Shown: positions 1-64,000 of the stretch, piece by piece
Position numbering within the stretch: the stretch's first letter is position 1
Layout of the letters: every line of letters begins with the position of its first letter
Assembly (NCBI GenBank): GCA_011109175.1
Contig: RDEW01000043.1
Location: 124,001 to 188,000 of the forward strand
Direction of reading: 5' to 3'
Source: Dicyema japonicum
Taxonomy: Eukaryota > Animalia > Dicyemida
DNA length: 64,000 nucleotides
The notes under the pieces: model-generated
Told to the model about the DNA's origin: nothing
The model's input: the letters and a program-made list of their open reading frames with translations, nothing else
Databases searched by the model: none
Translations under genes and position numbers: made by a program

Positions 1-297
1 AAGTTTATTTAACCCCTCCATTCCATTTAAACCAAACAATTCAGGGTGTTTAAAATAATACTTGAAGAGTTAATAACATTCTTTCGTCTGCCTCTTTAAT
101 ATTTCCTAGAGAATTATCAAATATTTAAAGGCACTTATTAAATTCATTGCTTTTATCAATTCAGACGTTTCTATTTATTTTTCTAAAAGAATATCTTCTC
201 TAAATTCGACATTCAAAAAATCCTCTTCTACCATGGGTAAATTATACTTTAAAACAAAATCACTATAATTCTCATTTTAAATTGTTGCATCAACTTA

Positions 298-791
298 CAC
301 TCAATCCCATAAATGTTGACCCAATTCCCATAAATGGTGTCCAAGTTGTATATATTATACTAATAAATAATTTAGGAAAAAAGTATTTTATTCAATTAAT
401 CTGTTATTAATTCCATTTACCCTTTCCCAAAAACTGTTGTAATATCTTTCTTTTACGGCCTACTGTCTTGTAAATATCACCGAAAGTAGGATCCTCGAGT
501 TCACAGCTTTCGATCTTTTGTATACACCTGTTCAAACTCTTTTTACTGATCGAAGTGATGTCAATCAACTCTTTTTTTGTTTTAACTTTGTAAAGTCTTT
601 TAATTTGATTAAATAGACTTTCGTTCATAAAAACCTTGCGACTTCTCACATCTGTATTAGTTGATACCATAATGGGGGAAATTAAAATATAGATTTACTC
701 GTGTATATTTATATATATATAACTTGGAAATTATTTATGGGAATTGGGTCAACATTTATGGGAATTGGGTCATAATTTATGGGATTGAGTG
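298..791 (-). mobile_element. Non-autonomous Tc1/mariner-superfamily deletion derivative (MITE-like) with an internal HTH-like transposase N-terminal remnant
   Basis: Inverted termini CACTCAATCCCATAAAT...(298) and ...ATTTATGGGATTGAGTG(791), each flanked by TA (296-297, 792-793). Subterminal ATTTATGGGAATTGGGTC-type repeats. Internal ORF 407..670(-) resembles a transposase DNA-binding N-terminus ending GRKRK. Confidence 0.8.
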
Positions 792-864
792 TATTACATT
801 TGGTAGTAAATACATTATATCGACATTTTTCAAGTAAATTTTAATGAACCCACTGAATTGACTA

Positions 865-1079
865 CGGGCTTGACGAGCGACGCCGTCATCAGTGAACTTC
901 ACTGCGGAACCGGATCGTCAATAAGGACATACACCCAAAAAAAGAAAACAAAGAAGTGAAGAGCATTCCTTGATCCTCCCTCGATTAGCTATTATAACTG
1001 TTCTTTGCTTAAAATAAAGTGTGTCTGCCTGCAGGGAGCGATAACAGATATGGCTCCTTGGAATGTGCGATTATTATTA
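865..1079 (+). mobile_element. SINE family 1, 5'-truncated copy
   Basis: Shares core GGGCTTGACGAGcGACGCCGTCATCAGTG..CACTGCGGAAC, the AAATAAAGTGTGT block and an (ATT)n tail with copies at 19215-19530, 19695-20003 and 44699-45017. Confidence 0.85.
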
Positions 1080-1408
1080 ATGAAATATTTTTTAAGTTGG
1101 CAGTTAGGAGGAGTTTGCGATATGATTTGGGAATTTTCTATAAAATTTGGCGGTTAGTAGGATTTGAAGGTTAAGAAAATTGGCAGTTAGGAGGAGTTTT
1201 ACTGTAATTATCCCAACAACGCTTACGTGAACTTCATTTTTCTGGGTGTTTTCAAGTTCTAGCTTTGTTTTATTTTAGCTCAACGACATAATGAAAGAAG
1301 TTGCTCAGACCAACCAATTAAGTGATAACGGCATTCTTTATGAGGAATCTTGTTATCCTTAAGTTCCCATCGATTTCATGGATTTCCCGTTTTTCTTTTA
1401 AGACTATA

Positions 1409-2274
1409 CCTTTTCAAGTTCAAATTGGGAATAAACAAAATCCCTTGTACCCATTCCCATGCAGTATTCATTCTGAATGATCCACGTTTTATTTCATAAA
1501 ATACCACGCCATTTATTCCAATGCATCCAATCAAATGTATGTTTTCCACTTTTGAACAAGAAATTGCCGTAGTACAACGTTCGCCTCTTATTGATCTTCC
1601 CGTTCTTCGGCTAATATGAATGTTAAAATTAGTTTCATTCATAAAACAATAGGAACGTCATTTGGTTGGTACTCAAGAAGCTTCTCTGCAAATCGTTTCC
1701 TTTTCTGTTCATTTTCGTCAAAGTTTGTGTATTTGGCTCGAAACGATTATTTTTCAAAGTATAGAGAGAATAATCAAGATGTACTCGGATTGACTTTGTT
1801 GAAATATTCAGAGCGAATGTTGATAATAATTCATCTTTTATTTGTTGAAGCGTCAATCTTGGATTATTTTCGATGCATTTAATGATACGATTAATATGCT
1901 CTTCCAAGATTTTCTGACGTCTTTTACCTCCTCTTTTGTCTTGAGTGAATTCTTCCAAGTGAATCCATCTATACAGAGTTGAAGTTTTGATCCTCAAATT
2001 CATAGCAAGTTCAATATATTTTCCATTAGCTTGATAAGCAGCAATTATTTGTTTTATTATTTCATTGGCTTCTTTTTTTAATATAACAAGAGCGAGGCAT
2101 GTCTGAATTTGAATAAAAAGTAATTTTTTAATAATTAATTAAGAATATATTAAAAATGTTATTTAAATTTCCATTTTGAATTTGTTTATTCCCAATTTGA
2201 ATTTGCTAATTCCTATTCTGAATTTGTTTATTCCCAATTTCATTTTGTTTATTCCCAATTTGAACCTGAAAAAG
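1409..2274 (-). mobile_element. Tc1/IS630-like transposon, internally deleted (transposase HTH plus first part of the DDE domain)
   Basis: TIR CCTTTTCAAGTTCAAATTGGGAATAAACAAAAT (1409-) versus ATTTTGTTTATTCCCAATTTGAACCTGAAAAAG (-2274), TA on both sides. ORFs 1635..2003(-) (DKRGGKRRQK...ENNPRLTLQQI) and 1376..1642(-) (NETNFN...NIHLIGCIGINGV) resemble an IS630/Tc1 transposase and run straight into the left TIR. Confidence 0.85.
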
Positions 2275-3619
2275 TATAGTTGTAGATGTGTGGACATGCC
2301 TTACGACAGATCTTAGTTATCGACGATATTATGGTGTGGTGACTGAGGTTAATGGGTAAAGCATAATTTCGGACCTTTTAGTGAGACGATAAGATCTTGA
2401 ATATTTTTTAGTGAGGAATCGTAGAGTGGATAGGTCTTCTGCTAGAAAATCAAATTTACTGTCAGCTTGTGCGAAGGTGTAAAATATTGAAGAGTATAAG
2501 TATGCTGACCTCACAACTGGTGTGACCTTTGTTTCTCTATATGTGGAATGTTTTGACTGTTTAAACTCACACTAGCAGTAATTGGAATTTTTTACATGGT
2601 ACATACAATTTTTTATTCCAAAAAAAGAACACTAAGGATCGAATGAGCCTCACCTCGTCTCAATGCTCATTTCTTTGACTGGAAAGGTTACTCCCAATTG
2701 TTCATCTTCAAACACATGTCAAATTTAAGCCAAATAGTAAAAGTACAACGGAACCATCAAATTAAATAACATAACGAGACTATTTTTTTAAATTTTCGAT
2801 AATTTCAGTCTTTTCCGCCAAAGTTTTATTAAAGAAAGTCTCGTTGTCCTCAACTTTCTTCAGCAAACACTATGAATGTCAAAAAGTGAATGCCTCATAT
2901 TTTACCTTCCAACTATCAGACTCCTCTTCTGCCATTCTGTAGCAGTTTTCTACAATTTTCTCAAATATTATGAATTCCAAACCTCAAGTCTAATGAGATT
3001 ATCAGTGATATCACTCATTCTAGAAATTCTCTCACATTTCGAAAAATGTGTCTTTTAACATAGAAAAAATAACTTTTTCTGAAGAATTGGCGGGGATGTT
3101 GAAAGATTCAGTTACATGTAGATTCTACAAAAAATAAGTCAATTTAAGACTGAATTTTGTTCTTCTTTGAAGACATTATTCGAAAATGGGATTATTGTTG
3201 AAGCTGTACTTTCCTCCAGGTTGGGTGTGTTTTCCTGATTTTAAGATAATTTATTGTATGAATACTTTAGTGTTTTCTTTCACGAAAACATCAGAGAGTC
3301 TTGTTTTTTCAGACTCAGGTTTTTCATCCGTCCGCTTAACCAAGATGCCATTGCTTTTTATTTTTAAATATATTGTACAAGTTATCTTCAGACGTTCGAC
3401 TATTGCCACTAAGCATCAAAAATTAATGACCGCTAAACATTTAATTTATATTATTTACTAATTATTTTTAATGAATTAATTTAAACAATTTTTTATTATA
3501 GACTGACATTTTAGGTACTTTAGGTACTATAATAATCAAAATTAGATAAAAAATAGTCTTTTTGAAAATGTTGTTAGCGTGGTGTCATGTGGCTCACCAG
3601 AAATGGTGTCACCCATTCC

Positions 3620-3835
3620 AAAATGGAACGAAAAGAGCCAACAGCTTCTCCCCACCGTCCGGTGGTCCTTTCATCTCCTGTGTCTTCGACTCTGTCTGGT
3701 GTCTCCATTTATCCAGACTTTTGATTCTTCTATGTGGAGACTCGAATTGGCACATTGATTGCGAGGACTGGGATCACCTAACTGTTTGACTCTTTTGTCT
3801 TTCTTTCTCGGTGTTCCCGGGGTTATTAAAAAAAT
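3620..3835 (+). mobile_element. 3' end of an I/Jockey-group LINE
   Basis: Ends LIARTGIT* (GGGATCACCTAA), then a ~60-nt UTR and CCCGGGGTTATTAAAA; same terminus as the RT-bearing copy at 39878-41100. Confidence 0.6.
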
Positions 3836-4199
3836 TAGATAACTATGTTTTCTTGGACATCAGAGACGGGAAAATGTAGAAAAGAAACAGGTTCAGGGTG
3901 TATCCCTGGGGTTAACTCTTGTCAGGACTATCTCTTAGATATGAAGTTTATTCTTCAAAAACGATTTTTTCACATAGAGAATTTTTGATCCAATCTTGTA
4001 TAGAAATCGGTGTGCTGTTTTAGTAGGGTCTGGGTCATCTTGAAGATATCAAGGTAAATTACGTAGAAATGAAACCTATGATCACGTCCAAGATGGAATA
4101 GATAATGCCCGCAGGACTTTACCAAACTAACCTTCGGTTATTGCTTGACGCGGTTGTTCAGCAGTGGACTGCAAACGGGCTTGGTGTTCCAAAGAACTT

Positions 4200-4930
4200 T
4201 ACCTCTCAAAAGGACTGGGATGAAATCCTTTGTGAAAAAAAAAACTAAATGAACTTGGAAGGTCAAAATTAGATAAATACCATCGTCGCACATGTCTGAA
4301 TGCAGCTTCTGTTGAGAATTCGGGGTCCTGGCTCAATGCCATCCCGGCGCGGGAAGTTGTTACTCTGCTTGACGGGAATACAATCCGCGTTGGAGTTGGT
4401 CTTGGCTAGGTCTTTACACCGTCTTTGAACGTCGATGCCGATGTGGTGGAATATATGACAGGAAAAGTTACACCCGCTGTCATGCAGACGGAGCTCCGGG
4501 AGATTCCTTCGTCACACAATTTTAAACTCGAAGGTCATGAGAGCTATCGAAGACGCAGGGTATACTTGCCTTCTGGAACCTGTCGGTAGACTCGTTATAC
4601 CAGACCCCACCAACTGGGACAAACTCATTGGCTTCTCCTTGTTTAATTAGTTTTTAATCAGTAACGAGTTTGTTATGTTAATAAAATTATCCATCTATCG
4701 TCGGTGTTGTCAGAAGTGATGCCAAGAGGCCGGATGGCGCAACAACAATGCCATGGAGCCAAGGGGTGTCTTGCTTGGATTTCAACGTGCATGGACACTA
4801 TCTCTAATAGAAATTTTCTTAAGTCATCGTTGCACGTTGGTTCCGCCGCGAGCAACAGAACATTGGGATCGCTATCATGAGAGGTAACTGCCATTGCGTA
4901 CTCAATGCATTCAGGCCACAATGGAGACCT
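4200..4930 (+). mobile_element. CRE-like (RLE-type) non-LTR retrotransposon, decayed 3' part
   Basis: SGSWLNAIP, then LEPVG[112-bp insert]VVRSDAKRPDG, then IAIQRAN-like end: the CCHC/PD-(D/E)xK restriction-like endonuclease region, homologous to 38986-39689. Confidence 0.8.
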
Positions 4931-5306
4931 ATCATAACAACTTTACTTATTATCAATAAACTATACTTGGCTTAAATAAATAAGTTATATATTTAAAAAA
5001 AATAAATTTCACTCAAAAAAATGTTTTTAATAAAATTCAAATTAAAAACAACTTAAATCCTTTAACTAAGTTGCCAGGATTGCGTGAGCGCTCCCTCTGA
5101 TCACTGCTATTTCGAGCCTCTGTTTTAAATTCCTTTGAGTAGCTTCTCTTCTAAGGGATCTGTCGTTCAATATTGAAGAAAAAAGTGTCCATCATATCTC
5201 CCATAACCTTGGAAATCTTTATCGCAATAGAAACGAGATGATATATTTGCTGGAGTAATTCGTACTTTCTGGATATTCATAATTTTTTTAGGTTGACAAA
5301 AAAATG

Positions 5307-5378
5307 GGGCCTGGCCGGGATTCGAACCCGGGACCTCTCACACCCAAAGCGAGAATCATACCCCTAGACCACCAGGCC
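5307..5378 (-). tRNA. tRNA-Pro-TGG: tRNA-Pro(TGG)
   Basis: GGCCTGGTGGTCTAGGGGTATGATTCTCGCTTTGGGTGTGAGAGGTCCCGGGTTCGAATCCCGGCCAGGCCC: full cloverleaf, A and B boxes, anticodon TGG, followed by an oligo-T Pol III terminator. Confidence 0.97.
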
Positions 5379-5639
5379 ATCATCCTTCTATGAATTATTA
5401 ATATAACCCGATATACTAAATAAATGTGTGAACTAAGAGTAGTAATGTTCCGGGCTCCAAGAGTTTGTTCATCCATAGGATGCAACATGGGTGCCATCAA
5501 GCTTGAGAAATTCCTATAATTGTTTGACCTATCTGGAAACATAAAGATAAATCACAATGTATCTGATATTTCCGACTCGAGTTCAAGGAAGGAATTGATA
5601 AAGTCTATTTTGTGGATACAATTATATTTCCTTTTGGAG

Positions 5640-8050
5640 TCGGAAACATTAAGATAACTAATATCAACGATAGACCCTCAGAGGTTAGAGCTTATCATAC
5701 TAGATTTAGGATGAAGACACATAGTATGGTCCTTCTGCAGGGACAGAGTGTTGGCAAAATAAAGGTGTTTGGAGAGTTATCTTGAACTCTGAGATTGAGA
5801 AGGCCAGAAACTTCAAATATCTGTTGATTTTCGTCTGCCTGGATATATCGAAGGCCTTCAATAGTGTCTGCCATGACGCCCTGTTTTGTCAGCTAGCTGA
5901 AATCCAAAAACTTTTACTCGATTGGTTAAGGAATCTTCTGAAGGGAAAAGATCATTTTGAGATGTGAAGGATTTACTTCTGAAGAGATTGTTGTGAAGAG
6001 GGGAGAGCCACAAGGCTCAGTCTTGAGTCCTCTTCTCTTTAATTATTTATGAGAGATTTTCCGGCTCCCAGGAATGCTAGTTAACGTGATTATTTACGCG
6101 GACGACGTACTGATATCAGACATCTAGAAAAATCCGGTGGTGTCTGAGGGAAGATTACATGGATTTTTGGAAGAAATTCTCTCCTGGTATAATTTTCATG
6201 GCTTAAGTCTCTCACTGGAAAAGTCAAAAGCCATGAGAATTTTACATTATAGAAAGTTGTTTCAACAGGAATACACATTGAGTGGTATCAGTAGTATTGA
6301 TCATTTGCGTTATTTGGGTGTCTGTTCTGGATGTAGAGGAGATTATGGTGCCAAAATAAAGAAAAAGGCTTACCAAGCACTTGTATGTCTACAAAAACTC
6401 GATTTGAAGATGGAGACGTTTATATTTTTGAAAGAATTATTTTGCTCTCACTCGTCTACGGATGTGAAGGATGGTAGGATGGTATTTTTCGCCCAAAAGA
6501 AAATAATCAATATTTTGGACAAGACAAGGAGGATGGTAATCAAGCTGGCCCTTCGTAAAAGGGGTGAAGAACCACTAGATGAAGAGGAGGAAACCCTGAT
6601 CAAATCAGTAAGGAGTGTGATAGTTGAACGGATCGAGGGTTTTCTCCTGAGGACCAAAGTGGATGATACGTCATTCAGAAGATATTGTGAAGCTAGAGGA
6701 GGGGTAAACTGCGAAAGAATCAAGGCCTCACGGCAGGATTTTTAATAACGTAATAAAAAATGTTATGTTATTATGGCTAAAATATTAATCGGATCCAGCT
6801 CAGAGGCTACGTCGTTCATTCAATTTGGGTTCATGATTGGACGTGAGACTATTCCGTGCGAATGGATGAGAAGGCCTCCTCCAAGATGCTATTTGAAAAT
6901 ACTGTGGACACACATCTTTTTATGCAAAGAAAAGAGGCGGTGTTTTCGTTGCGCAGGGTAACACGATCTTACTGAATGTGAGGAAGAAAAGGAGTCGAAA
7001 ATCAACTATTAATTGTGATTCAACCAATCACTACGCAAGATTTGGTGGGTGTCCAGTCGCTAAAAAGGCTGAACTAAACTTTCAAAAAAGGAAGCCGAAA
7101 CCTATGCTATATAAGACCGTAAAAAAGATAGGATTCAACGGAGTCTGTATCTCCAGCGACTAGTAATCCAGAGAATGAACGATCTTGGTTGATGAAGCCA
7201 TCTGTTAAACAGATTTTGGAGAAATCTCTGTCTCCTAGTCTCTGAGAGGACGTCTGAGAGATAATTTCACGACTGAACGATGTATGTTCTACAGCAAAGA
7301 TGGATTTAACAGAAATGGTGGCCTTGTCTGTTAAAAAATCGGGCCACCAAAAGTTTACTGATAGAGAGGTCTAAAGATAGCATTGGTGAATCCCCGTTCC
7401 TTAAAGAAAATCCATAATGAACTAGCACTTCTTACAGCGGCATCTAAGGTCGACATACTCGTGGTGGATGAGACGAAGCTAAGAAAGGTACTGTTCCATT
7501 CTGGAGGATTATCAATCTGTCCTATGAAATAATGCTGCACTTGCTGGTACGGTAACGTCAATTTTCTATCGGGATTATCTCCGAAACAGAAATCTCTGTG
7601 TTATCTTTGCTTGTGAATTCTTATCTTTGAAGATTGTTGTGCAGGGTTGTTAATATGTTCTGGTGGATTGTATTCTAAAAACCATGAGACGTGTAATAAG
7701 GAGATTGCAGAGGTCTTCAACGTGAATTCTAACTCAATACTAGTAGGAGACCTCAATGTGAAGAATGTTCGCTATGGATGAACTAAGATAAACTCGATAG
7801 ACGGCTTTTGAAGCTTCTGGCTAATTGTGTGGTTTTGATGTTTTGAAGATCCAAACCATTTTTCTCCTTATGACGGCAGCAAACTGGAGGTTATTCGTAG
7901 TCTCATCACCTTTTTATTTATGCAGAAGAGCCTAGAACTATGTAGAATATTGGAAGTGACCACATTCCTCAAGAATTGGTCGTTAGTGTGAAAATTGATT
8001 TTATGGAAGATGTTTTATTTAAATCCAACGTATCTCATGTGGACTGAGTT
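5640..8050 (+). mobile_element. Decayed APE-type LINE remnants (RT, gag-like CCHC knuckles, APE)
   Basis: LDISKAFNSVCH, G.PQGSVLSPLLF, YADD-like and YLGV motifs (5780-6350); zinc knuckles CFRCAG*H and NCDSTNHYARFGGCP (6930-7070); LVGDLNVK APE motif (~7740). The order RT-gag-APE implies two adjacent copies. Confidence 0.65.
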
Positions 8051-8099
8051 TCATATCGAATAACCTCTGTCACCACTTTCAAGAAAGACTAGTTATTTT

Positions 8100-8800
8100 G
8101 TTTCGCTATTATTAAGATTATATACGTGAAAGGAATTGTCTAAGGGCGAAATAGAGACGCTGTATTGACAGGAGGCTATATCTGAGAGATTATTATTACG
8201 CACATCCGCAACAAAAAGTCAATCCATTGACGTCGCTTATGCCGCACCCCGGATAATCTTTGCAGTCAGATTTTTCGGTAATCGTCTAAGTCATCAGCAT
8301 TTTCCAGTTGCATTTGACATTTTTAGGTAATTGTTTATGGTCAATGGAAGGGTTGTCCGTGGTCTTAGGAAATATGATTCCATGATGTCATTTGCTGGAG
8401 CAGCAGGATCCATTCTCTAGATATGTCCAAATAGTCCCCATCGAGTGTTCCTTATAGTGGTCTCCAAGCTTTCAGATTTACAGATAGTTCATAGGTTCTG
8501 CTTGCTGATCACAGAGATTATTATGATTAAGAAGATTAGAATATGGAAAGATGAAATTGATCGAAAGTCGAGGTTATTAGTAAGAATCCATCAGAAGTTG
8601 TTGTGTTCGAGAACAGGAACTGAAAGGAAAATGTTAATTAAGGAAGATGGCAGTGTAGGTACGATAGAGAAACTACCAATTACAAAATATACGGTGCGTT
8701 GAAGTTCCCTGACGATAAAAAGGGAGATTCGAGTAACTTGATTAAGTACATGGAGTTACACTATTAAAAGTGGTGACGACGGTCAGAGAATTCGAAACCA
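8100..8800 (-). mobile_element. Highly decayed APE-LINE fragment
   Basis: GNFNA (GDFNA-like) motif near 8700 on the minus strand; otherwise heavily interrupted. Confidence 0.3.
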
Positions 8801-10691
8801 AAGCCCAATGCTCAGGGCTGTGATAACATAACATGGTTATCTTCAAGAGAGAACTGGCATCCTATTTTGGGAGTGTTTTTAACTAAGTGACAGATATGAT
8901 GATAGACAAGAGACTAAAATTTGAAGTAAACTTTGAATACTCGGTCGAGAATGATTGGGGGATCAATTTGTAATCTTCATTATGCGAACAGTACAGCAAA
9001 AACCTGTTACTACTCGAGACTGTATACATTGTGCTATTCGTTAAAAGTACATTATTGATTTTTCATGCAACAGTGATTATGTTCGCAAGCACAATAGAGT
9101 TGAGGTGCATTTATTTGCATCTCCACAAAAAATGGAATTGGAAGATAAAGGGACATTTAGTACAGTTGGTAATATCGACCCAAATGTAGAAATTCAAGTT
9201 GATACAGGGTTTTACCACATTAAAGCTTCACAAAGAATTTTGGGAATTACTAACTTAAAAGTTTCAGTAATTAATTTCAAAAAACTTAAACAGCTCTCAC
9301 ATAGTGCAACCAAAACTTCCTTCCTTTTTTATTTCCTTCAAAATTTTGGGTTTCTATGTCTCCTGATCCGTCACCTTGTCCATACTCATGAGTAGAAGGA
9401 AGACTAAACTTTCATCCATCTTTCGTGGGTAAGTCACCAACTCAACTTTTTGAGCAATTACCCACTTGACTAACTGGTTATTTCAATAAATTCATTTTTT
9501 GATATTTTATTTTTGAGAAAATGATAAAACCGACTTTTAGAGACACATACGACAGACTCTAATAATTGTTTGCTAAGGGAAATCTTGCATCTTTTTTACA
9601 ACTGTATTCATAATATCAAATTCTATTTTATTCACATCAATTTATTATTCCTTCCGTAAAAACTGCCACTACCAAGAACAAGGCAAAAAGAGAGAAAATC
9701 GTCCAAGTCGATGTAATCCGATAAAACGATTCATTTTTTATTTTAATAAAAATTTCGATTATACTCATGTGGGAAAATTTCCAACCAATCTATGTGGAGA
9801 CATCGGAGTACTATGCCTAAAATTATGAAAGTTAGTCGAGTGTGTTTGCATACACACGTATAAGTGAATATAGAACGACTTAATGTCTCTTCTAAAATAT
9901 TGGCCTTATGGGATATGGGTAACGGGGGACTCATTCTTTGAATACCAGCAAATATTTACTTCCCATTAACATTTTGTTTAATGATATTATTTAATATTAA
10001 TTTTAATGATACGATGAGAATCAGTAAAGTAATTATTAAATGAAACCCTTAAAATAAAAAAATTTAATTAAGTCTTAAGAGTCTATTTGCATGTATTGAA
10101 GTATTTTACTAAAATAACAATAAAAAAAATTAATGTTACATTTAGAAAACTTCACAGGATAACTCTTTGTGGGAGAAGAGTTTTTGAGAAATAGTGAATT
10201 AGTTATTTATTATTAGTAGTCATCTAATCAGAATATTAAAAATAAATCAATTTTAATAATCTCATTCAATAAGTAATTGATAATTGTCTGTCAACAAGGA
10301 GGCACATGTAATAAACGTGTTAATAACTAAAGGACTAGGAAATTACAAAAAAGTCAATTTTACAAATAACAATTTGAAAATAGTTAAAATTTCCAATTTT
10401 GGGAGTATTCAAAAAATGAAATTCAGAAGCGAAAATGCCATTAATTTAAAGACATCACAAAATGATTAATTAATTATTAGTTAGATAAGTTAACTAACTA
10501 AGTATTAATCAATTATAATCAAAGTGACAAAATAATATTATATTAATTAACAAAAATAAAATAATAAATAATTATACAAAATATAAATTAATTTTTATTT
10601 AATAAAAATTTAATAAATTTAAGATTTTAGGTTGGCGAACCAAAAGATTCTTAATAAAATTTGCAAATATAACGTGCGATTGTAGCTCCAT

Positions 10692-13551
10692 ATGGTCTTG
10701 TGGTTCACTTATTTTTAGCCTCAACTCGAAGTAACTGAAATAGAAGATCTTATGAAGAAGCCTGATAATGTCAGGAACATCTCCATCATTGCACACGTTG
10801 ATCACGGGAAATCTACCGTCACGGACTCTCTTGTTTGTAAAGGTGGAATCATCCCAATGCACAAAGCTGGAGACATGCGTTATACTGATACGCGTGCTGA
10901 TGAACAGGAGAGATGCATTACCATCAAATCAACGTAAAGATGATTCATAAAAATTTAGTGCCATTTCTTTGCAGTTCGATGTGGGTATAAACGGTGGTGA
11001 AAAAGAGAAATATCTCATCAACTTGATTGATTCACCTGGACACGTTGACTTTTCTTCTGAAGTAACTGCTGCTCTCAGAGTAACAGACGGGGCTGTCGTC
11101 GTTGTTGAATGCAATTCTGGTAAGAATGGCGGACAATTTACCATTTGAGAGTCGATAATCGATTTTATGTGGTTAGCTAAGTATTTCTATATTACACGTG
11201 TATTTGATTACTTAAATCGCGAGACTAAATTAAAATTTAAATAATCAATACTTTTAGGTATCTGTGTGCAGACTGAAACTGTCTTGAACCAATCGTTGAT
11301 GGATAGAGTGAAGCCCGTTTTATTCCTTAACAAATTGGATCTAATGTTAATCACATTGAATATGCAGGGAGAAGAGATGTACAATACGTTCCTTCGTATC
11401 ATCGAAAGTTTTAACGCGCTGATTGCGCAAGGATCTGGAGATGTGGAGACGGGGAAGAACTCCAGATCAGTGTCTTGAAGGGGGACTGTGGATTTGGCTC
11501 AGCTCTCCAAGGATGGGGATTTACTATACCCCTAATTGCCGAGTACTATGCAAACAAATTTGGAGTCAAGAAAGAGAAGATGGTTGAAAGGTTATGGGGA
11601 GACAAATTCCGTACACCTGCTGGAAAGTGGGTTAACGATGAAACTGCCGGAGTTCGAGGGATTGTTGAACTCGTGTTTGAACCAATTCGTAAGGTTGGGA
11701 TGTATTTTTATTCCAGCTTATAAAAGCATGTGGTAGTCCTGATACCTCCAAGAATGCTATAGCAATGGCTGAAAAATTGGGAATAAAAATCAGCCAGGAG
11801 GACAGTATGTTAACCGGAAAGCCTTTGATCAAAAAAATCATGGGTAAATGGATGCCTTTGGGGGAAGCAATCGTCCGAATGGTTGTGGAACATCTGCCAT
11901 CGCCAGTAACAGCACAGAAATACAGAGTTAATCATCTGTATACTGGCGATTTGAACGATGCTGCTGCAAATGGTAAGGGGTAATATAATATGCAGGCATA
12001 CGTAACTGTGATCCAAATGGTCCTTTGGTTCTCTTTATATCGAAGATGGTCCCTTATGATAAAGGCCGTTTCCTGTGTATGGGACGGGTATATTCTGGGA
12101 CTGTAACGGGGAACCAAAAAGTGAAGATTATCACCAACACTGACAGCGCTGAGAGTCATAAGATTAACAAAACCTTATCGAGGTATTTAGTTATATTACT
12201 TCAGGGTGGTAATGATGGGTGCCAGGCAGAATCCCGAGCAGTTGACAAGTGCACCTGCAGGAAATATTATTGGGATTGTTGGAATCGACAAGCACGTCAT
12301 GAAGACTGCCACTGTGTCTGATCACGTTGACTGTGCCCCAATCAGACAGATGAAATTCAGTGTCTCTGCTGTTGTGCGGGTTGCAGTCAGTCCTAAGAAC
12401 ACTGCTGATCTTCCCAAATTAATTGATGGACTCGTCAAATTGAAGAAGTCGGATCCTATGGTCGAGGTAATATGAAATTTTGAACCTTTTCAGATTCACA
12501 GCTCAGAATCTGGTGAACATGTTATTGCTGGTGCGGGAGAACTCCATCTGGAGATTTGTCTCAAAGATTTGGAGGAAGAGCATGCCTGTATTGAGATCGT
12601 CAAAAGCAAACCTGTCGTATCATATAGGGAGACCTGTACTGGAGCATCAGCTGTTAAGCTTACAAAGAGCCCTAACCAACATAATCGTTTGTATTTGGTT
12701 TCGAGGGCTATGAATGATGATTTGGTTGATGAAATGGAGTCGGTTAGTTAGTGTAATTATTTGTAGGGACGACTCATATGGGGAAGTGATATCAAAGAGC
12801 GAGCAAAAACTTTGGAACAGTTTGGTATTGATCCTGCAGTTTCCAAACGTGCATGGAGCTTCGGATGCGATCCTACAATCGCCAATTTTTTGGCTGATAG
12901 CACGAAGGGAGCTCAGTTCATTGCTGAGATTAAAGATTCGTGTCTTGCCGGATTCGGTGCAGCCATACGAAATGTAGTTGATTGTTTCATTTTAGGGACC
13001 GTTGTGTCATGAAAGCATGAGAGGAGTACAGGTGGAATTACGTGATGTCACTCTTCACGCTGACTCGATACACCGAGGAGATAATCAAATTGCGGATCCT
13101 ATGAGAAGAGGAGTTCTTGGAACATACCTTGAGGCCAGTCCAGTTTTGGTTGAGCCAGTTTATGTCGTAGAAGTGCAGGTAATGAATAATTTTATTGTAG
13201 TGTCCTTATGAATCTATGGGGGGAGTTATGTCTACTCTCAGCAGAAGAGGAGGAACAATTATTTCCCAAGATGAGGCACCCATGCCAGGTCAGCAGATTC
13301 TTACTGCTCATTTGGCTGTTAATAAGTCGTTCGGTTTGTGTTTTTCATTATGTTTAGGTTTTACTGGTGATTTGAGACAAAACACTCAGGGGAAGGCGTT
13401 CCCTCAGATGAGATTTGATCATTGGAGAAAAATAATAGAAGATCCGTTTACTCCTGGAACATCTGTCAATCAGATTGTTCTAGAGATCAGAAAGAGGAAA
13501 GGGATGAAGGAGGCACTTCCGAAGAGCTCGGACTTCTTGGATATCTTATAA
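10692..13551 (+). CDS. EEF2: Eukaryotic translation elongation factor 2 (divergent), 11 canonical introns plus one anomalous junction
   Basis: Spliced product M|[33 protein letters not shown]...[21 protein letters not shown]...NKLD...HLPSP...[14 protein letters not shown]...HADSIHRG...FDHW. GT-AG introns of 24, 25, 138, 23, 23, 22, 27, 24, 22, 22 and 24 nt restore the frame; one extra shift remains at ~11450. Confidence 0.97.
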
Positions 13552-13999
13552 TTTAGAATTATTTACCTTTTGATTTGTTTATTAGAGTTATGGATATTTA
13601 TTTTGTTTTAATGCTTCTTATTACGTTTTTATATGTTGTAATTATATTATGTCAATCTCCTTTTTCTAAATTTAATTAAATTTTTATTCTGTATAATATT
13701 TAATTAGATTTATATATTTTATAGTAATAATATATTGCTAATTTTTTTGAATTTGTCATTTTTGTAAAAAAAATCTCAATTGTTTAATGAACACAATTAA
13801 ATTGTGTTTCAGATGTCCCTTAATTCTAAAAAATAAATATTATGTGCGCTTCGCGCTCGTGACATATCATCTTAACATTAGGATCTTTGTAGTTGTGACT
13901 CATAGCTACTATTTTTTTCTTAATAGCATTGAGCTTTACAACTGCTAGTGAAAATGACAACAGTGAAATTTTTTATCATAAAATTAACCTCTTGTCGGA

Positions 14000-15270
14000 C
14001 CAGATCTACCATTTGGCCTCTCTTGCAATAAGAGTGCAGGCTGATCTCCCAGACACATGACATTGAACTAAGTCGTTTCCAACCTTAAGACGTCGCCGTA
14101 CACGCTTCCATGCTCGAACCATTCGGTCTTAGCAAGCGTGACGGGAAACAATCAGATGGGATGACAATCTTCCCCTTTGAACTCTTGAAACCTCTTGCCT
14201 GAGATGTGCCTGCACCGACACGTTTTCCCGGTGCAACCTACTACTAAAAGTGCCTTTGGAATCTGAGAATCCCGAGAGGTTAAAACGGGAAAAGTACTCG
14301 GTCCTACCCAAGAATTTTTGCTTGTTCAACTAGCCGTTGAGACGTCTGGTTCCCTTTCACCTGCGACGCTGGTATCGGATTTCTACATGATAAAAAGATC
14401 TTCCTGAACGCTGCTGATTATTTTCAATCTATCAGATGGTTAGTTAGGTGCTGAGGTTTCGATATTGTAAAGCTGTTACACACAACGATGTTTTCTGGCT
14501 TACCCACTGTGGAACCAGTATTCTAAAGTCATTTTTTGTTAGAAATCCTATTTTAGGCATCCTGCATGATAAAAAATTAATTAAGTCTAATTAACTGAAT
14601 CTTCCAGCTGCCAGCGAACAGATGGGATATCCACACAGACGGTTGACATATTTCTGTTCCTCTCCAAGGTGAACCGTTTATTTTCCTCCAATTTGAGTCA
14701 GACAGGATTCAAACTCAGGTTCCTTACATCCGGAACTTCTTGTATCCGATACTTTCTAAAATGGGAGGTTATGTCCACCTTAAGAAAGCAAAGAGATTAA
14801 GTGTATCGAAACTATGTGTCATAATGTATTATGCCTTCTTCACCAGCTAAACCTCCCGACTAATTCCTCAGTAGTTAAATGGCCGTTTCTCATCACTAGA
14901 ACGTTGACAATTAATACTGCACTAGGATACATTAGTTTTATCAACCGCATTTTTTCGTTCTTGTAAATTAAAAACTGCTTTAATTATTTCTTTATCTTTT
15001 TTGTATTGATTTGAAGTCTAGTGGAAAGCTTTGCCAAGGTTAACTTTGCCAGTCGTCCAAAATAATACCCCAGAAACACTATCTGTTAAGGAAATTAAAT
15101 ACCGGGACGACCTATAAGATCACTGACTTACAATCGATGATCTTGGAGGAGACTGACATTTAATATTACGTATCGGGCTGCACATGTGGGTCATAGGTTT
15201 ACGTGAGAGTGCATGTTATTTTCATCATTGAAATCTATTTTGACTTTTCGTGGTTTTTTAGCTTATAAAT
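14000..15270 (-). mobile_element. Decayed LINE RT C-terminal fragments
   Basis: FLGVILDD-like motif near 15060-15090 on the minus strand; many stops. Confidence 0.3.
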
Positions 15271-15284
15271 CAGAATCTTATTTA

Positions 15285-15590
15285 TTTAATACCCCGGAAA
15301 TACCCGAAAGATGTCAAGTCAATTAACATCTAATTGGGGTATGTTCAGTTTCCACAGTCAAAGTAAGACGTGTTCTTGGCACAAACAAGCCAATCTATAT
15401 CCGTCACTGTTAGAACCCCTCCATTGGGGTAGGAAAAGAAAAGATTCTTTTTGAATGCCTCTGAACAGGTGAATGATTTAAAGAAGCCACAAAGCAAAAA
15501 AGGAATTCTTCGACCAGGTAAGCTACTTAGGAATCGAACCCAATATTTTGTCCTGAATTTCTCGGCTGCCTATAAATAAATTAGCAAAAT
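15285..15590 (-). mobile_element. SINE family 2 copy
   Basis: Minus strand has B box GGGTTCGATTCC (15531-15542), CTTACCTGGTCGAAG, a core shared with 29463-29770 (CTTTTCC..TGGAGGGGTTC), and the tail CCGGGGTATTAAATAAATA. Confidence 0.75.
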
Positions 15591-15599
15591 AAGGAACTA

Positions 15600-15830
15600 G
15601 TTTTCTGAACTATCGATTCACATTCAACCACATTGTTGTTGAGACAACTGGAGGAATAAGTAGGAAATCGTTTCGTTTCCTAAATAAACTTGGACGCCTA
15701 GCTACACTAAAAAGCTATGGCGCACGTGAGACCGGTGGCTTTTCCAGTTGATCTCTGTTGCAAGCGTGAAAGGCAACGCAATGTCGATAATGTCGGCGGG
15801 AACCACTTTTGATTGATTTTTGTGTTTTAA
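15600..15830 (+). mobile_element. CRE-like RLE C-terminal fragment
   Basis: Near-identical to 39690-39870 and 43020-43185 (AAACTTGGACGC.TAGCTACACTAAAAAGC...GGCAACGCAA.GTCGATAATGTCGGCG). Confidence 0.85.
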
Positions 15831-17149
15831 TAGTTTGATGTTTTCAGAACCAAATTAGTCCTTGAGAAATGAAAATTAAAAGATTGTCATTTTCAATTGG
15901 AAACTATTCGACTTTACTAATTTCTCGTGAAAAATCTATTATTCAATAATTCTCCTGTGCATGGTGTTCATTACACGGTGATCTGCGGTTTTTTGTTCAT
16001 AACGAGTTTTTATGGTCTCAAGGAAGGAAGTTAAGAGTTCAGCTGGGACGTGTCGGGATTGGAGATTTGGTCTTTACTCGTGAAATAGTGAAGCACTTAT
16101 TTTTCCTGACGAAGGATTGTATTTATTATGTAATATCTCGGAAGATGAGGGGGTTGTTGTTGATTTCCTTTCTAAGAGGGTGATATTTGGGTTTGTATGA
16201 TTTGAAACTCCAATTTACTGGTCGCAAAAATCGCTATTCTTAAAGTTGAAACTTTAGGGAAAACTTAATTGACTACAATTAAAGGATTCTTGTGCCATCT
16301 GTTAGCGGTATCTCGAAATTAAGTGTAGTTATTGTCTAATCTGCAGAAATTAAGTTATTATAAAGTAAACAGTGCTAATTAAGTTATGGGGAAGTAACAT
16401 GAAACGTTAGGGCTTGCCTACCGACTTCTACCAAGAAAGTCTCCCCAAGATTCAACAAACACAGGGTTATAAGTTCCAGATTTTTAGTGCGGTTTTTGAA
16501 ACTTCGAATAAGATTCTCTATAGTTCCGCCAACCTTGCACAGTTTTACCTTCAACCATGGGGAAATCGGCATACGAGGATTTCTCTCGTAAGCAAGTTTA
16601 GAGCAAACCGCGTTTTCTCAAATTTCTTGAAGTCTCTTCTTTTCGAGGATTACCATTTTTCCAAATCATATAACATTCGATGAATCTTCAAAAAGAGAGT
16701 TTAATTCTGTTTGTTATTCACAATTTTGCTAAGATTATTCGAGTATTGAATAATCTTGTTGTTTGCTTCAGAAATAAATTTCCTGGGCACCTTTATTGTG
16801 CCTCACTCAAGACAGAAATCGATTTTCAGAAGACCACGGTGAGTCATTAGAAAAGGTAGAAAAAATTGAGAACCTTACACACAAGATGTTGTACGGGATA
16901 AGATGTGGACATCACTAAAATATCAGCTCATACCTTTATAAGATTGGGTCTACAAAAAACCAAAGAGACAACAGAACATTTACTCTTCTATAAGGGCTTT
17001 CTTTGGTTCATCGGGTTCTCATCGAAAAAAATGTTGACCGGACGCTTAGTTAGCTAGGTAAATGTACCTCCACGTTACCTATAAGCATATTAATACTTAG
17101 GGTTCGGCTTGTGTGTACTCCTAACTATCCGTTCAACCAGTTTTCTCCA

Positions 17150-18880
17150 CGAAACTTTCCTCCACGCACGTCTCCGCAGTTTATCTTTGTATCGTTCCAA
17201 AAAGGTCTCTTGTTTAGTGTTCAAAGCGAGCGTAACTATCTGGAGTACCAGCTTGCCTTTCACAGGGCGGAGTTGTCTATACTAGACAATCATACTCTCC
17301 AAGGTCTTCTTTAGTGATAATGATTGATTATGAGCACATGTCCCCTCGCTGTATATTCTGAAAAGTAAGATATCACCAGACCATCCAAAGTGAGGACTAT
17401 TGGGACAACCTTTACATACGAATGGTGAATTAACCCCAATTCTTTAAACAAAAAGTCCTATTTTCTAAATTTCTCCGATTCAACTTGTAAATTTTCTGAC
17501 GATGTTACTCCCACTCCAACAAGGAATATAATACCGTTCTCTTAGTGTCGACGACTATTGAATAATAAATGTCTTTAAAAATTAATGGTGTCCACCTTGG
17601 GTCCTTTAAAAATTAATAATGTCCACCTGTCCGCCTTATTTCGACAGTCATAACCAGTTTTCACGAGTGAGCCCGTTCCTTAAACCAAACTCTCGAAAAT
17701 AAAAATTTAGACATCGCACAGTGTCATTGTGCCTCGTACGTAGTCGCTATGAGACTTGAACTATTCATTTTGAATGTGAAATGTTATTGTGCCATATTGA
17801 TCAACATTCCTCTTCCATTTCTTGCAGAACCCACAAACAGAATTACGTTCCGCAAAGAAAAATTTCTGTCCTGAATTGGACAATATAAGGCTTCAGAGCG
17901 TGGAGAATTATTTCCATTTAAAAAAAACAGTGATAAGAGTTTATAATATTCACATATCTCTCCCCCAAATTTTGTATAGGATAGAGTGGAGACTCTTATT
18001 TATTTGGTCTAAGACTAGTTCGAGTTGTAGATCACTTAGCGTCCTAATATCCAATTCAATAGTGAGACACAGTATTCATACCGAAAATATTCTTCTAGCC
18101 AAATGAGTTTTCCGTGAAATTTCGGCCTGAAGAATTGTGATACTCCCGTTACATGCCACAATCCTGTTCTTTAAATCAAGAATAACCACTTAAAGCATTT
18201 TCTCGCTCATAAAAGACAGGGATCGTAGACTTTTCCAAGAGCAAGATATAAATCTTTGTTTATTTGCTTGTTTAATCTTTACTCGATCTTTGAGTAGTTT
18301 TGACTGAGTTACTGCATCAACCATTCCACATGTCCGGCAGAGTAATAGAGTGCATATTCAATTAGTGCCCTGAAGAAGGACCCCCAATACACCCATACAT
18401 TTATATCCGTCAATTTTATCTAACAGTCTACTTTTGATAATAAAACTGAATTGGTGGCTGATCATTCCAAATTTTCATCTTCCATTATTTTCACAATAAA
18501 ATCTTTGTTATTCTGTACAGGTTTCAGATCGTCCATAGAAAAAAGGTGGTTGGTCGAGAATGAAATACCGATTGATCTTCATTTAAGATTGAAAATTTTG
18601 GCTATTTGCGGAAAGGAATCTGCTTCTGGGTCAAGAACTAACACAAAAAGTGAAGGGGGAAAGACTATCCCCCTGCAGAAACCCTCTTTCAGTACAAACA
18701 TCACAAACATCTTCATTATTTAATTTAAGCCTCACTTTCCACCTTGAAATGAGAGAGTTTATGATAACAACAATCCATTGATGAATTCTTGGTTTTTCAA
18801 GGATCTCCGTTAGAAAAATTATGATCCACGGAGTCGAAAGTTGTTTGACGTCAACATGCAGCGAACAGTCTATTTTTATT
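17150..18880 (-). mobile_element. R4/Dong-like RLE retrotransposon, decayed
   Basis: DVKQ.FDSVDH, RGFLQGDSLSP, MDDLK (RT; 18400-18870) and VGVTS...YVKVVPIVLTLDGLV (RLE; 17370-17520). Confidence 0.75.
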
Positions 18881-18959
18881 TATTTAGTAATTTGTTAATG
18901 AGGCTTGCTATCTTTAGTACCCAGACACTTTTCCTTGTACCCAGCTGATTTGCAGAGAG

Positions 18960-19195
18960 GTCTGAAGATTACCACACGCAGACAGTGCAGAGCTCATCCT
19001 CTTCCTGAACCACGAGCCCGAACAACAATAAAAAGTCATAAAACATCAAAAACGCCCTCAATTTGTACTCTAAATACCTCTTCCACCACATCGTCAGACA
19101 TGTGCTCCAATAGTCCCTCGCTGGTTGTCTGCAACTCCACTATCCTTTCCCGAAGAGCAGTCACACACTCCTTCCATAATAACGACCATTACAAA
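18960..19195 (-). pseudogene. Unprocessed duplicate of an internal Scc3/STAG segment
   Basis: Aligns to 25860-26090 with scattered substitutions, a 1-nt deletion (GAGGCTCTG to GAGCTCTG) and both intron sequences retained. Confidence 0.9.
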
Positions 19196-19214
19196 GCCTT
19201 CATATATATAAATA

Positions 19215-19530
19215 ATAATTTAATAATTAAGCACTACCGCGTTGCCATAAGCATGTAAGATGGTTTCGCTCGTGCAGAACACACACTTTATTTAAGTAAA
19301 GTTATTATAACTAATCGTAGAGGGAGAATCAAGGAATGCTCTTCACTTCTTTGTTTTTTCTTTTTTTTGTGTGTATGTCCCTTTCACTATCCAGTTCCGC
19401 AGTGAATCTCCACTGATGACGGCGTCACTCGTCAAGCCCTTTCCGCATCGTAGATGCGTGGAACCTTCCACCAGGTGAACAGCAGCGAGAATCGAACCCG
19501 TGACCTAAGCCACTTTAGCCCGACTCCCTG
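19215..19530 (-). mobile_element. SINE family 1 copy with an alternative RTE-type tail
   Basis: B box GGGTTCGATTCTC, family-1 core, tail CATGCTTATGGCAACGCGGTAGTGCTTAATTATTAAATTATTATT. Confidence 0.9.
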
Positions 19531-19694
19531 AAAAAAATTATTTTTATCCTCGATAGATCATCGTTAGGACATTCAATCTGCTTCGATATTTACAGTAATT
19601 GGACTTTTTTATTTCAGCTTTGAAATATTTGTAATTGAATATATTCTGGAAATTTTAACTTTTAATCGGATTGGTAATTCTAATTTATTAACCC

Positions 19695-20003
19695 TGGATA
19701 AGTGTAAAGAGTTCCGGACAAAAAACCTAATGGCATATAGTTCGAATCTCGTTGCTGAAGGTTAGGTTCACGCATCTACGATGTCTTGGTTTTACAAGTC
19801 ACGTCGTCACCATTGAACACCTCACTGCGGAACCGGATCTTCTATAGAGGACTCACACCTAAAAAAGTAAAAAGAGGTGAATAGAACTTTTGGGTCTTCC
19901 TCTACGATTAGATTGCAACGTGTTCTTTACTTAAAAATAAAGTGTGTGTCCTGCCCGGGAAGAGCGATAGCTTATATGACTCTGTAAAGTGTAGCTTTAT
20001 TAT
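19695..20003 (+). mobile_element. SINE family 1 copy (diverged), head-to-head with the previous copy
   Basis: GTTCGAATCTCGTTGCTG, CACGCATCTACGATG, CACTGCGGAACCGGAT, AAATAAAGTGTGTGTCCTGCC, TTATTAT tail. Confidence 0.85.
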
Positions 20004-20079
20004 ACAGCGAAAAATTAACAGTTAGCAAGTAATCAAGAATATCTAGTTCCATGTTGGCTGTCTCAAAAGACATGTTTTT

Positions 20080-20310
20080 CATAACCCCGATTGTAAGAAC
20101 TCTCAGGAAATGATTCATTGGAATAAAGGAGAGCAAATAATTTCCTATGACACCGTTTTTGCATTTGGTGCATCATGAGAAAGCCTAATCACATGACGCA
20201 TAACTATTTAAACAAAAGAAGAAAGGGACAGAGTACAGGAAAGATACCTTCTGTCATGTAGTCATCGGGAAGATTCGAACTCTCGCATACATATGACATT
20301 TTAGCTATTA
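20080..20310 (-). mobile_element. Probable SINE family 2-like copy, degenerate
   Basis: Minus strand TAGCTAAAATG...GAGTTCGAATCTTCCC (A/B-box-like) and terminal CGGGGTTATG. Confidence 0.45.
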
Positions 20311-20354
20311 TTATTAATTAGAAACAATATATTAAACATTGAGGTTATAAGTAA

Positions 20355-20810
20355 CCTTAATGGAAGTGGGCATTACCTCACAAGACGTACTAAAGCAAGT
20401 TGAAGTTGAGAAACTTCACAAATATGACTTGCTTGCAAATGAAATATCGTTACTCTATGAATGCCAAGTGAAGATTATTCAAGTGATTTTGACATGGGAT
20501 GGAGTTGTCTCAAGATGCTTCAAGAATCATATGGATAAATTATCTATTGAAGAATGAATGCGGACTTGCATCCAATCGGTTGTGCTGTAGAGAACGCTCG
20601 AAAGTATGCTCATTGAACATAAGCATGGGATGAATGTATAAGATGAAGATTACGCTTCTGCTACCTCCCAACTTGTAGAACTGGCATGCCGTGAGGATAG
20701 CCCACTGGACTCTATGAGTTATTTCGACTGAATCTGACGTGGAGATGGGGAGTAATAAGGAGTTTATGGCACATCTTTCTTCTAAGAGAAGAGCAATCTA
20801 TTAATAATAA
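20355..20810 (+). mobile_element. R4/Dong-like element, 3' end (RLE plus UTR)
   Basis: ORF 20360..20557 MEVGITSQDVLKQVEVEKLHKYDLLANEI...ILTWDGVV. Confidence 0.85.
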
Positions 20811-21780
20811 TAACACCAGAAACCACGGTTACACAAACTAACTAATCACGTGATCCCAGCACGCACTAGTAGGGGCTTCATCTTGGCCCGATGCTCCTCC
20901 TCGACCTCACACAAGCACGAATCGGTCGAGTGACTGGACCTTCACAATCACGACAACGCGTTCCATGGTTCATTCTCAACAAAACTTCAAGTGGCAACGG
21001 TAACTAAACCTCTCCAGAAATCTAGCGTTCCGTGACTTTGGAGGCTCTTCTCCGGATAGCCTCGATCTTCAAGACATACGTCCAAGAGATGAGTGGGCCC
21101 CATATACCATATGCAAAAGAGATGCATGGTTCAATGAATTGTTTATACACAGTGCTCAAACAGAATACTTTTCGTTCTTCCAGAAGCCTGTGAGGCATTT
21201 CAGAATATTAGTTTTTTTCGCATTTCATAATTACGTTTTTAACATGGGGCGAGAATGACAATTGCATGTCAAAAGTCACCCCAAGGATCCTTTGGAATTT
21301 TCTGAAAGGAATAGCTTCATTGTTTGCCTTAGTTCGACCGTCCGTCTTCCCAGTCTCTTGTCTGAAGTAAATAGGGTTGTGACGGACTTTTCACTGTTGG
21401 CTGTTAGGCGATTCTTCGATAGCCATTCGTCAAGACGGTCCAGGTTTTCTTGCAATTTCGAAGTGGCAATTTTGGATCGCGTGACGCAATGACGATGTCG
21501 TCAGCATAAGCTAGAATAATATCATTTTCGGAGTCTAGAGTGGGTCCACCATGAATAGGTTGAATAAAACTGGAGACAAAGGGGATCCTTGGGGAACCCC
21601 GTTAGGGAGAAGCCGTGAAGTAAACCTTGACTGGCCAATGCAGACGCGTCCCCTCCGACCATTAAGGAAGTTAGCTAGCCATACTTTGAGCTTTCCAGGA
21701 TTTTTGTTTGGTAAATTTTCCAAGTAAGAATCCTCCTTGACGCAGAGTCGAAAGCTTTGTAAACGTCTATGGAGCAAATA
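20805..21780 (-). mobile_element. I/Jockey-group LINE, 5'-truncated and decayed
   Basis: ANFLNGRRGRV, NGVPQGSPLSPVLFNLF, YADD; terminal LLVRAGIT*. Confidence 0.8.
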
Positions 21781-22001
21781 ATAATCTGGATCAAAATACG
21801 CTTAATTAGTTAATTTACTCGTTATTAATTTAATAATTTATTATTATTTTTTTTATAATTTTAAAATTGAAATAAATAAAGAAAAATTAATTATTATTTG
21901 GTCAACCTAAAACACACTTTTTAATAAATATATTTTATAGTGTTTAGTATTGATTTGAATTCGGTGTGTCAAATTACATCAACATTCTAAATATTATTAA
22001 A

Positions 22002-22738
22002 ATGAACTCTGATATACGAGAACAGATCATTGCTACGTTTGGAGATGCAATTGAAGCTATGGTAATTCAGAATTGCAATCTTTCTTTGTTCTTTGACACC
22101 ACAACCCACCTCGTTGAAAATTTAAAGTAAATCTGATTCCAATTTATTCAAGGATCAAGCGTTCCCGACTCAGAAGCGAAGTCCGAAGAGCGTTATCCGG
22201 ACTTTCACGTGAAAATGAGTCTTTCTTGTAATGCCATAAATTAGGAAGTTGAATCATAAGGAATTGCGGAAATTTTGTGCACGTAGGCCTACTTTGGGGA
22301 TCACCTCTAAGAAAATCCAACCGTTTATTCCCCAGAATGTAAGTTCAGCTGATCAGTTTGTGAATACAATATTTCGATCTCATCTGGTTATGGAAGCGGA
22401 TCGGTTTGCTGTTGAGATTCCCACCTTGCAGTTCAAAAGTGGTAATAATCCTTGTTATTTCAGAGGTAGTGTCCTCGACAGTGGTTGTCCCCTCGGAAAG
22501 GGTCGAGTTCGGTGTCCAAACCAACAGCGACAATCTCCATGATACCTTTTTGATAAAGAACGACATAACGGATGCTAGTGTAGAAGAAAAAGTGAAGACT
22601 CCGCGGATTTTGGCGATACCAAGTTGTGGTGGAGACATGTCCCCTCCCACGATCACATCCTCGTTTATAATCATTTTGTATTTTAGTGTGAGGATGAGTC
22701 GTCCCCCTGACGTATTTTCTCGTAATAGGTCAAATTAG
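22002..22738 (+). CDS. Hypothetical protein (~210 aa), 4 short introns
   Basis: GT-AG introns of 26, 26, 22 and 24 nt join ATG 22002 to ORFs 22249.. and 22406..22738 in one frame: MNSDIREQIIATFGDAIEAM...KIKRSRLRSEVRRALSGLSRENEKLNHKELRKF...; AT-rich promoter-like flank. Confidence 0.75.
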
Positions 22739-24049
22739 TGATATTAGAATTTATTTTAATAAATATTTTTTTATCCATTAAAATATTTGAATATTTTTTT
22801 GAATATTCGAGTTAAGGTTTTTTACAATTAAGAGTAGTTCGTGAATGTTGTCAGGAAGGGCACAGAGATATGGCCGATCGTCCAATTCTGTTTTTATAGC
22901 TTTGCAAAACCGTATGTTGTCGTAACGAAGCGTATAAAGTGGACACGTTTCCCGAGGAAGGGAAGCTTCAAAGCTTTTGGTGGCTTTGTAGAAACCCAGT
23001 GAGACGCGACTTACTGGTTCAATTCCCCGAATGGTTCGAGTAATGTGAGCTTCATCACCAAGGGTAAACGTTTTTACCCTTGTAGAGTGCCTCGTGTCTG
23101 GTTAAATTAACCTGATTTGATAAAATTTGATATTAAGACACGTGGGAGTGATCTTGTTATGATTTAGCTTTAGTATAATTGCATCATTCCTTTGAAATTG
23201 TGGGAGATTTTCATAATGATACCAAAAACTATTAAATTAACCAATGAGTCACCAAGTACTCCATTGGCAGTCTCCTCGTGGTCAAACAGAGGCCAAATAT
23301 CTATAATCGTCACGACTAATTAATCCAAGGGCGGAAGCCAAGGGAAAACGTCTACTTATGTCTACCGAATGCATTCCCCAATGATCCGTTGCATGCTTCC
23401 GAAGTGAAGTGGAGAAGTAGGTTCGCCCTCTTCCATTTTCATCACATGTCCTGCCACGGACATCACTTCATTATTAGGCGGAAGAGTTTTCATAATGGGA
23501 ATCTTCACCAAAGGAGTTGGTCAGGGAGAAGCATCAGTTGTCCATCTTCCTTTTGCTATCAACGATTTGATAAACGTAGGAAGGAAAGGATTATCAAAAT
23601 TATTTTCGTCTGAAAATTATTTCTTTTTTTGATTTATAGTATCTTAAGTTTCTGTTTAGCATTTATTTACTAATTTTAAATTGAATAATTCTATAATTTT
23701 GGTTGTTTGAATTATTTTATTATTTTTCAACATGTGATCTACCTTCTAAGGAGACGCTACAAAAAATCTCTCTTCCCTACTCCACTGGTGGATATAAATG
23801 GCTATGATGTTCGAAAACGATGAGTCCCACTCTGATCATGGAGCCGAAATCACTTAGTTGAGAATTCTATTTCTTTCCTTTTAACCCGTTGATCCTGGAA
23901 ATAAATAAATAATAAGCACTTTCACGATAATAAAATTATAGCTTGCGCATGCAAAAAACAGTTTAAATGTCAATCTCTCATATTCTGGTTAATTAACAGT
24001 CTCAATAAATTTAGGTTATCTACGAATTTTAAACAAACGGAAAAAAGTG

Positions 24050-24800
24050 AGCAAATGGTCATATAGCCCTGACAGCGTGGGTATTCCCTTTTAGGATGGC
24101 GAGCGAGATTCGCTCAAATAACCAGCAGCGCTAACGGAGATCTCCTGATAGTGTAGAAATCCGATTCCCATGACGACTCAAGAATTCCAATTTTCCTAGC
24201 AAAAGGGTACCAGACGTCTCAACGGCGAGTGGAACAAACAAATAATCATTGGATAGGACCACGTACTTTATCCGTTTCAACCTCTTGGCCTTCTCAGTGG
24301 CGAATTACAATTTTAGTGTTTCAGGTAATACAGAGAAGCACAATTTCCTGAGATAATTAGAATAAATATAAGTGAGGACGATTCGTATTCATTGTATGTA
24401 TTCGTTAACTCCGAGTTCGATATGATCTATCACCACCCTTCCATCGTGTGATGGGTAGACATTTATAATTGTCATGTAACTGTTAGAGAGACAATGGGTG
24501 TTTAGACGTATTTGATGACTTCAATCCTGTTTTCACACGGAATTATAAGAGCCAGTTTTGAATAGTAAATCCGATCCATATTTTCGGGGTTCCCGTCGAG
24601 ACTGAATGAATTCTTCGTTTTTTGTAGACAACCGATAGAAACAAATTCTATCATTGTTGGTTTTTGTCATAAATTGATAGGGGAGTTTTTCTGACTGGAC
24701 ACTTCTGCATCTATCACGAGTTTGTGTGGGCTCAAAGCAGAATACAAGCCAAGTTGAGAATTTTGCCTTAACGTGTCAGATATCATAGTTTGGTTTTACT
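24050..24800 (-). mobile_element. Decayed APE-LINE fragment
   Basis: MTIINVYP and IISGN (GDFNA-like) motifs on the minus strand at 24330-24480. Confidence 0.35.
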
Positions 24801-24962
24801 CGCTATTCATTCAGTTTTCCTATTTTACTTAGGAGTAAAAGGGTGCACAGGTAACCATTGTATTCCAAAAAATCAAAATAACAGTAAAAATAACTTTATA
24901 CAACGAACAAAATCAACTGATTATCTCACAAAGACCCAACATGTGAAGTACTCCCACTACAA

Positions 24963-27900
24963 CTAAGACATAAATCTATACTCTGACAGACTGTCATAAT
25001 CAGCCTCCACAATGCTATCAAATCGCCTTAATGGTGTATTCACGGGAAGAGTACTCACCACAGATGTCCCAAAAGTGCTATCTCGCTTATTAACAGAAGC
25101 TTCAGACTCGTCTCCAATAATCAAACACACAACCACTACGTCTTTTGATAGAACTCTCCGTAAAACACCAGAAACCATGAGGGATCTACGGTATTTCTCA
25201 AGGGATGAGAACTCCTTATATTCAACCCCCAGATTATGGAGTTGTCTATCCAAGTAGTCCAAACTGAGATCACAAAACACATTACATCAATGCTCGGTCA
25301 GCAGAGACAGTCTTGGAAGTAAAATCCGATAGCACATCGAAAAAGGAGACATTCGACAACCCAAGGTCTTCTGACTTTAGGGCAAATTTAATCCCCCTCC
25401 TTAAAAATTAGCACAAAAGTACTGATGGATAGCTACAATCGAATCACGTGCATTTTTTCCTGATACCACAAAAAAACTGGCGAATTTCTTAGAAAGTTCC
25501 TTCAGGCTGGATTCATCTCCTGGCTCCATATTTTTGTAGAACTACAATGAACAGAGTCCCAACCTGCGAAAGAGAAGATATGATGAGCCTGGCAATTAAA
25601 ATGGGGTCAATCCCCTTCAGCTTGGTAAGAAACATCTTAATATCGTCCCCGAATGCAGAGAAGCACTTATTTTAGAGATAAACCCAACCCTGGCGTAGTT
25701 CACGAGGACCACAATGGAGTATTGGAAGCTAATCACTCCAAAGAGGACAAACTTACAATAGCCCAGCAGAAATAAGCGCTTTCTCCCACAATTATCATCG
25801 TAACCAGTTAGCACACGTGTCTCAACAAAAGTAGTGAGTTCATCCACCAGTTTAGCAGATGGTACCACACGCAGACAGTGCAGAGCCTCATCCTCTTCCT
25901 GAACCCCGGGCCCGAACAGCAATAAAAAGTCAGAAAACATCAGAAACGCCCTCAATTTGTACTCAAAATACCTCCTCCACCACATCATCAGATATATGCT
26001 CCAATAGTTCCTCGCAGGTTGTCTGCAACTCCACTATCCTTTCCCGAAGATCAGTCACACGCTCCTTCCATAATAACCACCATTACAGATAAAATAGTAG
26101 AGTTCTTCAACGACTGGTAAGACCAGCAAACAGAAAGAAAACCGATACGAATAGCTTCTACCACCACTTTGGGAGGAACTTCTGAGTCACACGCTCTCTT
26201 CAGAATGGAAAACACGGTTTCAGCCACATTCCAGGCAGACAAGTCATGAAAACTAAAATAACAAAAAATTTCCACCAGTAAAAGGCAAACAATTTCCTTA
26301 CTGAAGACAACAAGGAAAACTCATCATTTTCTGAACTCCCCAAATTCTCAAATCAATATAATCCTTACAGAAAAGTAGTTATTGTAATTCACAAGCAGTC
26401 CATCTGTCAACTGTCCGAATATAGTATTCTTGGATTCCTCACATATTGCAGTAATTGAAGACTCAGTACAAAGTTCCTTGTAAGCTTTGGCACAGTTCTC
26501 TAGAACAGATGACTCGATGTGTTTCTCAAGAATTTCTTCTAGTATTTTCAGGACCTCTTCCAATCTCTGGGCAGAAGCCACCTCTCCTTGAGAAAACAAA
26601 GAATTGTCCAGATGGCACAGAATCTCCAACAAATTTGCAGTCTTGTCCGCATCCGAAACAAACTAGGATTTTTGACCATTTAGTACCTTTGATAGTAATT
26701 TGGACAGATTTAATACAAAGATCTCAGAAAGCGAGGCACGTGTCATCTCAACTTGCTTCATTTCCTTGGCAGATAGCTGAAATTAGCACAATTAAACTTT
26801 TTTATGTGTTATTCCTGAATTGCAAGACTGTTTCACAGCAAGCATCATAATTTCTATAAGAATGGACTCACTTTGATCACAGAGAGCTGCCAATAAACAC
26901 GATAACCACCATGGCTAGGCTCCACTGGCTCTTCTAGTAATAAGTCAATAATAGTGATCCAGTCCGTTATAGCAGGACAGCAATGAAAGAGACTTTCCAC
27001 CAGATAAACAGTGTGATCAAAATACTGAGTATCGATGTGATAACTTATCACGTCGTATAAATACAATGCATTTTTTGACAGATTTTTCCCGCTCTTCGTC
27101 AAAATTACCGAATTCTCCCGCTCTTTTGCAACTCTGCATTCAATAGTACCATAAAGGAACTCCCCAGCCGCACGGGCGACTGATCGATTAACACCGAATA
27201 CTTGCCGAAAAACCATACGACATTCTTCAAGGGTAAACAAACACGTGTCAAATCTATGTAAACACACATCGTACTTGTACATGGCAGTCACAGTGCGGAT
27301 AGCTTGCACTGCAACCTCAAAATCTCTGTCATATGCCATCTGGCTTATCCTTTCCTAAAGTTAAAATCAACAACACCTTAAATCTACTGGAGAACTGTTC
27401 CATTCCAAAGGCGAGTTCAGCAGATCCGTAGAGCGGTTGAAGCAATTTCATGCAGGCCAACCGAATTTCGCTAACACGGTCATAAATACTCCATCCAATA
27501 TACTTCAAATAATCGTTTGTTATAAATGATTCAGGACTAGAAAACATCCATCGACCAAGTTCTGTAATACAAATCACCCGAATGTCGGGAACAACATCTC
27601 TATATCGATGGAAAAACACGTGCTTGAAAATATAATTCTTTATGTCTGTAATTTCTACCAGCTGTTCCTCAATCTGAAAATTAATCATCAAAGAACAGAT
27701 TTTATGCGAGTCTTCAGTGTCGTAACTCGCTCATTCTGTTTCTTTAGTCCAGCCTTCATATTTTCCTTGTCCAACTGTCTCGAAGCATTCTCAGTTTCTT
27801 TAGAGAGCGAAACCGAGACTTCCACCAAACCAGTCATGATCTTAATCAAAAGTAGAGTCGACGTGTGGCGAAAGGTACGAATGGAAGAATCGGACAGCCC

Positions 27901-28476
27901 AGTCAGAAAGGAAACTACATTCCTCATAAGGAATTGGTCGAAAATTATTGACTGATCACATTTCTCAATGATCATAAGAACAAATGAAATCAAATTGGAG
28001 CGCAATTTCTTCCATAGGTTGCCATGGGCAACGATTGGGTACTCCGTAGTATCCTAAAATCAGATAAATTCCTTACCAGATCGAACATCCCGGAGAGTCT
28101 ACTAATTAGATCACTGCATTTCAGGTCTCTAAACATTTCCACTGTGAGGACTCCGTTGCATCCGGAAGCAGACACAAATACGCCTAAGAGTTCCACAAGA
28201 GACTCTTCTCTGTCTTTTTTGTACTTTGCTATCCAGTTGTCCACGATTTCCTGTGGAAATCTTATATTTCTACATTTAATGAAGATGGACAATCTCTAAT
28301 TTTACTCAAAATGGCAGATTTGCTGGTGACTTCTATCAAGCCTTGTTTATTGTTTTCAGGTACTTTTTCCTTCGTTTTATTTTAATAAATACAGTCAATG
28401 TTACGTTGTTTACATGGAGTGTCTTATCAACTGATGTCTCCATACCTGTTTTTTTTGTAGAGTTAAGTATATTCAT
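24963..28476 (-). CDS. SCC3: Cohesin subunit SA/Scc3 (STAG family), about 17 short introns
   Basis: EIVDNWIAKYKKDREESLVELL...YPIVAHGNLWKKLRSNL...RTFRHTSTL...HRYRDVVPDIRVICITELGRWM...YLKYIGWSIYDRVSEIRLAC...AFLMFSDFLLLF match STAG/SCD motifs; 21-24 nt introns restore the frame. The start codon (28476 or 28443) and the last exon are less certain. Confidence 0.93.
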
Positions 28477-28649
28477 ATTTTCGAACCACAGTAAACAGAC
28501 TATTTATGCCGCTATTTTATTATTATTTTATTATTTTTTAATTTTTAATACTAAATTTCATTTCTAATGTTTTTTAATAAAGCTAAAAATATGTGTTTTG
28601 AATTTAACTAATTAATAATTAATGTTGATTATGATTAGATAAACTAACA

Positions 28650-28950
28650 TATCCTTCTTTTTTTACGAGGATCTTGACCAGCCATCCACCTGACTTCCGC
28701 TTCCTTTTCGAACTGCGGGTTGAGTTGCCCGCTCTTCTAGTCTCCTCGACCCGTAAAGGATTTTTTCAATTGTCTTTACTGCATATTTGTGCTCGACAAT
28801 CATAATTTCTAATGTTTTCTTGACTACCGATTGGATATAAGTTCGTATTGGCACATCAATCGCCTTTAAGAGATGAAAGTCAAGTATGTTATTTAATGAT
28901 TACCGAATCATCTTCCTACCACCAAAATTTCTCCACTATTGGAATTCAAT
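28650..28950 (-). mobile_element. R4/Dong-like element, 3' fragment
   Basis: ORF 28663..28854 RTYIQSVVKKTLEIMIVEHKY, homologous to 63713..63937 and 57540..57908. Confidence 0.75.
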
Positions 28951-29069
28951 CTACAAATGTTATTGTGTGAACGATCGGATGATAGTTCGCATATGGCACA
29001 TGTGGAAACTTTATTATATTTGACATTTTGTTTCTATGATTGTGTTAATAATTATAAAATGGTTTTCCT

Positions 29070-29212
29070 ATATACTTCGATGAATTGCGGAGACGTGCGA
29101 GGATGAAAGTTACATGGAGAAATCTGGTAGAACGGATAGTGAAGAGCATCGCACAGGTGGAACCCTAAGTATTCATATGCTTATGGGTAACGCGGGAGTG
29201 CACTTAACTAAT
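29070..29212 (+). mobile_element. RTE-like element, extreme 3' end
   Basis: RARMKVTWRNLVERIVKSIAQVEP* followed by UTR ...GGGAGTGCACTTAACTAATTAAC, like the other RTE termini (32225, 48190, 63620). Confidence 0.65.
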
Positions 29213-29227
29213 TAACTTTTTTACACA

Positions 29228-29400
29228 TATTTCTTTATTATTAACCCCGGATACACCGAAAATAAAGTTAACAATTAACAACTAATTAAGTGTATCAAGT
29301 TCCCATTGTCACAGAAACAGAGTCTTCCCATATCTAAATCTCTAACAAATCTCCAAACGCGGATGGATGCAATGGCAAAGTAAAGGACAATGGAAGTAAA
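29228..29400 (-). mobile_element. SINE family 2 / I-group LINE 3' tail fragment
   Basis: GATACACTTAATTAGTTG...TTCGGTGTATCCGGGGTTAATAATAA on the minus strand; similar to 15285-15370 and 39878-39946. Confidence 0.7.
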
Positions 29401-29462
29401 AATAATTTGTATATTTATATTAATGAATAAAAATCGCTCACAGTTTATCTTTGAAATGCTTC

Positions 29463-29770
29463 ATTTATTTAATAACCCCGGGTATAGGGGAAAGGGGTAA
29501 TAAACGTCTAAATAAGATCGGAGTTAGGTGGATCCTTTCCAAGAATCACGTGCATCCATATATGCCATTATGGGAACCCCTCCAGTGAAGTGGAAAAGAG
29601 AAAAATTCTTTTAGGATGCCGCCCAAGCACTGGGTGTTTTCTGAGACAGGTGGATTGCAACACGTTTTTTAGTATTTAAAGAAGGCACAGAACAGAATCC
29701 TTCTACCAGGTAGGTGTGGAATCGGACCTGCTACATAGATAATCGATACATAGAACGACAACAATAACCC
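29463..29770 (-). mobile_element. SINE family 2 copy
   Basis: GGTCCGATTCC (B-box-like), CCTGGTAGAAGG, core shared with 15285-15590, tail CCCGGGGTTATTAAATAAAT. Confidence 0.75.
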
Positions 29771-30289
29771 TATTTATTGATCCTACAGAATGTTTACACT
29801 CCAAATTTCGACATGTAGTCTTACGAGATAATATCCCTCTATTCTTTGGAACACAAAAGTTTTAAGTGTTATCTCCAAAATTGGTGTAGGCCACTGTCCT
29901 TGACATTAGTTAACTAAACTCAAAATTGATTGTTGAAGCATTAACGATAGAATAATATTGGGCGAACTTTATTATTAAGGTTTTCATGTTGGTCATCTGC
30001 TTGTAGAGTAACTGCTTTCATTTGTAGTGAACAGACACAACCTATCTCCCTACCAACTACCAAATAGTTTGTTTGCTCGCTTCGCTCATAGCATACTAGC
30101 TCCCGAAGGGGGTTACTTCCCAACGTCACACATCCTATCAGTCGTTTTTCCATTTTAGAGATGTCATTTTATTATTAAAAATTATTAACCCATAAATTCC
30201 ACTTGAAAGATTAATTATCAAATTAATTAAAAGTATCCAAACTTCAAGGTTCTTTTAAGGACATTAAACATATAATTAAGGACCTAAAC

Positions 30290-30590
30290 GAAGTGGTTAG
30301 ACGAGCTCCTACATCAAAGTGCCTCAAGACTTTGCTTGACCGCTGAGAAGGCTGAGAAATCAAAACGAGCAAAATACGCTTTCCTACCCGATGATGTTTT
30401 GTTCGTTCCACTCTCAGTAGTCAGGTTTCATTGCGTCATCGACGATCGAATTCCTGGATCGATTTCTACTCGAACTGGAGATTTCCATGAGTCTTATTAG
30501 TTATTTGATCGAATCTCGCTCGTAATCCTGAGAGGGATTAGCCACGCAGTCAGGATGGCTGCTTCAATAAAATTTATTAATTACTTAAAT
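30290..30590 (+). mobile_element. CRE-like element, 3' end
   Basis: AEKAEKSKRAKYAFL...FVPLSV...DRISLVILRG (end of the RLE). Confidence 0.65.
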
Positions 30591-30599
30591 AAGATAATC

Positions 30600-32220
30600 T
30601 TGAGTTAATTTATTACATCGTCACCGAAGGCGAAGTGCGACGCGGCATTTCGTCGTTTGCGGCGAGTAGCAGTGGGGGTATCGATGGCTTGCGGCCGGGT
30701 CACATCAAGGATCTTACGGCGGAGGCTACTGCAGAAGCTGGCTGCAACCTTGTCAAATCAATTACAAAACTGGTTATGCGTATTTTGAACGGAGATATTC
30801 CTCCCCACGCAAGGGAGCTTCTTTTCAGTGCACATCTACTGGCCTTCAAAAAACCTGAAGGTGGGGTCCGCCCCATCGCAGTGGCAACTATTTCAGAAGA
30901 CTGACAGCGAAAATCGCATGCAGCATTGTCTGTCCGAGAATTTTCCCCCTCTAACTGGGAGTTGGTGTAAGGAACGGATGCGAGGCGGCAGTACATGCTG
31001 CGAGGTGTTTTTTTGGACAAAAAGACGAACAAAACCCACACATTGGGGTCAAGCTGGACATCTGCAATGCCTTCAATTCACTAAGGAGGGATCAAATTTT
31101 CGAAACTACAAGCGAACGAGCCCCGGAACTTATTCCACTTGTCTTCCTCGCTTACGGAACCAATTCTCATTGGTTTTCGGGGACAAGATTATCTGTTCGG
31201 AGACCGGAGTTCAACAAGGGACCCACTTGGTCCACTACTCTTCGCTCTGGCCATTGATGAAATTGTCCGCTCTATAAACACACAACTAACCTCTGGTATC
31301 TTGATGACGCCACAATTGGAGGGCCGTGGAGAAAAGTTCACGACGTTCTGTCACATGCCGTGCCAACACTACGAAACCTCGGACTTGAGATAACACAAAG
31401 AAATCGGAGCTAATAAATATCACATACTCGGAGAATGATTTTATCAACGTGGTCGAGTCTTTCAACTCGGTACTACCTGGAATTATTGTCGTACCCAGGG
31501 AGCGGATATACTTTCTTGGGTTCCCACTTGACGAAAAGGAACTGCAGAGCCATCTACTAAACAAAAAAGGATGAACTCTCTAGAGTCACGGAGAAACTCT
31601 CCTTACTCAATGTCATACAGCGTTCTTCCTTTTGAAAAGTAGCATCGGCTTGCCCAAACTCCTATATGCTCTCCGATGTTCTCCCTGCTTCAAACATCCT
31701 GACATTCTCTTGTCACTGGATAGACATTGAGAAAATCAGCAAAATTGCTTCTAAATATCCACTTTGATGTGCCGAGTTGGAACCAATGCAAGTTTTCTAC
31801 ACGACTCGGAGGAACGGGTCATAGGTCAACGCTGGAGATCGTTTTTTTAGCATATGTGTCATCGCTCTCTAGTGGAAGCCTTTTGGTCCAAGATATCCTA
31901 CGTTATCCAACCGGACTTTCTTGGGAAAGAGTCTTTGACGAAGCTCGTCGCGAATGGTGTGAACTGGTTTGGATATGCCGAACGATCCTTCGAGCAACGT
32001 GACTGGGATGATATCTACTTCAAGAATATCTTCGACGTGCTAAAGTCTGAGGCCAACCAGCATCGTCTTGCATGCCTCGTGTCCGCCGCCAACCATGGGA
32101 GCGGAGCGTGGCTGGATGTACTCCCGTGTTCCTCCCTGGGGACCCTTTTGGACGATGACTGTATTCGGATTGGGATCCCACAACGCCTGGGAGTTGATGT
32201 TTGCGTCAAACACCAAGTTG
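30600..32220 (+). mobile_element. CRE-like element, RT region, decayed
   Basis: SSGGIDGLRPGHIKDL, KKPEGGVRPIAV, GVQQGDPLGPLLFAL, GSGAWLDVLPCSSLG. Confidence 0.9.
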
Positions 32221-32224
32221 ATAA

Positions 32225-32424
32225 TTATTTATTTTTTTTTAAAGCACTCCCGAGAAGTCATAAAATTAATCAAGCCTCCCTTGTGCCGTATTTCTAGCCA
32301 TCCTCTCTATCAGCCTTTTCCAGGACCCTCTACTTCGTGCCAGTTCCCTTAAGGTATCTAGGTCGTCTGCGGAAGGAGACCTGTCGGCTGTGGACTGAAG
32401 CTCACTTCCGCAGACGACCTAGAT
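32225..32424 (-). mobile_element. 5'-truncated RTE insertion with a 13-bp TSD and a 5' foldback
   Basis: ACCAAGTTGATAA at 32212-32224 and 32425-32437. Minus strand encodes DDLDTLRELARSRGSWKRLIERMARNTAQGRLD* followed by an A-rich tail. Confidence 0.85.
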
Positions 32425-32599
32425 ACCAAGTTGATAAACGAATCTAAAAATATTTTTTTACATTCTAACTCTACACGATTGTTTGATAATAAGCTTAAAA
32501 CTTACATTCTCACTGTTTGGACTCTCAAATTTATTCATCCTTAAAGAAGGATTAGTTCCATAATCTTGTAAAACTCGTACCTACATTTAATTAATAAAA

Positions 32600-33170
32600 A
32601 CTTGTTCTCCTATAAACAAGTGTATTTTCCATGATGCACATTCATCTTTTTGTTCATCCTTTTAAAATAAGGTGAATCCAAGTTAGGTTTAATGAAGTTA
32701 AATTGAAATTTTTCTAATTTTAAAATCATTATCGTGTTTTTGTAACCCATTTCAGATGTGGAGTGTGTAGTTTCTTCATTATTTGTTTCGTTTAACGACT
32801 CATCATACAAAACAACCTCAGTGTTCACTGTCTCCTCGCAAATTTCATTCTCTAAATCTAATTCAAATTATAAATAACAAAACCAACCATCATTTATTAT
32901 AACAGTGTTAAAACCAGGAATGTCTCAATACATCTCAAAAGGTGTTCTTTCGCTCGACAAATGTACAGTTCTGTTATACATATAAGTGGCACTAGGTAAA
33001 ATTTGAATCCAAGATTTTTCAGCGTTTTTTGCCATCATTTTTGACAGAATCCGTGTGATGGTTTGATTGATTCGTTTTATGAATTTTTAAATTCTGTACC
33101 ATTGCCTGATTGTAAAATCATACAAGGCCCATATTTATTTAATTCCAAGACCACTAAGAAAAATAGGTTA
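32600..33170 (-). mobile_element. Retroviral-type DDE integrase remnant (Gypsy/Ginger-like)
   Basis: ILQSGNGTEF...RINQTITRIL...WIQILPSATYMYNRTVH...TPFEM on the minus strand; no LTR or TIR seen. Confidence 0.7.
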
Positions 33171-33879
33171 AAACTAACTAATTTGGTGATCCCAGCCTCC
33201 AACAACATCCGAACTCTTTTCACCTAGTCTTCTGATGACCCAACCGCATTCAAGAAGCGTCTTCTCTTCCTTCTGCATAAGAATTCATTCGGTGTGCACT
33301 TTTTTATAATCGACCAAAATTCCTCTGCCATTTTTCCTACCTTTTCTTTGAATGGGTTTTCCAGTTCCTTGCAAAAACGTAGGAAGCCCTGACATTCTTC
33401 AACGTCGCCTTCTCAGAAACGAGGCTGCCATTGGAAATGTCAGTGTGGTGCATAATATTCCGCCTGAGAGTTCAAAGGATCAATTCTCAAAAAAGGAATG
33501 GCAAATCTCCAGGGGGAGCAGGGATATTCAATAGTAGGAACAATGACTTATAGGTAGATACTCATAGAATATGCTTTTTAATTCCATTGAAACCTAAATT
33601 AAATATATGATTTTAAGCATCTTACTTTAAAACCAGATTTGTTTTTTTATTTTTTTTGTTATGGCCAACTTTGAATATATATCAATTACACTGAGCATCC
33701 ATTTGTATTCATCGTTGACAGAATAAAATATTTTCAGAACAAGAAGATCTAGTTTAAACCTTTCATTTGGTTTTAATGCAATGATATGATGTTTTTCATG
33801 ACTTATCTATTAAAATATTACTAAAAAACAAACTTTTAAAGGAATAAAAAAACTTACAGATTTCACAGGAATTAATTAC

Positions 33880-34250
33880 TCTGCGGATAACACTTTTTTT
33901 AAATGTGGAAGTAGTTTTTATTGCAGAGATCCTCTATTTTATACATTCCAAGATGAGTCTGGTTATGGAGTGCTGAGGTTAAAACATCCATGTCATTGTC
34001 CATACAATTGACAAGCTTGTGATTTCCATTTGGATCTTCGAGATACATTTTGACATTGATCATCATGAAATTTCTTGATTTTTGTAGAAGACGAAATTAT
34101 TATGCCTGTTGGTACTTGGAAATACTTGGTCCTTTAATAATGTGTCGATTATTTCATATTCCTCATTACATTTTATATAACCTCTGTATGCAGACATCCT
34201 TAGATTTACTAATATTTTTGCGAAAGTGTTATTATTAGAGCAACATTTTA
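33880..34250 (+). mobile_element. Possible MULE transposase remnant
   Basis: ADNTF/CGSSFYCRDPLFYTFQDESGYGV resembles the first-Asp region of MULE transposases; weak. Confidence 0.3.
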
Positions 34251-34379
34251 TTGACTTAAAAAATAAAAATTTCCCTTAAAAAGTCAATTTAATTGATCTT
34301 AAAATTTTAAAAATTGACCAAAACATTGACCTAAAAAATACTAGTTACAACTTTATTTTTATATATAAACGGAAGAAAG

Positions 34380-36200
34380 AAAGAAAGTCTTGGAAGAAAG
34401 TATTAACTTGGTTCATTATTTTTATCATAGTTTCTTACTTTTGAGAAAATATTTTTAAGTTGTCTATAAACACTAAGTGATTTGCTGCGAATGAAATAGA
34501 GCCTTTGCTTGGGTTATTCATTACCACTTTTGGGTATTTCGTCCATTATGAGTACAAATATCTGCGTTGACAGTGTAACCCTGCAGAATTTCCATTTTCA
34601 CTTCGAATTCCCCAATTTGTTTCCGATTGAAGTTCAATTTAATTTTCCACCTTGTGATCAAGTTCTTTACAAAGGTCACAATTCAGAAAGGGAGTCCGGA
34701 GTTATCGAGTACTCGATACAAAAAGTCATGATTCACCGAATCGAAGGACTTTTTAACTCTATCCACGCGGTGGCCAAAAAATCTTGTTCTGCTGGTTGAT
34801 GCATTGTTTTAATAGTTACTGCTCCTTAGCAGCCTGGCACATCCTTCGTGTTCCCAATTGATTGTCATTGATGGTATGCCTCAATATAGTCTGATAATTT
34901 TCTGTTCACACACTTCGTAGCCACTTGTATAGATCGGGTATACACATAATTGGGCTTAGGTCCTTTGGGGTATGGCACAAGTCTTTCTTCAGGATAAGAT
35001 ATGTGATTCCAGTGTAAAACCACTCATCTGGAGTATACTTTCCGTGTATTAACTTTAAGACCTTTTCACATTAATGGTCATGAATCGATGTGAATTTTTT
35101 AAGGAAGAAGTTGACACTCCATCACATCAGTTAGCTTTTTAGTTCGAAAGATGCTTAACCAATTCCAGGATGTTTTCTTTGCTAAAGTCTGAAAATGTGT
35201 CTTCTGCTCCAGTCACTCGTATTTTCATCGAAAATGTGTTCTCATTGCTAGGCTGTTCTTTCAAATGTTCTCCCAAAATAAAAGACACTGGCTTTCGTTG
35301 AATAAAAATTGAAAATTCTCTTGTTCCTCGTCTAAGCCACGATAAAAACATTTTCGGTTAAGTTCGAAACACCGATATTTTCTAAATTCATATATTCGAA
35401 GTCTCTTCTCCGCAATCTTTATGTTATCCTGGCTACAAGCGCTGATTCTCTCAAGTTCATCTTTCTTTGACTTTCGGTATCCATATTGACAAAGCATATC
35501 CCTCGTTTCATTGTCGTATCTTTGGTTTCCTCTCATTCCAGTATTCTCTGTTATTTGTTCAAGCTGCTTCTTCAGTCTTGTAAACTTGGCTTCCATATGG
35601 TAAGTCCAATCGCTCTTCTTTCGAGGACGCTGTGCGAGAACCTCATACGCCCGCTGTCCAGCATAGACAATATCCGTGATATCGCTTATATTGGTGGAGA
35701 TAACTTTATATAATTTTTGATTGGAGAGTTAATAGAAATCAAAACCTCCTTTCTAAGAAGTTGGTATGGTATTTTCTTCGTAGGTTTCCTACCATCGCGA
35801 GTAATTAACCTCACTTTACATATTTGGGAGTATAGCTCATCTATAGCATCTTTGTAGATATTCCGATTTTTTGGACACATTTCCTAGTTTCCAGATCCAT
35901 TTGAGCAATGGGACACACAGGTTTGGATTTCATAAGTTCTTCAAGTTTGCTACAGACTTCAACGTATAAAATTTATCATTAAAGGTTTTCGGTATTAAAG
36001 GCCATCCTCCTCGAGGTTATCTTTCAAAACTTGACTTGGATACTCGGAAAACTTCAACATCCACTCAACTATGTCCTCCTTATTCACCTGTTCGATAATC
36101 GCCTGGAGAGATATGACATTAGTTTGGGTCTCCGGTAGAGAATTTTGATCAATTTCTTGCACTCCGAACAGCCCCCGGATCACTTCCCCTGCGTTCTCAT
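34380..36200 (-). mobile_element. R4/Dong-like element, N-terminal to pre-RT region, decayed
   Basis: RKPTKKIPY, FELNRKCFYRGL, LVPYPKG: homologous to the pre-RT part of 57450-60500. Confidence 0.7.
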
Positions 36201-36348
36201 TGTTTGTTCATCCGGTACATTCACAGGAAAGTCCGTAGGAAACTTTCACTCTTATTAGTAGAAACAAACGTGTTCATCACCACAAGAATTATTAAAAAAT
36301 TAATTAAACGATATTTAGGTAAATTAGAGAATCACTCTACCCCTCAGA

Positions 36349-36419
36349 CCCGAGGTAGCTCAGGGGTAGAGTGGGAGACTGTAGTTCTCTAGGTCCCGGT
36401 TCGAATCCGGGTCTTGGGA
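36349..36419 (+). tRNA. tRNA-Tyr-GTA: tRNA-Tyr(GTA), intronless
   Basis: CCCGAGG TA GCTC AGGGGTA GAGT G GGAGA CTGTAGT TCTCT AGGT CCCGG TTCGAAT CCGGG TCTTGGG A: C1-G72 and A73 Tyr identity elements, immediate T-run terminator. Confidence 0.92.
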
Positions 36420-36959
36420 TTTTTTTTATATTTTAAATATTTTTCTAATAATTATTTTCATCTCGGTTTTAAAATTCAACTGTCGTTAGGCACCAGAAGT
36501 CTCCACAGCAAGTAAAGTTATTTTATCAGGTAAGTCAGCATACTTCGGCTTTCATAGCGGCCGAACAGGCTCTATACACTCTGAAGTGGGCTGTTAGGAC
36601 TAATGTGTCGGTAAGAAACTCATCTCATCCAGTCATGTTCCGTCAACTCTGAAAATGCCAACTGGTTAAAGCATAGAAGGGTATCTGACAGACAAAAGGC
36701 TTGTCTAACGACTTATTCACGGCCATGAGTCTGGGAGATCTTCCAGAATTTTTCCTGCAGGAGAGTGGGTGCATGAAAAGTCAGTCAATCTGGTCCCCGT
36801 ATTGTCCGGAGAGTGGGTGCACGCCAATCCAGTCAATGTGGTCCCTGTATCTACATCTAGATGTGTATGGGCATGGATAGTAATCACTAGGGCGGAAATA
36901 ATATTACATTTTTTTAAGACATTTTAAAAACAAAATAGTACAATTAGGACATCTTAAGA

Positions 36960-39880
36960 AAAAATAGGAACATTTTATTTTGGATAATAATCTGACGCTA
37001 CTCGTTGTGATCGTTGTGGCGCTAAGAGCAAAGATGAGAGCCTTGATCCAATTCGTCGGGATCACTTAGTTTAGTTTTTTTGGATGATCCATTCACGGCC
37101 TGTTCGTGTGGCTTCCACATGTCCTGTGGCGGAATGACTAAAAAACATTCCGATTGGCACTGTCGGTCATGTCTCCTACTAGATAATACGACATACTCGG
37201 CCCTACCCTTCTGAACATGTTCCACTAGACCATCAGGAAATACTTGAATTGATCTCAAACTGACACACACACGAAGACAACTGATCAGGATCCCCAAAGC
37301 TCCGTATATCTGTCGCGGACTGCCTATGTGAGTGTATTGAAAGGACAGTCTCTTCGGACGACTCTGAGGATTGGCTACGATTATTTTGCTTCTCTCCATT
37401 CACATTATGCATACCCCATTGGAGGGGAAAGAGGAGAAATCACTTACGTCATTAGTAAAGGAGAATGTCCACACATTCTTCTCAAGGAACCCATTGGCAG
37501 ACTCAGAAAAGCTCACCTACAAATTTCAAAACCATGAGAAGCCAACATTGACTATCTCGGACACTCAGAGATTAAGAAGTGCGATCCGTCGAAAACTTTC
37601 GGAAGGTGGTATCCGTGCTGCGGTGAGGATCCTTGGAGATCAACAATGTATAATTGAGCCGTCTGAACAGTCCTACGCATCATTTGTTGAGCGACACCCA
37701 AGTCTCCCCAACGACCACTGGGTTACCCCTTGCCCAGGACAATTTCCCAATCTACTTGTCTCTGAAGAGGACGTAAAAGATGGGATTCTTTCTTTCGTCC
37801 CGAGTAGCAGTGGAGGACTAGATGGGCTCCGTCCGGGTCATTTCAAAGAGCTCACTGCTCATAACATGGGCAACTCGGATCCGGCTCGTGTTGGCTATTA
37901 CCAAACTAATGAACAGGATGCTATCAGGGACACTACCAGAAACAATTCGACACGTAATGTTCTCCGCAAAGTTAATCGCATTTGACAAGAAGGGGGGGGT
38001 GGAATACGCCCTATTGCAGTCGGCCTGGTCTTCTGTCGGTTGGGCTCAAAGCTTGTATGCAGAGCGATCCTGCCTACGCTGATAACACAGCTACAACCAA
38101 CCCAAATAGGGGTCGACACACCGGGGGGTTGTGAAGCGGGAGTTCATGCTGTCCGAACATTCACCTAAAAGAACGTGAACATTCCTCACGTCAAAATTGA
38201 CATTAAAAATGCCTTCAACTCGATACGACGTGATACAATTCTGGAGGATTGCTTCACATACTACCCATCAGTGTACAGCTATATTCATAGCTCGTTCGGA
38301 AAACCATCCAGTCTGGTACACGGCCAATATTACATTCCATCGTTTTCTAGAGTCCAACAAGGAGACCCACTGGGACCTGCCTTGTTCAGCCTGGGAATTG
38401 CCCGTATCACAGTATATTGTTCCACTCCTCTGAGAGTATGGTATTTGGAGATTGCACCATGGGCGGCCACCCGAAGGATGTACTAGATTGTTTGAAAAGT
38501 CTGATAGTACAATTGGAATCCCTATGCCTAACTCTAAACACCAATAAGTGTGAAGTTACCAATTTTGGATTTCCACAGTCTGAATGAAATCCGATCTTTG
38601 GTATGTTCAGAGAGATCATTCCGAATGCCATAGAAACCAAATCAGAACAACTGGAAATACTTGGATGCCCTCTTACTGATGCTGGAATCAGTAACACTCT
38701 AAGAACAAAAGAACATCAACTAAAAACAACATTCAGACGTCTGGAGATGCTGGACGCACACATCTCCCTATTCCTCCTAAGAAACACCTTATCAGCACAG
38801 AAACTGAACTACGCTCTTCGGGCACCCTGCTACTTGAAAATGCGACAGCTTGATGCTATCGATTCCCTCTTCCGGAGTACTATTGAACGTATCACAAATG
38901 TGAAATTTGACGACCAAGGGTGGGACCAAGCGACCCTACCTGTTAGCCTGGGCGGACTGGGAATCCCTTCAACGAAAGATCTGTCTTGCACTGCTTATCT
39001 ATCCTCTTTGGCTCCAGCCGACTGCTGGTCAGGATGATTCTCCAACTCCAGACAGAATCATCTGAAATCACAGAGATGGAGCATTTGAAGGGGATGATGC
39101 CTGAGCAGAAAGATCGTTACAGGACCATCCGCGAGGATAAATATGAGAGGCTTCTGAACCAATCAAACCAACACAGACGTGCCTGTCTAGTCACTGGAAG
39201 ATGCGAATCGAGTGGCGCATGGATCAATGCACTCTCAGTTGGCAGTGTCGGGACCCACCTTGACGACGATACTGTCCGCATCGGCATCTCCACCAGACTT
39301 GGACTGGAAATTTGCCGGACCCACAAATGCCGATGTGGCGCAACTGTCGATTGTTATGGACTCCATGCCCTCTCTTGTCGAAGGAGTGCAGGACGATTCC
39401 CAAGACACAAGGCGATCAACGGGATTGTCAAGCGAGCCCTGGAGTCTGCGGGATACCCAGCCATACTAGAACCTGTTGGTCTGGACAGAGGAGACGGAAA
39501 ACGTCCCGACGAGATCACAATTTTCACATTCGAAGAGGGGAAACCTCTGGTCCAGGACACTACTTGTGTCGACTCCCTTTACCGTCCAACATTGTCGAGA
39601 GCGCGGTAGACACACTCCATGCGGCGAAAAAAATGATGAGGGCAAAGGAGAAGAAATACGAAGCGCTACGCGACCGATTCGCGTTCTAATCCATTGTGGT
39701 GAGACAACTGAAAGAATAAGTGGAAAATCGCTTTGCTTCCTAAAGAAACTTGGACGCTTAGCTACACTAAAAAGCCACGACGCACGTGAGACTCGGTGGC
39801 TTCTTCAGTTGATCTCTGTTGCAATCGTGAGAGGCAACGCAACGTCGATAATGTCGGCGGGGACCACTTTGGATGAATTT
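36960..39880 (+). mobile_element. CRE-like element, near full length (PHD-like finger, RT, CCHC, RLE), frameshifted
   Basis: SSGGLDGLRPGH, DIKNAFNSIRRD, VQQGDPLGPALF, LGGLGIP, HKCRCG...HALSC, RHKAINGIVKRAL, DGKRPD, QLISVAIVRGNA. Confidence 0.93.
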
Positions 39881-41100
39881 ATTTATTTAATAACCCCGAA
39901 AAGGGAACACCAAGAAAGAAGGAGTAAACCAACTAATTAAGTGATCCCGGTACGCCTCAACAGGATCGAAAGGTTTTTCCTGTGTTCCTCCAGAGTACCC
40001 ACGGCTTTCCTGAATAGACGACGATCATCTTTCATTAGAGTTTGAAGAGTAGTGGGTTTTTTCTCTAAATTTCGTGTATTTGAGCAAGCATTGGAAAGAA
40101 AAGATCGGGGGGTAGATTCGTTTGACGTGCTAGCTTTCCAATTAGGGTATTGATCTTATTTGATATCGAAGCTCCATAGGCCCATGAGGCACAAGCGTAC
40201 TCAATCGTCGGTTTTAGGAGTTGATTGAACACGACGAGGGCGCATTCCTGTGAAGGTTTGGATTTCAAGAGCGGTTTGATTATATTAAGTTTCCTGAGAC
40301 CCTTTGTGATAACGTACTTCACATGTTGAGAAAATGTCATCAAAGGGTCAAATGTCACTCCCAGGATAGTTGGACGAATCTGTAGTGGTAAGGAGTCTCC
40401 AATAATGTTCAAGTCCAGTGTATGTTTTTCTTTTCTGTCCGTGGTGAAGATTGTATACGTTGATTTATCCCTGGATACGGAGAGACGATTCAACTTCAAC
40501 CAGGCTCCCAGGTCGTCAATATGTGACTGAAGCTCTGATTTTACTGTACCCACGTATTTGTTCCTGCTAGCGATGATTAGTTCGTCAGCATAAGTGAGAA
40601 GCATTGAATCTGGTCCTCCAGGGCAGGGTAAATCGTTGAGGAACAAGTTGAATAATGCCGGAGAGAGGGGCGATACTTGAGGGACGCCATTTGGTAGGAG
40701 ACGGGACCTCGATCTTGCGTGGCCTATACAGACACGTCCTCTTCTTCCGGAGAGAAAATTGGCTATCCATCTTTTCAAATCCGACTGAATGGTGGTGTCA
40801 AAAACCTTCTTCGTGAGTAATATTCTCGAGACAGAATCGAACGCCTTCTGGATATCCAGGGAAACCATTATTGTCCGTAGATGGCGTTTCGGTACGTTGA
40901 ACCCTTCTGATATAAATTGAGAAAGTGAAGTCAAATGTGTCGTAGTTGAACGCTCACATTTGAAACCATGTTGAAAGTGGCAGTCGGGCAAATGGGGTTT
41001 AATTTTCCAGAGTACGAGTTTCTCCATTAGGCGCGATAATGCGCACGTTAATGAAATTGGACGGTAGGAAGAAGGTGATGTTCTCGGTTTTCCTGGTTTA
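39878..41100 (-). mobile_element. I/Jockey-group LINE, RT to 3' end
   Basis: ORF 40065..41027 QHGFK..RSTTT...LDIQKAFDSV...GVPQVSPLSPALF...YADE...ILGVTFD; C-terminal ILLRRTGIT*; tail CGGGGTTATTAAATAAATAAAT. Confidence 0.92.
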
Positions 41101-41404
41101 AGAATTGGTATTATAAGTGAGTTCTTCCATTTGGATGAATGGCAGTTTTAAATAAAAGAATAAATTTGTGTTGGTTTAAAAAATAAAAATAATTTTTTAT
41201 ATTCTCTTAAATCTCGATTTAATACAGTCAACAATTTATAAATTAACTGTTTCTTTTCATTATTACAATTTAGAGGGTGAAATATTTAATTGCGTTTCTT
41301 GCAGCCCATAGGTGTAAACTCCAAAGAGATTGTGCTAATGGAATTAATAGCCACAATGAGATGGATAACTATGTAACCACAAAAGCAAATAAATAGAGAA
41401 ATAA

Positions 41405-42339
41405 TTAATGGTTATTAATAACTTTGATGACATTGTCTAATAAAGAACTAGCCCCAATACGAAATAGTTTAGGGGTGAGCCACGAGTCTCCCAATTCATG
41501 TTTCACTAGTGTCATCCATTGAAAGGCTTGCTCAACTGTTCTGATTCCACCACTGGTTTTCATTCCAATTTTCTTGCCTGTCTTTTCATAATATTTTTTG
41601 ATAACAGCAGCCACGTGAATTCCGGCCTCATAAGTTGCCAAGTCAGATCCAAAACCAGTACAAAGTTTAACAAAGTCACATCCTAAACTAAAACCAGGTT
41701 ATAACCGGCCAGAATGCTAACAGCCGCTGCTTTCTGGATGAGATCCCCATCAATAAGTTCTCCTGAGGAGATTATGACCTTAAGAGTCGCACTTGGACAG
41801 GCTTTTCTAAGAATTGTAAGTTCATCGAACAGTTCTAATGATTATACATTTCATACCATCCCATAGGTTTGCAAAAACTAACCCACGTGGAATTACTAAA
41901 TCAATTTCTGACACTCCATGCTCCACTGCATATTTAATTTCGATCTCTTTGACACACAAAGGGACCTGGGCGTGAGGAAATCCCCCACACACTTGGAATG
42001 AGTACTTTACCTACCAACAGCAGTCTTCATCGTCTCAGAACAGCCATGACGTGTGAAAAACTCCACCAAACATTCAGAAAAACAGGAAAAACAACAAATT
42101 CCGGCAACTTGATATGATTGGGGACCAAACGGGCCAAGTCCCTTAGAGCATATATTTTCAATTTTTGTAGAGTTATCATGAGCTGTCAAACAAGTCAAGT
42201 CTATGTATTTTGTGATTTCTACAACATCTTCAGGAATTTTATAATTATCAGTTTCTTTAATTTCTTTAACTTTTTCTGCAATTTCTTGGTTAAAAACCGT
42301 TAAGAGTGAATCAATTTCCTCTGTAACGCAGCCTTGCAT
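41405..42339 (-). CDS. DERA: Deoxyribose-phosphate aldolase, 3 introns (23, 22, 23 nt)
   Basis: YIDLTCL, VCGGFPHAQ, EIDLVI, LKVII, DFVKLCTG, GMKTSGGIRT, FRIGASSLL; eukaryote-type DERA with the catalytic lysines present. Confidence 0.93.
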
Positions 42340-42689
42340 CGATTCCTATAATAATTAAAAAAAAACAAATTTTATTTTAAATATTAAATTATATTTTTGA
42401 CAATTGACTTTTCAAAAACATTGATGGAAACACAACTTTCGGGTCAGGAGGGTCTTGGAGTTATTTGAAACTGAGGTAATTAGTTTAATCTGAAATTTTA
42501 GTCTTTTGGTCATAAATAAAATAACCTTTTTAAGAATTAACAATTTGAAATATTTATATTTCAAGAAAAACATTGTTATGACCTTTGATGATAGGTATGT
42601 CTTACTTGTATCACTTTTCTACCACATAGTGCCTCGGCTGCTAGCTTGACACATGGAAATACAAGAAACAGCCAAAAACATCAGACACA

Positions 42690-43185
42690 AATAGCTTTTC
42701 TGTTTGAGGATTATACGTTTAAACAGTCCACTACCATCGATTGTTATGGACACCATTCCCTCTCGTGTCGAAGAAGTGCAGGACGATCAACGGAATTGTC
42801 AAGCGAGCCTTAGAGTCTGCGGATTATCCTTCATACTTGAACCTGTTGACCTGGACAGAGGAGGCGGGATCACAATTTTCCCATTCTAAGAGGGGAAACC
42901 TTTGGTCTATGACGCTACTTGTGTCGACTCACTTTGCCCATCCAACATTGTCGGAGCGCTGTAGACACACTCCATGGCGCGGAAAACGATGATGACAAAG
43001 GAGAAGCAATACGAAGCCGATTCGCGTTCTATCCCATTGTGGTATAAGTGGAAAATCGCTTCGCTTCCTAAAGAAACTTGGACGCTTAGCTACACTAAAA
43101 AGCCACAACGCACGTGAGACTCGGTGGCTTTTCAGTTGATCTCTGTTGCAATCGTGAGAAGCAACGCAACGTCGATAATGTCGGC
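42690..43185 (+). mobile_element. CRE-like RLE fragment
   Basis: Near copy of 39330-39870 with internal deletions. Confidence 0.88.
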
Positions 43186-43619
43186 GAGGACCATGGTTGT
43201 CTGTGTTAATCATTTAATCTTGTTAGAAATTAAAACTTCCTTTAAATTTGTGCACCCTGTACTAAATTCAAGATCATTGGTTGCAAGCTTTCATCAAATA
43301 CCTTAGCTTTTGAAATGATGATACCTTCAGTAATAAAACCATTAATTTCATCCATCCTTGAAATACATTCAACAAGTGAATTATCAAGTTGACGATGTTC
43401 ACCTTGTTAATCGTAGTTTCAGTCTTCCAATTTTTCAAGGTTTTAATAATTTGTGAAAGTGTCGAAATTCCCAAATAAAGGTTCATTTTAATATTACAGA
43501 TATGGATTTATTCTCTGAGAGTCATTTTTGATGTATTTTTTCACAAATTTTCTTTTCTGTGCAATAGTAATTTGATTTCTAACCATGTGACACTAAGATT
43601 TAAATTTAAAATGTAAATT

Positions 43620-45862
43620 CATTTAAATGTGGAATATATACAAATTATGGCCACTAATGTGAATTGGTATTTAATGGCCGAGTACTTCTGGATCTCACCG
43701 ATTCTGCTGCGTTGGCCGCAGATCCAGGTTTCTGAGCAGATCTCAGAAGGAGCCAAGTGGAGAAGGTATCCACACAGGTTGCATCCCAGACCAATAATTT
43801 TCCGTGTAAATATTGGAAAAGCGTCTTGCAATCTCCACGATCCAGTCCAACAGGATCCAATTAGCTAAGAAGCCTGCTGCCTCGAGGGTTCACAGAATAA
43901 CATTATTCATGCGACGTGACGAGGTGAGTGACCTGCACTCCTTTTGCAAGACAAAGGATATAGTCCTTTGGTATCAACTGTTCCTCTACAACGGCATATA
44001 TGTTTCTGGCAGACGTTAAGTACCAATCGTTGTGCTATTCCGATTCTACAGTCGTCGTCCATAAGATTTCTGAAAGAAGCGCATGAAAATGCGTGGAGCC
44101 ATGCACCACCCCATGTTGTGCAGCAGATAGCAAACAGGCAAGCCGTGTTGGTTCGACTCTTAGTAAAGCTATCAACGATAGCCTTGCAGGAAATTGCGTC
44201 CCATTTGTTCTGATTCGAGAAATCATCCGGTATTGAAAATCCTGCTTACCTCCACCGCAAGCCAGCTTCGTCAAATACAGTGTCCAAGTAAAGTCCAGTA
44301 GGGTGACGTAGGATTTCCCGGACGAGATGACTGCAGCTCGAAAGCAACGATAGGTATGATGGATGGGAGATCTTGAAGGAGGTTTGCATTGTGTCCAACC
44401 CAGTTCGTCAAACGTAAATTCAGTAGTGACAGTATGCCTTAGCGTCTGATCTATACTCAGTAGCAAATCTTGATGTCCAGGCACAGGGAACTCCGCAGTG
44501 CGTATTCCAATTTCGGCAAACATAAGCTCTTTTTCATGAGGAAAAAAGGATGTGTGGAAGTCCAGAATAGCAAGTTTTTTCGTAAAGAGGGAAAGCTCCT
44601 CCGCTTTGGACTCTGGGTGTATCCGTAATTCTGTATTGTTGAGTGGGCATCCAAGAAAATAGACTTGCTCAGGGGGACGACAGATATTCCCGGTAATAAT
44701 AATAACAACAGCCTTTTCATAAGAGCCATAATATTTATAGCTCCGCATAGGCAGGACACACACTTTATTTAAGTAAAGAACAGTTAATTTTAACTAACCG
44801 TAGAACCAAGGAATTATCTTCACTTCTTTTTTTCTTGTGTGTGGGTCCTTTCTAGACAATCCAGTTCCGCAGTGAGTATCCACTGATGACGGCGTCACTC
44901 GTCAATCCCTTTCCGCATTGTAGATGCGTGGAACCTTCTACCAGATGAACAGCAGCAAGAATCGAACCCGTTACCTAAGCCACTTTAGTCCGACACCTAA
45001 CCACTATGCTACCCGGCTCCCGGTAATAGAATGTTAAATATTCCTGCCACGCGGAAGAAATTGTTTTCCATTTATAAAATATTGATAAGTTCAGATTTTT
45101 TATGTTGACCTCAAGGCCGAGATCATGTAAGGCAGGTACAAAGTTCGATAGACTGGTATAAACATTTCTCCATGTCCCTCCAATTGTCGTCATCGAGATA
45201 CCAGAGGTTGAATTCAGTATCGACGGAACGAACGACTTGATCGACCGTCAATGCAAAGAGGAGTGGTCCTAACGGGTCTCCTTGCCGTACTCCGGACTGC
45301 GACTTGATAATTTTATCCCGAACCCAGAGAAGAATTTGATCCGTATGAAAGATTGACAATGGGAATGGGTTCAGGAGCTTGCTTTCTGCTTAATTAAATG
45401 ATAAGATCTCTCTTTAACCAATTGAAAGCATTAGTGATGTCCAGCTTTAATCCCAGACACGGGATTATTTTGGTTTTTTGTGAGAAACAACTCATTGCGT
45501 TCACTGAGGCTTCACATCTGTTACGTACCACTAAACCCAGGTGGATTGGGATAATTCTTCACTGATCCTTGGAGAGACAAGCCTGGAAGCAATTTTTGCA
45601 GCCAATCTTCGGAAATAGTTGCCAGCTGCAATGGAATGGGCGCCTCTATCACTTTTTTTGAAATCCAGTAGGTGGGCAGAGAAGGTCCCGTGCATGGAAT
45701 ATCCCCATTGATTATACGGTAGATAAAATTAGTGATCGAGTTGACGAGATTATGTACAGCTTCAGCTGTAGGACAAGACGACAGATCCTTGATATTGCCC
45801 TGACGTAGTCCATCCAGTCCTCCGCTGTTACTGGAAGCAAACAATGTAATCGAGACTCTCAT
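43620..45862 (-). mobile_element. CRE-like element, RT to 3' end, interrupted by a SINE
   Basis: SGGLDGLRQG, SGVRQGDPLGPLLFAL, WYLDDD, LPKLEYALRS, DRGDCK/LVWDATCVDT. Confidence 0.9.
44699..45017 (-). mobile_element. SINE family 1, full length (319 bp) with an 11-bp TSD
   Basis: TSD TCCCGGTAATA at 44688-44698 and 45018-45028. Removing it restores CRE frame NILLPGISVVPLSK. Head GCCGGGTAGCATAGTGGTTAGG (A box)...GGGTTCGATTC (B box); tail (TTA)n. Confidence 0.95.
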
Positions 45863-48243
45863 GGAGAAAACCGAAACGAAATCATCAGTACGAACTCTTT
45901 GGGATCAAACAAAGCAGATAATCTCCAAATCTGCTGATATATGCATTGGAGCTCGATATCATCACGCCCTAAAATTTGATCACCACCCGATCGTGCTAGA
46001 CATGGCAAAGCATTGCAGAGAACTAAGGCTAAAAGCGGCAGACACGTCAGACGAGAGTATAAAAAAGAGCTTAAAATCCAACAAAGGGAATTAAAATGGA
46101 AAATCAAAAAGATGAACAGATAACATTCACGGAAAATTATTACATCCCTATTAAAAGATGTGGAATGCCTAAAGGACAATTCAAGGATGTTTGCGGCTGC
46201 TGTGGACAAAGAAAGGACAAAACGTCCTTCACATCAAAGATACAGAAGGAAAATTCGTGGGTAATCCAGAAGAAAAAGCAGAATTAATTGCACGTCACTT
46301 TGAAATGTTGCTGAATATAGACAATTAGGAATTTCCTCTATTCCAGGGAGTACTGAGGGCATTAATGAATGCCATCCCAGTGGAAGAAGTTGAATCAGCT
46401 CTAAATAAACTGAAGAATAACAAGAGTGCTGGACCAGACAACATAAGCCCTGAGCTATTAAAATATGGGCCAAAAAAGTTAGTGAAACAATTGCAAAAAC
46501 CCTAAGTGACAGCTTTGAAACTAATACCGATCTAGGACTTGGAAATGGATTATTAATATACATACAAAAACCGAATAAAGCAAAAGGACCAGTAGATAAT
46601 CTCCGCCCGATCATACTTCTGAACTCGATACGCAAGGTGCTGCCAAACATTGCACTACGTCGGATAAAGGGTGTGGCGGTTCCATACATACCAGCAAGTC
46701 AAAGTGGGTTCCGAGAAGGGAGGTCTACAGCGGACATTGTATGGAGCCATAGATGGCGCTGTGGCAAAGAAAAGAGCGCAACGACCGTTTTGGGAATAGA
46801 TCTCTCCAGAGTTTTGACTCAATAACCAGACAGAAACTGATGACTGTGTTTGAGCAAATATTGGATTAATCGTCAGTTAAGATAATCAGACTACTACTTG
46901 CGAACACAAGACTATCTGTGAGGACAGAAGGAGCAACTTCCCGCAGTTTCAAAACAACGATTGGGACACCTCAGGGTGATTCCCTCTCCCTTTACTATTC
47001 ACCATATACCTTGATTCTGCCGTAAATGCTATATAGGAGACATAGAAGAGACATCGTATGCGGATGATGTGGATTTTGTATCACGGGACGCGACCGCAAT
47101 CCAACACCTACTATAAAGTGCACCTGCGGAGCTTGAGAAATGGTTTCTCAGCGTAAATGTAAACAAAACTGAAATTACTGAAATCAAAAGAGAAGACGAT
47201 ATTACTCATGAAAGATGGAGATGTACTAATAAGCTCGGCTCTCTACTAGGAGACGCTGAAGATGTACTAAAAAACACTGGCAAATGCGGCAATGGCTAAA
47301 CTGAGGAAAGGATGGTTAAGAGCCAAAGGACTTGGAATTGACATCAGATGCAGGCTTTACAACGCCTTTGTGAAACCGATCCTACTGTACAACGCATGGA
47401 TATGGGAATGTTCCTTCAACGAACTATTGAAACTGGATTCGTTCCATAGAAGGCAACTAAGAAGCTTACTCGGAATGGAGTGGCCATCAACAGTGGTATT
47501 TACAACAAGTGTATGTGTTCGTACATCAACAAGGATGTGATAGATGCCTGGTGGAGGCTATTTGGACATGCATTAAGAATGAACCCGGACGCACCCGCTA
47601 ACAAAGCGATGGAAGATTACTTTGACAGTTGCGACAAACCCTTCTGCGGACCACCTAGATCGACACTTCCGACTGCCATAAACAAAGATATAAATCGCGT
47701 GAGAAAAAATCTAAAGACGGGGGACTTTCGACATAGGAAGATGGAAGAGATTAACGCTAAATATTAATTCTATGAGTGTTGAGATCACTAACATTGTTGA
47801 GATCACTAACGAATTGAGATCACTAACATTCGACAGGGGAAGATGGAAGAGATTAACGCTAAATATTGATTCTATGAGTGTTGAGATCACTAACATTGTT
47901 GAGATCACTAACGAATTGAGATCACTAACATTCGACAGAGGAAGATGGAAGAGATTAACGCTAAATATTGATTCTATGAGTGGTTGAATCCACTAACATT
48001 GTTGAGATCACTAACGAATTGAGATCACTAACTTTCGACATAGGAAGATGGAAGAGATTAACGCTAAATATTAATTCTATGAGTGTTGAGATCACTAACA
48101 TTGTTGAGATCACTAACGAATTGAGATCACTAACATTCGACAGAGGAAGATGGAAGAGATTAACGCTAAATATTGATTCTATGAGTGTTGCACATGCGGG
48201 GCTATAAACATTTTGGCTTTCCTGAAAGTGCCTCAATAATAAT
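45861..48243 (+). mobile_element. RTE-like element, 5'-truncated and decayed
   Basis: KNNKSAGPD, LRPIILLNSIRK, QSGFREGRST, GTPQGDSLS, YADD, KLGSLL, RLYNAFVKPILLYN, WRLFGHALRM; (TAA)n tail. Confidence 0.9.
47725..48190 (+). repeat. Tandem repeat, 102-bp period, ~4.6 units, made from the RTE C-terminal coding segment
   Basis: GAAGATGGAAGAGATTAACGC starts at 47737, 47839, 47941, 48044, 48146; each unit holds three TTGAGATCACTAAC subrepeats. Confidence 0.97.
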
Positions 48244-48469
48244 CAATTTTTGACTTTATTGACAAAAATCGCCATACTCATTAGTCTTATCAAATTCACA
48301 GTTCGATATGAGTGCATCGTCGATGAGTGAAGATAGACATGAAACGGCAGAGATCCGGACGTCCTTCGGAATCCTCAGTGGTATTTTCTTTGACTTTCGC
48401 AGGCTGGATATGTTTAAGAGGACAGAGTTGGATACCCGTTAAGGGGCAGATTCCTATACGTGTGCACAT

Positions 48470-49680
48470 TATTATTATTTAAGCCAAAGAAACAACGTCT
48501 TAACCACAAACTACTATTCAGGTGATCCCGGCATCTCTCAATAATCGGGCCATCTTTTCTCGATGCTCCGACCGTGACCCCACACATTTTCTATGCGGAC
48601 GGGGTATTTTTTCACTCCTCTTCTGAAATTGCCTCCAGTTGCCTCTATGATAGACTCGAGTGTTCTGAAGTTCCAGAAACTTTATTGCTCTTGACTGGAT
48701 CTCTTGAATTTTTATTAGATTCGTTGCCGCCAGGTTAGATCCCTACGCAGCACATGCATAGCCTATTGTTGGCTCGATTTACTGCTTGTAGAGGGTCCCG
48801 ATACCTGGCGGATAAATTCCTCAACAGTTCCAAAGGAAGGCTTTTACAAAATTGATCTTTGCACAGGTTGATATGATGGATTCCACATGAGCTGAGAAGC
48901 AGAGGAAAGTATCAAAAGTTACTCCAAGTATCTTCTGCGATTTCTTTTGTAGTATAGGCACTCCATTTAACGTGACATCTATTGTTTGCGTTCCCATCTT
49001 TCTATTCTTAGTAAATAGAGTGACTGCTGACATTCCGGAACATGCATTTAATCGATTTTCGCACAACCGTCCATATATGTTATTTAGTATTCCTTGTAGT
49101 CTTTCTTTAGCATGTTCGACATTTAAGTCCTAGATGCGACAACTATGTCCGGCATAAGAAAGTAGCGTGTCATTATTATTCATAGGAACGGGGAGATCAT
49201 TCAGAAACAAATTAAAGAGGATTGGCGAAAGGAGATTCCTTGGAGTACACCATTGGATAGCAATCTCGATCTGGAACTCTTGTTCCCGGCGCACATTTTC
49301 CCTCGGCGTCCACTTCAGAAGTTTGGTATCCATAACTTTAGTAGTGTAGCGATTTCTGTCAGCAATAATTTTTGTTTGAGGATCTTCCTTGGGACAGAGT
49401 CGAATGCTTTTTGAATGTCGATTGTACACTATGACCGATTTTCCTTGTTTTGGCTTGTTCTTGTGTCCTTCAGCTATGAACTTAATTATGTTGTTAAGAA
49501 GAAGGTTGTTGATAATGCTTCCTTGAAGTCTTGCTGGAATGTAAGTTGTGGAGAGAGGAGACGAATAAGTTTTAGGACCAGTTTCTCCAGGATTCTCGAC
49601 AAAACACATATAAGGGAGACTGGTCTGTAAGAACCGGGATCGTTCGTTGGATGATATACATAAAAAATGATTCTTCATTT
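48470..49680 (-). mobile_element. I/Jockey-group LINE, decayed
   Basis: LLSPILFNLFLNDLP, LLSYAG, ILGVTFDT, terminal RLLRDAGIT*. Confidence 0.8.
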
Positions 49681-49741
49681 AATAAAGTAAAAAATATATA
49701 AATAATTTAATTTAAATTTATCTCAACGTGGGTGTTAAATA

Positions 49742-50575
49742 ATGATCAATAAAATTTTGAATCCGCATGTAATCTGCAAATTGACCAAAAGAACCCGTAA
49801 TGAGTAATTATAACAAATTAGCCTACCTCCTGTACGCCCCCTTCTTCGATAAAAGTTATTCAGAGCAACGTTCAGTTTGTTTGGACCTAACGAATAGATA
49901 CACGACACTTTTTTCAAGAACAAAATCTTTTTGTATGAAAATAATAACTCGGCTACTATGCTTCAGTTTTTTAACAAGTTTGACCAGGTGCTAGTCACCC
50001 TCCGTGAGGTGTTCCCTTGTTTAACTTGAAGGAATCTTTAATGCTAAACATGCCCCCAATCATTAAAAGTCCCTTTCAAATGTTCTGCAAATTCCAGAAG
50101 GACTGTAAACTTAGTTACGTGTACGAGGATCTCTTACAGTTCTATGAAAACCTGCCTTTCGAGGAAAAGCAGGTAGTCTATTGGTTTATCAAAGTACATC
50201 TCAGAGATCTACAAGAAGTATCGATCGAGGCAACAGTTGTTATTCGACCATTGGGTGATCATGATGTTAAAGATGGGGAACTTACACTTCAGTAAGGACG
50301 TGCTTATTTCAGTTGATTCAAGATATTTGACATTGGAGCAGATTGAGAAGAAGGTGATAAAGCTGAGGGAGTATTTTTCTACGGTTTCGTACGAGAAAAG
50401 TAACTTCACCGACTTTCAGGCGTTTGTAGTCTCAAATTGTAACTCAAGCATGATTACTGTTGATATTATTTACAAATGTTACAGACTGTGGAATTATTAC
50501 TCCAATCAAACTAAAAAAGTAAGATTTTTTGTTTTTTAGATTTCTGCTAATTATGCAAACATTTTAAATAAATGA
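49742..50575 (+). CDS. Hypothetical protein (~240 aa), 5 short introns
   Basis: GT-AG introns of 25, 23, 23, 22 and 21 nt link MINKILNPHVICKLTKRT|PYLLYAPFF... through ORFs 50017.. and 50237.. to TGA 50573-50575. Confidence 0.75.
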
Positions 50576-50879
50576 CTGAATTTTGGTAAAACTGCATTTC
50601 TTGTGAGTTATTGAATCAGCATTATTTAGCCAAAATTATAACTTGCATTCATTCATTGGAGACTGTCATTAACGAAATTAGAGTATTTTCGAACCTTCTT
50701 GTAACACTACTTATTGGATTGACATTGATCTTCATCCTCATCTAGTCTCATCAAACCATTTGATGTGAATTAATAGCTCATTTACTTTGGGAATTTTACA
50801 GTATCGATTTCACATAGGGAACTTTACTATGACCTTTTTCAATTCGATCAAAAAACTTATAGATTTATCTTCTGACACC

Positions 50880-52100
50880 TTGGGTTGATCAGTCTCTTAT
50901 CTCTTCCATATAGAGTCTCCGGGGTCTATTCTGACAGTAGTACGTCGTATGCGTATATCAGAGGTACTTTGTCCCCTCGGAGACTAGATGGGCATCAGCA
51001 AATAATAGAGGGCTTAAACTGGATCCCCGTTGGACTCCTTTCTTTAATAATATCATATTTGAAAGATAACGGCTGCATCTAACATTGAGGTTTCTTCCTT
51101 TAAAGTACTCTTTCGTCAAATTTACTCCTAAGTATTCTTTTTGCCTTTTCTCTGAGTGGGTTTCCTAGCTTCTTGCAGATACGATTAAGCCGTGGCCATT
51201 CCCTGAACTGAGACTGGGGATCGAAATGTGTCGATTTCAGATGCCGAATGATTCCGCCTTAGAGAGTTTATACGCTCGACCCTCGATAAAGGAAGAGCGA
51301 ATCTCCGGGCAGAACAGGCATATTCAATTGTCGGCACAATAACTTGAAGAAATAGTATTCTGATACAAGTAGTAGGTGGGGAGGGACTCTTCTTTATGAT
51401 ATCCTTTAGGACGTTCCACTTTCGAAGACCCTTGGTTAACACTTCCCCCATGTGACTGGAAAACGTCATAAAGAGTCGAATTTCACTCCAAAGATCTTCT
51501 GGATTCGCGTAGAAGTAGAAATCTTCCAGAATACCTCGAGTCTACTTTTAAATCTCCTATCCGTAGTGAATAGGGTGAACTGAGATTTGGATACAGAAAC
51601 AGACAGCAAATTCACGGATAACCACTCACACACTTTGTTGAGGTTTGATTGAACCACCGCCACAGTCCTGGGAGAAGATTTGTTCCTTGCAGCAATAATC
51701 AGGTTGTCCGCGTAAGATAGAAAAATGTGTCCTGATCTTTGGTAGTAGGTAAATTGTGCAGAAATAAGTTAAATAGGAAAGGAGACAAAGGAAAACTCCA
51801 TGGGACCCCATTTAAAGTAGTCTTGATTTGAAATCTCCAACACTTTTGACAAGGAGTAAGTTATGGAGACAGAGGATAGAATCAGGCTCGGGTGGGTCGT
51901 AGAAATTTGATACTCTTGTCCACATCACAGGGAGTGAAGAAGGCAGTATATGGGGTCTGTTGTGGACCACATCGTTTGACATTCAGAGAGCGAGAGAAAT
52001 TCTTGTGGCTGATCGACTCATAACATTTCATAAGATTATTTGCAAGTTTCCGTGCAAGTTCCGAGGCAATACGGATAAAGGCCTCCACTCCTACGCCGTC
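50880..52100 (-). mobile_element. I/Jockey-group LINE, decayed
   Basis: LSPFLFNLFLHNLP, YADNL, FGVKFDSL, VIVPTIEYACS. Confidence 0.8.
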
Positions 52101-52756
52101 TTAGTTTATAAGACCGCTGATACTTCTCAGTGTCTTCTAGAAGGTGCCACACGATTTTTGTGGCATAGTTTAATTTTTTTATTAATGAATATTTTGTTTT
52201 TTTATAATACAATTTTAAATTTCAAATTTGACACGTGGGCTTGAAATTACAGAAACACAAAAGTCATTAATAATGACTTAAATTTCAAGTCTTGGGTGTT
52301 AAATAAATAAATAAAATAAAAAAGTACCCACACCAATTGTTCCTTACATTCGAATTGGGATCTACACAGGACTTTGTTAACCACATCATCGGTCCCTACA
52401 GGACGGCTTGGGACCACTGTGGAAGAACATACTGGGGAGAGGACCTACAATGGGAGAACTAACTGGAGATGGGCGTACTGGCTTTGTACCTACAACGTTC
52501 TGGAGATAATTAGGATGTCTAACTACCTAGACCAGCGAATGGATAGTTAGCAAGGAAAAGGGGTACCCGGATGAACAGTCCAACCGGCAGACTGATAGAT
52601 ACCTATTCCATAACCTGTTGTTTTAATTCATTTCATTTTCATTCAATTCAAAATAGATTGTAGTGTAGCTATTTTCTAGTTTTGTCTTTAACTGATAGCA
52701 TAAATTTATATATATTTATGAAATATTATAACAAAGTATTATTAATAAATTAAATA

Positions 52757-54049
52757 ATGAGACTGCTGGTCGTGCATTTTTTAAATTTATACTAGAAAAT
52801 AGCAAATTTAGCCTGCCTTCCATTACGCCTACAAACCACAAATGTAACTGTTAACAAAAATGTCGGCAGGTGGTTGCTCACGTGTGCCGGTCTGACTTTT
52901 GGTGCCATTACAATTGGAGGAATCACAAGGTTTCTTCCCAATGATATTCCAAGGTTAACCGAGTCTGGCCTTTCCATTGTGGAGTGGAATGTCGTATCCG
53001 GCATTTTCTTTCCCCTTTCCAACGAAGACTGGCGGAAGGAATTCGATAAATACAAGGAATTTCCACAATTTAAGCAGTAAATGGTCAACTAGCATCTTAG
53101 AATGCCCCACGTGGACCTTTGGGAGTTCAAAAAGATGTGGTTTTGGGAGTACATCCACAGAATGATCGGCAGAGTTATAGGATTCACATTTTTGGTCCCC
53201 GCCATATATTTTTGGAAAACCAACCAGTTAACACGTGGGTTAAAGACGCGTGCATTGATATTTGGTGGGTTGATTGGCTTGGAAGTGAAAGTTACTATTC
53301 ATTTTAGGGGATCTTTGGATGGATGATGGTAAAATCAGGACTGAAGGAGCAAGAAGGTTTTGTGAGAGTGAGTCCCTACAATCTGGCTCTTCACCTAATG
53401 ACTGCAACGTTTCTTTACGTTGGACTCCTCTACAACGGACTGGTCCTCACTCTCAAACCAAGATTGGTTTATTTTCTGAATATTCAAGGAATCCTTCGAC
53501 TACGGAAATAAACGTTCACTTTTAAACAGAAAAGTCCACAAATCCATGCTTCTTATGATGATTACCCTATTTACAGGCATTTTTTTACTTCTACGTCTAG
53601 GTGTCATTGTCGCTGGGAGAGACGCTGGACTTTTATACAACAGCTGGCCCAAAATGGGAGATCATTGGGTACCTCCAGAGATCTTCGATTTGAACCCCAA
53701 GTGGATCAATTTACTAGAAAATGATTCCACAGTTCAGTTTAACCACAGAATTCTCGTATTTTTGTGTAATTTATGGTAGGGAAAGTTAACATTACTATAT
53801 TTACTATATGTTTGGTACTCCTGCTGCAAGACCCCCCTTCCCGGTAGAGCACGGATAGCCTCTCATTTTCTCCCATTCTTGGGAGTGTTACAAGTCATTA
53901 ATTGATGGATATTTTAGGTAGCTTTGGGTATCATGACTCTGTTAACCTACGTAAATACCCACGTGGCCGCGACTCATCAGGCTAACTCTGTCTTATTGTT
54001 GTCAACTGCTACTTGGTTGGCCACTGAACTTCGTAAATTCCCAAAATAA
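52757..54049 (+). CDS. COX15: Heme A synthase COX15, 8 introns (22-27 nt, one GC-AG)
   Basis: GGITRLTESGLSIVEW, EFDKYKEFPQF, WEYIHRMIGR, GWMMVKSGL, RVSPYNLALHL, AGRDAGLLYNSWPKMG, VQFNHR, AATHQ. Confidence 0.96.
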
Positions 54050-54729
54050 TATTTGATGTTCAATTTAAGTCTAAGGATTATTTGATAATTTTTATTTCAT
54101 CTGGAGGTGTTTATTTAGAGTTATGGTCTTGCCAATTAATCGTCCTTTCTTATTTAATATTCATGAGTTACTCTCCCAATCCGAGAGGGTCGTCCTAATT
54201 CGGATACCAAGATCAACGCGAATTATTCTTCAAAGATGATCACCAAGGCTGTCGAGGATGACATTCTTTTGCGATCCTGGTCCTCAAAGTGCACCTGACT
54301 TAGCTCATGGAGGGAATATCATCAAAAAGAACGCCTAGAGATACGAAAGCGTCATTCAAAGGTCTTAAGATAACATACTCTCGTGTGGAACTACTACTGA
54401 AACAGAAAAATTATACAAGATTAAGGCATGCTATGGACATTCTTTATTAACGAGGTGTTCTCATCTACCTTACACGATCTCCAACAAACGCCCCAAATAC
54501 GATACAATGAAATACAATTTTATCATTTGCAGTAAGCTGTAATGCTGGCATAGACTGCTTAAAATATATGCAGTAAAGTCTCTTGAATTTGCCAATTTCG
54601 GGGATCGTCAAAATCTGGCGGATCTTGGCGGATTCGAGAGACTTGTTGATTTTTTCATCCACTAATAATGTAAATTAAAAAAATTATTTATAAGCAAAAA
54701 ATCAGTAAGTTTTGATTTGTTTCTTTTTA

Positions 54730-55560
54730 GAGTTCGGATCATTGAAGATCCAAGCTTTTCAATAGATTTTCGACATTAAAGAATTCTTCTTGATTATAGA
54801 ATTCTTTTAATTTATTTAAGGCTAGAAAAGCCTCGCTAGCACCTGTCTGACTTTCTTCAAGGGGTTCTTCACTATCAATTTCTTGTTCTGTTTTCTCCGA
54901 ATCACTCAAATCAAGTTTTTAATTTTCACTGTAGTCAATTTCTATATAAAGTCTCTATTTAAAAGATCACTTATGTTTATTTTGTTTCGAATATATTCGT
55001 AATTTTCAACAACAGGGTTTTCAAAATTTATATTCTCAATGTTTTGAATTCATTTGAGTGCATTTGAATATTAAGGAACTATCTATCTTGTTCCAAGCAT
55101 AATATGTGAATAATATTGCATCTTTTAAGTTTAATTTTTTGTATGCAAAATAGGGATTTATCCCAGCTTCAATTTTCTGAATAATATTAGAAAATTCAAT
55201 AGAATTGAAATTGCATTTGTACGATTTGATTATACCCTGATCCAGTGGTTGCAAAAACGACGTTGTATAGAAATATTATTTCAATTTGGTTTAATTCAAT
55301 CAAAACCTAATGTAATGTTATGAAATTCACCTTATGTGCAGGACATTTATCTACAACAAGCAAAATTTTTCTATTATGCTTCCCCAATTCTATTTCCCAT
55401 GAATTAACCAAAGAAATCGTACAATAATCGATTTCACAAAACTTTAAATATTCTTTGCGAGAAATTTCAGATCGTATGTTGTTCAACATATTTTCAGATT
55501 TTTACTTCTCAGATCATCAATAGATCTACGAGAAATAGGTGTATTTTATTTTTTGGAAAA
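54730..55560 (-). mobile_element. pogo/Tigger-like DDE transposase remnant
   Basis: RKILLVVDKCPAH and TTSFLQPLDQGIIKSYK motifs (ORFs 55307..55489, 55036..55254). Confidence 0.85.
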
Positions 55561-55849
55561 AATTTCTGAAATTTTTATCGAAGGTAATTCAATATTCGAT
55601 TCAATAAACTTAAGAATGGGAATTTTTTGTATGTTTTTCAATCCTGTACAGTTACGTTTCACGACAACAACAATAAAAATTGACAACGTGTTAATAAGTT
55701 AATTATTTACAAATAAAATTATTTTAAAAAATTATTTAAAATTAAGAGATATGGCGGATTCATTAAAATATTTATTTATTTAAATAAATAATAAATAAAT
55801 AAAAGAATTTGGTGGATTCGAGAAATTTTGTTAGAAAAATGGTTGATTG

Positions 55850-56130
55850 GAGAATTTATTAGTTATAATTGGCATATTCGAGAGACTTTACTGTACTTAT
55901 GTTGTAAAGGGAACATCCTAACCAACTCAATGATTCCACAAACTACTGTTTACATCTTAATTGGTTGTCTTCGGAAAGCCTCTGCGAGGATCCAACCGAG
56001 CATTATTGAAAATACTTTCCAGTTATCCAGTTATCCGCTTAATCAGACGACCATCTCTAACATCTGGTATCTAGATGATGTACTCATTTGTGGAAATTGG
56101 AGACAGGTTTGCACCCTCCACTCGAAGTGA
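55850..56130 (+). mobile_element. CRE-like RT fragment
   Basis: NIWYLDDVLICG motif. Confidence 0.55.
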
Positions 56131-56199
56131 AGTATAAAAATGCGAGATCATGATCGAAGATAATTTTCTAATGCGCTATTTAACCACATCTACATTCTA

Positions 56200-57330
56200 T
56201 CACAAATATCTGTCACCAAAAATCAAGACACCATCTTCTAACACTCTTCTCTTTCCCACATTAAAATCTTGACTATCGTACAAACAGTGCTCCCCAAATT
56301 TCCGGTTGCAGGAGACTGGAATGCGAATGTAAGAGTCCAAAAATATGAAATATTTATCAATCGGCACGGAAGAAGAATCAGAATCTTCCCTGGATCGACC
56401 TGGCCAACTTCCCCCAGGTATTTAATCTATTTCTATGCAACAGCTACTTTCAACACCTTCCGTCATAAAATTACGTGGACTGGAAAATAATCAAAATCTT
56501 TAATCAAATTGACTACATTATATGCAGCTAAGAAAAATAGTTCTACGTGCATCGAGGCCTTATAGAGGAACAGAAACTGACGGTGAACGTAAAATATTAA
56601 CTCGTTTTCTTATAAGAAATCAGATGCGAGGAGTGTCTGCGACAGAGGCCAAAAGATACAAAACAGCTATGCACATCCGCACAAAAGAGAGAAAAGTATA
56701 AGATTTGAAAAAAAATTATCAAGAACATTGATTATGAATTCTTCCCAGAAGGAATATTCTCTGGAATATTCTCTGAGTTTCTGAGTTTGATCAGATAATA
56801 GTGACCCAAATTTCACCACTAAGGAAAAATAAACTTGGCCTATTAACCAAGTTTAAAAAAGAACAAAATAACTAAGACTACTGGGAAATTCATGGATCAG
56901 GAGAATGTAAGATTAATCGTTTCAAAACGAGCGTCTATTCAGCATAGAATATAGAAACTAAAAGAAGTATAACAAAAAGTACCGGAAATAAGAATTATCA
57001 AAATCTAAAACAGCAAAAACTCTTACAGAATATGCAAACCCTCTGAAAAATTACTGATGGATTCAGAACTGGGAGATTAACTACGAATATAGTTTGGAGC
57101 CACAAATGGCGCTGCACTGAATAGACTTATCGAGGTCTACTGAAAACAGTGGAGGATTTCTGTGACTATAATGTCTTGATTGATGTGGCTACTAATGAAC
57201 TTAAGAAATTGTACATAACGAAGAATGTTTCCAAAACTAAAGTGGTTGATATGGATGGAAAGATGATCGGATGAGCCACAGAAGAAGATTAATAAGCTTG
57301 AGTCCCTATGGAAGACAGTGAGGGTATTGT
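56200..57330 (+). mobile_element. RTE-like APE fragment, highly decayed
   Basis: VAGDWNANV and NQIDYIIC, cf. NQIDYIICRQ in 61305..62660. Confidence 0.6.
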
Positions 57331-57449
57331 TTGGCTACGTGGGCGTTGAATAAAGTTGATAAACATTGTATCACGGCAACGAGATTGATTCTATAAATAA
57401 TAAATGAAAAAAAGTTTTATTTTGTACGGGAAACAATTAAATCAAAATT

Positions 57450-60400
57450 ACTACTCGCTTCTAGACTTTTGTCCTCTTAGAAGAAAAGTCGTTGACCTGG
57501 ATCCCATTAGTTTCCACCTCACTCAACTTACCTGGAACGTCATTGTACTGGGCTGCTAATTCCACCAGGTGATTGGTTCCTGTAACCAGATCTTCCTCGA
57601 TTGTTTGGACCCATACTTATACTCCACCAACATGCTCTCCCACGTCTTTTTGAAGACAACGGATTGGATGTATGTTCTGGTTGGCGCATCGATTCCGGCT
57701 CCAAGTGAGATCTATAAGTCTTCGAAACGACACCGTCCAAGGTTAGAACAATAGGTATGACTTTGACTGGAGCACCATAAAGTAGCTTGAGCTCTCCAGC
57801 CAATAAATCGTACTTATGAAACTTTTCTATTTCAGCATTCTTCAATAACCCTTGAGAAGTAACTCCAATTTCAATAAATAAAACTTCATTCTTCTTTATC
57901 GTGGACAAAAATACCAGGTTTATTGAACCTGACCTGAGTATCTGTCTTTATGGAAGTGTCCACCCGGATTTCAACTCTCTGAGTATTAACTATGGAATTG
58001 ATAGAATGCGTCTTCAGTTTCTTCGACTTCTCGATGCCATACATTTTGCATAAGTGAAAATGTATGCATCTAACCACTTCATCGTGTTTTCTAATGTAGT
58101 CGCTGTTAAGCATCTTATTGCAACGTGTAGCCATATCATACACCGACTTTTCGACTTGTTACAGTTGTTGCATAGTGAATATTTATCCGTAAAAAACAAA
58201 ATCCTGATTGAAGAAGACAATACATAGTTTCGGATCTCGGACTATTGTTTCCGCTAGCCAACCACTCAGCGGATCCAACAACATCAATTAAAAAGTATAG
58301 TGGAGCGACTTTCTCCTGATACTATCCATCAGGGATTTCTGTTGATACTCCTTGATAGCATTAAGGCTTATTTGGGTGGGGTCCATCTTGTACTTGAAAG
58401 CAAGAAATCCTGTGAATGTGGTCATATGTGTTTTCTTAATATTAAGAACTCGCAGGATTGGTACAACATATACTCTTACGGGCAATCGACACTCTTTCGG
58501 ATAATCTTTCCTTGTTAGCAGGCTTTAGAATGCACTTTAAACTCTGTTAAGATACGGCGAATTTCAACATCAATAGACTCATATTCCTTCGGTTCCATGT
58601 TAATTAAGCCAATGTATTAAATTATAAAGGGACAAGGGATGCTCGTTAATTGCCTTAAACAGATTTACACCATTGAGCTTACTATGTACAAGTTTATCAT
58701 CCTCTTTCTCACATTTTCAGTAAAGGTATTCAAAACTTCATGTTTCATGACATTACTTCCTTTGTCTTCTAACACTCCGAGGTAGCGATAGCTTTCATGC
58801 TCATCCAGAGATTTCACATTTTTCATGCATCTAAAATTAGTGGCAGCAGTTTACGAATGACTATTTGTATGGACAGACTCCGCAATAGTTCGCATTTTTG
58901 ACTCGTTATCCATTCAAACAACTAGTCTGTTTTTTCAAATTTTCCGTATTTGAGGTATATTCGACCATCAATGACAATAAATTTCTCAGATTTTTCATTA
59001 ATTTGTATTTCGCTTGTCTTGAAAATGTCTATACAGGATAACCATTTGGAATGCTCACTATGAATTGATGTTCCATAATATTTTTGACAAAGCTTAGAAT
59101 TACTCTCCATTTGGTAGTAAACTCTTCACGAAATTTCTTATCCAATTTGTAAATAGTGAACATTCCAATACATGACAGAGAAAATCATGGTCGACTGAAT
59201 CATGTGCTTTCTTAACGTAGATCCAAGTTGCAAATAAATTATATTAATTGTTTATAAACTGATTGATTAAGGTTTGCTCTTTGGCGCATTCACACCTCGC
59301 TCCCATCTGATTGTCAGAGACGAGATGCTTCCAGATAATCAGTGAGTTTGGAATTAACACATTTAGTGAGTAATTTATATAAAATAGGCATGCACGTGAT
59401 TGGACGCAAATCATGGTGATTCTATGTTATTTTTTTAGGAATTAGATAGGTTACTACAGTGTAAGACCACATTATTCTAAATAATGTCCCCGGAACCAGA
59501 AAAGTTAACTAATTTGAGATTCCACTTTTGCCATGCAACTCTGGATACGCGCTGTAAGTCGTTTCCATCCTCTCCTGTTTCACGCAACCGCCCTCAGATC
59601 ATCCAGATCCTCTCCTGTTTTCAGTTTTCTTCCTATGAAAGTGAGTTCTTCTTTGTAAAACCACATGCCCGTGAATATTCCCCACTAACATTTATCGATA
59701 GCTCATCACACAGAACATCATGAAGGGCCTCAAATTTCTTGACAAAAAAGCAATAGACACTATCACACCCAGCTGTTTTCCAATTCGGTGAAAATTCAAT
59801 TATGTTCTTGATAAAGTCACGTGTTACATCCACTATAGACTCTTCCATCCCAGTTAGACATTCTCCGATAACGTTAAAAGATCTTGGACTTTCTACTTTC
59901 TCCCACACCGTTTTCCAAAAAAAACTCATCTTTCCCCACTTTACACACAGTGCGCTGAGTACCACTGGTAAGGCTTCGATAGAATTTCCTTCTGTTCAAT
60001 TCGAACACATAACTATCTCTCTAGAATCCTCTTCTCGATTCATAAGTTGCGAGTCTCTTCTCTAATATCCTTATTCTGTCATTTATTATAATTGTACTCT
60101 CGTAAGCTCCCCTTTTTTTGATTTTTTATATCCATAAAGTGTCAAGATGTCCATCATCTTGGTTTTTTGCTCTCTAAACGTACTGAGAAGGGAAAGGTTA
60201 TCTTAAGCTCGGAAATTTTTTTCCTGTACTATCTTTCCAAAAGCTTGCTGTTGAAATCTGGCTTTGGAACATTTTCAGTCACCAATTCGCATTTGTCTGA
60301 GTGGTCAACACTAGCGAACACAGCATTAAGAGGAAGGAGAAGATTAGACAAAGGTCGTACTTTAAGGTCCTGACATCTCACGGGGTTCACGCAGTTTCTG

Positions 60401-60500
60401 AGCTGGACGTCCAACTGTATTTTCATTAATTGCTTCAGTAGGAGGCCACCAGAATTTGTTCTTGCTTTTGAGAAAACTGACATACAAGGTGAAATTCAAA
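57450..60500 (-). mobile_element. R4/Dong-like element, near full length, decayed
   Basis: PNWKTAGCD, ATRCNKML..DYIRKHDEVVRCIH (CCHC), KPGIFVHDK, IEIGVTS...EKFHKYDLLA (RLE). Confidence 0.9.
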
Positions 60501-60629
60501 TCATAAATGACAATAAATCAGTCTTCTTATAAATAAACTATATTTATTTTTTATTAAACGATAAACTTAAAATTTATTATTTTAAAACAAATAATTTTAA
60601 TTAATCGTTATTATTACTACCATCATTTT

Positions 60630-63600
60630 TTGGTTGAGCTGGTGACGTGGCTCTTGATCTCAATGTCTGGAAAACACAGTTTCAAGTCATCGGACTTCTC
60701 CCTTCTCACGTTTAACGTCAGGGGACTCTCTAGCGTTTGGAAACGGAAGGAACTGGTCGAGGATCTTTCAAAATACAAGTTTCAATCGCCTGCCTTCAGG
60801 AGACCAAACTTATAAACGGGATCGAAGAACAACATGGGAACTTCCGACTAATCTTCCTTCCAGGTGGAAACAAGCACTATGGGCTAGGATTTGCGTCAGG
60901 AAAGATCTATCCAGGAGAGTCTGCCGATGTTACAATGTGAATGATAGAATCGGGGTGTTGCGATTGAAACTGGATGACCTCAACCCGTCGAAGAAATATC
61001 TAACTATAATAAACGTGTACGCCCCTCATAGTGGATGGCTTAATAAAAACCCTGATGAGATTGATGACTTTTACACCAGTCTTTCTGCCGTTTTCTCCAA
61101 GTATGCTCTCTCAACATTAGTAATGATCGCAGGAGACCTAAATGCGAAAGCTGGCACCCAGGTTACGACCGATGAGACATTCATGGGAAGGCATGGTAGG
61201 GGGAAAAGAAATCTCCCGGGAACTCTACTAGCTAACTTCTGTCAAACGAACAACCTATTTTTATGCAATACAGCCTTCATGCATCCAGCCAGACATAAAT
61301 CTACGTGGTCGGGACACAGAACAAACCCGAAGGGCGAGTGATAAATATGTACAACCAGATCGACTATATCATATGCAGGCAAAAAGATCGAGGAATTATA
61401 CTTGATGCACGAGCTTATGGTGGATCGATTATCGACAGCGACCACAAAATGGTTATTGCTAGACTTTCTCTAAAGAGATTTATGGTACTACAAAGAACGA
61501 AACGGAAGCACATTGAAACCACAGAACCCAACTATAGACGTTATAATCTGGAATCCTTAATCAGTCAATCAGAAGGGGCCCTAGAATTCAAAGAATATCT
61601 GGATGCAGAACTAGAAAACATGCCTACAGATTTGCCGCCCGGAAAATCCTGGGATTTTGTAAAGCACTCAATACATAAAGGAGCCAATCTGCATCTATTG
61701 AAAGAAAATGAGAAAACCCCATCGCACAATGAAATTTACACGGTGAAGGACCTTGCCAATAAACAGAAGACCATATGGATGCTATATCAAAATACTGACG
61801 ATTCGAACGTAAAATCAAAATTGCGGCTAGAAAGAAAAACTATCAAAGCAAAAATAAGAAAAACTATACGCCAGCATAACAGAAATAAAGCACTGGACCA
61901 GATTAAGAAGATAGAATCTCTCAAGGACAACGCTAGATTTTACGAGGCTGTGAAACAGATGAAAGGAAATAGAGCCCATCAACCGATAATGATAAGAGAT
62001 GACAAAGGAACGCAAATTGTGGACCAAATGGAAGTGGCTGAAATTATCGCTGCCCACTTTGGAAAACTTTTTGACCCAAGGAACGACACTATCAACCTAG
62101 AACGAGGAAAATTGGACGAGGAAATCACACCATATGAAGTTGAACTTGCGAGTTCCAAGTTGAAAAACAACAGGACTCCTGGCCCCGACGGACTCGCTGG
62201 TGAATTCTTCAAATATGGAACCCAAAAGCTGTATGAATGCATCGCTAGGATCCTGAATGAAATGTACTATTATGGTCACACGCTGACCCTGGGAGAGGGT
62301 ATCTTGATACCTGTACATAAGGCGAATAAACCAAGATCTAAGGTGGAGAACCTCCGTCCGGTCATATTAATGAATTCACTTCGGAAAATTCTGGCGAACA
62401 TAACATTACAAAGGATGGAAGGACGCCTAGATACTTTTCTGTCGCCATACCACAGCGGATTCCGAAAAGGAAGATCTACTTCCGATGTTTTGTGGTCCCA
62501 CAAGTGGAGATCTGCGGCCGTTCAAAAGTTCAAAATGTCTACAACCATCCTCGGAATCGACATTTCGAGGGCCTTCGACTCTGTCGACAGACGGAGGCTA
62601 ATACTGGTTTTGGAAAGTTTCCTAGACGCTTCACTGTCAGAATGGCCACCACCCTCCTAGCTGATACTTGGCTCACTGTAAGAGTCGGGGGAGCCTTGTC
62701 TCGCCGATTTGAGACGACTGTTGGCACTCCACAGGGAGACCCATTATCACCTATACTTTTTGTCATATACCTTGAAGCTGCTTTACGGGAGTCAAAACCG
62801 ATAATGGGTGAAAAGACAAACATTATTGCGTATGCTGACGACGTAGACTTTATTTCAAATGACAAAATACCGCTCACCCGCTTGATGGAAGAAGTGTCTG
62901 GAAGACTAGCCGAATGGTTCCTAACAGTAAATCCGGACAAGACTGACGTAACTGAACTCAAGAGGGAAGAAACAAGGACGGAGGAGTACTGGCGCAAATG
63001 CAAAAAGCTTGGCTCCCTCCTAGGAGACCATGAAGAAATTACGAGAAGGAAAACCCTAGCACAAACTGCCCTCTCCAGATTAAAGAACATCTGGCTTCAC
63101 AAAAAGGGCCTTGACATTATAACAAAAACTCGATTATACAACTCGCTAGTGAAACCCATACTACTATATAACGCTGGTACCTGGGCCTGCTCAAGAAATG
63201 AACTGAAGAGGCTTAATGCGTTTCATAGAGACCAACTACGGCATATGATGTTCGAAAGAAGTGATACGAGGATGTCATCTAATCTTCTCTATAAGAGGAC
63301 GAAGACCTCAGAAATTTCTAATGAGATTCTGGATACACGATGGAGGCTTTTCGGCCATATTCTGCGACTGGACCTAGATGCCCCCGCGAACGTAGCCATG
63401 GAGGATTACTTCATGTTGGAGGCCCCCCGTTTCCGTGGTCGCCCAAGGACGACACTGGCAGTCGTTCTCGACGAGGACCTCAAAGAAATGGGACGGCATC
63501 TTGCAAGTGGAGAGGATCTGGACTGGTTGCGCGCTGCGGCTTTGAATAGGAGGAAGTGGATGAAACTAACCAGTGATTTGCTAACTCGTGTTGCACATGC

Positions 63601-63650
63601 TTTGTCAAGTCCTATGACATAGCGATAAGTGCTTAAATAATAATAATTTC
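60630..63650 (+). mobile_element. RTE-like element, near full length (APE plus RT), about 4 frameshifts
   Basis: TFNVRGL, ACLQET, INVYAPH, AGDLNAK, NQIDYI, SDH; RT TPGPDG, RPVILMNS, GTPQGDPLSPILF, YADD; (TAA)n tail at 63637-63648. Confidence 0.95.
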
Positions 63651-64000
63651 CATTCAGCTTAATCTCCTCCTCTTTGCCTCTAGGCACGACGATAATGTTA
63701 CATTCGTTTTTATCAGGCTGTGAGTTTTCTAGGAATCGTCAAGGAAGTCATTCCATATTTGTTCTCTATACGCATTCTCTCCAAGGTTTTCTTGATGACG
63801 GTTGATTGAATATATGCTCGAGTTGGCGCCTCAACCTTCAGACAATTGTTATGATGTTTGTAGAATTTGCTCACAATACCATCCCATGCTAGTACGATTG
63901 GTACAATATTAACTTTAGCATTGTGGATAGATGCCAATTAATTTGCAAATCATATTTTTGTAATTTTTCGACCTCGACTTGTTTCAACGCCTGTTGAGAG
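63645..64000 (-). mobile_element. R4/Dong-like element, 3' end (continues beyond the window)
   Basis: ORF 63713..63937 IVPIVLAWDGIVSK...RAYIQSTVIKKTLE. Confidence 0.85.

Follow-up and report, generated by a model that had tools for sequence, protein, structure and literature searches.

Probable exchange of a LINE-derived 3' hairpin in a SINE subfamily of Dicyema japonicum

The window, a stretch of 64,000 nucleotides (scaffold C316:124001-188000), contains several SINE copies of one family together with 3' fragments and longer copies of RTE-type LINEs (Table 1). An Rfam scan of the window recovered two true tRNA genes and nothing else. The genome of D. japonicum measures 67.5 Mb in 377 scaffolds and consists for 49% of repeats; SINEs are not described in the genome paper (PMC6736024). 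The assembly searched here counts 67,542,437 bases in the same 377 scaffolds. In total, 92 loci were read, while the other genome-wide figures are pattern counts, to be taken as exact-motif lower bounds. Majority consensuses were made for the SINE subfamilies (~330 bp) and for one non-autonomous RTE fragment (294 bp), those of subfamilies A and B being derived from aligned copies, 30 of A and 30 of B. Few sequences were available for each of the lineages C, D, A-prime and RB.

Table 1. Position of the SINE and RTE features in the window
Feature	Position	Strand	Details
5'-truncated SINE copy, D-type tail	865..1085	+	identity to consensus B: body 0.82, tail 0.73
Second RTE-A-lineage 3' fragment	17048..17192	-	inverted repeats I3, I4 with 29072-29217
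SINE subfamily A copy	19205..19528	-	nhmmer score 346; tRNA-like head, body, RTE-A-type tail, TTA-rich microsatellite
RTE-A-type 3' hairpin, P1 GCAC strand to GTGC strand (presumed swapped module)	19227..19275	-	three-part fold resembling that of RTE-A ends
GCAC at the junction, present at the end of the SINE body and in all RTE tails	19272..19275	-	candidate exchange microhomology
Old SINE copy, C-type tail	19695..19995	+	identity to consensus B: body 0.75, tail 0.64
RTE-A-lineage 3' end, 5'-truncated	29074..29217	+	last ~30 codons, stop 29166-29168, hairpin 29151-29201, TAAC-type repeat
SINE subfamily B copy, full length, RB-type tail	44699..45021	-	11-bp target-site duplication TATTACCGGGA
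RB1-lineage RTE copy, 5'-truncated near 46170	46173..48245	+	RVT_1 46454-46822, hairpin 48190-48231, (AAT)n
Nearly full-length RTE-type LINE, ~3.0 kb	60658..63650	+	endonuclease, RT, ~35-nt 3' UTR with hairpin GCAC...GTGC, (AAT)n

The SINE is a non-coding element of ~325 bp, of which the body takes up ~280 nt, and a first look at the genome yielded ~2300 candidate copies. With TRGCNNAGTGG (box A) and GGTTCGANNCC (box B) at the 5' end as criteria for a Pol III promoter, the consensus of 60 copies displays box A TGGCATAGTGG and box B GGTTCGATTCT, situated ~40 nt apart. ARAGORN found no tRNA in the SINE heads, and a full-length copy (44680-45040) had no Rfam match at E≤1, neither a tRNA nor a ribozyme. 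The promoter boxes suggest that the head is derived from a tRNA and probably too diverged for the tRNA models. At the 3' end, the SINE resembles LINEs that reside in the same genome: consensus A matches the RTE-A lineage (z 13.5) and consensus B the RB1 lineage (z 9.5).

The LINEs that supply these tails fit the RTE clade, a name which we base on their architecture, their tiny UTRs and their microsatellite ends. An element of this clade is expected to have a single ORF with an APE-type endonuclease and then a reverse transcriptase (RT), no ORF1 and a length of ~3-3.3 kb; the nearly full-length element of the window agrees with this at ~3.0 kb, and RB1 contains RVT_1. The UTRs measure ~30-45 nt, with (AAT)n, (ATT)n or (TAAC)n behind them. 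Malik and Eickbush reportedly described in 1998 that the 3' UTR of RTE elements is very short and terminates with short tandem repeats and not with poly(A). The microsatellite tails of RTE elements have also been noted more recently (PMC5786205). In the nearly full-length element of the window, the endonuclease was detected as Exo_endo_phos_2 with an E-value of 5e-4 (below the Pfam cut-off) and the RT as two RVT_1 halves (8e-10 and 1e-16). One frameshift separates its open frames of 453 and 426 aa, and its tail is another variant, GCACATGCTTTGTC...GATAAGTGC, followed by (AAT)n.

An RT query on the genome (150 hits) revealed three discrete classes with ~82%, 67% and 60% identity to the window copy. 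Within each class the scores of many copies are identical, and the longest open frame measures 984 aa, which suggests that several RTE lineages were recently active in this 67.5-Mb genome. Tail positions tie the ~82% class to RB1, whose tails follow it at a distance of 1.05-1.3 kb, and one copy of the ~67% class to RB2, a tail of which (L036) is situated 1 kb further downstream. None of the RTE-A-type tails could be linked to any of the 150 RT hits. No endonuclease domain was detected on either strand between 45030 and 46300, beside the RB1 copy of the window. The end of the ORF of this RB1 copy (~100 nt), together with the start of its 3' UTR, is present in about five head-to-tail units (47676-48189) just before the tail at 48190. 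These units have a period of 102-103 bp and are 80-100% identical, and other RB1 copies, in the loci L091 and L092, contain one unit. Repeated slippage or re-priming during reverse transcription may have created the array, or a later tandem duplication.

The RTE-A lineage has ~350 first-look candidate 3' ends in the genome, with variable 5' ends. Typically, these copies are short 3' fragments of 125-350 bp. The longer ones mostly start at one point, ~270 bp from the 3' end (at least eight copies). In such ~280-bp units, the start of the APE endonuclease (..TIATFNVRGLASNTK..) continues in frame into ..LDELRRRARRKVTWRKLVERIV.. with the stop codon and the UTR, so that the first ~20 codons (..ATFNVRGL..) are fused to the last ~30. 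Examples are found in L066, L068, L073, L077, L082, L084, L086 and L075/L076 (match from 1501 in the locus), and the family has two deletion variants, which differ in the presence of a 39-bp segment. By their sequence, these units are best described as bipartite non-autonomous RTEs, and the element at 29074-29217 would be a truncated copy. Two other RTE-A copies, L078 and L087, continue into ORF sequence, indicating that truncated full-length elements are present too. Among the RTE-A copies recovered, most of them short or bipartite, there was no autonomous element with an RT. L080 and L088 had been considered as long LINE copies, but the ~1.4 kb they share upstream is a duplicated locus without an RT ORF.

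The tail of the A copy in the window was compared with the RTE 3' ends of the same window. An earlier note, made on the sequence of the window alone, had aligned this tail with 29177-29207 and had judged that match far better than the one with the tail at 48189. The comparison bears this out. The last 110 nt of the A copy align to 29072-29225 with a local score of 40, compared to 16.2 ± 2.4 for dinucleotide shuffles (z 9.9). As 0 of 500 shuffles reach this score, the alignment is real and far beyond chance. The same 110 nt show no match with the tail in 48100-48262 (score 14, z -1.0). On the RTE side the match covers 29151-29216, and the stretch 19254-19227 (minus strand) aligns to 29177-29207. 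The A copy has two private defects: its head has lost ~22 nt and with them box A, and a deletion of 6 nt in the tail shortens the visible match with RTE-A.

The B copy at 44699 has the opposite pattern, with z 10.0 to the tail at 48190 and z 2.3 to 29072-29225. Its proposed use of the 48189 RTE tail was correct as far as the match is concerned, but the RB2 lineage (L075, L037, L056, L036, L002) is closer, with 27 identical nt. The same head and body thus carry two LINE-type tails that look unrelated, as had been proposed, and the cross-comparisons at the consensus level (A with RB, B with RTE-A) are at chance (z ~0).

The chimeric copy at 19205-19528 is not an isolated case. A genome search with the whole copy gave at least 40 scored matches of 88-94% identity, tail included, and these siblings (40 at this identity) span its whole length, from query position 4 to ~310 of 316. 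The 44699 copy likewise has at least 40 full-length siblings of its own. Exact junction patterns were found 51 times for A, spread over many scaffolds, and 145 times for B, with zero matches for the reversed-pattern controls. The junction sequence ...TTCTGCACGAGCGAAACCC... is identical in 51/51 A copies, all of which read ...TTCTGCACGAGCG... or a one-base variant of it. This uniformity indicates that the chimera arose once and was copied afterwards. Direct repeats of at least 9 bp, and up to 18 bp, flank 24 of 50 copies versus 2 of 50 mismatched controls; these target-site duplications of individual copies point to separate retrotranspositions. A one-off chimera or an assembly artefact at the window locus, with the damage to the window copy (short head, 6-nt tail deletion) as its only recommendation, is consequently of negligible probability in view of the 51 junctions, the full-length siblings and their own target-site duplications.

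The anchor of the young body (its last 26 nt) has 654 exact matches in the genome, of which ~18% are of the A type. At a divergence of ~4%, about 35% of the copies retain such exact motifs, which brings subfamily A to roughly 100-350 copies and B to several times more.

Some further features of individual copies were observed. Three SINE-A copies lie 7.2 kb apart (C343:159657, 166947 and 174178) inside segmental or tandem duplications, and the SINE-A pair L015/L019 (C68:993824 and 970509) has identical flanks and represents segmental duplicates. Certain copies of both subfamilies (L051, L055, L057 and L060 for B; L018, L024 and L027 for A) end in an A-run (..CTTTAAAAAA) directly before the target-site duplication and not in (ATT)n. 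Their 3' ends are near 1800-1830 of each locus, and the last few bases of the tail are absent. These A-run ends may reflect an alternative mode of priming or mobilisation by another LINE.

Comparison of the two consensus sequences reveals a mosaic. Head and body of A and B have 253 matches, 14 mismatches and 12 gap columns, versus 27 matches and 27 mismatches in the tail, which corresponds to a difference of 5% against 50% (Fisher test on substitutions, 1.3e-14). Measured in windows of 20 columns, identity amounts to 0.70-1.00 up to column 270 and to 0.40-0.50 thereafter. The break is sharp and located at ...GTGTGTGTTCT|GCAC. The maximum-chi2 breakpoint, ...GTGTGTGTTCTG|CAC (TTCTG|CAC), was reached by 0 of 10,000 permutations. 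The replaced segment comprises the last ~55 bases of SINE-A. The breakpoint indeed lies near the motif to which it had been assigned, just 3' of AAATAAAGTGTG, and the homology with RTE-A begins 11 nt downstream, at GCAC. This tetranucleotide is common to the end of the SINE body (TTCT-GCAC, as in RB2) and to RTE-A (..GGCACAAGCGG). Two bases beyond it, the A sequence already resembles RTE-A, which places the exchange in or next to the GCAC (window 19275-19272).

Divergence of the copies from their own consensus is nearly equal in both parts of the element, 3.9% (body) and 4.0% (tail) for A, and 3.3% and 3.8% for B. Dead copies thus decay equally in body and tail, and a higher mutation rate of the tail cannot explain the contrast between A and B. 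A simple divergence of the tails in step with the cores, named beforehand as the outcome that would speak against swapping, is therefore not what distinguishes A from B. It would require that both tails descend from one captured tail by point mutations and small indels. Such a descent draws on the deep homology of all SINE and RTE tails, which follow one hairpin plan, and on the B, C and D tails, which do diverge in step. It is nevertheless very improbable, as it would have to produce 5% body against 50% tail substitutions with a sharp boundary despite equal neutral decay, and the likeness of the A tail to RTE-A, including an insertion of ~10 nt and unpaired positions, would have to be convergent.

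The specific kinship of the A tail is visible at the level of the consensus. The match of consensus A with the consensus of 24 RTE-A 3' ends extends over 62 columns, starting at GCAC. In a global comparison, 49/66 positions of the A tail are identical to RTE-A versus 36-37/63-65 to RB1, and overall the identity of the SINE-A tail to the RTE-A consensus is ~74-79%. The ~10-nt insertion TTATGG(G)YAA is present in SINE-A and RTE-A and missing from the RB-type tails. A maximum-likelihood tree was built from 107 tails. One of its branches, with a length of 0.36 and a support of 99/97, sets apart 25 RTE-A ends together with 33 SINE-A tails. The SINE types B, C, D and E form one group (100/99), beside RB1 and RB2.

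The body tree (160 columns) has a different topology. Here, the 30 A copies and the 32 B copies form sister groups (92/89), nested within the older C, D and E copies. Separate trees for bodies and tails had been proposed as a check, and they are discordant: the A bodies go with B, and the A tails with RTE-A. The expected grouping of the tails by RTE subfamily is present in the trees, but the AU test taken alone does not reach significance. A topology with all SINE tails together was not rejected (p 0.175, delta lnL 7.9), which also leaves room for descent from one tail, in an alignment of 59 columns that lacks power and treats gaps as missing data, so that the shared insertion was not used. 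Because this alignment is short and blind to indels, the decisive evidence comes from the contrast between body and tail and from the specific similarity, and not from the tree test. Together, they support a grouping of the SINE-A tail with RTE-A, apart from the remaining SINE tails. Body/tail discordance, a discrete breakpoint and an amplified chimera, the marks of a SINE tail exchange, are all present.

All tail types, of SINEs as well as RTEs, can adopt the same fold, consisting of P1 (GCAC/GUGC), P2 (GCG/CGY) and a distal hairpin, which is longer in RTE-A and SINE-A. P1 reads GCAC/GUGC in all RTE lineages and in SINE-A, and GCCU/AGGC in SINE-B. The latter is a double compensatory change by which the stem is kept (44712-44760, minus strand, versus RB2 L075:2783-2834). 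Upstream of GCAC, the SINE body has no significant similarity to RB2, RB1 or RTE-A (z -0.7 to 2.4). It follows that hairpin, LINE-derived module and exchanged segment all begin at the same point, and what was swapped is precisely the 3' hairpin of LINE origin. A resemblance of the SINE body to the ends of RTE ORFs (WR..L.. codons, TAACTGTTCT...) had been considered and was dropped after shuffle tests.

Not every deviating tail results from an exchange. The copies at 865 and 19695 had been presented as carriers of further tail variants, and their tails are indeed different (D- and C-type), but no swap is needed to explain them. Neither copy shows a significant difference between body and tail in its identity to B, and their tails diverge from B no more than their bodies do, as expected for ordinary in-step divergence. 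In general, the older copies have a tail identity of 0.62-0.73 and a body identity of 0.69-0.82 to B (p 0.07-0.86), while in comparison with A the older C and D copies are significantly farther in the tail (p 0.0003-0.03). Since the C and D tails are in step with B and not with A, the RB-type tail is ancestral and the A tail the replacement.

One other sequence combines an RTE-A-like tail with a SINE body. The body of this A-prime copy (L062:2199-2428) is old and D-like (it groups with D, 99/94), and the A-prime tail is known from this one sequence. Approximately eight siblings with the same tail were found (76-85% identity); most other hits end at its breakpoint, query position 147. The identity of A-prime to consensus A is 0.76 for the body and 0.74 for the tail, which amounts to divergence in step. 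Both have GCGAAACC where RTE-A reads GCGGAACC. A single clade of all RTE-A-tailed bodies was not rejected by the AU test (p 0.093), for which 160 columns were available and power is low. There may have been two captures from RTE-A, or one old capture followed by recombination between SINEs, giving rise to A. For the latter, the RTE-A tail would have been captured long ago by A-prime and joined later by a B-like body, through a switch between two SINE RNAs or through ectopic recombination, without any LINE at that step. The in-step divergence, the shared GCGAAACC, the siblings and the AU result all agree with such a history, which we regard as a possible but doubtful origin of A: the SINE-A tail is nearer to the RTE-A consensus than to the single A-prime tail, the body tree joins A with B and not with A-prime, and A-prime was sampled by one sequence.

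The element at 29177 had been taken as the direct LINE partner of the A copy, and in this respect the earlier note does not hold. The RTE-A family has diverged 13% from its consensus and is ~3 times as old as SINE-A (4%), and its tail is 79% identical. On these grounds, the 29177 element is kin of the donor and not the donor itself. Moreover, the family largely consists of bipartite, internally deleted RTE derivatives. Among the sampled RTE-A, no contemporaneous donor or partner of SINE-A was found, and a search for the exact SINE-A tail variant behind the end of an RTE ORF gave none, with 10/10 hits of the RTE-A type.

A candidate may exist among tails of intermediate sequence. The pattern TATGG-N(1-2)-AACGCGG-N(1-3)-AGTGC has 116 matches in the genome. 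Among the 100 matches listed, 51 are of the SINE-A type (..GGT..), 12 of the RTE-A type and 32 intermediate between the two (TATGGCAACGCGG[G/A]AGTGC). Among these listed matches, 5/32 intermediate motifs are anchored in a SINE versus 27/51 of the SINE-A type (p 0.001). Intermediate motifs are located, for example, at C1:559402(-), C1:2291201(+), C24:1378230(-) and C46:1113733(-). This population may represent the true donor lineage.

Taken together, subfamily A is quite likely a chimera, with a young body that is sister to B and a 3' hairpin of the RTE-A lineage from GCAC onwards. Template switching by the RT is the mechanism usually invoked for module exchange between SINEs (PMC4758252, PMC5786205). 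In the most likely scenario for SINE-A, reverse transcription would have started on an RNA of the RTE-A type and jumped to the SINE RNA at the GCAC, the base of the hairpin. The hairpin with its terminal microsatellite would be the expected recognition target of an RTE reverse transcriptase, presumably that of an RTE-A sublineage, and by this recognition the chimera would be copied through target-primed reverse transcription, spreading to the roughly 100-350 copies estimated above. It is conceivable, on a tentative reading, that the GCAC at the base of P1 is a preferred site for recurrent template switches, used at least twice (A-prime and A), by which cassettes tied to different RTEs are acquired.

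An event at the DNA level would leave a product that is indistinguishable in sequence from that of an RNA template switch. A heavily 5'-truncated RTE-A insertion in the tail of a source SINE or beside it, joining by GCAC microhomology, or gene conversion of a source SINE by an RTE-A fragment in its vicinity might have removed the old tail, after which the repaired locus acted as the new source gene. The usual shortness of RTE-A copies, the occurrence of SINE and RTE fragments no more than a few kb apart in the window, and the homology of SINE and RTE tails around GCAC(A/G)(A/T)GCG would all favour joining or conversion. Such an event would, however, have to strike a transcriptionally active source copy exactly at the base of the hairpin, and the 60 copies read included no source locus in which remnants of both tails persist, so that we rate this origin as unlikely. 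The earlier note saw one Pol III head switching between LINE partners by tail swapping. The swap applies to subfamily A and not to the other variants, and since A and B have a similar age, the two RTE lineages would have been used side by side, without abandonment of one. The partners are thus concurrent rather than successive.

Earlier work on the exchange of SINE modules is attributed to Gilbert and Labuda, Ogiwara, Nishihara, and Kramerov and Vassetzky. Exchange of tails or shuffling of modules is known in CORE-, V-, Deu-, Ceph- and mollusc SINEs (PMC4758252; PMC5786205), and the "occasional tail exchange of SINEs" has been mentioned as such (PMC5786205). Tail exchange is therefore already documented elsewhere, and Dicyema SINE-A is a new instance. 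As in the known cases, one head and body is found with different LINE tails, and the new subfamily was amplified. Unlike those cases, both partners in Dicyema are RTE lineages of one genome, the old and the new tail are homologous, the exchange maps to four nucleotides at the base of a hairpin, and the host is a dicyemid.

tRNA-derived SINEs with RTE tails include Bov-tA (with Bov-B), AfroSINE, Ped-1/2 and HaSE1 (PMC5786205). Like these, the Dicyema SINE joins a tRNA-like Pol III head to a body of unknown origin, and its short tail, in common with RTE 3' ends, runs out into a microsatellite and not into poly(A). It differs from them in that no body segment derived from an RTE 5' UTR was detected and in the strong divergence of its head from tRNA models. 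The bipartite RTE-A units, with their 5' and 3' LINE parts in mostly ~280 bp, have counterparts in the non-autonomous RTESINE1/2, WALLSI3, Bov-A and MAR4, for which RIME/Ingi is an analogue (PMC5786205). In contrast to the RTESINE1/2 type, a matching full-length RTE-A was not recovered and two deletion variants coexist. The closest parallel for the hairpin is the stringent-type LINE/SINE pair UnaL2/UnaSINE1 of the eel, where the RT recognises a 3' stem-loop (Kajikawa and Okada 2002, as cited in PMC4758252 and PMC5786205). Both systems have a conserved 3' hairpin with tandem repeats in LINE and SINE, and compensatory changes in the stem. The eel pair belongs to the L2 clade and has been studied by experiment, whereas recognition in Dicyema is suggested by conservation.

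The present case is a well-resolved SINE module exchange, in which the breakpoint, the microhomology, the copy numbers, the ages and the hairpin are defined. It also concerns a repeat fraction, 49% of 67.5 Mb, that was so far uncharacterised. It cautions that a different tail is not always a swap: four types of tail occur on the one body, and an exchange is required for the RTE-A type alone. The annotation of Dicyema SINEs should treat body and tail as separate criteria, and the ~280-bp RTE-A units should be treated as bipartite non-autonomous LINEs, not as SINEs or truncated copies. To our knowledge, the specificity of RTE reverse transcriptases for their tails has not been determined experimentally for this clade. 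Together with the RTE lineages that have long open frames, the A/B pair could be used to test which RNA features are recognised by RTE reverse transcriptases. If the hairpin cassettes of A and B are each tied to a different RTE lineage and the GCAC is a recurrent switch site, one Pol III head could parasitise several co-resident RTE lineages at once, and A and B would be a natural minimal pair for this specificity.

Follow-up and report, generated by a model that had tools for sequence, protein, structure and literature searches.

A SINE family of Dicyema japonicum with a tRNA-like head and a tail that matches a LINE 3' end

The window analysed, a stretch of 64,000 nucleotides from Dicyema japonicum, contains at 29464-29790 on the minus strand a SINE copy of a family here termed F2a, composed in order of a tRNA-like head, a head-body joint with the sequence ACCTGGTNGAAGG(A)TTCC, a core of ~70 nt and a LINE-derived tail of ~90 nt. 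An nhmmer profile made from 18 genomic copies and run across the window matched this copy at 29464-29770 with E=3.1e-73, the 5' end being placed at ~29790 from the head alignment, and recovered a second minus-strand copy at 15281-15600 in which the 5' part of the head is decayed (match at 15281-15542, E=5.2e-48; B box and joint read directly). Both of the copies that an earlier note on this DNA had placed at 15285-15590 and 29463-29770 are therefore real. Each has a motif resembling a B box, contains CTGGT(A/C)GAAG(G/A)ATTC, shares its core with the other and terminates in CCGGGGT(T)ATTAAATAAAT.

The D. japonicum genome has been reported to comprise 67.5 Mb in 377 scaffolds, with a GC content of 36.7% and 49% repeats, and SINE families are not described in that report (PMC6736024). 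A search of the assembly (67,542,437 bases, 377 contigs) returned 319 first-look candidates for the 29.5-kb copy, 40 of which were scored, genomic counts here and below being lower bounds, and alignment of genomic candidates resolved two subfamilies, F2a and F2b, with core and tail in common. The former is old, having a median identity of 79.9% to its own consensus, and the two window copies are likewise ~21% diverged from that consensus (~79% identity); no target-site duplications were detectable at either of them. The 18 tRNA-headed copies come from different contigs, align from end to end and have unrelated flanks, so that F2a is a dispersed, multicopy, non-coding repeat family of ~330-350 nt with defined ends. 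Two lesser matches were obtained in the window: an additional F2 core fragment on the plus strand at 23731-23867 (E=3.2e-15, model positions 143-322), absent from the earlier note, and a weak and decayed F2-like remnant on the minus strand at 20153-20282, extending from the B box to the middle of the core. The latter scored only 10.9 bits over model positions 63-185 in a targeted nhmmer search, and the window-wide search gave no match there, which weakens the case for the possible copy previously suggested at 20080-20310.

The tail of the 29.5-kb copy (29464-29546, minus strand, ending CCCGGGGTTATTAAATAAAT) aligns with LINE ends, and BLAST gives 95% identity over its last 21 nt to 39879-39899, part of the 3' module of a minus-strand partner LINE at 39879-39948. 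In that module the triplets GGG ATC ACT TAA (Gly-Ile-Thr-stop, 39948-39937) form the 5' arm of a stem, and the untranslated region (UTR) holds the 3' arm GGTGTTCCC together with the terminus GGGGTTATT(AAAT)n. A second 3' end of the same LINE (L055), 93% identical, fixes the LINE terminus at 39879; its frame is open for ~100 codons, and the window sequence in that frame ends ...KNLSILLRRTGIT-TAA, a comparison which places the true stop codon at 39939-39937 and gives a 3' UTR of 58 nt. Throughout the family alignment the tail is colinear over ~90 nt with the 3' ends of two LINEs as well as with further ends of LINE type, the common part running from the last codons through the stop codon into the UTR. 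The consensus of F2b is 79.7% identical over 74 nt to the LINE end at 39879-39947, and the match of the SINE terminus to a LINE end at 39878-39946 proposed in the earlier note thus holds; consensus sequences were made for the non-coding SINE families only, and for none of the LINEs. A further element whose end belongs to this tail class (GGGATCACC...GGTGTTCCCGGGGTTATTAAAA) was recognised by alignment with the other tails at 3752-3839 on the plus strand.

The 8-bp stem in question reads GGGATCAC/GTGTTCCC in the LINE, GGATACAC/GTGTATCC in F2b and GGATATAC/GTATATCC in F2a. When 25 LINE, F2a and F2b ends were aligned, 83.8% of the cells of the stem were paired, as against 15-56% when the partner strand was slid, and compensatory changes were present in six of the eight pairs, values attained by none of 500 shuffles. 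The terminus GGGGTTAWT(AAAT)n is likewise common to the LINE and to F2. A BLAST comparison of the two window SINE copies with the LINE end covers only 21-28 nt, a result that would suit a low-complexity, AT-rich coincidence with no LINE/SINE partnership behind it; such a coincidence is nevertheless exceedingly improbable in view of the colinearity of the family alignment, the retention by compensatory change of a stem that contains G+C, and the genomic count of the 18-mer CCGGGGTTAWTAAATAAA, which with at most one mismatch occurs 1008 times compared with 0 for its reversed control.

Several tRNA-headed copies in the sample have different 3' ends, so that the head need not be accompanied by this tail. 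A variant tail, GGATCAC...GTGATCCTGTGRCAATAA, was recorded in some F2 copies (L008:1426-1500, L021:1427-1500, L022:1590-1660); the retention of the same stem in combination with another terminus suggests a second LINE subfamily as partner.

The partner LINE copy in the window is 5'-truncated and comprises the reverse transcriptase (RT), C-terminal region and 3' UTR at 39879-41147 on the minus strand, with RVT_1 as the only Pfam match (E=1.8e-22) in the ORF at 40065-41027 and the frame open back to 41147. It is without 87 bp that L055 has just before the C-terminus (40065-40090) and carries YADE in place of the RT box YADD (40450-40470, both on the minus strand), differences which mark it as a dead copy. 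Elsewhere in the genome, among 8211 candidates, there are copies whose proteins are 94-97% identical and whose frames are open for up to 655 aa, and one 84%-identical copy in which this rises to up to 900 aa. Matches to an AP endonuclease of the PF14529 type lie 0.9-1.2 kb upstream of the RT in partner copies on five contigs (C327, C328, C367, C323 and C330), and a full-length relative that is 42% identical over the RT (P0026) contains PF14529 and RVT_1 only, as do three other full-length relatives (P0041, P0044 and P0050).

These features bear on the clade of the LINE, which the earlier note had assigned to the I/Jockey group. An RNase H domain downstream of the RT marks the I clade of LINEs, whose 3' ends are expected to be (TAA)n, those of Jockey being poly(A); the I/Jockey group is further said, after Khazina and Weichenrieder in 2009, to encode a type I ORF1p with CCHC zinc knuckles. 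By way of contrast, RNase H (PF00075) was absent from all 120 nearest relatives of the partner LINE, a few of which have a PHD finger, and none of the 253 zf-CCHC candidates genome-wide was situated in the few kb preceding the LINE copies on C327, C328, C330, C367, C323, C1 and C235. Neither (TAA)n nor poly(A) was found at the end of the partner LINE, which consists of the stem followed by GGGGTTATT(AAAT)n. On these three points the assignment is not established: judged by its sequence, membership of I appears unlikely and membership of Jockey stands unproven, and the features fit a CR1/L2-like LINE of the 'stringent' kind at least as well.

Protein searches with the RT returned almost exclusively unnamed metagenomic proteins, together with one relative bearing the transferred name 'putative reverse transcriptase - house mosquito'. 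The nearest named relative was a gene model of the host octopus (P0003, Octopus sinensis LOC115231815), 51% identical over the RT part, a resemblance that could reflect a common clade, contamination or horizontal transfer.

The window also contains LINEs of a contrasting, RTE-like clade. One, at 61305-63650 on the plus strand, has RVT_1 and DUF6451 domains and a 3' UTR of ~25 nt ending (TAA)n; another is represented by a plus-strand 3' end at 48194-48240, with traces of RVT_1 and DUF6451 upstream, whose hairpin matches the tail of a different SINE family, F1 (F1 positions 275-308 at 85%). An RTE element as the partner of F2 is contradicted both by the RT identity of only 25-33% between the F2 partner and the LINE at 61305-63650, and by the difference between a 58-nt hairpin-bearing UTR with (TAAA)n and one of ~25 nt with (TAA)n. 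Since the tail of F1 corresponds to an RTE-like end and the partner of F2 is a distinct LINE, the two SINE families rely on different LINE groups; in this respect the earlier note, which had derived the F2 tail from a LINE other than the partner of F1, was correct.

At the opposite end of the element, the better preserved F2a copies begin with (G)ACC(A/G)GGT..ATAGTGGTTAG, which includes an A-box-like motif, and continue ~42 nt further on to the B-box-like motif GTTCGATTCC. Written as family motifs, the A box T(G/A)AC(A/C)(C/T)AGTGG precedes the B box G(G/T)TTCGATTCC in these copies at a spacing which is tRNA-like. In the 29.5-kb copy the B-box-like motif is GGTCCGATTCC (29718-29728, minus strand; direct reading), which aligns with GTTCGATTCC of the other copies and, as the earlier note had it, lies ahead of the joint. 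ARAGORN called no tRNA in 58 loci, and Rfam at E<=1 gave no match of any kind in 10 loci; the designation 'tRNA-like' accordingly reflects the two boxes and the distance between them. The controls for the comparison of heads were the genuine tRNA genes of the window used here, Pro-TGG at 5306-5378 on the minus strand and Tyr-GTA at 36349-36419 on the plus strand.

That comparison was made with F1, the consensus of which (329 nt, from 31 copies) is 94% identical to a minus-strand copy at 44694-45018. When the F1 and F2a consensuses are aligned locally, the best match pairs ACCTGGTGGAAGG-TTCC with ACCTGGTCGAAGGATTCC, and corresponds to the head-body joint, ACCTGGTAGAAGGATTC at 29695-29711 (minus strand) in the 29.5-kb copy and 44930-44947 in the F1 copy. 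No other local similarity links the two consensuses, their bodies being otherwise unrelated, and the view that the F2 core differs from that of F1 is upheld. The joint ACCTGGTNGAAGG(A)TTCC is conserved at family level in both families. A hidden Markov model of the F2a joint matched 29 of the 31 F1 copies at the same place with 7-9 bits, and a model of the whole F2a head gave colinear matches of ~83 nt to 28 of 31 F1 heads, the best at E=3.5e-5, compared with 0 of 31 shuffled heads and neither of the true tRNAs of the window. However, the joint of 17-18 nt carries almost all of the whole-head score, the tRNA-like part alone reaching at most 1.7 bits in F1, so that the earlier proposal of a head shared with family 1 is supported only in part.

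The starting point of that proposal, the identity of CCTTCTACCAG at 29699-29709 and 44934-44944, was read in both places. The corresponding site is CTGGTGGAAGG in the F1 consensus and CTGGT[C/T/A]GAAGG in F2a copies, and because the two consensuses differ at the central base the exact identity of the 11-mers in the window is partly luck. To that extent the earlier note's own reservation, that the 11-mer might be shared by chance, has force, although the joint motif is conserved in both families.

Two accounts of this resemblance require consideration. The first, that F1 and F2a gained tRNA-like heads independently and that the joint arose by chance or by convergence on a functional motif rather than from a common ancestral head, draws on the lack of significant F1-F2a similarity in the tRNA-like part alone, on the partly fortuitous 11-mer, on the fact that F1 aligns to tRNA-Pro and tRNA-Tyr with about the same score as to F2a, and on the modest significance of the joint, which as the best local match at any position has P=0.012 against dinucleotide shuffles. 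It is rendered rather unlikely by the position of the joint, which in F1 and F2a alike directly follows the tRNA-like part (11 nt past the B box in F1 and 13-14 nt in F2a), by its conservation not only in the F1 copies matched by the joint model but also in the majority of F2a copies and in F1-like copies of greater age (...GGTTGAAGGTTCC), and by the colinearity of a whole-head alignment that neither shuffled heads nor real tRNAs could reproduce. The second, that head plus joint descend from a common source or were exchanged by recombination, is the likely one as judged from these alignments, albeit for a demonstrable common piece that is short. Older F1-like copies (73-77% identical), in which the head is more diverged and the joint is the same (...CGGTTGAAGGTTCCACGCATC), were found in the window at 19680-19983 (plus strand) and elsewhere at L026:235-590, L014:1696-2045 and L037:2374-2670.

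The second subfamily, F2b, differs from F2a both in age and in its 5' module. It is young (median identity to consensus 95.7%) and joins the F2 core and tail to another 5' module, GCCRCGTGGCGCCATGTGGTGCTGCGTGG..., as exemplified by L023:1406-1725, L030:1378-1701 and L039:240-563. A 20-mer from the 5' end of F2b has 643 genomic occurrences, compared with 0 for its control, and the module was recognised neither by the head profiles nor by ARAGORN or Rfam. Target-site duplications of 8-15 bp accompany four of ten young F2b copies, and their location 11-23 nt upstream of the conserved start indicates that the 5' ends are ragged. The window contains a 5'-truncated F2b tail fragment at 29230-29324 (minus strand; 85.4% over 96 nt to positions 230-324 of the F2b consensus). 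The tail fragment earlier noted at 29228-29400 is consequently genuine as a truncated tail, but belongs to the sister subfamily. The further suggestion, that one tRNA-derived head 'now parasitises' two LINE clades, is not sustained, the tRNA-headed F2a being old and the young user of the tail, F2b, having a different 5' module.

The absence of a recognisable head from young F2b copies, together with their ragged 5' ends, might be taken to mean that F2 elements are internally deleted or 5'-truncated LINE derivatives, that is, bipartite non-autonomous LINEs in which the boxes are incidental, rather than pol III SINEs; elements of this type that feed SINE bodies have been described (Kojima 2018, PMC5786205). 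Such an origin is very unlikely given that F2a has a defined 5' end and A and B boxes spaced in a tRNA-like manner, that the 1.27 kb of readable LINE has only the tail in common with F2a, and that the F2b 5' motif was not present beside those partner LINE copies that were cross-checked. F2 is therefore supported as a genuine non-autonomous retroposon, a SINE and not a LINE fragment, in agreement with the earlier note, which had named an internal LINE piece as the case that would count against it.

The core common to both subfamilies has the pattern GGCGTCA..GATCC.ACCTG.CAGG.GACGCC..TGCC.GGCA..GGATC, and in the 29.5-kb copy (29596-29670, minus strand) the helix order P1-P2-P3-P3'-P1'-P4-P4'-P2' is possible, which is the topology of HDV-like ribozymes; in the core alignment 74.9% of cells are paired, as against 31-44% with slid partners. 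The ~70-nt core may thus be able to fold as a nested double pseudoknot, as modelled from the pairing pattern. Folds of the HDV-like class reportedly occur at the 5' ends of non-LTR retrotransposons, as Ruminski et al. are said to have described in 2011. The likeness of the F2 core to them is confined to the order in which its helices are possible: it is situated in the middle of a SINE, it matched no Rfam ribozyme family, those of the HDV type included, its covariation in the sample was no higher than that of shuffles (226/500), and in F2b the strand joining P4 to P2 is without C. A literature search with three core motifs for likeness to the named SINE domains Nin-DC, Meta, Deu, V and CORE yielded nothing relevant.

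The same core is present in a third short repeat family (g3), in which it is followed by ...GGGGACAATGTCGTTACCTGG; 785 candidates were recorded, 86-94% identical, among them L039:1850-2010, L034:2354-2457, L038:80-183 and L019:1365-1468. No long ORF was found downstream of the core in g3 elements, and the 41 best genomic g3 matches adjoin no endonuclease match among the matches listed.

Considered as a whole, F2 is very probably a LINE-mobilised SINE with a LINE tail, and its head-plus-joint ancestry is likely to be common to F1. On this explanation pol III would transcribe F2a from the A and B boxes of the tRNA-like head, and the reverse transcriptase of the partner LINE would copy the SINE RNA into new sites, recognising the 8-bp stem and GGGGTTAWT(AAAT)n. 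The F2a tail itself would have been copied from the last codons, stop codon and 58-nt 3' UTR of an APE-type LINE, and F1 and F2 would most likely go back to a single ancestral head-plus-joint that had acquired different bodies and tails by recombination, the tails being RTE-like in the one case and from the F2 LINE in the other.

Recognition of this kind would parallel that in 'stringent' LINE/SINE pairs such as eel UnaSINE1/UnaL2 and the tortoise pol III SINE/CR1, known from the work of Okada, Ohshima and Kajikawa as cited in PMC4758252, in which the two partners have a common 3' stem-loop and short terminal repeats. F2a resembles these in its tRNA-related head, its LINE-copied 3' tail, and an end formed by a stem and a short tandem repeat with no poly(A). 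It differs in that the 5' stem arm of its partner consists of the last three ORF2 codons (Gly-Ile-Thr) beside the stop codon, and in that the pairing of F2 with its LINE is known from sequence alone.

The exchange of heads, cores and tails is well documented in modular SINE superfamilies, namely CORE-, V-, Deu-, Ceph-, Nin-DC- and Meta-SINEs and the 'jigsaw' SINEs of molluscs (PMC4758252), and tail exchange among SINEs has been described separately (Kojima 2018, PMC5786205). The D. japonicum families conform to this pattern in that the F1/F2a head and joint are found with bodies that differ and with tails taken from separate LINE groups, and in that one core recurs in families with different 5' modules (F2a, F2b and g3); they depart from it in the brevity of the element demonstrably shared by F1 and F2a, which amounts to 17-18 nt together with A and B boxes of a generic kind. 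Modular SINE evolution being well known (PMC4758252, PMC5786205), only the species and the particular families are new here, and F2 exemplifies clearly, but in no unusual way, the assembly of SINEs from interchangeable modules, leaving general SINE biology unchanged.

A more ambitious interpretation takes the form of two readings, firstly that the joint GGTNGAAGG(A)TTCC is a reused point of recombination or template switching at which one pol III head has repeatedly received new bodies, and tails from unrelated LINEs, and secondly that F2b, at present a successful user of the tail (at least 600 copies, ~96% identical), has dropped the tRNA head entirely. These are quite unlikely to hold. If F2b had truly dropped its head, core and tail could promote retroposition even when preceded by a 5' module that matches no known small RNA and is not demonstrably the 5' end of a LINE. 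Returning to the very probable explanation of F2 as a LINE-mobilised SINE, at least two LINE lineages in D. japonicum would each support SINE-type parasites made of shared modules. The families should be of use in annotating the repeat half of the reduced Dicyema genome, and, with a small genome of 67.5 Mb and both LINE groups young, would offer a compact system for the study of tail recognition and module exchange.

Another repeat, ending ...GTCGATAATGTCGGCGGGGACCAC, was encountered on the plus strand of the window at 39347-39866, 42737-43193 and 15614-15832; one copy stands tail to tail with the minus-strand LINE (39866-39878), and a second lies directly against the 15.3-kb SINE copy on its 5' side.
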